A program made the position numbers and the translations under genes. Shown in pieces: positions 1-39,787 of a stretch of DNA of 39,787 nucleotides. The notes under the pieces were generated by a model, which made no database searches, had not been told where the DNA came from, and saw only the letters and a list, made by a program, of their open reading frames with translations. How positions within the stretch are numbered: the first letter of the stretch is position 1; each line of letters opens with the position of its first letter. Origin of the DNA: an uncultured delta proteobacterium (GTDB lineage: Bacteria; Desulfobacterota; Binatia; Bin18); the NCBI GenBank assembly GCA_963733195.1, contig CAVTCR010000048.1, positions 1 through 39,787 of the forward strand. The letters are read 5' to 3'.

Positions 1-13
1 AGTGGGGTAACCG

Positions 14-1144
14 ATGTTGCCGCTGTCGTCATCGCCGATAGCGCGCGTCGTACTCGTTCATCCCTCGCCGCCACTCTTTGAAGTCGCCAACATCGTGCGA
101 GCGTATGGTGCCGCGTTTCAGGCCACGCATACCGTGTCGCACGCGCAAGCCCGCGTCTTACGGGCTATTGCCCACTGCCGCACAGCGGCGCTGGGTGGGC
201 ATGTCGAACACTGTGTGAGCTGCGGGACGGAGCGCGTCTGTTACGACTCGTGTCGCAATCGGCACTGCCCCAAGTGTCAAGGCAGTGCACGGGCCAAGTG
301 GTTAGCGGCGGAGCAGACTTTACTGCTGCCGATTCCCTACTTCCAGGTCGTCTTCACCTTACCCCATCAACTCAATCCCCCCATTCGCGTGAACCAACGG
401 ACCCTCTACGACTTGTTGTTCCAGACAGCCGCCCAGACTTTGCAGGCGTTTGCCCGCGATCCCACACACCTCGGCGCCGAAATTGGGATCACGGCCGTGC
501 TGCACACCTGGGGCCAGACGTTAACTGAGCATGTCCATGTCCACTGCGTGGTCACGGGTGGAGGCCTGAGTTTAGACGGCACGCAGTGGCGCGCGGGTTC
601 GCGTCGCTTTCTGTTTGCCGTCAAAGCCTTGGGCGCAGTCTTCCGGGGCAAGTACCTCGCCGGGTTGGAGCGAGTGCGCCGCCAGCGGCGGCTAACCTTT
701 GCGGGGGCGAGTGCGCCGTTGGCCGAGGAGGTGGCGTGGACCACCTTGCGGCACCAGCTCTACACTAAACCGTGGGTGGTCTACGCCAAGCCGCCGTGGG
801 GCAGTCCCGAGCAAGTGCTGAAGTATCTCAGCCGCTACCCCCATCGTGTGGCGAGTGCCAATTCGCGGCTTGTCTGTGTGGGAGATGGTGTCGTGCGGTT
901 TTGCTATACCGACTACGCCGCTGGAGGGACCGCCAAAGTGATGGCACTCAGGGCGGAGGAGTTTCTGCGCCGCTTTCTCCTCCATGTCGTGCCCACCGGC
1001 TTCGTCCGCATTCGTCACTATGGCTTGCTCGCTAATCGCACGCGGCAGGCCAAGCTTGCCCGTTCCCGCCGGCTCTTGGCCATTGTGGCCGCAACGCCGC
1101 TGCTGCCTACCGCCTCAGTGCTGGCCACGGCCACGGCTCCCTAA
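14..1144 (+). CDS. IS91-family (Y2/HUH rolling-circle) transposase with N-terminal zinc-binding domain; C-terminal tail probably frameshifted, true end about 1233
   Basis: CRTAALGGH..C..C..SCRNRHCPKCQ Zn domain; VLHTWGQTL.EHVHVHC HUH motif; YLSRY two-Tyr motif; FLRRFLLHVVP.GFVRIRHYGLLAN. The HWRRITRLLPQRGHPP* tail continues in another frame to TGA 1231-1233. Confidence 0.9.
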   Translation: MLPLSSSPIARVVLVHPSPPLFEVANIVRAYGAAFQATHTVSHAQARVLRAIAHCRTAALGGHVEHCVSCGTERVCYDSCRNRHCPKCQGSARAKWLAAEQTLLLPIPYFQVVFTLPHQLNPPIRVNQRTLYDLLFQTAAQTLQAFARDPTHLGAEIGITAVLHTWGQTLTEHVHVHCVVTGGGLSLDGTQWRAGSRRFLFAVKALGAVFRGKYLAGLERVRRQRRLTFAGASAPLAEEVAWTTLRHQLYTKPWVVYAKPPWGSPEQVLKYLSRYPHRVASANSRLVCVGDGVVRFCYTDYAAGGTAKVMALRAEEFLRRFLLHVVPTGFVRIRHYGLLANRTRQAKLARSRRLLAIVAATPLLPTASVLATATAP

Positions 1145-1463
1145 CTGACCGCTGCCGCTCCCTGCCCCCCTGTGCTGGCACCCACTGGCGCAGGATTACC
1201 CGCCTCCTGCCACAGCGCGGGCATCCTCCATGATCCCTCACCGAAGCATTCCTCGATGGTGGACACGACAAGCTTCACTGCTCGGAAGTCTCCTCACGCA
1301 GCGAATGGTTCTCGTGTGTCCGCCACCCGGCTTTCCCCTCGGCTCACAACCGTCGGCGGCATCCCTTCCACCACCTTCCCTATCTTTGGTCCCCGCTGGT
1401 CGATTCCGCTGCCTCCTCGCCCTCGCCCTCACCGATAGTATCTCCATTGGCAGCGTGCCCTAG

Positions 1464-3149
1464 CCCGGATTATTCATGAGGATGCAGGACGAAACGGCTC
1501 GCCTCTGCTAAGGTCTGAAGCTGTCAAGACTTTCGGACCAGTCGCAAAGGAGCGAGCCGATGGCAGAGGGTATTGCACAACTCGCACTGAACTTCCATCC
1601 AACCCACCCGATCTCCGTCGCTTTTGATGCGCCGCATATTTCCAGTGATGGCGGTGCGCTGTTACTCCGCCAGATGGATGATCGCCTGGGGCTGAGTGAG
1701 CGGGTGGCAGCTTTGCTGCCCGACGCGCGGGATCCGCGCAAAGTGAAACATGATCGCCACGAGCAAGTTCGGCAGCGGCTCTCCCAGATTGCCCTGGGAT
1801 AGGCAGATTGTAACGATGCGGATCGGTTGCGGCATGACCCCTTACTCAAGCGTGTTTGTGATCGCTCCCCCCAAGCCGAAGGTCGCTCCTCGCAACCGAC
1901 TCTTTCGCGGTTGGAGAACGCGGTGGATGGGCGGACGCTGCGCCTGCTGTTACGCGAGATTGAGGAGCCGTAGGTGAGCTCGTTCACCGCCGCGCCAGAG
2001 GTGATCGTGTTGGCTATTGACTCCACGGATGACCCTACGCATGGCCACCAGCAACTCTCCTTCTTTCCTGGTTACTATGATCACCACAGGTATCACCCGT
2101 TATTGATCGTTGATGGAGAGAGTGGACAAGTGGTGAGGGCGGTGCTGCGACCGGGCAATGTCCATGCGGCGCGCGGCGCGATGGGCATCCGACGACGGAT
2201 TCTTCGTCGCCTCAAGCCGCGCTTTCCTCACGTGCCGATTGTCGTGCGTGGGGATTCCGCGTTTGCTGTCCCGCGTCTGTTGCGGCTGCTGGAGGAGCAG
2301 GGAGCGGGAGCTCGGCGGGATCGCCTACGTCTGTGGGCGGGCGCAGAATGCCGTGCTGCTCCGCGCTGGGGCGGCAGCGTTGACGGAAGCCCGCGCACGC
2401 TTTCAAGCCAGCAAACAGACCGTGCAACACTTCGACGCCTTTGCCTACGCGGCGGAAACCTGGTCGCAGGGCCGCCACGTGGTCATGAAAGCGGAGGTGA
2501 GCGAGCAGGGGGCCAATCCGCGCGTTGTCGTGACTTCGCTTCCAGAGTTCGCTCCCGCGCTACTCTCTCAGGCGTATTGTGAGCGGGGACAGTGCGAGAA
2601 TTTTATTAAAGACTGCAAAAATGCGCTGCAAGCCGATCGCCTCTCGTGCTCCACGTTTGCCGCCAACTTCTTTCGCTTGCTCGAACATGCCACGGCCTAC
2701 GTGCTCTTTCATGCGCTGCGCACCCAGGTGGTCCCCCTAGCGCCGCAACTGGGGCGGGCGCAGTTTGATACCTTGCGACTGCAGTTGTTAAAAGTGGCGG
2801 CGCTGGTCTCGCAGTCGACACGTCGCGTGCTCGTCCGGCTCCCGTTCGCTTTTCCCTTAGCACGGCTCTTCCGCCAATCTCGCGCCGGCCCTCGCGGGGC
2901 GCCCCGTCTTGTCCTCCGCGTAATCTGGGCTCCTCCTCACAGAGAGATGGTCCTCTTTTCGCCCTCGCCTTGGGCATCGGCAGGGAGGAGTTCGTCTGAA
3001 TTCCACTCCTCAAGCCTCAGGGGCCCCGCGTACGTCCTCGTGTTCTTTGTCCCGGACTTCCACTACTCACTTTTCGTTATAATTTGGCCTCTCCTTGTGT
3101 TGCATCACACATCTTCCTCCCTCCGCTCCTTGCTCATGAATAATCCGGG
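1464..3149 (+). mobile_element. IS1380-family insertion sequence, inserted downstream of the IS91 transposase
   Basis: Perfect 17-bp terminal inverted repeats CCCGGATTATTCATGAG (1464-1480) and CTCATGAATAATCCGGG (3133-3149); CTAG target duplication at 1460-1463 and 3150-3153. Confidence 0.9.
1560..2923 (+). pseudogene. IS1380-family DDE transposase, disrupted (end approximate)
   Basis: Fragments FDAPHISSDGGALLL, IDSTDDPTHGHQQLSFF, VRGDSAF, YCERGQCENFIKD.K, TLRLQLLKVAA; in-frame TAG stops at about 1800 and 1970 plus frameshifts. Confidence 0.85.
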
Positions 3150-3200
3150 CTAGACTCGATAGCATCCCCATAGCGCCGACGGTCTGCGGGCCGCGGTTGC

Positions 3201-3290
3201 GTTCAACAGGATTTAAACGCCCTGCCAGACAGGGTAAAGGGCAAGTCTCTTTCTTCGTCCGCAGGGCCGATTAAATCCTTTGCGTTGGGC
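3201..3290 (+). other. attC-like recombination site 1 (90 bp), at the right end of the IS91 element
   Basis: R'' GTTCAAC at 3201 and R' GTTGGGC at 3284; internal arms AGGATTTAA/TTAAATCCT and GCCCTGC/GCAGGGC. The R' flank GTTGGGCGTCATG is the exact reverse complement of CATGACGCCCAAC at the end of the next cassette. Confidence 0.7.
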
Positions 3291-3312
3291 GTCATGAATA
3301 CCTGGTGGCGCT

Positions 3313-3334
3313 AGGTTAGCGAATCTGCTAACCT
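3313..3334. promoter_or_regulatory. Palindromic operator upstream of the toxin-antitoxin operon (probable antitoxin binding site)
   Basis: AGGTTAGC-gaatct-GCTAACCT inverted repeat ending 5 nt before the toxin ATG. Confidence 0.55.
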
Positions 3335-3339
3335 GCACC

Positions 3340-3666
3340 ATGGCGTTCGAGATCGAGTACTTCCACGAGCGCGTGCTCGCCGAGATCGAGTCTTGGCCTG
3401 TCGATGTCCTGGCGGACTACGCCCGCCTTGTCGAGCTTCTTGCTGAGCATGGCCCAAGCCTGAGGCTTCCTCATTCGCGCGCATTCGGGGACGGGCTCTT
3501 CGAGCTTCGTCCTCGTGGTCGCTCCGGTATCGGCAGAGCCTTCTACTGTTTCCTTCTCGGCCGCCGCATCGTGGTGTTGCATGCGTTCATCAAGAAGACA
3601 CAGCAGACGCCAGATCGTGAACTGAAGCTGGCGCGCAAACGCCAGAAGGAGCTGCAAGATGGCTGA
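3340..3666 (+). CDS. higB: HigB/RelE-ParE superfamily toxin (Gp49-like)
   Basis: GPSLRLPHSRAFGDGLFELR..GRAFYCF...RIVVLHAFIKKTQQTP; toxin-first order, overlapping the HTH gene. Confidence 0.9.
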   Translation: MAFEIEYFHERVLAEIESWPVDVLADYARLVELLAEHGPSLRLPHSRAFGDGLFELRPRGRSGIGRAFYCFLLGRRIVVLHAFIKKTQQTPDRELKLARKRQKELQDG

Positions 3667-3976
3667 ACTCAAGTACAGGCCTGTCCGTCACGACCATGCT
3701 GCGTTCCTCGCCAAGGCCAAGGCCCGCAAGGGATTTGCCGAGGCCTACGAGTCCCTGGATCTTGAGTACCAAGTCGCGAGCCAGATGCTCACGGCGAGAG
3801 CCCGGGCGGGGCTCACTCAAGATGCTGTAGCCGAGCGTATGGGTACCACGAAGAGCGCTATTTCGCGCCTCGAGGCAGCGGGCAAGCACACGCCTTCTCT
3901 TGCCACACTGAAGAGGTATGCCCAGGCTGTCGGCTGCGAGTTGCAGGTCAAGTTGGTTCCGCAGAAGGCGGCATGA
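3659..3976 (+). CDS. higA: HigA-like XRE helix-turn-helix antitoxin
   Basis: ARARAGLTQDAVAERMGTTKSAISRLE..PSLATLKRYA; overlaps the toxin stop codon. Confidence 0.9.
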   Translation: MAELKYRPVRHDHAAFLAKAKARKGFAEAYESLDLEYQVASQMLTARARAGLTQDAVAERMGTTKSAISRLEAAGKHTPSLATLKRYAQAVGCELQVKLVPQKAA

Positions 3977-3977
3977 C

Positions 3978-4037
3978 GCCCAACCCGTCGCTCAAGCGGA
4001 CGCGCCTCCGGCGTGCCGCTTAGCTCAAACGTTAGCC
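3978..4037 (+). other. attC site 2 (60 bp)
   Basis: GCCCAAC...CTCAAGCGGACGCGCCTCCGGCGTGCCGCTTAGCTCAAAC-GTTAGCC: classical short attC directly after the higA stop. Confidence 0.9.
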
Positions 4038-4081
4038 GTGTGCCTTGATAAGCAGCCCTGGTAACACTGTAATCCTCCCTC

Positions 4082-4426
4082 ATGCGATTACCTAATGGCA
4101 AGCATGCTATCGTTGATCTCCGGAAGTTGCGCGATTATTGCTTGAATCCCGATAGTACTAGAGGTAGACACAAAGCACGAGTCTTTGCTGCGGCTCTCGG
4201 CATCACAGCGGCAGAGGCTTCGCAACTACGAGCAAAATTACTAGAGGCAGCACGAACCGCGGAAGCGCAACGTGGCGAGCTTGACCTGTATGGGCAACGA
4301 TACACAATTGATTTCGAGCTGGAATCACAAGTCGGCAAAGCCACTGTGCGGAGCGGGTGGATCATCTTACATGGCAAGACCGTGCCACGGTTGACGACGT
4401 GTTACATCAAGAAAAGGAAACGATAA
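4082..4426 (+). CDS. DUF6883-like protein (putative toxin), cassette-borne copy 1
   Basis: AIVDLRKLRDYCLNP...GRHKARVF...YGQRY..DF...VRSGWII....PRLTTCY pattern. Confidence 0.75.
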   Translation: MRLPNGKHAIVDLRKLRDYCLNPDSTRGRHKARVFAAALGITAAEASQLRAKLLEAARTAEAQRGELDLYGQRYTIDFELESQVGKATVRSGWIILHGKTVPRLTTCYIKKRKR

Positions 4427-4656
4427 TGCCGAAGCGAAAGATTAAATTGCTGGAGACCGTAGCCTTGCTTGAGGACTTGGCGGAGCGCAAGCTCAAGCGA
4501 GGTGAAGTTGGCACCGTGGTGGAGGTCCTCGCACCAGATGTATACGAGGTGGAATTCTGTGATGAGGAGGGGCAGACCTACGCGGAGCTAGCGCTGCGGA
4601 GTGAGCAACTTATACCGCTGCACAATCAAGGTGAGGCATTGAAGATTGTTGCTTAA
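4426..4656 (+). CDS. DUF4926-like protein (putative immunity/antitoxin), copy 1
   Basis: IKLLETVALLEDL..RGEVGTVVEVL..DVYEVEFCDEEGQTYA; TAATG stop/start overlap with the upstream gene. Confidence 0.8.
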   Translation: MPKRKIKLLETVALLEDLAERKLKRGEVGTVVEVLAPDVYEVEFCDEEGQTYAELALRSEQLIPLHNQGEALKIVA

Positions 4657-4675
4657 CACAGCTTGTGTGATACAC

Positions 4676-4771
4676 GGCTAACTAGGCGCACCACCGCATC
4701 GCTGCCCGGTTGCGGTTCGGGATAAATCTGAAAGGGCGCGGTTGGGCGGCTCGCGGTGCGCTTGAGCGTTA
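4676..4771 (+). other. attC site 3, with R' box split by group II intron 1
   Basis: R''-side GGCTAAC; ACACGGCTAAC is the reverse complement of the cassette start GTTAGCCGTGT (4031). Arms GCGCACC/GGTGCGC. GTTA (4768-4771) plus post-intron GGT gives GTTAGGT. Confidence 0.85.
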
Positions 4772-5539
4772 GTGCGCCAAGCGAAGCTTGGCGCTTCTTG
4801 TGGGGTGCAAGTCCCCACTGAGTAAGGTCTAACCAACCACTCATACCGAGTGTTGCAACTGTGGAGGAAGCAGTGACGTAGAGCCGAACGAGACAGTTGA
4901 AGCGTACACAGGGAACCACGTAGCCCGCAGGGGAGACCGCACTGCCCAAAGCTTGAGACAGCCTCGTCACAAGGAGAATGCAGATGGCGATGGTATTAAC
5001 GCGCCAGAAGCCAAGACAGAGGGATCGTTTTTTTTGGTGAGATCTCCGAGGATCTGCCGGGGTCCACAAAGAGCGTGGGAGGCGTGGAGAGAAGCGTCAG
5101 GAACTTGGGAGACCCTGTGGGTTCCAACTTGCAGGGACGCCTTGGGTATGGGATACGGATACTGAGCCACGCATTGGGGAAACCCTCGATACACGGTAGG
5201 CCGGACCCTAACCCCAGGAGGAAGAGCAAGTCGGTAGGCCAAAGCAACCACATGGAGCCAGGTCGATACCCGGCAGGGAGTCGGATCACCTCATAGTACT
5301 CGGCGGGCGGGAGAGCCGTCCACGGGGGGAAGGGGGTGACGGTGGGACGGAGCCTTCATAGGGAACTTGTGCCGGACATGCAGGGCCGGACTATCGCAAG
5401 CCAACCTCCCTGAAGGGAATAGCAATGTCCGGGGTAACCTGGATTGCGGAAGCGAGTCTCACTGAGGAGCCCGGTGCGGGAAAACCGCACGCCGGGATCT
5501 GTGCGGGGGGCGTCGGGTAACCGGCGTCCCTACCGCGAC
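4772..5539 (+). mobile_element. Group II intron 1, ORF-less (768 nt; IEP deleted), probably bacterial class E-like
   Basis: 5' GTGCG; domain V/VI GAGCCCGGTGCGGGAAAACCGCACGCCGGGATCTG...CCCTACCGCGAC ending in AY; EBS1 loop TAACGC (4997-5002) pairs with exon GCGTTA. Only a KPTSLKGIA-like IEP start remains. Confidence 0.88.
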
Positions 5540-5849
5540 GGTGGCTCTTCAAATCGATTGTGATTCAAGAGCCAAATAATGAGAACATTCTGTTTCCAAT
5601 AGCGCACGAAAGATCTCACCTATGAGTGTTCAGCGGAACCCCTCTTGTCTCTCAACTGCCACTGCCGCGATTGTCAGCGGGCCAGCGGCAGCGCCTACGC
5701 CCCGGTTCGGCCGTACCCGTAGCCGCCTTTACCCTGACGAGAGGCGACCTCAAGTATCACCGGGTGACCTTGGAGAGCGGGCATACGCTGGACCGGGGAT
5801 TTTGTCCGGAGTGCGGTTCTCCGGTGGTAATCAAAGGGCAGCGGATGTC

Positions 5850-6912
5850 TAAGCACCTAGGGATAAATTTTGTGGTATAAGGGCGTCTATGAAAACGCCG
5901 ACGAAATTTGTGAAGCCGCTGACCACAGCCCAGCGGGACCAACTGCAAGCGATTATGAAATCCACCGCTCCTCAGCGCACGCGCATGCGGGCGCATGCGG
6001 TGCTGCTCAGTGAACGACGGTATTCGCTCGATCAAATCGCGGACATCTATCAAGTGGATCGGGATCGGGTGAGCCAGTGGCTGGAGTGGTGGGAAGCCGA
6101 ACACCTGGAGGGGCTGGACGATGAGCCGCGCAGTGGCCGGCCGCCCAAGCTCACGGAAGCCGAGCGTCAAGACGCGCTGAGAATTACCTTGCAGGAACCC
6201 CGCTCGATCAAGACGGGGTTGAAGCGCATTGCGGACGAAGTGGGGAAACTCCTGAGTGGGGAGACCCTGCGCACGCTGCTCAATACGGAGGGCTACGTTT
6301 GGAAGCGGATGCGGCGCAGTAGCCGGGCGCGGCGCGATGAAGCGGAGTTTCGCGCGGCCGAGGCGGAGCTCGCGCAGCTGCGCGCCAGTGCCCTGGCTGG
6401 GACAAGCCCGTTTGACTTGTGGTACTACGATGAAGCCGGGTTTACCTTGCAGCCCGCTATTCCGTATGCCTGGCAACGGGTTGGGCAGCGCCTGGAGTTG
6501 GCGTCGAGCCATGGCCCACGCCAAAACATCCTGGGCTTCTTCAATCTGCACAATCAGTTCCTCTCCTTTGCTTTTCAAGGATCCATCGATTCTCACACCG
6601 TCATCCACTGTTTTGAGCTGTTCCGTCAGCAACAACAAAAGCCCGCGCTGGTGGTCGTCGATAACGCCCCCATCCATACCAGTGACGACTTTGAAGACGA
6701 ACTCGAACGCTGGCAAAAAGAAGACCTCTACGTGCAGTTTCTTCCCCCCTACTGTCCAGAACTCAACCTCATCGAAATTCTCTGGCGCAAGATCAAATAC
6801 GAGTGGTTACCCTTAGATGCCTATCAGAATTTCAAAACCCTGACCGCTGCGCTCTTCGCCGTCCTCAAAGGGATCGGCTCAAAATACCGCATTACTTTTG
6901 CCTAGGTGCTTA
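5850..6912 (+). mobile_element. IS630-family insertion sequence (coordinates include flanking TA dinucleotides)
   Basis: Terminal inverted repeats TAAGCACCTAGG / CCTAGGTGCTTA with TA duplication; interrupts the GFA gene. Confidence 0.9.
5889..6905 (+). CDS. IS630-family transposase, intact
   Basis: N-terminal HTH (GLDDEPRSGRPPKL); DDE triad YYDEAGF / VVDNAPIH / PPYCPELNLIE. Confidence 0.93.
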   Translation: MKTPTKFVKPLTTAQRDQLQAIMKSTAPQRTRMRAHAVLLSERRYSLDQIADIYQVDRDRVSQWLEWWEAEHLEGLDDEPRSGRPPKLTEAERQDALRITLQEPRSIKTGLKRIADEVGKLLSGETLRTLLNTEGYVWKRMRRSSRARRDEAEFRAAEAELAQLRASALAGTSPFDLWYYDEAGFTLQPAIPYAWQRVGQRLELASSHGPRQNILGFFNLHNQFLSFAFQGSIDSHTVIHCFELFRQQQQKPALVVVDNAPIHTSDDFEDELERWQKEDLYVQFLPPYCPELNLIEILWRKIKYEWLPLDAYQNFKTLTAALFAVLKGIGSKYRITFA

Positions 6913-7207
6913 ACTTTGGCCTTATCGGCCTGTGGGCCGCGAGTTTGGATGACCCGAGTTGGTTCCGCCCCACCGGGGACAATTTTGTGGTGAGTGCGCA
7001 ACCGTGGGACTATATGAATCCGGGGTTACGGAAGTTTGAGCGGACCCCCACGGACGAGCAAGCGCGGGAGATGCTGACCCTTCGCAGATAGCAGAGGAGA
7101 CGGCGCAAAAGTACGGTATTGCTTATCAAGTGAGGTAAGCTGATGCACGATCTGCTATACCGTAACGAGAAGCTCCAAGTAGTTCTGACAGAAGCTGAAA
7201 GGATTTC

Positions 7208-7537
7208 ATGTTCGTTCCGAATGCAGAGCACGCAGTGGTGGACATCCGCAAACTGCGTGACTATTGCTTGAACCCTCGCCATGATGATGGAAAACACAAA
7301 TCGCGCTTGTTTGCCGCTGTGGGTATCACCGCCAATGATGCGGAAGCGTTACACGCCGTCCTCCTCCAAATGGTGAAGACGCACGAGGCGCAATTAGGAC
7401 GACGAGATGCTTACGGCCAACGGTATATCGTCGACTTTTCCTTGACATGGCGCGGAAAGCAGACCACGATTCGGAGTGGGTGGATTATCGAGCACGGGAC
7501 AGATACCCCACGGCTGACAACGTGTTATCCTCTCTAA
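7208..7537 (+). CDS. DUF6883-like protein, copy 2
   Basis: Clear paralogue of 4082-4426 (DIRKLRDYCLNP..GKHKSRLF..YGQRY..IRSGWII..PRLTTCY). Confidence 0.75.
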   Translation: MFVPNAEHAVVDIRKLRDYCLNPRHDDGKHKSRLFAAVGITANDAEALHAVLLQMVKTHEAQLGRRDAYGQRYIVDFSLTWRGKQTTIRSGWIIEHGTDTPRLTTCYPL

Positions 7538-7553
7538 ACTAAAGAGGTGTGCA

Positions 7554-7802
7554 ATGCCAACCCCGATCAAACTCCTTGATGTCGTGGCGCTGACCGTTGA
7601 CCTCCCTGAATACAATCTCTGGCGTGGTCAGGTAGGAACAGTGGTCGAGATTCTGGCTGACGGCAGTGCATTTGAAGTCGAATTCAGCGATCGTGAGGGA
7701 CGCACCTACGAGTCCCTCGGTTTACGGCTAGACCAGATTATGGTGTTGCACTATGAACCTTTGACTGTCCCACCATCCTCAGCGTCAGAACCAACAGGGT
7801 AA
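7554..7802 (+). CDS. DUF4926-like protein, copy 2
   Basis: IKLLDVVALTVDLP..RGQVGTVVEIL..AFEVEFSDREGRTY; RBS AGAGGT. Confidence 0.8.
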   Translation: MPTPIKLLDVVALTVDLPEYNLWRGQVGTVVEILADGSAFEVEFSDREGRTYESLGLRLDQIMVLHYEPLTVPPSSASEPTG

Positions 7803-7840
7803 GGTTACCTCAGTTTGGGAACTAATGCTCAAGGAACACC

Positions 7841-7935
7841 AGCTAACCATGCGCTGCACCGCATCGCCGTCCGGTTGCGCTTCTGGAGAAGCTGAAAGGT
7901 CTCGCTTGGGCGGCAAACGGTGACTGGGACCGTTA
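7841..7935 (+). other. attC site 4, with R' box split by group II intron 2
   Basis: R''-side AGCTAAC; sequence homologous to attC3 (CACCGCATCGC..CCGGTTGCG..CTGAAAGG..TTGGGCGGC..CGGTG). GTTA plus post-intron GAC gives GTTAGAC. Confidence 0.82.
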
Positions 7936-8738
7936 GTGCGCCAAGCGAAGCTTGGCGCTTCTTGTGGGGTGCAAGTCCCCACTGAGTAAGGTCTAACCAC
8001 CTACTCATACCGAGTGTTGCAACTGTGGAGGAGGCGCCAATGTAGAGCCAAACGACACAGGTGAAGCGTACACAGGGAACCACGTAGCCCGTAGGGGAGT
8101 CCGCACTGCCCAAAGCTTGAGACAGCCTCGTCACAAGGAGAATGCAGATGGCGATGGTATTAACGCGCCAGAAGCTAATACAGAGAGATCGTTTTTTTGG
8201 TGAGATCTCCGAGGATCTGCCGGGGTCCACAAAGAGCGTGGGATGCGTGGAGAGAAGCGTCAGGAACTTGGGAGACCTGTCGGGTTCCGCCTGAGGGAAA
8301 GCCGTGGCGCACGGCGCGTGCGAAGCTACGGGCGTCCCTGCAGCGCTTCACCCAGTGGTGTCGGGAGAATCGCCATCGGCGGCTCAGCGAGCTGTTCAAG
8401 CAGTTAAACGGCAAACTCCGAGGGTATTACAACTACTATGGAGTGCACGGGAACAGCACGAGCCTCCAGCAATTCTTCGACGGCGTGGTACGTAGGCTCT
8501 GAAGTGGCTCAATCGGCGGAGCCAACGGCCCAGCTATACCTGGCAGGGCTTCAAGACTCTCCTGACGCACTTCAAGATTGAGCGGCCACGGATTGTGGGG
8601 TATCCAAAGATGAGAAAGGCAACTGCAATGGCTTGAGCTGGAATGCGGAAGCGAGGAGGGCTGAAGAGCCCGGTGCGGGAAAACCGCACGCCGGGATCTG
8701 GGCGGGGGCCGCTGGGTAACTGGCGGTCCTACCGCGAT
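7936..8738 (+). mobile_element. Group II intron 2 (803 nt), internally deleted relative of intron 1
   Basis: First ~350 nt closely match intron 1; EBS1 TAACGC at 8161-8166. It jumps at about 8290 into the maturase C-terminus; domain V/VI at about 8665-8738 ends CCGCGAT. Confidence 0.88.
8290..8636 (+). pseudogene. Remnant of the group II intron-encoded protein (maturase/X domain only, no RT domain)
   Basis: RTARAKLRASLQRFTQWCRENRH...LNGKLRGYYNYYGVHGN, then LKWLNRRSQRPSYTW in a shifted frame. Confidence 0.8.
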
Positions 8739-8904
8739 GACTTCGACGGTTTTTCTTAAAGTGGAAAGAATTTCAGAGTTCGGCTAATTAAGAGTTTCCG
8801 ACACTATATTCACAGTGTGTTTCTTCATTTACGGAAATCCAGGTACTGTATGTGAGCCAGACTCATCGGAATGGAAGCTATCCAGTTTTCGCCTCTTGCT
8901 CATA

Positions 8905-9777
8905 TTAGGTCGGACGAGACTTCTCCAGGAACCATTTGATCAGGCGGCCGGCGATGCTGATCCGTCCAGGGATAGACGGCAGCGAGTCGGCGCGAAACCA
9001 TCCGGCTTCGGCGATTTCGCTCGGATCGAGCGCAAGCTCCCCCTCCACGTACTCCGCGGTAAACCCTAACATGAGCGAATGCGGAAAGGGCCAGGGCTGA
9101 CTGCCAAAATAGCGGATGTTGCCCACCGTAATGCCGACCTCTTCCTTGACCTCGCGCACGACACATTCTTCTATGGTCTCCCCCGGTTCCACAAATCCGG
9201 CTAAGACGCTGAACATCCCCTGGGGAAAATGGGCGGAGCGGGCTAATAAAATCTCCTCGCCGCGTTCGACCGCCACAATGATCGCCGGCGAGAGACGCGG
9301 AAAGTTGTGCAGGCCACACTGCGGGCAGACTTTGGCCCGCTCCTTCTCCTTGGGGTGGGTCCGGCTGCCACAGCGGCCACAATATTGGTGGGTTCGGTCC
9401 CATTCGACAATCTGCACCGCGCGGCCCCCGAGGACAAACAAATCTTCCTCTAGTAGCCCGTAGACCTGCCGGAGGTCCTTGAAGTCCATCCCCTTGGGCA
9501 GGGACCCATCCGCCAGATCCACCGCATGGCAGGGTAATCCATCGTACCGGCCCAAATAGTGCCGTTGGCCACCCGTCACCCCTAACTCTTCAAACCGCTC
9601 GCGACAGGGGACACGTAAGGCATCCTCCCCCACCTCCACCAGCAGCCGATTCCGATGAAAGGCAAACCACCAGGCTGGTCCCGCGTGTTCCTGGGGCGGA
9701 GCGACCTCAGAGATAAACGTTTTCCGCATGCCAAACAGCGGCAGCCCGCGGGTGTCTGATGATTCGTGTGTCGCCAT
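8905..9777 (-). CDS. nudC: NAD(H) pyrophosphatase / NAD-capped RNA hydrolase NudC
   Basis: Zn finger YCGRCG..CPQCG; Nudix box AGFVEPGETIEECVVREVKEEVG; SQPWPFPHS signature. Start placed at MATHE; ORF is open to 9822. Confidence 0.95.
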   Translation of the reverse strand: MATHESSDTRGLPLFGMRKTFISEVAPPQEHAGPAWWFAFHRNRLLVEVGEDALRVPCRERFEELGVTGGQRHYLGRYDGLPCHAVDLADGSLPKGMDFKDLRQVYGLLEEDLFVLGGRAVQIVEWDRTHQYCGRCGSRTHPKEKERAKVCPQCGLHNFPRLSPAIIVAVERGEEILLARSAHFPQGMFSVLAGFVEPGETIEECVVREVKEEVGITVGNIRYFGSQPWPFPHSLMLGFTAEYVEGELALDPSEIAEAGWFRADSLPSIPGRISIAGRLIKWFLEKSRPT

Positions 9778-9982
9778 CGGGGGATCCTCCAGAGTGTCAG
9801 CTGCGCCACGGCAGCATAGCAAACTCGCACAAGATGTCTCATCTCTGCCCTCGGCATTGTCAAGTTCAGGGTGTGGTCCTGATTGCTTTTGAATGCCCTC
9901 TCTTGCGCCATTTCACATTTAGTTATCCTTCACGTGACACTGCCCATCGAACTTCCTTTCCAACGTCACCACCGACTCGGCT

Positions 9983-10861
9983 TCACACTTTCTGTCCGCG
10001 CTCCACAACCGGCGCGACACGATTGATCCACTCCATACCTTTCCCATCAGCAATTTCCGAGCCCATGCGCTGAGAAAAGACGATCACGCGCTCAGCCCCG
10101 GCATCCCGGTAGCGTTTCAGATCATCTGCCGATGGGCCGTTCTGAGACGGTTCGACAATTATCGTGCAGTGCAGAGCATCTGGGTTGCGGCCCATCTCTC
10201 GTGCGAGTCGTCGAATCTCGGTCAGGTCGTTCTTGAAGTGTTCAGGATTATGAACAAGCGGTAGCCAGCCGTCATACGTCCGCGCCACCCGCTCCAGCGC
10301 TTTGGGTCCGTGCGCCCCGAGCAAGATCGGCGGCCCGTTCTTTTGCGCTGGCTTCGGCTCACAGCGCACCGCAGGAAAGCGCACGGTCTCTCCTTCATAA
10401 CTTGCTTCGGCCTTCGTCCACAGCACCCGCATCGCTTCCACAATTTCTCGCATCCGCTTCCACCGTACGCGAAAACTGGTTCCCATGACCTCCGTTTCTT
10501 CTCGCAACCACCCCGCTCCCGCCCCAATAATCACCCGCCCTCCCGAATAGAGGTCGAGACTGGCAATTACTTTCGCGGTCATCAGCGGCTCGCGCTCCGG
10601 CAGCAAACAGATCGCGGTGCCGAGCTTGATCTGTTTCGTCACCGTCGCCGCCACCGTGAGGGCGATGAACGGGTCTGCCCACCGATTATAGTGTTCTGGC
10701 AATTTTCCATCGCCAATGGGGAATGGAGTCTTGTGGCCGACGGGAATCACTGGATGCTCCGGAATCCAGAGCGAGTCAAAGCCCAACGCTTCAACTTTAC
10801 GCGCATACTCAGCAAGGTCACCGCTCTGTGCGGTTGCGGTCATCAGAATGCCAATGTTCAT
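9983..10861 (-). CDS. LLM-class (probably F420-dependent) oxidoreductase
   Basis: GFDSLWIPEH, DPFIALTVAATVTKQIKLGT, SLDLYSGGRVIIGAGAGW..E, PKPAQ..GPPILLG. Confidence 0.9.
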   Translation of the reverse strand: MNIGILMTATAQSGDLAEYARKVEALGFDSLWIPEHPVIPVGHKTPFPIGDGKLPEHYNRWADPFIALTVAATVTKQIKLGTAICLLPEREPLMTAKVIASLDLYSGGRVIIGAGAGWLREETEVMGTSFRVRWKRMREIVEAMRVLWTKAEASYEGETVRFPAVRCEPKPAQKNGPPILLGAHGPKALERVARTYDGWLPLVHNPEHFKNDLTEIRRLAREMGRNPDALHCTIIVEPSQNGPSADDLKRYRDAGAERVIVFSQRMGSEIADGKGMEWINRVAPVVERGQKV

Positions 10862-11079
10862 ATTCCCCTCCTTCGTGGATTGACGATTATGTTTGTTGGA
10901 TCACGTTTGTACAATATCGGGTACATTCCAACAAAGGGACACAACCTCTCATAGGATTGCGTCAACAATCTGGGATCAAAAGACTTATCGGGTTTTCACA
11001 ATGAGTGTAGTTCTGCTTTCATCTGCGACTATAATCTCACCAAAAGTGCAGCATTACCAGGACAGCACTACCTACTTTC

Positions 11080-12234
11080 TCAATGTTCACTTTCACGGAA
11101 GACGTGACGTGCGACGATTCGGCGCATCATCTCCGAGGTACCATCAAGGATGCTCACTACCCGGACTTCGCGCCATATACGCTCGACGGGTAAGTCCTTC
11201 GAGTACCCTGAACCACCGAAGATCTGTAGGGTCTGGTCAGCGACACGAAAGACCATATCGGCACCGATGAGTTTAGAGAGGGCGGCAGACTTGGTCCGCG
11301 CAGTAGGTTCGTGGTCGTAACGCCAGGCGGCCTCGTATGCCACCAATCGAGCGGCATGGAGGGAAGCGGCCATGTCGGCGACCGCCCATTCGATGCCCTG
11401 ATGGTCTCGGAGCGGACGACCGAACTGTTCACGGTCCGCAGCTTGCTTAACGGCCATGTCTAGGAGCCTCTGGGCAGCCCCGACGCAATAGGCTCCCCAA
11501 TGGACACGTCCTGCATCCAGGCACTTCATCGCCGTGGCAAACCCCTTTCCTTCCTCGCCGATCAGGTTTGAGGCTGGTATCCGGCAGTCCCGCAAAATTA
11601 CCTCACAGTGTGACGCCCCTCTACCGGCAGCCATTTCGATCGTACGCCCGACTTCGAGTCCAGGTGTTCCCGCTTCAACAACAAAGGCTGAGATGCCTCG
11701 TACGCCGAGCGCCCGATCGACTGTCGCTAGGACGGTAAAGATCCCTGCCTCCGCAGCATTCGTGATATAGATCTTCCGGCCGTTTAGGACATACGTATCG
11801 CCTTCGCGGCGGGCAGAGGTCGAGATGCTGGCGACATCCGAGCCCGCCTTTGGCTCAGTCAGAGCCAGTGCCGCAATCGTACGTCCTGACGCGAGGCGTG
11901 GAAGCCACTGCTCCTTGAGTGCATCGCTGCCGTCGAATTCAATCGCTTTGGAGCCGATGTGAATGTTGACTCCGCACAGGTAGTAGAATGCAACATGAGC
12001 CTTGGCCAGCTCTTCTACTGTAAGGCAACTGCCGAGCATCGATAGTCCCAGACCACCGTACTCCCGAGGGGTGTTGGCGCCGAACAGCCCAATCTGGGCC
12101 ATCTTCGTCATGATCTCGGGCGGAACCACGCCCGTCTCTTCGATGACTTGGTCATGGGGTTGCAGCTCACGCTGAACAAAAGCGCGGACTTCCATCTGCC
12201 AACGCAAGAGATCCGAAGAGAGTTGAAAATCCAT
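11080..12234 (-). CDS. Acyl-CoA dehydrogenase family protein
   Basis: ALTEPKAGSD, LNGRKIYITN, REQFGRPL, QIFGGSGY..D.PVERIWR..ILDGTSEM. Confidence 0.93.
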   Translation of the reverse strand: MDFQLSSDLLRWQMEVRAFVQRELQPHDQVIEETGVVPPEIMTKMAQIGLFGANTPREYGGLGLSMLGSCLTVEELAKAHVAFYYLCGVNIHIGSKAIEFDGSDALKEQWLPRLASGRTIAALALTEPKAGSDVASISTSARREGDTYVLNGRKIYITNAAEAGIFTVLATVDRALGVRGISAFVVEAGTPGLEVGRTIEMAAGRGASHCEVILRDCRIPASNLIGEEGKGFATAMKCLDAGRVHWGAYCVGAAQRLLDMAVKQAADREQFGRPLRDHQGIEWAVADMAASLHAARLVAYEAAWRYDHEPTARTKSAALSKLIGADMVFRVADQTLQIFGGSGYSKDLPVERIWREVRVVSILDGTSEMMRRIVARHVFRESEH

Positions 12235-12258
12235 ATTACCTCGCGTGGGAGAACTCCT

Positions 12259-13446
12259 CTATGGAGGAGGGTTTTGTCGCTTTGGCCGTGGCGCCGGCAG
12301 GCCCAGTTCCGCCGCCCCGATGGTCGACAACAGGAAGTCCGTGCTGGGACCCATCACTAGCCCGGCCCGCACGTCTCGGTAGTAGCGCTCCAAGGGATAG
12401 TCTTTCATCAAGCCACGCCCTCCACAGACGCGAAGCGACAAGTCGGTCACTTTGATCGCCGTCTCTGCCGCCAGATATTTTGCCTGGCTGACCGCCAACA
12501 CGCGCTCCGGTGAGCCAAGTCCAGGGGTGGACGCCGCGTGCACGTTCAGGAGACGAGACGCTTCTAAAGCTACACTCATCTCCGCAATATGGTGTTGAAT
12601 CACAGGGCTATGGCCGATCGGTTGGGTGTCGGGTTTAATCACGCGCGTCCGGGCGTAGTCGCGGGCAAACTCATAGGCAGCCTCGGCAATACTCCGATAA
12701 ATGGCGGCGTATCCCACCGCGTACTCACTGCCGAGCCCACTGGTGAACACCAGGCCGGGAGGACCAACTACATCCTCGGCACGCACGAACCCGTCACGAA
12801 AGGTCATACTGTGGCTCGCAGTCGCACGCATGGCCATCGAGTTCCAGGTCTCGATGACTTCCACCCCGGGTGTGCCCTGCGGAATGACCACGCTCAACAG
12901 TCCCTCTCGGATGCGCGTGGTCCCGTCCCGCATCGCGTAAACAAAATAATAATCCGCCGCTTTACCAAACGAACAAAAATGCTTCGTGCCATTGATCCGG
13001 TACCCTCCCGGGACTTCGGTCAAGCGGGTTTCAAGAAAGAAGGTCCGGGCGTTGGGACTCGCATTGGGCTCTGAGCCAATGGAAGCGAAGATCGCGCCCC
13101 GGTTGACCACCTCGGTAAAGTAGCGCTCTTTCTGGGCAGGGGAGCCGACAGCGTCAATGATCGTCATGATTGTAGCGTGCATGTTGAAAGTTAAGGCGGT
13201 CGAGCTATCCCCTTTCGCCATCTCGCCAATCGCTTGGCTATACGCCAGCGAGCTCAAGCCTTTTCCGCCATAGGCTTTCGGCACGGTCAGGCCCATGAGC
13301 CCGTGCGCGCGGAGGTCTGCATAGTTTTCGTCGGGAAAGCGATTTTCCGCATCGTACAACGCAGCGCGCGGGGAGAATCGCTCGCGCGCCAAGCGCGCAA
13401 TGAGCGCGACGGTTTCGTGTTCGTCTGGCGACAGCTCCCAAGCCAT
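12259..13446 (-). CDS. Acyl-CoA dehydrogenase-fold protein (possibly flavin monooxygenase-like subgroup)
   Basis: GDSSTALTFNMH, INGTKHFCS, WNSMAMRATASH, RVCGGRG..PLERYYRDVRAG; GGAGGG RBS before MAWEL. Confidence 0.88.
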   Translation of the reverse strand: MAWELSPDEHETVALIARLARERFSPRAALYDAENRFPDENYADLRAHGLMGLTVPKAYGGKGLSSLAYSQAIGEMAKGDSSTALTFNMHATIMTIIDAVGSPAQKERYFTEVVNRGAIFASIGSEPNASPNARTFFLETRLTEVPGGYRINGTKHFCSFGKAADYYFVYAMRDGTTRIREGLLSVVIPQGTPGVEVIETWNSMAMRATASHSMTFRDGFVRAEDVVGPPGLVFTSGLGSEYAVGYAAIYRSIAEAAYEFARDYARTRVIKPDTQPIGHSPVIQHHIAEMSVALEASRLLNVHAASTPGLGSPERVLAVSQAKYLAAETAIKVTDLSLRVCGGRGLMKDYPLERYYRDVRAGLVMGPSTDFLLSTIGAAELGLPAPRPKRQNPPP

Positions 13447-13832
13447 GTCGGCCCTCCTTTGTCTGGTCACCCCTGAAACTGTGCCCAGTATTCTGCCTGA
13501 AAGTTATAGAACTCACGAGGGGTGGGAGGGTACTGGGGAGGCGGAACGGAGGCAGGATGGAACTAGTTCCCTAACGGTTCGGGGACACCCCAACACCGAA
13601 GATGCAGAGAAGATTATTGTGTTCCCCCAGGGTTTCATTCTCATAAGGTCGCATCTCCCGACCGCTCACTGGAGGGAGACTTCACCACAAGTTACCTGAA
13701 CTAGAATCCCGCTCTGCTGCGTTCCGGTCCTCTTTTCCTCGCACAATTGAGCCTTGCCCCTTGCGGTGATCTACGCGATAACGTGAGCACGCGGGGCCGT
13801 CGGTCTTAGTTTTTCGAAAAGGAGATTTTTCT

Positions 13833-14006
13833 ATGTCCTTTGCAATTTATCTCATCGGGTTTGCAATCTTCCTCGGTGGCGTGGCTTGGGCACTGATTAC
13901 CCTCGGGGTGCCCCAACTCTACGTGCTTATCGCGTGCGTCATACTGCTTGGTCTCGGGATCTTCACCGGAGTGACTCGCACCCGCGGCAAGGACCCCTCC
14001 GCCTGA
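13833..14006 (+). CDS. Small (57 aa) two-helix membrane protein, not in the ORF track
   Basis: AAGGAGA RBS; MSFAIYLIGFAIFLGGVAWALITLGVPQLYVLIACVILLGLGIFTGVTRTRGKDPSA*. Confidence 0.75.
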   Translation: MSFAIYLIGFAIFLGGVAWALITLGVPQLYVLIACVILLGLGIFTGVTRTRGKDPSA

Positions 14007-14164
14007 TCCAGAGCGGGCTCCTCGGACGAAAAACTCTTCGTCTCGACGATGACAGCGCCCTCTCACGACGAGAGGAAGCACGCTGCAGAAAACACCTTCC
14101 GCCTGCAGCACCACAACAGGAGGCGTCCTCATCAATGACGCGACGATACCCCAAGCACTCTCCC

Positions 14165-14752
14165 TTACGGCTTGGGCTCTGCCTCCTGCTCTGTGGTCTC
14201 GATCGTCCGCTCAATCTGCTCGACTAACTTTTCCGGCTGCGTCGACTGCTCCAGCACCGCGAGCGTGGGGTCTTGGCTGACATCGGCGCCCACCTTGTCC
14301 GCGATCTGCTTGAGCATCGTCAGCATTTTAGTGTTCTCCTGCTCCGTGAGCAGATTGATCTGCAAATCCAACTGATTGCGCCGCTCACTGAGTTGCAAGT
14401 CCCGATTCTGGCTAATCAGAATGAACGTGGACAGGAAGATGGCTTCCAACGAGACGATCAGCGTCAGCAGAGGAAACGGGTAGGGGTCAAAGCCTGCGCT
14501 CCCACGGAGCAGATTCTCCCCAATCCAGAAGCCAAACCATAAGGCATGCGCCCAGACAAAGGAGAGGGAGCCGCAGAAGGCGGTAATGCTGTCCACGACC
14601 CGAGCCAGGAGCGTGCGCTGGGCGCGTGCGGCTTTGTCGAGTTGGAGAATCGTGTCGATATTCTGTTGCACCACGTCCTCGACTGTCTGGGGCTGATGGT
14701 AGGTGTGGGATTGGCTGGGAGCAGGGCGCTGAGAAGCTGAGCGAGGGGTCAT
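14165..14752 (-). CDS. DUF1003 family membrane protein
   Basis: FDPYPFPLLTLIVSLEAIFLSTFILISQNR...DLQINLLTEQE signature. Confidence 0.9.
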   Translation of the reverse strand: MTPRSASQRPAPSQSHTYHQPQTVEDVVQQNIDTILQLDKAARAQRTLLARVVDSITAFCGSLSFVWAHALWFGFWIGENLLRGSAGFDPYPFPLLTLIVSLEAIFLSTFILISQNRDLQLSERRNQLDLQINLLTEQENTKMLTMLKQIADKVGADVSQDPTLAVLEQSTQPEKLVEQIERTIETTEQEAEPKP

Positions 14753-15270
14753 ACGGGGAACTCTAGCACAGACATGGGTAAAACAGAGGGGGAAGGCCGC
14801 TCCAGAATGGGTACGTATTGCGGCTTCCCGCGGCCTGAGCCCCGCTTCACCTTGGTGGTGACGTTGCTCTTGGTCTATGTGCTCCTGACGTTGGCACTGT
14901 GATATGTCTCTTGCATCGCCTCTCTAGTGGGCCTGCTCAAGGAATCTCTTATACACGTGGTCGCTTCTGACCTCTGCCATAATACACTGAAGCCCTGTTA
15001 TCCAACACCGGCATCGTGATGAACTCCTCAGTGCCTCTCCTGCCACCGGCCTCATCCTGCCTTTCCTTTTTCTGTCCCCGAAGCAAACTCATCGTGTGGG
15101 GATGACAATGCCGTGGGGAAAAATGCTACATACCGTCTGAATCTCCCTGCAAAATCAAGCCGGAGTGCCTGTTTTTTCTGGCTTTCTTCTTGCTCTCGTA
15201 AACGCAGACACAGGAAGAGTCACGGCATCTCCCTCACCGTAGGAGATGACGACCTCGGACAAGGAGGAGC

Positions 15271-15750
15271 GTGAGGATGCAGGGACAGCCTGGCCACTCG
15301 GCAGCAATTCTCCTCGTGGAAGATGATCCCTCTGAGGTGCGTTTGCTGCAAGAAGTATTCAAGGCGATCCCAGTGCGCACCCAGCTCCATGTGGTCAGTG
15401 AGGGCTGTGAGGCTTTGGCCTTTCTGCGACATGAAGCTCTATATGGCCACGCCCCTCGGCCTGCCTTCATTCTACTCTCCCTCAAGTTGCCCGGCATGAG
15501 TGGTCTTGATCTCCTTACCGAGCTCAAGCGCGATCCGGCGTTGCAGACCATTCCGGCGCTCGTCTTCACCAACTCTAGGTCCCCGCAGGACATCATGCAG
15601 AGCTATAGACTGGGCGCCAATAGCTACATCATCAAACCCTTCGAATTCACGCAATTAGTGGAGATAGTGCATGCCATTGCCGTCTACTGGCTGCAGATTG
15701 GCACCCTGTGCCTCCTTTCCTCCCCCCTCGCCCATCCTAATATTTCCTGA
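15271..15750 (+). CDS. Single-domain response regulator (Rcp1/CheY-like) lacking the phosphoacceptor Asp
   Basis: ILLVEDD, PRPAFILLSLKLPGMSG (Ser at the usual Asp position), FTNS, GANSYIIKP. Confidence 0.85.
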   Translation: MRMQGQPGHSAAILLVEDDPSEVRLLQEVFKAIPVRTQLHVVSEGCEALAFLRHEALYGHAPRPAFILLSLKLPGMSGLDLLTELKRDPALQTIPALVFTNSRSPQDIMQSYRLGANSYIIKPFEFTQLVEIVHAIAVYWLQIGTLCLLSSPLAHPNIS

Positions 15751-15831
15751 TGTATTCTTGGCTCGACCAAGGGATGATATAGTTCTCTTTGTTCGATCTC
15801 TCGACCGAAGAGGAAAACGGAGGCCGCTCGG

Positions 15832-17866
15832 ATGGCGACGAGACCCCTAGCCAAGAAAAAGCGTACCCCCTCTCCTGCTACTCTTTTTGGGGGTGGCACC
15901 GCGATGGGGACGTGCATACAGACATTCGATTGGACGACCTCTCCTTTGGGCCCGATAGCTGGCTGGCCGTCCAGTCTGCGCATGGCTGTCAGTCTGGGCC
16001 TCAACTCGCAGTTTCCTACCGTGATTTTCTGGGGGCCGGACTTGGTGATGCTCTACAACGACGCCTACCTCCCGATGCTGGCGGACAAGCATCCCGCCTC
16101 GTTGGGGCAGGCAGCCCGGGAGTGTTGGCCGGAGATTTGGTCGATCATTGGTCCGATGTTGCACGGGGTATTGGAGACTGGGCAGGCCACCTGGTCGTAC
16201 GATCTCCTCCTCCCCATCATCCATGAGGGTGCGGTGGGCGAATACTACTTCACCTTCTCCTACAGTCCAATCTACGATGAGGCAGGCGTCGTGCGCGGCG
16301 TCTTCTGTCCAGTGACGGAGACGACTGAGCGGATCCTGGGTGAGCGTCTTCAGCAGGCATTACGGAAAGAAGCCGAGGCAGCCCGAGAACAAGTGACGCA
16401 GACGCTGGAGAGCATCACTGATGCTTTCTTTACCGTCAATCGAGACTGGCGCTTCACCTACGTTAATCGCCGCGCTAAAGCGCTGTGGGGGTGGCAGGAC
16501 GACTTCATTGGCAAGAACGTCTGGCAAGAGTTCCCGGAGTCCGAGCCCCTCATTTTTGGCGCGCAACTCCGCAAAGCAATGGCGGAACAGGTGATGGTAG
16601 ACTTTGAGGAGTTTTATCCGCCGTGGGGGGCCTGGCTGGCCATGCGTGCCTATCCGTCTCCTGAGGGATTGGCGGTCTATTTTCATGACATCACCGCCCG
16701 CAAACAGGCAGAGGAGGCGAGTCTACGACTGGCAGCGATCGTTGAGTCGTCTGATGACGCCATTATCAGCAAATCTCTGGATGGTGTGGTGACCAGCTGG
16801 AATGCCGCCGCCGAGCGGATCTTCGGGTACCGGGCCGAGGAGATGATTGGGCAACCGATTCTGCGCCTGCTGCCGGAGAATCGGCATGACGAAGAGCGCC
16901 TGATTCTCGAGTGCCTGCGACGGGGCGAGCGAGTGGACCACTTTGAGACCGTGCGCCGGACCAAGGACGGACGGTTACTGGACGTGTCCGTCACTATTTC
17001 TCCCATCCGTGACGAGCACGGCACGATCATCGGCGCCTCAAAGATCGCCCGCGACATCACGGAGCAGAAGCAACTGGAGAAGGAACTGGTCCAGCGGGCG
17101 GCCGAGTTGGAGCAGCCTCAACGCCGAGCTGCAGCAATTTGGCTACATTGTTTCCCATGACCTGCAGGAGCCGCTGCGCACGATCACCAGCTTTGTTCAG
17201 CTCCTGGCCCGGCACTTCGACGGCCAGATGGATGCAGAGGCCGCCGAGTTTATCAAGTTTACGGTTGATGGCGCGCAGCGGATGCAGGCGTTGATAACTG
17301 ATCTCCTGGCCTACACGCGCGTGAGCGGCCAAGCGCAGACGTTCACCACGGTGGACAGTGAGGGGCTACTAGCACGCGTTCTTGGTGATCTCCAGCTGGC
17401 GATCCAAGACAGTGCGGCTGAGGTGACCCACGGTGTACTGCCGACGGTCCATGGTGACGCCGGACAATTGGGCCTCGTCTTCCAGAACCTTATCGGCAAT
17501 GCCTTGAAGTTTCGCAGCGAGGCCCCACCCCGCATTCACATCGCGGCTCGGCAGGATGGACATCAGTGGGTGTTCTCTGTGCGTGACAACGGCATCGGTA
17601 TCGACCCACAGCACAGCGAACGGATTTTCCAGGTGTTTCAGCGCCTGCATACCCGTAGTGAATATCCTGGTACAGGCATCGGGTTGGCGATCTGCCAGAA
17701 GATCATTGAGCGCCACGGTGGGCGTATGTGGGTGGAGTCTGAGCGAGGCAAAGGCGCGACGTTCTTTTTTACTCTACTAGCACCAGGCGCTTCTCCGTTG
17801 GAGGGCCGAAAGTTGCGAGTGAAGGAAAAACGAGAAGCTGAGCCGGGGATGCGAGCGCCCGACTAA
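15832..17866 (+). CDS. Multi-PAS sensor histidine kinase (one frameshift near 17115, possibly a sequencing error)
   Basis: Three PAS-type segments (LYNDAY, LESITDAFF, IVESSDDAII); H box SHDLQEPLR; N box QNLIGNALKF; DNGIGI and GTGIGLAIC boxes across two overlapping frames. Confidence 0.9.
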
Positions 17867-17958
17867 TGCCGTGCGACACCCCTCTCCTCGAGTTTGCGAA
17901 GTTGTCTGGTGCTCCGTTATAAAAGTGCTTCTGGGCGAGCCTTCACCCTGAGTGATCA

Positions 17959-20900
17959 TTACGTTTTAGGGCGATATATCTGGTTCTGGGCTTTCTCCAG
18001 TTGAGGATGCACGCGGTTCTGAGGTTCGTCCTGCAGCCGAGCATTCACACTCGGAGATATCAGCTTCAGCACTGAGACGGGCAGAGAACTGGTAAAATGA
18101 TACTTGTCTGCCTCGCGCCCAGGGACATAGGCCATGAGTACGCCATAGTACCGATCGCCAATATAGAACACGAAGGTCGCGGTGCGGTTGGTCGATTGTT
18201 CGGACCGGGTCCGTTTATCGCGACTGACCGTGATCAACTGGTTGTCGCCAGAACCGGTTTTCCCACCGACGGCAACGGGCAGATGATCAGGACCAACGAA
18301 TATCCCGTTGACCCGCTGGGCTGTGCCCGCAGTGACAACATTCCCAAGGGCATGCCGCAACGCCTGTGCGACTGCTGCGTCCATAGCGCGATCTTGTTTG
18401 CTCGCGTCTGGTTCAAAGACGGTCTCGTACGGCGTGTCGTGCGCGAAATGGAGTCGATTCATAATGCGGGTAGGCCGACGCATCCCGTCATTTACGATGA
18501 TCCCCATCAGGTCGGCGAGCGCATCCGGGCGATCCGCACCACTCCCAATGGCTAGGGCGTACGACGGCACCAACTGCGCAAAGGGGAAGCCGAGCCGTTG
18601 CCAGTGCGGGACCATCTGCGCAAATGCGTCGCGCTCGATATGCATGCGCAATCGCGAGTCTTGGGCCCTGCGGTTCCGCGTTTTGAACAACCATGTCGAA
18701 ATCACTTGACGGGGAGTGCTACTACGACCGAGAAGATCCTGCCAGGCGAGCGTTGGTTCGCGCACGAATTCACCCGCACACCACACGTCGAGAGGGTGCC
18801 GTGACAAGAGGTACCCATAATCCGCGAGTGTCAGCTGCGGGTTACTGTACGCTCGCCACAAGCGCTGCCGTTCCTCCTCCGTGAGTGGTGTGGGTAACCG
18901 CGAGGCAAGCCACGTATCGAATGCTTGCTGATCGGCGTTGTGATGCCAAGCGAAAAAGAGGATCGCCAGATGACGTGGTGACGTTGCGTTGCGTCCTAAC
19001 AGCCGTGCGATAATCGTGTCAGGAGACTGATTATGATACGGCTCGTATGAACGCCACAGGTACGTTTTCGCCTCTTCTTCCGCAGCCTGCTCCAACAAAA
19101 GGCGCCGCTGGGGATGATCGGGTTGCGTAAGTACGGCTGTCGCATCGTAGGGCAACCGCGCTTGATGAAAGCGAACCAGGTCGCGCATCAAGCGAATAAA
19201 GACCAGGTTAGTGGAGCGCTGTAACGCTTCCCGCACCGACATAATTCGGCGATTGTCTTGCCGCGAAAAATTACTGAACGTGTGCACGCCCCCGCCAGTA
19301 AAGAACGCTTCCCCGGGGCTGGCAGAGTAACGACGGTCCAACGCCCGCTCAAGAAACGTGGCGAGCTCCACATGCGGATCAGCTCCGAGCGTGTCTGCCG
19401 CCCAACGTGTGAGCGGGTCTCGTGCATCCCGTTCCTGGAGCGCCAGAGCTTCGGGACTGAGCGGCACCAATTCATGATGAAGAAGGGCAACGATCTCAAG
19501 ATAATGGGCCAACGTGCGCAACTTGGCGGTACTGCCGAGTTCGAGTTTGATGCCGCGATTGACATCGAGGGGCTGATTCAGCGTATCGGTGTGAACACGT
19601 ACAGCGTTTCCCTGTGGTGTCCGTTCGATGAGGAGTGCGCTGTAGATCACTTTACTCGGATCGACGCCCTGCAGCAGCCGCACTTCGCGATTCAAACCAT
19701 GAGCGGCGACAAACGTGGGATCGCTGAGGTTTTGCAACACCTGCGTGACCTCGCGTTGCCAAGCGGCGTCGATGGTGCTGTCAGCATCCAGATGGAAGCG
19801 ATCGAGGTCGTAGATGTTGTTGACCCCCAAGACATTGAGCAACGTGGATCGCATCGCGTTGATATCTTTGCGCTCGACAAACGAAACCGGAGCATCCTCG
19901 GTCCTGAGAGGAACAAACAGCAGTGGCGCTTTGCGCACTGCCTGGGCAAATGCCGGATCAATGACGCCCGCGTCTGCTAACAACTGAGCATAGGTGTTGA
20001 TTTTCGTGTTTAACGCGGTGTGATCTCTCACCAGGTACGTGGTCGGTGCCCGCAACGCGATGATCAGCGCCAGACTGTGCTTAAAGGCGTGAACCTTTGC
20101 TGCCGTAGATTCTGTAGAAGTAAGGGCCTCACACGCCAGCGAGAGCGGCAGTCCGAACCACACTCTGAGCCCCGCACCGATCCCATAGATCTCGCCGTAA
20201 CCTGGAGCAGCCGACAACGGCATCGTATTCAGATAATCCAGGATAATCGTGTGCCTCCAACTGAGCGGGTCGACTCCAGGCCGGTACGCTTTGAGACTCG
20301 CTCCCACAATCTGCCGTGCTTTATCGGTTGGGGTTTCTGTCCGCCCTTGCGGGGAATGGCGATACTTTTCCAACTGGGTGGCCAAGGTGCTGCCACCTTG
20401 GACGGATACGGGGAGTCCCAACTGTTTCCCCACGTAGAGGATGCCTGCTTTGGCGAAGCGATCCCACTCGACGGCGGGATTTTGCCGCGGATCGAGAGCG
20501 GTTTGGAGCTCCTGATTTTCGATAAAGAGGAGGGTCTGCACTAAGAGCGGCGGAATATCCTCAAACTGCTGAAAATACGTGTTCCCAGGGCGTGCGTCAT
20601 ATATAGGTATCCCACGCGCATCGCGAATGGTGAGCCCTGTCAGGGTTGGTTCACGGTACGGTGGGGTGATTCCCCACGTCGTGAGTTGCGTGAGCTCCGG
20701 AGAATGGCGTGCTTGCTGGGTGATCCGATATCCCTCTGCGGTAAGACGCGGTTGAAAGCTGGGAAGCTGCGCATACCCGCGTTGCCGGTCAAAGGGACCG
20801 TTAGGAGGAAAGCCAATGTATGAACTTGGACCTGCAGAGACCTCGTACGAAAGCCGTGCGGCGTACTGGGTCAATACTTTCGCCTGCAGTGCAGAAGTGT

Positions 20901-21057
20901 GCAGTTCGTACATTACTCCTCCACCGACCAGGAGGAGGACTGCCGTGCGCCTTGTCCACCGGTGGATGAGGAAACGCCCGACCGAGCGCACGACGTTGGC
21001 AAGATTTCCCCGGAGTTTGCCACGATAAGATAAAGTGTTCATAGAATGACGATGCAA
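17959..21057 (-). CDS. Large class A penicillin-binding protein-like (GT51 transglycosylase plus transpeptidase)
   Basis: LLFIEN and QGGSTLATQLEK transglycosylase motifs; SxxK (STAK), SxN (STN) and KTG transpeptidase motifs; N-terminal hydrophobic anchor. Confidence 0.85.
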   Translation of the reverse strand: MHRHSMNTLSYRGKLRGNLANVVRSVGRFLIHRWTRRTAVLLLVGGGVMYELHTSALQAKVLTQYAARLSYEVSAGPSSYIGFPPNGPFDRQRGYAQLPSFQPRLTAEGYRITQQARHSPELTQLTTWGITPPYREPTLTGLTIRDARGIPIYDARPGNTYFQQFEDIPPLLVQTLLFIENQELQTALDPRQNPAVEWDRFAKAGILYVGKQLGLPVSVQGGSTLATQLEKYRHSPQGRTETPTDKARQIVGASLKAYRPGVDPLSWRHTIILDYLNTMPLSAAPGYGEIYGIGAGLRVWFGLPLSLACEALTSTESTAAKVHAFKHSLALIIALRAPTTYLVRDHTALNTKINTYAQLLADAGVIDPAFAQAVRKAPLLFVPLRTEDAPVSFVERKDINAMRSTLLNVLGVNNIYDLDRFHLDADSTIDAAWQREVTQVLQNLSDPTFVAAHGLNREVRLLQGVDPSKVIYSALLIERTPQGNAVRVHTDTLNQPLDVNRGIKLELGSTAKLRTLAHYLEIVALLHHELVPLSPEALALQERDARDPLTRWAADTLGADPHVELATFLERALDRRYSASPGEAFFTGGGVHTFSNFSRQDNRRIMSVREALQRSTNLVFIRLMRDLVRFHQARLPYDATAVLTQPDHPQRRLLLEQAAEEEAKTYLWRSYEPYHNQSPDTIIARLLGRNATSPRHLAILFFAWHHNADQQAFDTWLASRLPTPLTEEERQRLWRAYSNPQLTLADYGYLLSRHPLDVWCAGEFVREPTLAWQDLLGRSSTPRQVISTWLFKTRNRRAQDSRLRMHIERDAFAQMVPHWQRLGFPFAQLVPSYALAIGSGADRPDALADLMGIIVNDGMRRPTRIMNRLHFAHDTPYETVFEPDASKQDRAMDAAVAQALRHALGNVVTAGTAQRVNGIFVGPDHLPVAVGGKTGSGDNQLITVSRDKRTRSEQSTNRTATFVFYIGDRYYGVLMAYVPGREADKYHFTSSLPVSVLKLISPSVNARLQDEPQNRVHPQLEKAQNQIYRPKT

Positions 21058-21243
21058 ATCACGCAGCGCATGTCCCTTACATATGTATAATAAGTCTTCT
21101 TCGACAAGGATGCAACTTTTTGTGAGATACCAACGCGATCACGCAAGCCAGGATCAAACAGGTGCGTCATAGCTCCTCTTTTTGTGTCGTCCTATTCGTA
21201 GGAACCATGGCAACGGCGATCGTTCATGCTGATACTCCATTGC

Positions 21244-22317
21244 TCAGAATACGAGCACCCGTCCACTCACGGCTTGCGCTTGGGAATATGTCACGACATG
21301 CACCAATTCGTTCTTGGCATTCACGAGTCGTAACGCGCCACCCCGGTTACTGAGCTGTACGCCGGTGCCCTGCAAGCGGATCGTGACTGATTCACAGGCG
21401 CCCAGGCGAAGCTCAGGGAGCGCTTCACTCTTGTTCTGCCGATCCATCAGCTTCCACCCCACCAGCTCGCTCGGCGTGGTACTGGCATTGAAGAGGGTCA
21501 CGGCCTCTTGCCCCACATCGTCTCCCTCCGGGTTCACCAAAGCCGCAATAATACGGACCGGGAAAGTCTCCGGGGCTGGTGGGGGAGGCGGTGTGACCTC
21601 ACCCTCAGCGAGCGGACCTTCGGCATACCCTGGAAGCCGATGCCCATTTTCATTATGAGTGAACCACACTTGCGAAGCAAAAGCCAAGAATGCCCCCACG
21701 TAACGATCCGTAGTGGGAAAATAGAAGAGGACGCCGCCATCTTGGTACACCCCATCATCCCCACGATGGCCAGGATCATTGCCCTGATTCATATGGACAT
21801 CATGTACGCCTTGGCGCGTGTTGAGCACTTTATCGGGTGGGAATTGTTGGTTGCGCCAGAAGCTGCCGAACACGTAGACGAGTGCACCAGGCTCTGTTTG
21901 CGCTTGCTTTGCGTATAACTCCAAGTGGTCTTGGACGTCGTTCTGTTCCCCGGGCAGGTCCTTGGGCAAGTGTCGCATCGTCCGGCGGTCGAACAGCGGC
22001 TCGCGAATAAAATCGAGGGTCCGCCCCGGTCGGCGATGGGGCAGCTCCTGTAAGCCTTCGGACAATGCCGGAAGGTCCGGGAGGATTGGATGGTCACGAA
22101 GGCTATCTCGGATCTTAAACCAGACTTCGGACCCATCTTGAGAGCGGACATTCACTGGACAACGCCAGAGTCCATCCGCAGCTTGTACCAAGAGGTGAAA
22201 ATGATTGCTCCGATAGGTGCCATTGCCAAGGTGCGCAGCATTCACTTGCTGTTCCATGACTTCTGCCCGTACACTCCCAACCACCCGTCCTTTGAGGACC
22301 GCATACTGGATGGCCAT
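21244..22317 (-). CDS. DUF2278 (YukJ-like) protein fused to a lamin-tail-like C-terminal domain
   Basis: YAVLKG, HFHL, LDFIR, GVHDVHMNQGN..DDGVYQDGG..FASQ; then IIAALVNPEGDDVGQEAVTL..LSNRGG. RBS AGAAGGAG before MAIQY. Confidence 0.82.
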   Translation of the reverse strand: MAIQYAVLKGRVVGSVRAEVMEQQVNAAHLGNGTYRSNHFHLLVQAADGLWRCPVNVRSQDGSEVWFKIRDSLRDHPILPDLPALSEGLQELPHRRPGRTLDFIREPLFDRRTMRHLPKDLPGEQNDVQDHLELYAKQAQTEPGALVYVFGSFWRNQQFPPDKVLNTRQGVHDVHMNQGNDPGHRGDDGVYQDGGVLFYFPTTDRYVGAFLAFASQVWFTHNENGHRLPGYAEGPLAEGEVTPPPPPAPETFPVRIIAALVNPEGDDVGQEAVTLFNASTTPSELVGWKLMDRQNKSEALPELRLGACESVTIRLQGTGVQLSNRGGALRLVNAKNELVHVVTYSQAQAVSGRVLVF

Positions 22318-22559
22318 CTCAGCTCCTTCTTTCTCGCTACTTGACGTATACGCCTTTCCCCTACCAACCACACCATCATCGACGCGTACGCTCTCTGTCA
22401 TGCTGACAGAGGAGACATCGCTGCTACATCGTATTCCTTTAAGGGAGCAAGGGCGATGCCAAACGCGGAGTTGAGAAAAACTATGCGGAAATTCATCCGT
22501 CCGTGAGGGTCTAGGGCGAACGCACAGCCGTGGTGTCAAGAATCTCGGACAGGGCTGTC

Positions 22560-22798
22560 TACTTTCGGTGACACAAGCCGTTGGAAAACAAATGCAGGAA
22601 TCCGGTTCCCTGAGGAGCGGAATGTGAAAGGGGGCCGGGTGATTCATGGGGCCCGGACGACAGCGGGCGTAACGCAGCCACGGTTCGCGAAGCGGGTAGG
22701 GACTACGCAGCCAGTTACTACCCGCCTGGAAGAGGCCGAGGATCGCAGTCATTCGTTACCAATGCTACAGCTTATTGTCCATATGCTGCACGGATAGT
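22560..22798 (+). pseudogene. Degenerate XRE/HigA-like HTH remnant (start approximate)
   Basis: IHGARTTAGVTQPRFAKRVGTTQPVTTRLEEAEDRSHSLPMLQ resembles an XRE antitoxin HTH; no good start. Confidence 0.55.
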
Positions 22799-22889
22799 GA
22801 GAGATTCACCTGGCCTCCACGGTCGTTGAGAAGTGCTCGTTGCAGGGATGGTAAGGAGCATTCACCATAGGCAGAACCCCTTCGGCTTA

Positions 22890-22992
22890 GGTCTTTGAGA
22901 CAAAACCTCTGGGCGATTTTTGTAAGTACTTGTCAGAACAAGAAATATGGTTGTTCGTTTCTGATGTCTGTAAGGGTTTTGTCTCATGATCC
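22890..22992. mobile_element. Candidate 103-bp MITE (mirror copy at about 37840-37945)
   Basis: Imperfect TIRs GGTCTTTGAGACAAAACC / GGTTTTGTCTCATGATCC flanked by TTA at 22887-22889 and 22993-22995. Confidence 0.5.
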
Positions 22993-23881
22993 TTAGCGTC
23001 GGTCGTAGAGCGGGTGCCCCTTGTGTCCAAGCGCAACCTTGGCAATGTGGTCGGCTTCCAGATGCGCAAGGTAGAGATCCGTAAATTGTGGACCGCCAAA
23101 CGCGCAATTGGTTGGCCCTTTAGTCTTCTTGCCCTCTGGGATCGTCGAGCAGAATCGACAATTTCCCATTGGGATCAAGGACGACGAGTCGATTCATCAT
23201 GGGCAAGGTGATGATCAGATATCCTTCGGCGTCAAAGGCCATCCCGTCGGGGAGCCCGCCGAGGTGTTCGCCAAAGACCTCAGGTTTCCCAAAGGTGCCA
23301 TCTTTGCGCTTCGCTACGCGCACGCAGTTGTTTTGGGTCGATTGCAGCACGTACACCGCTTCCTCCCGGGTATCGATGGCCGTGCCGTTGGCAAAGTACA
23401 GCCCGGTGGCGACCACGTCTCCGCGGCCATCCGGCCGCAACCGCACGAGTGTCCCTTTGGGGACAGGGTTGCGAATCTCTACCATTACCTCCTCGATACT
23501 GCCGAGCACATGGTCGGTCGAGTTCGAGACATACAAGTTGCCCTCGGCGTCGAAGACCGGAAAGTTGGGTAAGGTCAGTTTCAGGTTTCCAACCTGATCT
23601 GCAAATACACTGACTCCTCCGCTTGGAGTGACCTTGAGCACGGCGGCCTTACCGACATCACAGACGAACAGATTCCCCTGCCGATCCAAGGCCATGCCGG
23701 CCGGCCGGCCACCCGTGCGGGCAAATTCCGTGACCTTTCCGTCTGGGGCGAGCTTGCGAATCACCCCGTCGGCTCCTCCGCCATAGATGTTCCCTTCGCG
23801 GTCTACCGTCACCCCTTCGGGCCCTTTGAATCCGGTGGCTGCGATCGTGACGTGATCGAGACTGAGTTGTTGATAGGCCAT
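22993..23881 (-). CDS. SMP-30/gluconolactonase/LRE family protein (frameshift near 23150 in this arm)
   Basis: GPEGV, GRPAGMALD, LYFANG, GLPDGMAFDAEG, PTNCAFGG beta-propeller motifs. Confidence 0.88.
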
Positions 23882-24028
23882 GCTGTTGCTCCTTTCTTAG
23901 GCAGGCTTTTCCAACCGGCTCGGCGTGATTCTAGATCAGGTATCCTCTTTCTTAACGACGAGCAGTAGCGCAACATCGCAAATACATGTCCGCGCTCATC
24001 TCCCCCAGTGCAAAGTTGCGATACAGCT

Positions 24029-25271
24029 CTATTTTCTGCGTTCACGGATTTCTGACAGTTCAGCATCCTCGATCAGGATGCCGGCTGCCTGGAGGTCGTC
24101 GAGTTGCTGCTCGCTGTAGCCGAGGTAGTGACTCAGGATATCCCGATTGTCTTCGCCGACCATCGACAGAATCGGCTGAAACTCAACCGTGGTTTCGGAG
24201 AACAAGTAAGGAACCTTAGGCAGCGGAATTTCTCCGTAACCAGGAACGTTGAGATTCTGCAGCGCACCGCGTCCCTCGCGTTTGATCAGGTCGACCGTCT
24301 GGCGCAGATCCAGCACCGGTGCGGTCAGATAATGCCGGTCGAGCAAGAACTTCAGCACTTCTTCCCGGCTGCCAAGCGACCGGAACCATTCTTCGATGAT
24401 CGGCTCGAGCAACGTGTCGATTCTCCCAGCGGGCGGTGTAGGGATTAAAGCGCTCGTCAGTCAACAGTTCGGGTTTGCCGATATCCTTGGCAAAGCGCTC
24501 CCACTGGTGGTTCAGCACCGTGAAGACAATCCAGCCGTCGCGCGTCTGAAACAGCCCGCACGGCGTGGCGCCCGGACGATGGCGCCCGGTCGGGCCGGGA
24601 TTGTAGTCACCGTACGTGAACAGATTCTGCATCAAGAAGACGTCATGAATATGGAAGACGCATTCGTACAGCGCCACGTCGATATACTGTCCGATCCCCG
24701 TGCGTTCGCGGTAGTACAGCGCGGCGAGCACAGCCGCGACGCCGTTGACGCCGCCGCCGCCATCGGCCAAGTACATTCCGGGATAGACCGGCGTGCCGTC
24801 CTCGGTGCCGGTGAGATGCAGCAGACCCGACAACGCTTGCGCGGTCATATCATTGCCCGGGAGGTTGACGCGTGAACCGGTCTGGCCGAAGCCGGAAATC
24901 GAGCACATGATGATCCGCGGATTGCGCGCCTTGAAGGCTTCGTAGGTAAGGCCATGTTTACTTAAGACCCCGGGCGTATAGTTTTCGATTACAACATCGA
25001 AATGGTGCGCCAGTTCGAGTACGATCGCCGCACCTTCAGAACGTTTGAAATCGATACAGAGACTGCGCTTGCCGCGGTTGTAGTAGACATATGCAGGTGC
25101 TTGTCCCTCAACTCGGGGCGGAAACCCGCCGCGGCGAGAGTATTCCCCACCCGGCGGCATTTCCAGCTTCACGACCTCGGCGCCGAGATCAGCGAGCATC
25201 CGGCCTAAAGTGGGACCGGCGATATATTGCGTAATGTCCAAAACGCGTAGGCCGGTAAGGTTTTGGTGCAC
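24029..25271 (-). CDS. CaiB/BaiF class III CoA-transferase (frameshift near 24410 in this arm)
   Basis: LTGLRVLD..AGP..LADLGAEVVKLE, NRGKRS, DVVIENYTPG, SISGFGQTG; intact in the mirror copy. Confidence 0.9.
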
Positions 25272-25306
25272 AGGTTCAGTCCATCTGGACCTCCATCTCT
25301 CGACTA

Positions 25307-26098
25307 CTATCTTCCCTTGAACTCAGGCGGTCGCTTTTCGATAAAGGCCTGGGCGGACTCGCGAAAATCCTCCGTCAGGTGCAGCCCCAAGCCACCGGTG
25401 TAAAAGGTACACTCGTCTTCCATACGGCGAGCGAACCAGCGGGACACGCGCACATTAGCCCGTACGGAAAGGGGCGGGTTGGCCATGATTTCCTCCGCCA
25501 ATTGCTCTGCCCCCGCGACCACCTCACCCAGGGGGGTGACGCGGTTGACGATGCCGAACTGCGCCGCTTCCTCAGCGGAAAAATACCGACCGGTCAGGGC
25601 AATCTCGGTAGCGAAGCGGCCACCGCCCCAGAACCAGGTGGTAGCCCAGTGCTGCGCCCCGGCGAGGCCGCGTTGCACTTCGCGGATTTGAAATTGCGTA
25701 CCCTCGGCCGCGACGATGATATCGGCCGCCATGGCCAGGCCAAAGCCGGCTCCTAACACATAGCCGTGCACTGCGGCAATCACCGGCTTCCAGTTGACCG
25801 TCTGGCCCAAGCCGAGCAATCCCCCCGCTGGTTTGATGCCTCCCGCCGGCCCGCCGAGGCGTTTCATTTCGTCGAGAGGACGGAGTTGGCGCTGTTTAAC
25901 GTCGGCCCCGGAGCAAAACGCGCGCCCCGCTCCTGAGAGAATGAGCACATGGAGATCGTCGTCCTGATCAAACTCGCGGTGCGCATGGAGCAGCTCATCG
26001 CCCATGGTGTCGTTGTAGGCGTTGAGAAGCTGGGGCCGGTTCAGCGTGATATGGGCAATCTTGCCTTTTTTCTCATACAAAATGGTGTCGTAGGACAT
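25307..26098 (-). CDS. Enoyl-CoA hydratase/isomerase (crotonase) family protein
   Basis: ITLNRP..LNA, GAGRAFCSGAD, KPVIAAVHGYVLGAG, FIEKRPPEFKGR. Confidence 0.93.
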   Translation of the reverse strand: MSYDTILYEKKGKIAHITLNRPQLLNAYNDTMGDELLHAHREFDQDDDLHVLILSGAGRAFCSGADVKQRQLRPLDEMKRLGGPAGGIKPAGGLLGLGQTVNWKPVIAAVHGYVLGAGFGLAMAADIIVAAEGTQFQIREVQRGLAGAQHWATTWFWGGGRFATEIALTGRYFSAEEAAQFGIVNRVTPLGEVVAGAEQLAEEIMANPPLSVRANVRVSRWFARRMEDECTFYTGGLGLHLTEDFRESAQAFIEKRPPEFKGR

Positions 26099-26401
26099 GT
26101 CGCCATCTCCAGTTGTGATATTCTTCGTCGAAGCTATCCTGGACCCGTCGGCATAATAGTAAGGCCCCTGGAGGGTGTCAACGGTTGTGTCGCCATGATT
26201 TGCAAGAGATAAGCAAGGCTAAGCACTATTTGTTATTTCTGCTGCCAACACAGAGCACTGCTCCGCTATCGCATGGTGGACAAAGAGGGCCGCACCCTCA
26301 TTCTTCATTCTCAATCACTTGAGTCCCACCTTGCGTAGCGCAGCAAAGTGATTTGTGCTTATATTTTTGAGAAGAGCTGTGATTCAAAAGGGCCTATGGA
26401 G

Positions 26402-26620
26402 ATGAGTACAAAAGTGGCGAGGAAAGTTGCGGCTCGCAACCTTCCTCATCCGTATATCGAGCAGAAGATTGACACGCGCGAAGGGAGACCGATCCTGAGA
26501 GGCACCCGCATCGGGGTGAGCCTCATCGCCTGGCAGTACAAACAGGGGCGCACGGTGGACGAAATCCTCCAGTACTACCCGCATCTGACCCCTGCCCAGG
26601 TGCATGATGCTCTCTCCTAG
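26402..26620 (+). CDS. DUF433 family antitoxin-like protein, apparently truncated and without a toxin partner
   Basis: HPYI..EGRPILRGTRIGV..G.TVDEILQYYPHLTPAQVHDALS*. Confidence 0.75.
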   Translation: MSTKVARKVAARNLPHPYIEQKIDTREGRPILRGTRIGVSLIAWQYKQGRTVDEILQYYPHLTPAQVHDALS

Positions 26621-26782
26621 CCGGAATACCGACCGCCGATCCGAAAGAGTTGGATTGTGATGTATTATAGCGGCCCAGGCACTCACCATCGGCATTCCCT
26701 CCACGGACCTAGTGGTTGCCACTACCAACGTCGGACATCTTTCGCGGTTTGTCACCGCAGACCTTTGGGCAAACATTACTCC

Positions 26783-29700
26783 CTAGCTTTTATTCCCTCC
26801 GCACGACACCTCCAAATTCTTCCAACAGCGCTTTCGCTTCTTGCAAGTCCTTCGTATCAAATCCCTCAGTGAACCAGTGGTAGATTTAGACAACTTTTTG
26901 TGAGCCTGCTTTGTCTTGCCCTGTTGTTGCCATAATCGCAGCGAGGCTCGTGGTGGCACGAAGTTCGAGGGATTTGGCTTGCTGCTTCTGGGCAATCTCA
27001 ATGGCCTTGAGAAAGCAGGCTTCGGCTTCAGCGTTGGGCTCTAGGCTCTGGGATTGAGGATTTGGATTTTCTGAGTTTTGACTTTTGCCCTTTTGATTGT
27101 TGATTTGTCTGGACTCCAGACTCTAGACTCTGGACGCTAGACTGGGCGAGCGTTAGCTCGCCTTTCAGCCGATACAGCTCCGCCTCCCACACACGCTCCC
27201 CAGTCTTGTTCACCCAACCAGCGCCTCGACTAGAACAGTGAGCCCCTCTTCAGCCTGCCCTGCTTTCCCATACGCCTCGGCCAGCTGGGTAAGAAAATAT
27301 GGCCGTGCCTCTCTGCTCCCCTGGCCTGCCAGGCAGCCAGACCCTGACGGAGCTGGGCAATTCCTTCCTCTTCCTGTCCTTGCTCAGCCAGCGCACAGCC
27401 TTGCAGGATAGTCCCCCAGGCCAAGTAGTAGGGAAATCCCTGCTCGGCACAGAGAGTAATAGCTGACTCTGCGTGCTCCTGTGCTGCTTGACTCTCCCGG
27501 CGGAACTGACGGAGCATGGCAGCAAGGTCCAGAGCAAAAGCCAGGCTATAGGGATGAAATAGCTCCTGGGCCACGGTGAGTGCTTCATGGCTCCTCTTCA
27601 GAGCCTGAGCCGGATAGCCGAGAAACCACAGGGCCCAGGCTGCATAGGATAGACAGCCACCCCAGGGTCAACTTCGCCTGCGGGAGGCGTAGGAACCAGG
27701 CTCCTGGGGGTCATAGAGGGCCATACCCTGCTCTAGGTGCTCTCGGGCCAGGGCCAACTCTCCAAGGCAGAACAGGGTATGTCCCAGACGCGTCATGAGC
27801 CCCCAGAAGGCGAGCGGGGTCTGTGCATGCGCTGAGCCAGGCTGAGGAGTTGCTCCCCCAATTCACGTGCTGTCTTGTACTCCTCCCGTGCCAATGAAAA
27901 CTCAACAGTCCCCCCAGCACAGGCAAGAGCTGGGAAGCTCCCCCACTTGCTCGACACAGCTCACGCATCCGCGCAAAGGCTTTTCCCACTTCTGGCGCTG
28001 CAGGGCCCTTAGTGGCCTGCAGTGGAGCGCCCAAGGCCATTTGCAGCCTGAGTTCTTGCTGAGCCCGCTCGGGAGTGTCTGGCAGAGTCTTGAGTAACTC
28101 CAACCCTTTGGTGAGTAGGGTGACTGCTTCCTGATAAGCAAAACGCCGCACTGCATTCTCGCCTGCTTGTCGTAGATACTGCATCGCTTTGCCATAGTCC
28201 CGCCCTTGCTCGAAGTGCACGGCCAGCTCGGTCGCGATTTCTCTTGCCCGGTCACCGTATGCCTGCTCTTCCAGTTCCCCGATCTGCTGATGTAGGCGAA
28301 CACAGCGACTGGCGGAAATCTGCTCGTATAATACTTCTTGATACAAGGCATGCACAAACCCATACCGTGCCGCGATGGTTCCGTCCGGCCATTCTGTCGT
28401 TCCTCGTGACCGCAGAAACTGCTCTCGCCGTACCAAACCATCACAGTGTGTTTCTACTGTTTCCGAGGAGTGTTCCACGACCACTGCTACCGCAACGGCT
28501 GAGAATTCTGCTCCCGCCACACTTGCCGCCTCTAGGATCTTGCGCTCCTCAGGATTCACGCGGGCAAGCTGTTGCTCAATCAACTGCCGCAGGTTCTCCG
28601 GCACTCCAAGACCATCAGCTTCAATCTGATCCTTGAGTTCCCATCGTCCATCCTGCTGGGTGATCATCTCCTGCGCCACCAGTTCATTGGTCACGTTGAC
28701 CATAAAGAGTGGATTGCCGTCCGTGCGGTGGTGGATGATATGGGCCAGACGGTGTAGGGGCGACCAGTCGGTCGCCCCTCCGCGGAACCTCACTTCTAGA
28801 TACTTCGCCACATGCGGCTCGGTTAAAAAATCCAACGCCAACTCTTGGCAGTACCCATGCACTTGCAACTCCTGCTTGATCTCCTTGAGCGGATGGTCTC
28901 GCGTCAATACTTCCACCGGGCGATAGGTGCCAAGGATCAGTAACCGGCAGGCTCCTGCCGGCGGGCAAGCATCGAAAGCAAATCTAACGTCGAGACATCA
29001 CTCCAGTGCAAATCTTCAAGCACCAACACCAGCGGGCGTTCTGCTGTAATCACTTCGAGTGCTTCGGCTAACTCCCGCAACATCCGCTCGCGGGTGGCGC
29101 CGTGAGTACGCCGTTGCAGCGCTTCCAGTTCCGCGGTGTCGAGGAGTGCGGGCATCTGTACGAGCCACGTCGGCGCATGCCGATGCAACAACGTCATAAG
29201 CTGCTCGCCGTCTGACTCACGACACAACCGGCCCAAGGCTTCCAGCACCGGCAGATAGGCTTCGCCTGCGCCGTAGTGTTCAATGCACTGTCCCCAGCCC
29301 AACCACCACGGAACAGGCTTTAGGATTTGGGATTTGGGATCTAGGATTAGGGGAGGGGAGGAACCAGATCCTAACTCCCAGTTCCTAGATCCTCGGAGAA
29401 AAGCTCCGATAAGCGTGGTCTTGCCAATCCCCGGCTCACCCGTCACAAAAACGAGCTGCCGCTTGCCACTAGCGCTTTCTCCAACCACCCGTGGAAATGC
29501 TAGGTCGGCTCCCACGCCCACCACCGTAGGGGCTGAGTTGGGTGTTAGGGGTTGGGGAAGGGGGGTCTACTGTTACCTTTAGCCCTTGTTGCTTTTACTA
29601 GCCTCTTCTTCACTGACTACCTGATCACTAAACTTTTCCGAGGAACCGTACCCCTCTTTTATAGATCGTCTCCAGGTAGCGGGGCTTTCTGGCCTTGTCG

Positions 29701-29941
29701 CGTAACGCCTGGCGGATTTCTTGAATACAAGAAGTCAGGGCGGCATCGCTCACCACCGTCTCTACCCACACCACCTGGAACAGCTCTTCTCTGCTCACCA
29801 CTTGCCCGCTCCGCTCGACCACATAGCCGAGGACGGCAGCGGCTTTTGGCGTTAACCTCACTTCCTGTTTGTCCCGCCAGAGCTGCCCAGTGCAGGGAGC
29901 GAATCGATAAGGCCCAAACCGAACCTCCTGTTCTGGCTGCT
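26783..29941 (-). pseudogene. wHTH-AAA ATPase-TPR (STAND-like) regulator, left-arm copy with many frameshifts (probably errors)
   Basis: Fragments [43 protein letters not shown] across several frames. Confidence 0.8.
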
Positions 29942-29955
29942 TTTCCCTCGTCCGG

Positions 29956-30010
29956 TTTCCTAGAAAAATCCCACAACTTTCCCAGAATTTTCCTGAGACT
30001 TTGCCGGGGC
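29956..30010. promoter_or_regulatory. Five tandem 11-bp imperfect direct repeats in the divergent promoter (candidate wHTH operator; mirror at about 30777-30831)
   Basis: TTTCCTAGAAA AATCCCACAAC TTTCCCAGAAT TTTCCTGAGAC TTTGCCGGGGC. Confidence 0.55.
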
Positions 30011-30076
30011 TGTCGCTACCCTTCCTCGCACACAACGCGCCCGAATACAAGCAAAAAGTGGAAACGGGACACCCCT

Positions 30077-30283
30077 ATGCCCACGCAGCAAACAGCAACG
30101 GCCCCTTTGTCAGTACATTGGACGTTTGTCGTGCACTTCCGCACCAACACGAACATCGGTCACGGGCAGATCGCCGGGCGCGTCGAGCATGTAGTGTCGG
30201 GCCAGAGTACACATTTCGACTCACTAGAGGAGCTGCTGGCGTTCATGGCGCGGGTGCTCAGGCAACAGGAGGAAAGGAGGTGA
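30077..30283 (+). CDS. Small hypothetical protein (68 aa) divergent from the STAND-like regulator
   Basis: MPTQQ..FVVHFR..GRVEHVVSGQSTHFDSLEELLAFMARVL; protein-like composition, at the end of ORF 29552-30283. Confidence 0.65.
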   Translation: MPTQQTATAPLSVHWTFVVHFRTNTNIGHGQIAGRVEHVVSGQSTHFDSLEELLAFMARVLRQQEERR

Positions 30284-30373
30284 TGCCCCTTGAGGGTGAG
30301 CGTGCGTCGGCAAGGCAAGGACAAAGACTGAACTGGCAACGTGAAAAGTCCACGTAACTTTGTGCCCAGGCCG

Positions 30374-30413
30374 GATGTTGACGGTGCCTGTTGCTTGGTT
30401 CAGTTCCACGTAT
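30374..30413 (+). other. Palindrome centre containing a garbled Oxford Nanopore adapter-like sequence
   Basis: CCTGTTGCTTGGTTCAGTTCCACGTAT versus the adapter as I recall it, CCTGTACTTCGTTCAGTTACGTAT. Confidence 0.8.
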
Positions 30414-30503
30414 CGGCCTGGGCACAAAGTTACGTGGATTTTTCACGTTGCCAGTTCAGATTTTCCCCTTGCCTTGCCGACGCACGCTCACCCTCAAGGG
30501 GCA

Positions 30504-30710
30504 TCACCTCCTTTCCTCCTGTTGCCTGAGCACCCGCGCCATGAACGCCAGCAGCTCCTCTAGTGAGTCGAAATGTGTACTCTGGCCCGACACCACATGT
30601 TCGACGCGCCCGGCGATCTGCCCGTGACCGATGTTCGTGTTGGTGCGGAAGTGCACGACAAACGCCAATGTACTGACAAAGGGGCCGTTGCTGTTTGCTG
30701 CGTGGGCATA
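30504..30710 (-). CDS. Mirror copy of the 68-aa hypothetical protein (frameshift near its N-terminus)
   Basis: Reverse-complement copy of 30077-30283. Confidence 0.55.
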   Translation of the reverse strand, partial: YAHAANSNGPFVSTLAFVVHFRTNTNIGHGQIAGRVEHVVSGQSTHFDSLEELLAFMARVLRQQEERR

Positions 30711-30846
30711 GGGGTGTCCCGTTTCCACTTTTCGCTTGTATTCGGGCGCGTTGTGTGCGAGGAAGGGTAGCGACAGGCCCGGCAAAAGTCTCAGGAAAAT
30801 TCTGGGAAAGTTGTGGGATTTTTCTAGGAAACCGGACGAGGGAAAA

Positions 30847-33800
30847 ATGCAGCCAGAACAGGAGGTTCGGTTTGGGCCTTATCGATTCGCTCCCTGCACT
30901 GGGCAGCTCTGGCGGACAAACAGGAAGTGAGGTTAACGCCAAAAGCCGCTGCCGTCCTCGGCTATGTGGTCGAGCGGAGCGGGCAAGTGGTGAGCAGAGA
31001 AGAGCTGTTCCAGGTGGTGTGGGCAGAGACGGTGGTGAGCGATGCCGCCCTGACTTCTTGTATTCAAGAAATCCGCCAGGCGTTACGCGACAAGGCCAGA
31101 AAGCCCCGCTACCTGGAGACGATCTATAAAAGAGGGGTACGGTTCCTCGGAAAAGTTGTCAGTGATCAGTTGTCAGTTGTCAGTAGACAAGAAGAGGCAA
31201 GTCAAAAGGCAAAAAGCAAAGGGCAAAAGGTAAAAGTAGAACTCCCCTTCCCAACCCCTAGCACTCAACACTCAGCCCCTACCGTGGTCGGGCGAGAGCC
31301 TGGACCTGGCATTTTTACACGAGCGGTTAGAGAAGGCAGCAAGTGGCAAGCGCCAACTTATTTTCGTGACGGGTGAGGCGGGGATTGGCAAGACCACGCT
31401 CATCGGAGCTTTTCTCCGAGGGTCTAGGAACTGGGAGTTAGGATCTGGTTCCTCCCCTCCCCTAATCCTAGATCCCAAATCCCAAATCCTAAAGCCTGTT
31501 CCGTGGTGGTTGGGCTGGGGACAGTGCATTGAGCACTACGGCGCAGGCGAAGCCTATCTGCCGGTGTTGGAAGCCTTGGGCCGGTTGTGTCGTGAGTCAG
31601 ACGGCGAGCAGCTTATGACGTTGTTGCATCGGCATGCGCCGACGTGGCTCGTACAGATGCCCGCACTCCTCGACACCGCGGAACTGGAAGCGCTGCAACG
31701 GCGTACTCACGGCGCCACCCGCGAGCGGATGTTGCGGGAGTTAGCCGAAGCATTCGAAGTGATTACACAAGAGCGCCCGCTGGTATTGGTGCTCGAAGAT
31801 TTGCACTGGAGTGATGTGTCGACGTTAGACTTGCTCTCCATGTTGGCCCGTCGGCACGAGCCAGCACGGTTGCTTATTATTGGCACCTATCGCCCGGTGG
31901 AAGTATTGACGCGAGACCATCCGCTCAAGGAGATCAAGCAGGAGTTGCAACTGCATGGGCAGTGTGAGGAGCTGGCACTGGACTTTTTGACCGAGCCGCA
32001 TGTAGCGGAGTATCTAGAAGTGAGGTTCCGCGGAGGGGCGACCGACTGGTCGCCTCTACACCGTCTGGCCCATATCATCCACCACCGCACGGACGGCAAT
32101 CCACTCTTTATGGTCAACGTGACCAATGAGCTGGTGGCGCAGGAGATGATCACCCAGCAGGATGGACGATGGGAACTCAAGGATCAGATTGAAGCTGATG
32201 GTCTTGGAGTACCGGAGAACCTGCGGCAGTTGATTGAGCAACAGCTTGCCCGCGTGAATCCTGAGGAGCGCAAGATCCTAGAGGCGGCAAGTGTGGCGGG
32301 AGCAGAATTCTCAGCCGTTGCGGTAGCAGTGGTCGTGGAACACTCCTCGGAAACAGTAGAAACACACTGTGATGGTTTGGTACGGCGAGAGCAGTTTCTG
32401 CGGTCACGAGGAACGACAGAATGGCCGGACGGGACCATCGCGGCACGGTATGGGTTTGTGCATGCCTTGTATCAAGAAGTATTATACGAGCAGATTTCCG
32501 CCAGTCGTTGTGTTCGCCTACATCAGCAGATCGGGGAACTGGAAGAGCAGGCATACGGTGACCGGGCAAGAGAAATCGCGACCGAGCTGGCCGTGCACTT
32601 CGAGCGAGGGCGGGACTATGGCAAAGCGGTGCAGTATCTACGACAAGCAGGAGAGAATGCAGTGCGGCGTTTTGCTTATCAGGAAGCGGTCACCCTACTC
32701 GCCAAAGGGTTGGAGTTACTCAAGACTCTGCCAGACACTCCCGAGCGGGCTCAGCAAGAACTCAGGCTGCAAATGGCTTTGGGCGCTCCACTGCAGGCCA
32801 CTAAGGGCCCTGCAGCGCCAGAAGTGGGAAAAGCCTTTGCGCGGATGCGTGAGCTGTACGAGCAAGTGGGGGAAACTCCCCAGCTCTTGCCTGTGCTGGG
32901 GAGACTGTTGAGTTTCATTTGGGACGAGAGGAGTTGCAAACAGCACGTGAACTGGGGGAGCAATCCTCAGCCTGGCTCAGCGCATGCACAACCCCGCTCG
33001 CCTTCTGGGGGCTCATCACGCGTTGGGACATACCCTGTTCTCCCTTGGAGAGTTGGCCCTGGCACGAGAGCACTTGGAGCAGGGGATTACCCTGTATGAC
33101 CCCCGGGAGCCTGGTTCCTACACCTCCCGCGGCGAAGTTGACCCTAGGGTGGGCTGTCTATCCTATGCAGCCTTGGCCCTGTGGTTTCTCGGCTATCCGG
33201 CTCAGGCTCTGAAGAGGAGCCATGAAGCGCTCACCGTGGCCCAGGAGCTGTTTCATCCCTATAGCCTGGCTTTTGCTCTGGACCTTGCTGCCATGCTCCG
33301 TCAGTTCCGCCGGGAGAGTCAAGCAGTACAGGAGCACGCAGAGTCAGCCATTACTCTCTGTGCCGAGCAGGGATTCCCTTACTACTTGGCCTGGGGGACT
33401 AGCCTGCAAGGCTGTGCGCTGGCTGAGCAAGGACAGTCCGAGGAAGGAATTGCCCAGCTCCGTCAGGGTCTGGCTGCCTGGCAGGCCACAGGGGCAGAGA
33501 GGCACAGGCCATATTTTCTTACCCAGCTGGCCGAGGCGTATGGGAAAGCAGGGCAGGCTGAAGAGGGGCTCACTGTTCTAGTCGAGGCGCTGGTTGCGGT
33601 GAACAAGACTGAGGGGCGTGTGTGGGAGGCGGAGCTGTATCGGCTGAAAGGCGAACTAACGCTCGCCCAGTCTAGCGTCCAGAGTCTAGAGTCTGGGGTC
33701 CAGAAAATCAACAAGCGCCCTGAGCTTAGTCAAGGGGCAAAGGGCAAAAGTCAAAAACTCAGAAAATCCAAATCCTCAATCCCAGAGCCTAGAGCCCAAC

Positions 33801-34044
33801 GCTGAAGCCGAAGCCTGCTTTCTCAAGGCCATTGAGATTGCCCTGTAAGCAACAAGCCAAATCCCTCGAACTTCGTGCCACCACAAGCCTCGCGCGATTA
33901 TGGCAACAACAGGGCAAGACAAAGCAGGCTCACAAAAAGTTGGCTAAAGTCTACCACTGGTTCACTGAGGGATTCGATACGAAGGACTTGCAGGAAGCGA
34001 AAGCACTGTTGGAAGAATTCGGAGGTGTCGTGCGGAGGGAATAA
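30847..34044 (+). CDS. OmpR/ToxR-type wHTH + AAA ATPase + TPR (STAND-like) regulator, right-arm copy (several frameshifts)
   Basis: [53 protein letters not shown]; Walker A GEAGIGKT; Walker B LVLEDLHW; TPR tail [23 protein letters not shown]. Confidence 0.85.
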
Positions 34045-34214
34045 AAGCTAGGGAGTAATGTTTGCCCAAAGGTCTGCGGTGACAAACCGCGAAAGATGTC
34101 CGACGTTGGTAGTGGCAACCACTAGGTCCGTGGAGGGAATGCCGATGGTGAGTGCCTGGACCGCTATCAATACATCACAATCCAACTCTTTCGGATCGGC
34201 GGTCGGTATTCCGG

Positions 34215-34433
34215 CTAGGAGAGAGCATCATGTACTTGGGCAGGGGTCAGATACGGGTAGTACTGGAGGATTTCGTCCACTGTGCGCCCCTGTTTGTACT
34301 GCCAGGCGATGAGGCTCACCCCGATGCGGGTGCCTCTCAGGATCGGTCTCCCTTCGTGCGTGTCAATCTTCTGCTCGATATACGGATGAGGAAGGTTGCG
34401 AGCCGCAACTTTCCTCGCCACTTTTGTACTCAT
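34215..34433 (-). CDS. DUF433 family protein, mirror copy
   Basis: Same sequence and same early TAG as 26402-26620. Confidence 0.7.
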   Translation of the reverse strand: MSTKVARKVAARNLPHPYIEQKIDTHEGRPILRGTRIGVSLIAWQYKQGRTVDEILQYYPYLTPAQVHDALS

Positions 34434-34737
34434 CTCAATAGGTCCTTTTGAATCACCAGATCTTCTCAAAAATATAAGCACAAATCACTTTGCTGCGCTA
34501 CGCAAGGTGGGACTCAAGTGATTGAGAATGAAGAATGAGGGTGCGGCCCTCTTTGTCCACCATGCGATAGCGGAGCAGTGCTCTGCGTTGGCAGCAGAAA
34601 TAACAAATAGTGCTTAGCCTTGCTTATCTCTTGCAAATCATGGCGACACAACCGTTGACACCCTCCAGGGGCCTTACTATGATGCCGACGGGTCCAGGAT
34701 AGCTTCGACGAAGAATATCACAACTGGAGATGACGCC

Positions 34738-35530
34738 ATGGCCTACGACACCATTTTGTATGAGAAAAAAGGCAAGATTGCCCATATCACGCTGAACCGG
34801 CCCCAGATTCTCAACGCCTACAACGACACCATGGGCGATGAGCTGCTCCATGCGCACCGCGAGTTTGATCAGGACGACGATCTCCATGTGCTCATTCTCT
34901 CAGGCGCGGGGCGCGCGTTTTGCTCCGGGGCCGACGTGAAACAGCGCCAACTCCGTCCTCTCGACGAAATGAAACGCCTCGGCGGGCCGGCGGGAGGCAT
35001 CAAACCAGCGGGGGGATTGCTCGGCTTGGGCCAGACGGTCAACTGGAAGCCGGTGATTGCCGCAGTGCACGGCTATGTGTTAGGAGCCGGCTTTGGCCTG
35101 GCCATGGCGGCCGATATCATCGTCGCGGCCGCGGGTACGCAATTTCAAATCCGCGAAGTGCAACGCGGCCTCGCCGGGGCACAGCACTGGGCTACCACCT
35201 GGTTCTGGGGCGGTGGCCGCTTCGCCACCGAGATTGCCCTGACCGGTCGGTATTTTTCCGCTGAGGAAGCGGCGCAGTTCGGCATAGTCAACCGCGTCAC
35301 CCCCCTGGGTGAGGTGGTCGCGGGGGCAGAGCAATTGGCGGAGGAAATCATGGCCAACCCGCCCCTTTCCGTACGGGCTAATGTGCGCGTGTCCCGCTGG
35401 TTCGCTCGCCGCATGGAAGACGAGTGCACCTTATTACACCGGCGGCTTGGGGTTGCACCTGACGGAGGATTTTCGCGAGTCCGCCCAGGCCTTTATCGAA
35501 AAGCGACCGCCTGAGTTCAAGGGACGATAG
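34738..35530 (+). CDS. Crotonase family protein, mirror copy (frameshift near 35430)
   Basis: Near-identical to 25307-26098. Confidence 0.85.
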
Positions 35531-35566
35531 TAGTGGAGAGATGGAGGTCTCAGATGAGCTGAACCT

Positions 35567-36808
35567 GTGCACCAAAACCTTACCGGCCTACGCGTTTTGG
35601 ACATTACGCAATATATCGCCGGTCCCACTTTAGGCCGGATGCTCGCCGATCTCGGCGCCGAGGTCGTGAAGCTGGAAATGCCGCCGGGTGGGGAATACTC
35701 TCGCCGCGGCGGGTTTCCGCCCCGAGTTGAGGGGCAGGCACCCGCCTATGTCTACTACAACCGCGGCAAGCGCAGTCTCTGTATCGATTTCAAACGTTCT
35801 GAAGGAGCGGCGATCGTGCTCGAACTGGCGCCCCATTTCGATGTGGTGATCGAAAACTATACGCCCGGGGTCTTAAGGAAATATGGCCTCACCTATGAAG
35901 CCTTCAAGGCGCGCAATCCGCGGATCATCATGTGCTCGATTTCCGGCTTCGGCCAGACCGGTTCACGCGTCAACCTCCCGGGCAATGATATGACCGCGCA
36001 AGCGTTGTCAGGTCTGCTGCATCTCACCGGCACCGAGGACGGCACGCCGGTCTATCCCGGCATGTACTTGGCCGATGGCGGCGGCGGCGTCAACGGCGTC
36101 GCGGCTGTGCTCGCCGCGCTGTACTACCGCGAACGCACGGGGATCGGACAGTATATCGACGTGGCGCTGTACGAATGCGTCTTCCATATTCATGACGTCT
36201 TCTTGATGCAGAATCTGTTCACGTACGGTGACTACAATCCCGGCCCTACCGGGCGCCATCGTCCGGGCGCTACGCCGTGCGGGCTGTTTCAGACGCGCGA
36301 CGGCTGGATTGTCTTCACGGTGCTGAACCACCAGTGGGAGCGCTTCGCCAAGGATATCGGCAAACCCGAACTGTTGACCGACGAGCGCTTTAATCCCTAC
36401 ACTGCCCGTTGGGATAATCGACACTTGCTTGAGCCGATCATCGAAGAATGGTTCCGGTCGCTTGGCAGCCGTGAAGAGGTGCTGAAGTTCTTGCTCGACC
36501 GCCATTATCTGGCCGCACCGGTGCTGGATCTGCGCCAGACTGTCGAACTGATCAAAGGCGAGGGACGCGGCGCGCTACAGAATCTCAACGTTCCTGGTTA
36601 CGGAGAAATTCCGCTGCCTAAGGTTCCTTACTTGTTCTCCGAAACCACGGTTGAGTTTCAGCCTATTCTGTCGATGGTCGGCGAAGACAATCGGGATATC
36701 CTGAGTCAATACCTCGGCTACAGCGAGCAGAAACTCGACGACCTCCAGGCCGCCGGCATCCTGATCGAGGATTCCGAACTGGCAGAAATCCGTGAACGCA
36801 GAAAATAG
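35567..36808 (+). CDS. CaiB/BaiF class III CoA-transferase, intact mirror copy
   Basis: 413-aa uninterrupted ORF with CaiB motifs. Confidence 0.92.
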   Translation: MHQNLTGLRVLDITQYIAGPTLGRMLADLGAEVVKLEMPPGGEYSRRGGFPPRVEGQAPAYVYYNRGKRSLCIDFKRSEGAAIVLELAPHFDVVIENYTPGVLRKYGLTYEAFKARNPRIIMCSISGFGQTGSRVNLPGNDMTAQALSGLLHLTGTEDGTPVYPGMYLADGGGGVNGVAAVLAALYYRERTGIGQYIDVALYECVFHIHDVFLMQNLFTYGDYNPGPTGRHRPGATPCGLFQTRDGWIVFTVLNHQWERFAKDIGKPELLTDERFNPYTARWDNRHLLEPIIEEWFRSLGSREEVLKFLLDRHYLAAPVLDLRQTVELIKGEGRGALQNLNVPGYGEIPLPKVPYLFSETTVEFQPILSMVGEDNRDILSQYLGYSEQKLDDLQAAGILIEDSELAEIRERRK

Positions 36809-36953
36809 AGCTATATCGCAACTTTGCACTGGGGGAGATGAGCGTGGACATGTATTTGCGATGTTGCGCTACTGCTCGTCGTTAAGGAGGATACCTGATT
36901 TAGAATCACGCCGAGCCGGTTGGAAAAGTCTGCCTTAAGAAAGGAGCAACAGC

Positions 36954-37840
36954 ATGGCCTATCAACAACTCAGTCTCGATCACGTCACGATCGCAGCCAC
37001 CGGATTCAAAGGGCCCGAAGGGGTGACGGTAGACCGCGAAGGGAACATCTATGGCGGAGGAGCCGACGGGGTGATTCGCAAGCTCGCCCCAGATGGAAAG
37101 GTCACGGAATTTGCCCGCACGGGTGGCCGGCCGGCCGGCATGGCCTTGGATCGGCAGGGGAATCTGTTCGTCTGTGATGTCGGTAAGGCCGCCGTGCTCA
37201 AGGTCACTCCAAGCGGAGGAGTCAGTGTATTTGCAGATCAGGTTGGAAACCTGAAACTAACCTTACCCAACTTTCCGGTCTTCGACGCCGAGGGCAACTT
37301 GTATGTCTCGAACTCGACCGACCATGTGCTCGGCAGTATCGAGGAGGTAATGGTAGAGATTCGAATCCTGTCCCCAAAGGGACACTCGTGCGGTTGCGGC
37401 CGGATGGCCGCGGAGACGTGGTCTCCACTGGGCTGTACTTTGCCAACGGCACGGCCATCGATCCCCGGGAGGAAGCGGTGTACGTGTTGCAATCGACCCA
37501 AAACAACTGCGTGCGCGTAGCGAAGCGCAAAGATGGCACCTTTGGGAAACCTGAGGTCTTTGGCGAACTCCTCGGCGGGCTTCCCGACGGGATGGCCTTT
37601 GACGCCGAAGGATATCTGATCATCACCTTGCCCATGATAAACCGACTCGTCGTTCTTGACCCCAACGGCAAATTGTCGACGCTACTCGACAATCCCGAAG
37701 GCAAGAAGACGAAAGGGCCAACGAACTGTGCTTTTGGTGGTGCACAATTCACTGATCTCTACCTGGCGCATCTGGAAGCCGACCACATTGCCAAGGTTGC
37801 GCTTGGACGCAAGGGGCACCCGCTCTACGACCGACGCTAA
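36954..37840 (+). CDS. SMP-30/gluconolactonase family protein, mirror copy (frameshift near 37365)
   Basis: Near-identical to 22993-23881 with a different frameshift. Confidence 0.85.
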
Positions 37841-38035
37841 GGATCATGAGACAAAACCCTTACAGACATCAGAAACGAACAACCATATTTCTTGTTCTGA
37901 CAAGTACTTACAAAAATCGCCCAGAGGTTTTGTCTCAAAGACCTAAGCCGAAGGGGTTCTGCCTATGGTGAATGCTCCTTACCACCCTTGCAACGAGCAC
38001 TTCTCAACGACCGTGGAGGCCAGGTGAATCTCTCA

Positions 38036-38278
38036 CTATCCGTGCAGCACATGGACAATAAGCTGTAGCGTTGATAACGAATGACTGCGATCCTCGACCT
38101 CTTCCAGGCGGGTAGTAACTGGCTGCGTGGTCCCTACCCGTTTCGCGAACCGTGGCTGCGTTACCCCCGCTATCGTCCGGGCCCCATGAATCACCCGACC
38201 TCCTTTCACATTCCGCTCCTCAGGGAACCGGATTCCTGCATTTGTTTTCCAACGGCTTATGTCACCGAAAGTAGACAA
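38036..38278 (-). pseudogene. Degenerate XRE HTH remnant, mirror copy
   Basis: IHGARTIAGVTQPRFAKRVGTTQPVTTRLE. Confidence 0.5.
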
Positions 38279-38514
38279 CCCTGTCCGAGATTCTTGACAC
38301 CACGGCTGTGCGTTCGCCCTAGACCCTCACAGAGGGATGAATTTCCGCATAGTTTTTCTCAACTCCCGTTTGGCATCGCCCTTGCTCCCTTAAAGGAATG
38401 CGATGTAGCAGCGATGTCTCCTCTGTCAGTATGACAGAGAGCGTACGCGTCAATGATGGTATGGTTGGTAGGGGTAAAGGGGTATACGTAAGTGGCAAGA
38501 AAGAAGGAGCTGAG

Positions 38515-39584
38515 ATGGCCATCCAGTATGCGGTCCTCAAAGGACGCGTGGTTGGGAGTGTACGGGCAGAAGTCATGGAACAGCAAGTGAATGCTGCGCA
38601 CCTTGGCAATGGCACCTATCGGAGCAATCATTTTCACCTCTTGGTACAAGTTGCGGATGGACTCTGGCGTTGTCCAGTGAATGTCCGCTCTCGAGTCGGT
38701 CCGAAGTTTGGTTTAAGATCCGGATAGCCTTCGTGACCATACAATCCTCCCGGACCTTCCGGTATTATCTGAAAGGTTACGGGACTGTTCCCCATCGCCG
38801 ACCGGGGCGGACCCTCGATTTTATTCGCGAGCCGCTGTTCGACCGCCGGACGATGCGACGCTTGCCCAAGGACCTGCCCGGGGAACAAACGACGTCCAAG
38901 ACCACTTGGAGTTATACGCAAAGCAAGCGCAAACAGAGCCTGGTGCACTCGTCTACGTGTTCGGCAGCTTCTGGCGCAACCAACAATTCCCACCCGATAA
39001 AGTGCTCGACACACGCCAAGGCGTGCGTGATGTCCATATCAATCAGGGCAATGATCCTGGCCATCGCGGCGATGATGGGGTGTTCCAAGATGGCGGTGTC
39101 CTCTTCTATTTCCCCACTACGGATCGTTACGTGGGGGCATTCTTGGCTTTTGCTTCGCAAGTGTGGTTCACTCATAATGAAAATGGGCATCGGCTTCCAG
39201 GGTATGCCGAAGGTCGGCTCGCTGAGGGTGAGGTCACCCGCCTCCCCCACCAGCCCCGGAGACTTTCCCGGTCCGTATTATTGCGGCCTTGGTGAACCCG
39301 GAGGGAGACGATGTGGGGCAAGAGGCCGTGACCCTTTTCAATGCCAGTACCACGCCGAGCGAGCTGGTGGGGTGGAAGTTGATGGATCGGCAGAACAAGA
39401 GTGAAGCGCTCCCTGAGCTTCGCCTGGGCGCCTGTGAATCAGTCACGATCCGCTTGCAGGGCACCGGCGTACAGCTCAGTAACCGGGGTGGCGCTTTACG
39501 ACTCATGAATGCCAAGAACGAATTGTGCATGTCGTGACATATTCCCAAGCGCAAGCCGTGAGTGGACGGGTGCTCGTATTCTGA
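38515..39584 (+). pseudogene. DUF2278 plus lamin-tail-like protein, mirror copy with several frameshifts
   Basis: MAIQYAVLKG..., HINQGND..DGG and VNPEGDD fragments in different frames. Confidence 0.75.
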
Positions 39585-39787
39585 GCAATGGAGTATCAGC
39601 ATGAACGATCGCCGTTGCCATGGTTCCTACGAATAGGGGACACAAAAAGAGGGGCTATGACGCACCTGTTTGATCCTGGCTTGCGTGATCGCGTTGGTAT
39701 CTCACAAAAAGTTGCATCCTTGTGGAAGAAGACTTAGTATACATATGTAAGGGACATGCGCTGCGTGATTTGCATCGTCATTCTATG

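Follow-up and report, generated by a model that had tools for sequence, protein, structure and literature searches.

A relic of a two-gene IS91-family element, ending in an attC-like hairpin, within the cassette array of an uncultured delta proteobacterium

Insertion sequences of the IS91 family (IS91, IS801, IS1294) encode a Y2 HUH transposase with a zinc-binding N-terminus. Their ends are asymmetric, palindromic and marked by GTTC words, and they leave no evident target duplication. The target words of the family are CTTG, GTTC or GTCC, with GTTC as the classic cleavage word. Some members in ISfinder, e.g. ISShvi3 and ISWz1, have an extra integrase gene upstream. Integron cassettes are small units, usually of one promoterless gene and an attC site. 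The latter is an imperfect hairpin of ~55–140 nt, with an inverse core RYYYAAC at the 5′ side and a core GTTRRRY at the 3′ side, and it is conserved in structure and not in sequence. Both arms of attC contain an unpaired central spacer, and extrahelical bases on the R″-L″ arm mark the bottom strand. Two attC-recognising parasites of integron arrays are known, the IS1111-attC group and the group IIC-attC introns; they occupy a fixed position and orientation in the attC sites of arrays and depend on a DEDD transposase or on a ribozyme with reverse transcriptase. Phage CTX is one of the elements that integrate through Xer recombinases. It uses a rolling-circle initiator, and the Xer recombinases of its host act on a single strand that has folded; its target is dif. 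ISCR1 of complex class 1 integrons is an IS91-related element physically linked to integrons; it lies beyond the 3′ conserved segment, has neither a recombinase nor an end of the attC type, and is not known to occupy attC core sites. As for precedent in the literature, we can point to one passing remark, in PMC9229058; the same paper mentions the IS1111-attC group and the group IIC-attC introns.

The window, i.e. the whole stretch of 39,787 nt analysed here, corresponds to one contig (Table 1). Judged by alignment with other copies, its positions 1–3290 contain a dead copy of a two-gene IS91-family insertion sequence of ~2.6 kb, represented by its right two-thirds. This copy is a decayed relic cut on the left by the contig end: nothing precedes window base 1 on the contig, which makes the left portion of the element unreadable in the current assembly. 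We searched the other contig ends of the genome for the rest of its recombinase gene and found none. In the same-genome copy C66, the recombinase stop codon, CCG and the ATG of the transposase follow one another. The TAA at 8–10, suspected in the initial annotation to end an upstream gene, falls on that stop.

Table 1. Features of the window and the evidence for each of them.
Feature	Position (nt)	Strand	Basis or remark
Source DNA	contig CAVTCR010000048.1, 39,787 nt	forward	uncultured delta proteobacterium (Desulfobacterota; Binatia; Bin18), GCA_963733195.1
End and TAA stop (8–10) of tyrosine-recombinase gene	1–10	+	aligned with the C66 copy
IS91-family Y2 HUH transposase gene, truncated	14–1144	+	Pfam, NF033538, alignment A1
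Out-of-frame remnant of transposase C-terminus	1145–1233	+	comparison with the C66 copy
Degenerate IS1380-family insertion, in the 3′ non-coding region of the element	1464–3149	+	NF033539, PF13701 fragments
Right inverted repeat GCGGTTGC-GTTCAAC	3193–3207	+	complements the family left end GTTGAAC-GAAACCGC
attC-like hairpin, conserved right end of the element	3201–3290	+	folds; in all paralogs and 12 aligned copies
R″-like box GTTCAAC	3201–3207	+	part of the right inverted repeat
R′ box GTTGGGC	3284–3290	+	element/neighbour boundary within GTT
Toxin-antitoxin cassette: Gp49/HigB-like (3340–3666), HTH antitoxin (3659–3976), own 60-nt attC (3978–4037)	3285–4037	+	Pfam
Array-type attC (attC2) of the next cassette (DUF6883 and DUF4926)	4676–4774	+	Pfam, site comparison

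The transposase reading frame matched the Pfam families Zn_Tnp_IS91 (PF14319) and Y2_Tnp (PF04986). Its score against NF033538 was 404 bits (model positions 1–323 of 356; cut-off 125 bits), and an intact copy reached 437 bits. By inspection, the HVHVH and YLSRY stretches are invariant in alignment A1. The gene is nevertheless broken. Relative to C66, it has a premature TAA at 1142–1144, followed by a 1-nt deletion, and encodes 376 aa versus 405–408 aa in intact copies, where the C-terminus bears a CPxC motif. Further downstream, the IS1380-family insertion has 17-nt inverted repeats, a CTAG duplication (1460–1463 and 3150–3153) and a transposase split in three fragments; the paralogs run continuous across the insertion site. 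After its excision in silico, the spacer between transposase and hairpin measured ~362 nt from the actual stop or ~266 nt from the expected end of a full-length gene, which corrects the ~280 bp given earlier. The genome holds four copies or remnants of the element, all of them broken.

Once the IS1380-family insertion was excised, homology to the three same-genome paralogs C66, C15 and C77 ran to position 3290 and stopped there. The hairpin at 3201–3290 is therefore part of the repeated element; an alignment of 12 copies extends across it. The initial annotation had taken the hairpin for the right end of the element and had considered the opposite case, homologues ending before 3201; the homologues continue to 3290. 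Complete copies of ~2.6 kb read, from left to right, G↓TTGAAC-GAAACCGC (the arrow marks the boundary), a Xer-like tyrosine recombinase, the Y2 HUH transposase, a spacer of ~270 nt, the right inverted repeat GCGGTTxC-GTTCAAC, a bulged hairpin of 85–115 nt, and TTTGCG↓TT. Thirteen right ends have ...TTAAATCCTTnnCG in common; TT comes next in 12 of the 13, and later bases differ between copies. The left end of the window copy itself lies off the contig, but the predicted GTTGAAC left junction was present in paralogs, and all six left ends read start with it, behind unrelated flanks.

The 90-nt hairpin, from GTTCAAC to GTTGGGC, folds with −20.8 kcal/mol (z = −3.2), and 1 of 200 shuffled sequences folded equally well; the minus-strand fold gave z = −2.95. 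Its boxes agree with the inverse core and the core of attC, and its length lies within the attC range. A strict attC regular expression found three places in the window, the hairpin among them, and missed two clear neighbouring attC sites, for which reason we gave it up as a means of detection. Read integron-style, the boundary at the R′ box is G3284↓T3285; the bases before it are constant, whereas those after GTT differ between copies (TTGGGC, TTAGGT, TTAGGC and others). In other respects the hairpin departs from attC. The central spacer has 0 nt on the 5′ arm versus TTGC on the 3′ arm (0/4 nt versus 5/5–6 nt in attC). A single-base bulge is located on the 3′ arm of the top strand, while inspection of the attC at 3978–4037 and of attC2 places the extra bases of these two sites on the 5′ arm. 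In 12 of 12 copies the 3′ arm reads GGATTAAATCCTT without any change and is thus kept as sequence, whereas the 5′ arm varies. Covariation in the window's own clade is weak, with compensatory changes in 4 of 18 pairs. By these structural criteria, the hairpin is not a canonical attC.

One might still propose that the hairpin is a resident attC, and that the insertion sequence entered its inverse core (AA↓C) and ends at ~3206. GTTC↓AAC (3201–3207) indeed follows a small palindrome, as does the terminating end of IS801 and IS1294, and the relative L026 has one solo hairpin of the element type, with no recombinase or transposase within 1.5 kb upstream. GTTC is found in both inverted repeats, although on opposite strands, and palindromes lie beside both; the actual unit ends are 3 nt and ~90 nt outside the GTTC words. 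The resident-site proposal is contradicted by the fact that the hairpin is kept with the element in every copy. The ten copies in genome G041 (at least 99.9% identical) and the five identical copies in G042 have sharp ends, hairpin included, and diverge only after it. Moreover, no hairpin without element DNA was found in the window's genome, and the same or related 3′-arm motifs recur across phyla. We consider a resident attC highly improbable.

Downstream of the hairpin, positions 3284–3296 (GTTGGGCGTCATG) are exactly complementary to 3972–3984 (CATGACGCCCAAC). The 13-bp complementarity to the far end of the HigBA cassette, as initially described, is therefore exact. It is an ordinary cassette signature, in which the first bases pair with the inverse core of the cassette's own attC, and we rejected it as something special. 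We regarded a downstream cassette as in register when its inverse core complements the bases directly after the element, and this was the case in five copies: the window (13 nt), L017, L023, C77 and C15. On the other side, three of the six left flanks match array attC sites at 75–86%, each ending in L′, spacer and G; the remaining three had no recognisable array attC. The attC2 site type also occurs left of other element copies. The GTTGAAC left ends complement the inverse core, and the next cassette starts at TT. The register with the cassette array claimed at the outset is borne out by these flanks, which show that in this bacterial family the element sits as a cassette, after the G of a resident attC core and before the TTRRRY of the next cassette. 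Like a cassette, it is also co-oriented with its neighbours. The attC sites of the local array are of one homogeneous type.

The position resembles that of the IS1111-attC group and the group IIC-attC introns, from which the element differs in its enzymes, an HUH transposase and a tyrosine recombinase. Unlike those parasites, it brings its own attC-like site, so the array stays formally intact.

The element could be seen as a passive cassette, that is, a two-gene unit with its own attC, moved by the host IntI, with its own enzymes irrelevant to the junctions observed here. Its boundaries are exactly of the cassette type (G↓TTGAAC on the left, a complementary inverse core GTTCAAC, and G↓TTRRRY on the right), and its neighbours are attC sites and in-register cassettes. 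The window's genome also encodes one intact IntI (477 bits), and a true IntI is present in four of five relatives carrying the element (one to several each). Unlike a cassette, however, the element measures 2.6 kb and has two mobility genes, terminal inverted repeats of 14–28 nt and several copies per genome. A passive cassette is also difficult to reconcile with the bulge on the arm opposite to that of both neighbouring attC sites, with the invariant 3′ arm, and with the three left flanks that are not recognisable array attC. Finally, the same architecture multiplies in four of five genomes in which no IntI scored above the cut-off, and which hold 3 to ~20 element copies each. The latter observation indicates that mobility is autonomous. 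We consider a passive cassette an unlikely explanation for this lineage.

In the paralogs, the region directly upstream of the transposase encodes a protein with the Phage_int_SAM_4 and Phage_integrase domains, i.e. the tyrosine recombinase that had been anticipated, and it comes without the IntI-specific insert. Against the IntI model TIGR02249, the element recombinase scored 155–170 bits in two stretches, below the cut-off of 265 bits. In alignment A2, it is missing IntI segments of ~26 and 12 residues, and the columns of the catalytic Arg, His-x-x-Arg, His and Tyr are invariant. In intact copies, neither gene has lost its catalytic residues. By profile score and alignment, the element recombinase is Xer-like and not an IntI.

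This result bears on the suggestion, made in the initial annotation, that the element is a platform nucleating the array, with an integron-like integrase and a primary site. A tyrosine recombinase of the Xer/IntI neighbourhood does head the visible part of the array, but the contig end hides the DNA upstream, and the recombinase lacks the IntI insert and the corresponding score. Other copies have cassettes and attC sites on both sides. The types of attC present in the array show no relationship to the hairpin and are frequent in the rest of the genome; one of them recurs ~44 times on 24 contigs. As no attI was seen and the copy is decayed, we abandoned the platform, the probability of which we consider negligible.

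The family extends well beyond this genome. One collection scan confirmed 594 relatives among the pattern matches, and the plan is maintained in relatives that are ~50% identical. When 58 loci were screened automatically, by strict rules, for a hairpin behind an inverted repeat, 22 of them passed. These have 19 different basal helices, i.e. pairing is kept while the sequence changes. The other 36 loci failed, some by crude end-finding, and some may truly differ. The short core common to both ends shifts jointly between clades (GTT here, CGTT(T) and GACTT elsewhere), and no target duplication was seen beyond it. In G041, all ten insertions are located in one palindromic motif of ~23–30 nt, the left arm of which resembles the 3′ arm of the element itself; 18 unoccupied copies of the motif were found, compared with none for the reversed control pattern. 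A target of this length is what one expects of a site-specific recombinase. We also considered whether a circular Sphingomonas plasmid of 4.86 kb could be an element dimer, but it contains a single copy together with another ORF of 450 aa, and the idea was discarded. No end-to-end joint, circular or tandem, of the putatively active acidobacterial copy L098:2421-5131 was found in the contigs of four metagenome runs (X1–X4, two studies); these contigs stop at the ends of the copy, and contigs cannot reveal rare forms, hence the result is uninformative either way.

The same data must be weighed against a purely IS91-type rolling circle, in which the transposase alone would cleave a single strand at its two ends, each time behind a CGTT-like word. 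The hairpin would then be a subterminal palindrome, and the recombinase an accessory, e.g. for multimer resolution or target choice. The transposase is a clear member of the IS91 family, and the lack of target duplication beyond the shared core is compatible with this mechanism. In each clade, the last bases of the element (CGTT or ACGT) agree with the word that precedes its left end (NGTT or NCGT). According to PMC13181058, subterminal palindromes are found at the ends of IS91-family elements, and their target word is similar to the word at the terminus. The same paper places the terminating end upstream of the transposase gene, an order that would be reversed here relative to the hairpin end. 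Other features set the element apart from IS91. Instead of a bare tetranucleotide, its targets are attC core sites here and the ~23–30 nt motif in G041; in both cases the target greatly exceeds four bases, and its conservation extends to either side of the insertion point. Of 79 loci found with the transposase, 74 have kept the recombinase directly upstream of it, catalytic residues included, and attC-like boxes flank a long bulged hairpin at the right end. The known target words, moreover, have T at the second position. We regard the transposase acting alone as a rather improbable explanation.

With moderate confidence, and from sequence comparisons, we favour a model in which the element is a single mobile unit that inserts site-specifically; its own recombinase would exchange the strands and the HUH transposase would supply the copies. 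The element would be inserted with a crossover in (C)G↓TT. In the joined ends, the left GTTGAAC would pair with the right GTTCAAC and, together with the hairpin, give a folded site resembling attC. Strand exchange between this site and an attC core site would most likely be the work of the element's own recombinase; in other lineages, another repeated palindrome would replace attC as the recombination partner. The HUH transposase most likely supplies copies by rolling-circle replication, perhaps as single-stranded circles. We must also note that we infer the identity of the enzyme making the junctions: the junction sequences are equally well explained by transposase cleavage after a CGTT-type tetranucleotide, and in the window's lineage the host IntI may be the enzyme concerned. 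Of the two roles suggested in the initial annotation, a self-mobilising cassette fits the anatomy of the element and the multiplication of the family without IntI, while the platform is not supported.

More tentatively, rolling-circle replication and integron-style recombination could be coupled in this element, which would then be a two-enzyme transposon. Single-stranded copies would be peeled off by the HUH enzyme, their joined ends would fold into an attC mimic, and the Xer-like recombinase, devoid of the additional domain (AD), would insert the fold at G↓TT of attC or of other repeated hairpins. In this proposed form, the element would be analogous to phage CTX, with a rolling-circle HUH protein and a Xer-type recombinase acting at a single-strand hairpin. 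In contrast to CTX, it has its own recombinase, and the single-stranded intermediates are ones that we infer here.

If correct, the model would add a third kind of attC-recognising array parasite, with a different chemistry, which imitates the site rather than interrupting it. It also offers a testable role for the unexplained integrase gene of some IS91-family members, and a naturally occurring system whose rolling-circle enzyme and tyrosine recombinase may both act on one folded single strand of DNA. A two-enzyme transposon of this kind would be a self-propelled cassette that adds a new attC-like site to the array with each landing. New attC sites, or cassette arrays in IntI-free genomes, could originate from it. 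Since the family is widespread, with up to ~20 copies per genome, cassette arrays and comparable hairpin repeats of many environmental bacteria may owe part of their structure to it.

The copy of the element in the window is a relic. Its IS91-family transposase gene is dead, with a premature TAA at 1142–1144 followed by a 1-nt deletion, and encodes 376 aa versus 405–408 aa for intact copies. The IS1380-family transposase inserted downstream is split into three fragments. The TAA at 8–10 is the stop codon of the element's tyrosine recombinase gene. Because base 1 of the window is also the first base of the contig, the DNA to the left is unreadable, and the missing left part was absent from all other contigs of this genome. 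The transposase, the hairpin and its 13-bp complementarity, as described in the initial annotation, proved correct by coordinates, fold and domain matches.

Features of the window bearing on the element and the neighbouring cassettes
Feature	Position	Description
IS91-family transposase	14–1144	Zn_Tnp_IS91 + Y2_Tnp; NF033538, 404 bits
Degenerate IS1380-family element	1464–3149	17-nt inverted repeats, CTAG duplication
Bulged hairpin	3201–3290	GTTCAAC to GTTGGGC
Overlapping DUF6883 and DUF4926	4082–4656	Cassette after the toxin-antitoxin pair
Array-type attC	4676–4774	99 nt
First group II intron	4808–5539	ORF-less; RF02005 + RF00029
IS630-family transposase	5889–6905	Intact-looking; NF033545, 211 bits; follows the first intron and precedes the next cassettes
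Array-type attC	7842–7938	
Second group II intron	7972–8738	ORF-less; RF02005 + RF00029

The mobile unit includes the hairpin. The genome holds three further copies or remnants of the element, on contigs C66, C15 and C77. With the IS1380 insertion removed in silico, homology to these continued to position 3290 and then ended, the flanks beyond being unrelated. Searched genome-wide, the 90-nt hairpin matched only element copies or remnants, and in a remnant on contig C47 the hairpin is still adjoined by element DNA. The top strand folds at −20.8 kcal/mol (z −3.2; one of 200 shuffles was equally good) and the bottom strand with z −2.95. An insertion of ≈ 2.4 kb interrupts the recombinase gene of the C15 copy (C15:772–3206), and the copy on C77 derives from an internal deletion.

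The C66 copy, 2616 bp long, served as reference. Searched against 41 related genomes, it gave matches in 15, the window's genome counted, and in three of these the copies were complete or almost so. The sequence of 13 right ends is invariant through ...TTAAATCCTTnnCG, followed by TT in 12; the bases after the boundary differ (TTGGGC, TTGGCC, TTAGGC, TTAGGT, TTAGAT, TTAGGA, TTAGCT, TTCAAG and one aberrant end). All six left ends read in other copies start with GTTGAAC(G/T)AAACCGC, preceded by unrelated DNA, which bears out the GTTGAAC left junction anticipated by the initial annotation. The pairing of GTTCAAC with GTTGAAC extends into inverted repeats of 14–28 nt, and the element junctions fall between G and TT of (C)GTT.

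The hairpin is not a canonical attC. It is attC-like in its boxes, length and register, but its 5′ arm passes from GTTCAAC straight into the stem and its 3′ arm carries two bulges, TTGC (4 nt) and a single base. In both neighbouring attC sites, by inspection, the extra bases are instead on the 5′ arm. The textbook attC has an extrahelical G and T on the bottom strand, corresponding to these 5′-arm bases. All 12 aligned copies share one unchanging 3′ arm, GGATTAAATCCTT, which points to a putative protein-binding sequence; the 5′ arm drifts, and the window's own clade shows only weak covariation (4 of 18 pairs). At locus L026 in a relative (G010, its contig C66, ~ 860–970, minus strand), a hairpin has this invariant 3′ arm and a GTTAGGT core, with neither recombinase nor transposase within 1.5 kb upstream. 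Directly before it stands GTTGCAG-TTCT-CTGCAAC, as though a left and a right end had been joined, and the hairpin may be a miniature derivative of the element.

The tyrosine recombinase proposed to lie upstream is present (Phage_int_SAM_4 + Phage_integrase), directly before the transposase in both paralogs having the left part. Intact copies in relatives are 283–302 aa long and score below every curated cut-off: 162–188 bits for XerA (cut-off 220), 155–170 for IntI (cut-off 265) and 134–159 for XerD. Aligned with the genome's true IntI, the recombinase retains the catalytic Arg, His-x-x-Arg, His and Tyr and lacks two segments (≈ 26 and ≈ 12 residues) that form the integron-specific insert. A second, distant IS91-like transposase (37–39% identity) is found at C1:39325–40977 and C41:9643–10938 of the same genome, adjoining fragments that match the IntI model well in its C-terminal part (148 and 89 bits). 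These pairs may represent another recombinase-plus-IS91 family, nearer IntI.

Three of six left flanks matched the window's array-type attC at 4676–4774 with 75–86% identity, each closing with L′, a spacer and G immediately before TTGAAC. On the right, the bases that follow the element are complementary to the inverse core of the next cassette. In the window, 3284–3296 is the exact complement of 3972–3984, the far end of a Gp49/HigB-like and HTH antitoxin pair. The same holds at loci L017 and L023 in other genomes, where array-type attC sequence follows the complementarity, and, less securely, for the C77 and C15 copies. The element shares the orientation of the cassettes in these cases. The window's genome has one intact IntI (477 bits) plus fragments, and one or more occur in four of five element-bearing relatives. 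The attC-type left flanks, in-register right cassettes, shared orientation and IntI thus place the element exactly as a cassette in this lineage, and that the host IntI moves it as such here is a serious alternative. The element family does not need IntI. Among five genomes with distant members, IntI scored above cut-off in one; the other four hold 3 to ~ 20 recombinase copies with identical scores.

With ~ 44 BLAST matches to the 99-nt array-type attC on 24 contigs, the window's genome has cassette arrays or attC clusters at scattered places. The two group II introns each begin ≈ 30 nt past an array-type attC, in cassette orientation; the orientation usually reported for attC-associated introns is the reverse (PMC9229058). 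The DUF6883/DUF4926 cassette is possibly another two-gene module. The main idea of the initial annotation, that the element may behave as a self-mobilising cassette, was largely right. Its other suggestion, a platform nucleating the array, is not supported, since the recombinase is not IntI, cassettes lie on both sides of other copies, and the array attC recurs so widely.

A scan using one genome per species confirmed 594 transposase relatives, of which 79 loci were kept. Both genes are maintained across the family: the recombinase lies directly upstream in 74 of 79 loci, and in two of the other five the transposase starts at most 180 bases from the contig start, leaving no room for the gene. 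Some IS91-family ISfinder entries likewise carry an upstream integrase. Relatives (~ 45–57% identity) occur in Acidobacteriota, Alphaproteobacteria, Planctomycetota, Nitrospirota, Clostridia, Bacteroidia, Spirochaetota and others, many on contigs of ~ 2.5 kb. Pairs of identical copies define sharp ends (2511, 2530 and 2603 bp). The acidobacterial type reads (C)CGTTTGAAC ... GTTCAAACGG, hairpin, CACTAACGT, the same plan in different letters. A strict automatic test (inverted repeat matching at 12 or more of 14 bases, immediately followed by a helix of 6 bp or longer) was passed by 22 of 58 loci, with 19 different basal helices among them and GTT within 14 nt past the hairpin in 14; many failing loci show the structure by eye. 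Locus L145 is a 4862-bp circular plasmid of Sphingomonas parapaucimobilis (NZ_CP155766.1), whose listed genes number just two, one for a site-specific integrase and one for an IS91-family transposase belonging to the element's family, beside an unannotated 450-aa ORF.

The targets are long and structured. Genome G041 (loci L133–L144) holds ten copies that are ≥ 99.9% identical, each lying in the same acidobacterial palindromic motif of ~ 30 nt, whose left arm resembles the element's own 3′ arm. It also contains 18 unoccupied motif copies, several 650–1400 bp apart, versus 0 for a reversed control pattern. In G042, GG-CGT-TT is common to the junctions of five identical copies. The two element ends share a few identical bases, which change in step from clade to clade: GTT in the window's, CGT(TT) in Acidobacteriota and GACTT in another. 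The unoccupied motifs in G041 are embedded in a ~ 100-nt repeat with two hairpins, and the spacing of some resembles that of a cassette array; G041 lacks IntI.

Cutting by the transposase alone, after a CGTT-type word beside the hairpin, is a serious rival, consistent with the junctions and with the IS91 rule, stated in PMC13181058, that the target word is similar to the terminal word; it sits poorly with the long two-sided targets and with the gene order. No circle junction was found in the public contigs searched, which are uninformative either way, and full-text searches on IS91-family elements yielded no description of this element's end structure or target rule. Phage CTX is the model for a scheme joining a recombinase to rolling-circle replication. 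By analogy, the element's recombinase would make the junctions via an attC-like site formed where the two ends meet, and the HUH transposase would supply copies by rolling-circle replication, a reading towards which we lean slightly.

Follow-up and report, generated by a model that had tools for sequence, protein, structure and literature searches.

Group II introns inserted in the cassette sense within the attC R′ core of integrons in an uncultured Binatia bacterium

Two group II introns are inserted on the + strand of a 39,787-nt contig of an uncultured delta proteobacterium (GCA_963733195.1, CAVTCR010000048.1; the whole contig is referred to below as the window). Both lie at the same base of the R′ core of two integron attC sites and are oriented in the sense of the gene cassettes. 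We consider it highly probable (about 0.85) that they represent two independent insertions of a family of mobile group II introns which homes to the conserved attC R′ core on the top (cassette-sense) strand.

Introns and attC sites in the window

The introns and the short cassette array that contains them comprise the following features.

3209..3291, + strand: empty attC from another sequence family (R″ GTTCAAC ... R′ GTTGGGC); opens the short array
3340..3976, + strand: cassette with a Gp49 (HigB-like) and HTH (HigA-like) gene pair (PF05973, 3e-26; PF01381, 2.4e-12)
3977..4037, + strand: empty attC (R″ GCCCAAC ... ACGTTA/GCC) with the CGTTA target and no intron
4082..4656, + strand: cassette with DUF6883 (4082-4426) and DUF4926 (4357-4656) genes (PF21814, 9.7e-27; PF16277, 9.3e-24)
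4676..4771, + strand: attC 1, from R″ GGCTAAC to GTTA of R′, the 5′ exon of intron 1; IBS1 GCGTTA at 4766-4771, remainder of R′ (GGT) at 5540-5542
4772..5539, + strand: intron 1, 768 nt, ORF-less derivative (Rfam matches)
5465-5539, + strand: domains V and VI of intron 1, showing the AGC triad, GAAAA as 5-nt loop and, 8 nt from the 3′ end, a bulged A (RF00029 and alignment)
5626..7091, + strand: GFA-family cassette gene (PF04828, 32.8 bits), interrupted by an IS630-family insertion
5889-6905: IS630-family transposase within the GFA gene (PF13358 and HTH domains)
7208..7802, + strand: second pair of DUF6883 (7208-7537) and DUF4926 (7554-7802) genes (Pfam)
7841..7935, + strand: attC 2, from R″ AGCTAAC to GTTA, the 5′ exon of intron 2; IBS1 CGTTA, remainder of R′ (GAC) at 8739-8741
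7936..8738, + strand: intron 2, 803 nt, internally deleted (Rfam matches)
8664-8738, + strand: domains V and VI of intron 2 (RF00029)

The Rfam group II models, proposed as a check by the initial annotation of this DNA, matched both introns above the curated thresholds of 49 bits (RF02005, group-II-D1D4-6) and 40 bits (RF00029, domains V-VI). RF02005 scored 97 bits at 4808-5075 in intron 1 and 93.2 bits at 7972-8238 in intron 2; the respective scores for RF00029 were 44.6 and 45.5 bits. Each intron starts with GTGCGCC straight after ...CGTTA (4771/4772 and 7935/7936), and the 3′ ends are ...CCGCGAC at 5539 and ...CCGCGAT at 8738. Both carry the group II hallmarks 5′ GUGYG (GTGCG at 4772 and 7936) and 3′ AY (...GAC, ...GAT). 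Domain V opens with GAGCC, which includes the AGC triad, and CUACCGC holds the bulged A of domain VI. Removal of the introns in silico yields GTTA+GGT at attC 1 and GTTA+GAC at attC 2. Introns, cassette ORFs and the R″-to-R′ polarity of the attC sites all point along the + strand. In 45 of 46 empty sites, L″ carries its extra-helical C on the top strand, which corresponds to a G on the bottom strand. These data bear out the initial annotation, which had described two real and related introns that run in the cassette sense and interrupt two attC R′ boxes at an identical position, and all of its coordinates hold.

The targets of the window introns are genuine attC sites. attC 1 is the top-scoring match to a profile of the attC family (85.3 bits; closing hairpin p = 0.015 against shuffled sequences), and attC 2 reaches 84.4 bits (hairpin p = 0.050). 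The profile of the 5′ exons detected 67 copies of the attC family in the genome, clustered in arrays; 44 of the 60 copies that extend to the 3′ end of the profile finish in GTTA, mostly followed by GCC, GGC, GAC or GGT. The R″/R′ and L″/L′ pairs hold in 564 of 728 cells (77%) over the 46 empty sites, with compensatory pairs present, compared with 32-36% of cells in a control with slid partners. The family consensus is GCCTAAC ... GTTAGGC, in agreement with the R″ (RYYYAAC) and R′ (GTTRRRY) cores of an attC, and comes with R″/R′ and L″/L′ pairing and the extra-helical base. Among the empty sites in the window, the bottom strand of 3209..3291 folds into a single long hairpin (z = −3.28, 0/200 shuffles as stable); the R and L boxes of 3977..4037 also pair, yet z is only −1.17. 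attC 2 is the last attC of the array and is followed by core genes on the minus strand. The window contains no integrase, and its array is an attC cluster without one. Elsewhere in the genome an integron integrase (TIGR02249, 477 bits, cut-off 265; C33:20009-20953) was found, as were six integrase-like fragments with attC arrays 1.3-5.4 kb downstream.

Target recognition and separate insertion

The loop UAACGC is the EBS1 of both window introns, as proposed in the initial annotation, which had noted its match to the attC core.

4997..5002, + strand: EBS1 of intron 1 (UAACGC), forming 6 bp with GCGUUA of the 5′ exon (Rfam-aligned hairpin loop; covariation)
8161..8166, + strand: EBS1 of intron 2 (UAACGC), 5 bp with CGUUA

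The Rfam alignment assigns TAACGC to a domain I hairpin, whose 8-nt loop AUUAACGC contains it. Across 60 distinct junctions of relatives, exon positions −1 to −5 can pair with intron positions 226-230 in 95, 97, 100, 98 and 98% of the cases. Many matched changes of EBS1 and exon occur among relatives (including CACTA/UAGUG, CTTCG/CGAAG, GGGTGG/CCACCC and ATTATG/CAUAAU). No EBS2 partner for exon positions −7 to −14 was found.

Over the first 354 nt, the two introns agree at 94% of positions (332/353), whereas the 5′ parts of the two attC sites are 76% (72/95) and the cassette genes upstream of each intron only 56% identical (326/580, DNA), which indicates two separate insertions and not one duplicated segment. 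A DUF6883-DUF4926 gene pair precedes both occupied sites, as would be expected if a cassette-plus-intron segment had been duplicated or shuffled by the integrase. Given this gradient of identities, the different internal deletions of the introns and their unlike 3′ exons, such an origin is very improbable. A shared deletion with near-identical flanks in the two copies is excluded.

For two separate homing events, we propose that the EBS1 loop 5′-UAACG(C) of the intron RNA would pair with (G)CGTTA on the top strand, with reverse-splicing after the A. The intron would then have GTTA on its 5′ side and the next purine of GTTRRRY on its 3′ side, and would lie three bases 3′ of the crossover. Autonomous members would presumably use primers at the replication fork, like other endonuclease-less introns, since their protein has no endonuclease domain. 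Because the introns are co-oriented with the cassettes, they may be spliced out of array transcripts.

Distribution of the family and integrase use of occupied sites

Nine further 5′ junctions were found in six more genomes of the same GTDB family as the host. Among the resulting 11 junctions from seven genomes, ten come after GTTA and one after GGTA, and hence the insertion pattern is not due to chance. In a wider sample of 67 junctions with at least 150 nt of upstream sequence, which are not independent (eight are from one Terriglobia genome), 38 end in GTTA. By a home-made shuffle comparison, a hairpin closed by AAC...GTT was better than shuffles (p ≤ 0.05) at 24 of the 38 GTTA junctions, compared with 4 of the 29 others; the remaining 14 GTTA junctions failed the test. 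In the protein tree, almost every branch includes GTTA-targeting members, with at least nine phylum labels covered, and some sub-lineages have been retargeted to unrelated words by a change in EBS1. Full-length relatives are about 2.0 kb long (2024-nt form), with ~620 nt of RNA upstream of the ORF, and encode a protein of 432 aa with a YADD motif, composed of RVT_1 and GIIM domains only and devoid of an endonuclease domain. The outcomes named beforehand as contrary, namely homologues mostly outside attC sites, flanks unlike attC and TAACGC outside the EBS1 loop, were not those obtained.

One could argue that the link to attC is incidental and that the family homes to a word of 5-6 nt, CGTTA, which is common in attC, in the absence of any adaptation to integrons. 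The detectable recognition is indeed confined to the 5-6 bp of EBS1, retargeted sub-lineages exist, and at least one junction (L043) follows CCGTTA in a 5′ exon that is not attC-like. Against this, a 5-mer has thousands of occurrences in a genome of 6.9 Mb, yet each assembled copy whose 5′ junction can be seen lies in attC; the bias of attC-like hairpins towards GTTA junctions and the persistence of GTTA targeting over most of the protein tree do not fit either. We therefore regard incidental targeting as unlikely. A possible, though on balance doubtful, extension of our reading, also put forward in the initial annotation, is that the intron is tuned to keep attC recombinogenic, so that the integrase mobilizes intron and downstream cassette as one unit and the retroelement hitch-hikes. 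The integrase cuts the attC core at G^TT. The insertion point lies outside the hairpin, 3 nt 3′ of this crossover; the first G of the intron restores GTTAG in every GTTA site, and the hairpin stays intact. Moreover, the two outer R″/R′ pairs that are changed by the intron are weak even in empty sites (18/46 and 31/46 paired), and the integrase of this genome looks intact. On the other hand, the occupied R′ reads GTTAGTG and departs from GTTRRRY at the last two positions. None of 53 downstream flanks was common to intron copies, and the upstream flanks share nothing beyond attC itself. Thus, the spread of the family looks like repeated retrohoming and not like cassette transfer.

Known introns and the state of the window copies

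Group II introns with attC as natural target and a protein without endonuclease domain are known from the IIC-attC lineage (S.ma.I2 and relatives), which, like intron 2 here, frequently occupy the terminal cassette of an array (described in parts of PMC3001079 and PMC4424553). According to the same parts, these class C introns sit between a gene and its attC and block read-through, and the relevant part of PMC3001079 agrees with the initial annotation that they insert in the bottom strand, opposite to cassette transcription, and that the geometry seen here is different. Unlike them, members of the present family interrupt the R′ core in the top strand, at the distal end of attC, run in the same direction as the cassettes and read the core by an EBS1 of 5-6 bp. 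A class C protein with a small ribozyme was not found: the ORF comes after ~620 nt of RNA, and domain V has a loop of 5 nt. The protein matches solved class C structures with E = 1e-32 to 1e-35, no better than chloroplast-like (4e-35) or mitochondrial-like (2e-34) ones. The family is not class C, and it is scarcely conceivable that the window introns are ordinary IIC-attC members.

The nearest descriptions are by Sonbol and Siam (2021; PMC7923331), whose study includes the class E introns at attC mentioned in the initial annotation. H.ha.F1 and H.ha.F2 (class E fragments) and UHB.I2 (IIB1/CL1) are, like our family, not class C and co-oriented with cassettes, and they immediately follow attC or attC-like structures, in arrays that carry many toxin-antitoxin genes. 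The two fragments are 5′-truncated with unseen junctions and can be set beside our family by description only. UHB.I2 has another protein class, is located 'just downstream' of attC and shows no conserved exon sequence. Neither an EBS1-to-core pairing nor a family-wide pattern is reported in the part of that paper considered here; a 2012 case cited there, reported as a single oddity, belongs to class C and comes from a clinical class 1 integron, unlike this family. The window introns are members of an environmental intron family that is widespread and hardly covered in the literature, under-studied rather than new, as had been surmised.

With the IIE/IIF ribozymes, as presented in parts of Nagy et al. 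(2013; PMC3753933) and Toro and Martinez-Abarca (2013; PMC3552965), the family shares an IIB-like RNA, a 5-nt domain V loop, a protein without endonuclease domain and a decisive EBS1 with dispensable or undetectable EBS2. This loop, which in IIE/IIF replaces the GNRA tetraloop (PMC3753933), has the sequence GAAAA in introns 1 and 2; the relatives shown carry either GAAAA or GAAUA. The 5-nt loop appears typical of IIE/IIF, a likeness judged by the loop and the protein domains and not by a tree with reference classes. The parts of both papers covered here do not mention attC targeting, and the words 'integron' and 'target' occur 0 times in that of PMC3552965. In host range the family resembles the 'core class F' introns named in the latter, which is only a lead.

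Both window copies are ORF-less deletion derivatives, which had escaped the initial annotation. Neither encodes an RT/maturase; intron 1 has about nine codons of the protein start and intron 2 a frameshifted domain remnant.

8293..8627, + strand: frameshifted maturase (X) domain remnant of the intron protein in intron 2 (translation; PF08388, 27.8 bits)

In tblastn with the family protein P0001, this remnant was 87.5% and 95.3% identical in two frames. Intron 2 keeps ~1-353 and ~1591-2024 of the full-length form, with 63/65 and 41/41 conserved columns in the remaining part. It has lost the first ~320 codons of the protein and a conserved block between domain I and the ORF. By alignment of conserved blocks and general intron architecture, not by a fitted structure model, this block would comprise distal D2 and D3, a probable loss likewise missed before. 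Most probably, intron 2, which occupies the last attC of the array, is a dead remnant. The assembly (93% complete) contains no autonomous copy of the family, a point also overlooked earlier, and the remaining intron proteins in it reach no more than 37% identity across >100 residues. Public runs compared with the window gave intron-like pieces only, with no flanks.

Intron 1 retains 1-651 and 1911-2024 of the 2024-nt form, including all RNA domains and 65/65 and 41/41 of the family-conserved columns. It is a clean ORF deletion and belongs to a lineage of 768-nt 'mini-introns': the breakpoints 651/1911 are identical in seven copies from five genomes. The recurrence of the same deletion in five genomes implies that such mini-introns may be mobilized in trans by the protein of a full-length relative.

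Two group II introns in a cassette array

The initial annotation had described two related introns at the same base of two attC sites, and this observation was confirmed. Matches above the Rfam curated thresholds were obtained on the + strand for RF02005 (group II domain I–IV; 4808–5075 and 7972–8238) and for RF00029 (domain V–VI; 5465–5539 and 8664–8738). Both introns start with GTGCGCC directly after ...CGTTA, at junctions 4771/4772 and 7935/7936, and end with ...CCGCGAC (5539, intron 1) and ...CCGCGAT (8738, intron 2). As read in the sequence, removal of the introns gives GTTA+GGT and GTTA+GAC, as had been stated. The first 354 nt of the introns are 94% identical (332/353), compared with 76% (72/95) for the attC parts on their 5′ sides and 56% (326/580) for the paralogous DUF6883–DUF4926 cassette genes further upstream. 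Together with internal deletions that differ between the introns, these values indicate two insertions and not one duplicated block.

Features of the array
14–3153, IS91-family transposase gene (Y2_Tnp, Zn_Tnp_IS91) and frame-broken DDE_Tnp_1_4 transposase gene, upstream of the array
3209–3291, attC, empty, of a different sequence family
3977–4037, attC, empty despite an ACGTTA/GCC target
4676–4771, remainder 5540–5542, attC 1, occupied
4772–5539, + strand, intron 1
5626–5880 and ~6906–7091, parts of a split GFA-family cassette gene
5889–6905, IS630-family transposase gene (DDE_3 and HTH domains), splitting the GFA-family gene
7841–7935, remainder 8739–8741, attC 2, occupied
7936–8738, + strand, intron 2

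The array is short and lacks an integrase; the transposase genes at 14–3153 occupy its head, where integrase and attI would be expected. Its cassettes contain a Gp49/HTH pair, two DUF6883/DUF4926 pairs and the GFA-family gene. Since core genes (NUDIX hydrolase, luciferase-like oxidoreductase and acyl-CoA dehydrogenases) follow on the opposite strand 3′ of intron 2, the array ends with the second occupied attC.

The genome (6.9 Mb, 87 contigs) was searched at E ≤ 0.01 with an attC profile built from nine 5′ exons. This yielded 67 copies, clustered as arrays on many contigs. Sixty matches extend to the profile's 3′ end; 44 of them end in GTTA, the next bases being mostly GCC, GGC, GAC or GGT. 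The alignment of 46 empty copies has the consensus GCCTAAC ... GTTAGGC. Because RNAalifold recovered only eight pairs from the 46 sites, pairing was counted on a hand-named structure. R″/R′ and L″/L′ pair in 564 of 728 cells (77%) of the empty copies, compared with only 32–36% after a shift of the 3′ partner by one or two columns, and both partners have changed at several of these pairs. Top-strand L″ carries an extra-helical C in 45 of 46 empty copies, which on the bottom strand is the canonical extra-helical G; this base and the direction of the ORFs identify the + strand as the attC top strand.

An integron integrase is encoded elsewhere in the genome (contig C33, 20009–20953; 477 bits against an NCBI cut-off of 265; open frame of 381 aa), and attC sites of the window's family were not among the profile matches on that contig. 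Six weaker integrase-like fragments (contigs C32, C1, C41, C62, C66 and C77) have attC arrays 1.3–5.4 kb downstream on the same strand; they thus lie on the cassette strand and are not divergent from the cassettes. The arrayed copies, the 77% pairing, the extra-helical base and the integrase argue that the intron flanks are attC sites, as originally proposed. The genome also harbours a different ORF-less group II intron on the minus strand of contig C55 (5191–5820; locus L027, 1501–2130; RF02001 106.7 bits, RF00029 40.7 bits). It lies antisense in a + oriented attC array, adjoining an attC match without the R″ end (C55:5818–5897), so that the classical antisense geometry occurs in the same genome as the sense-strand introns.

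Target recognition and intron class

In the Rfam alignment, TAACGC (4997–5002 and 8161–8166) is part of an 8-nt hairpin loop in domain I, AUUAACGC. Relatives were collected by a DNA search of 60 related genomes, with matches in 8 of 61 genomes when the window's own is counted, and by a protein-guided scan with each species represented by one genome; the latter gave 303 relatives. The best 80 of these 303 (79 loci) were kept. Intron-end profiles placed the 5′ junction in 66 cases and the 3′ junction in 74. Exon positions −1 to −5 and intron positions 226–230 can pair in 95, 97, 100, 98 and 98% of the 60 distinct junctions, respectively, and many words have changed in matched pairs, such as CACTA/UAGUG, CTTCG/CGAAG, GGGTGG/CCACCC and ATTATG/CAUAAU. 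Pairing and matched changes settle the assignment of the loop as EBS1, which had been suggested for TAACGC from the two window introns. No intron column stood out by complementarity as an EBS2 or EBS3 partner for exon positions −7 to −14 (best value 0.79) or for the 3′ exon (0.74 at position +1), which limits of the alignment may explain.

Within the host's GTDB family (seven genomes), GTTA precedes 10 of 11 5′ junctions and GGTA the eleventh; CTAAC is located 92–95 nt upstream in 7 of the 11, and G is the first base in 7 of 8 distinct 3′ exons. Across the wider family, 67 junctions have 150 nt or more of sequence on their 5′ side, and in 38 of these the exon ends in GTTA; the 67 are not independent (eight are from one genome). 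A test for AAC...GTT-closed hairpins of 45–140 nt (200 shuffles, p ≤ 0.05), which replaced one that needed an exact TAAC and missed degenerate R″ cores, was passed by 24 of the 38 GTTA junctions versus 4 of the 29 with other exon ends. Several of the 14 failing GTTA junctions resemble the attC sites of their own genomes but have a degenerate R″, while at least one (locus L043) is not attC-like.

On a quick, unrooted maximum-likelihood tree of 77 proteins, 60 of them labelled (29 GTTA, 31 other), the GTTA state requires at least 13 changes, eight of which are forced by well-supported branches. It is present in almost every major branch and under at least nine phylum labels. The simplest reading would be an old specificity for the attC core that was repeatedly retargeted via changes in EBS1; because the tree is unrooted, no direction of change is claimed. 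Sub-lineages with a retargeted EBS1 and targets that are not attC-like comprise L057, L061 and L076 (CACTA), L080 and L082 (CTTCG), and L070, L071 and L073 (CGCCY). Some copies of retargeted sub-lineages are found behind other repeats (e.g. CTATAAACATCTCGCC) or terminator-like hairpins. Tandem introns occur at L097 2557–2770 and L106 2914–3115, where the 5′ exon of the second copy is the 3′ end of the preceding one (...CCTACCTCGAT). Among PLSDB plasmids there was no family member, the best identity being 43.6%.

The full-length reference form, L044, is 2024 nt long and contains a 432-aa ORF (intron positions 624–1922). Its protein has a YADD motif and the Pfam domains RVT_1 and GIIM, lacks an endonuclease domain, and is no closer to one than to another of the solved enzymes (chloroplast-like, class C and mitochondrial-like; E = 1e-32 to 4e-35). 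An AGC triad and a 5-nt loop (GAAAA) are present in domain V, and such a loop is named as peculiar to the IIE and IIF lineages in the relevant part of Nagy et al. 2013 (PMC3753933). The window family is therefore not class C.

In the textbook view, bacterial group II introns have three types of target, and attC targeting belongs to a single class C lineage, whose antisense insertions block expression of the cassettes. These IIC-attC introns are described as located on the bottom strand, against cassette transcription, between a gene and its attC (excerpts of PMC3001079), whereas the window introns lie on the top strand in cassette sense; the difference in geometry noted at the outset therefore stands. 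In the portions consulted, a 2015 review (PMC4424553) and likewise a 2022 integron review (PMC8876359) give attC targeting for class C only. Excerpts of Sonbol and Siam 2021 (PMC7923331) report one cassette-co-oriented IIB1/CL1 intron ‘just downstream’ of attC and attC-like structures followed by two 5′-truncated class E fragments; they also cite an Enterobacter cloacae attC that carries one class C intron in its top strand. Among the results listed by our full-text literature searches, this was the only paper with sense-strand non-class-C introns at attC sites, and no account was found of a family homing to the R′ core by EBS1. Compared with known attC-targeting group II introns, the window family thus differs in class, strand, attC end and mode of recognition. 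Taken together, the sequence data point to an endonuclease-less IIB-like family, occurring in nine phyla or more, that would base-pair directly with the conserved attC core on the sense strand, and the core interpretation of the initial annotation is supported. It appears to be a second, unrelated solution to attC targeting, far more widespread than that of class C, and offers a naturally occurring, programmable RNA guide to a site that all integrons share.

State and spread of the intron copies

Intron 1 keeps positions 1–651 and 1911–2024 of L044; these segments hold the entire RNA 5′ of the ORF, some nine codons and the 3′ domains. Every position with a family conservation of 95% or more is retained in intron 1 (65 of 65 and 41 of 41). 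The breakpoints 651/1911 of this 768-nt ORF-less mini-intron are identical in seven copies from five genomes: intron 1 and the copy on contig C26 (1–539) in the host, and L034, L035, L036, L037a and L037b in four other genomes, whose four genus labels include that of the host. Further deletions are present in L036, L037a and L037b. Each copy is at a different site, and therefore one ORF deletion has spread. This suggests mobilization in trans of the mini-intron as a non-autonomous element, and the lineage lends itself to testing whether such group II introns spread in the manner of miniature transposons. An intact protein of the family was not found in the host assembly.

Intron 2 keeps about 1–353 and about 1591–2024 of the full-length form and has lost a strongly conserved block that separates domain I from the ORF. 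By analogy with general intron architecture, this block may comprise distal D2, J2/3 and D3, and intron 2 is probably inactive. A third copy begins at intron position 227 at the start of contig C26, and contig C24 (65404–65504) ends exactly at the attC ...GGGCGTTAG; a third occupied attC, broken by the assembler, is thus likely. Such introns probably go unnoticed as a cause of fragmented assemblies and wrongly called cassettes in chromosomal integrons. In four public runs (two of soil DNA, two metatranscriptome contig sets) the intron alone was found (bins 4757–5572, 90–99% likeness); its flanks were not covered, and no run spanned half of the window.

The initial annotation had also proposed that an occupied site stays usable and that the intron travels with the downstream cassette. 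Its structural premises hold: GTTAG is retained through the first G of the intron, and the intron has entered 3 nt 3′ of the G^TT crossover, at a point that is not included in the hairpin. In addition, the two outer R-box pairs altered by the intron are weak even in empty sites (paired in 18/46 and 31/46). All this would favour hitch-hiking of the intron with the downstream cassette via the integrase. Against it, a comparison of 53 upstream and 53 downstream flanks showed that the copies share the attC alone upstream and nothing downstream, the sole downstream match being between two overlapping loci of one contig. Such hitch-hiking therefore seems rather unlikely. With flanks unshared beyond the attC, spread looks like repeated retrohoming.

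The broadest reading, to which we give a probability of about one in four, combines these elements. A cosmopolitan IIE/IIF-type family would home to the universal attC R′ core on the transcribed strand and would have spawned the protein-less, trans-mobilized 768-nt mini-intron, which spreads from attC to attC across genera; since the intron lies just 3′ of the integrase crossover and spares the hairpin, occupied attC would remain competent for recombination, and the retroelement would be carried by integrons from genome to genome at cassette heads. If occupied sites do recombine, integrons and retroelements would be coupled vehicles of horizontal transfer.

Single-sequence DNA folds of the occupied sites gave z values of −2.0 and −1.3 (site 1) and of 0.2 and −0.8 (site 2). 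The first seven bases of intron 1, GTGCGCC (4772–4778), are complementary to GGCGCAC in L″ of attC 1 (4685–4691), and the two pair in the predicted fold of occupied site 1. We treat this complementarity as a coincidence of the GCGCAC motif.
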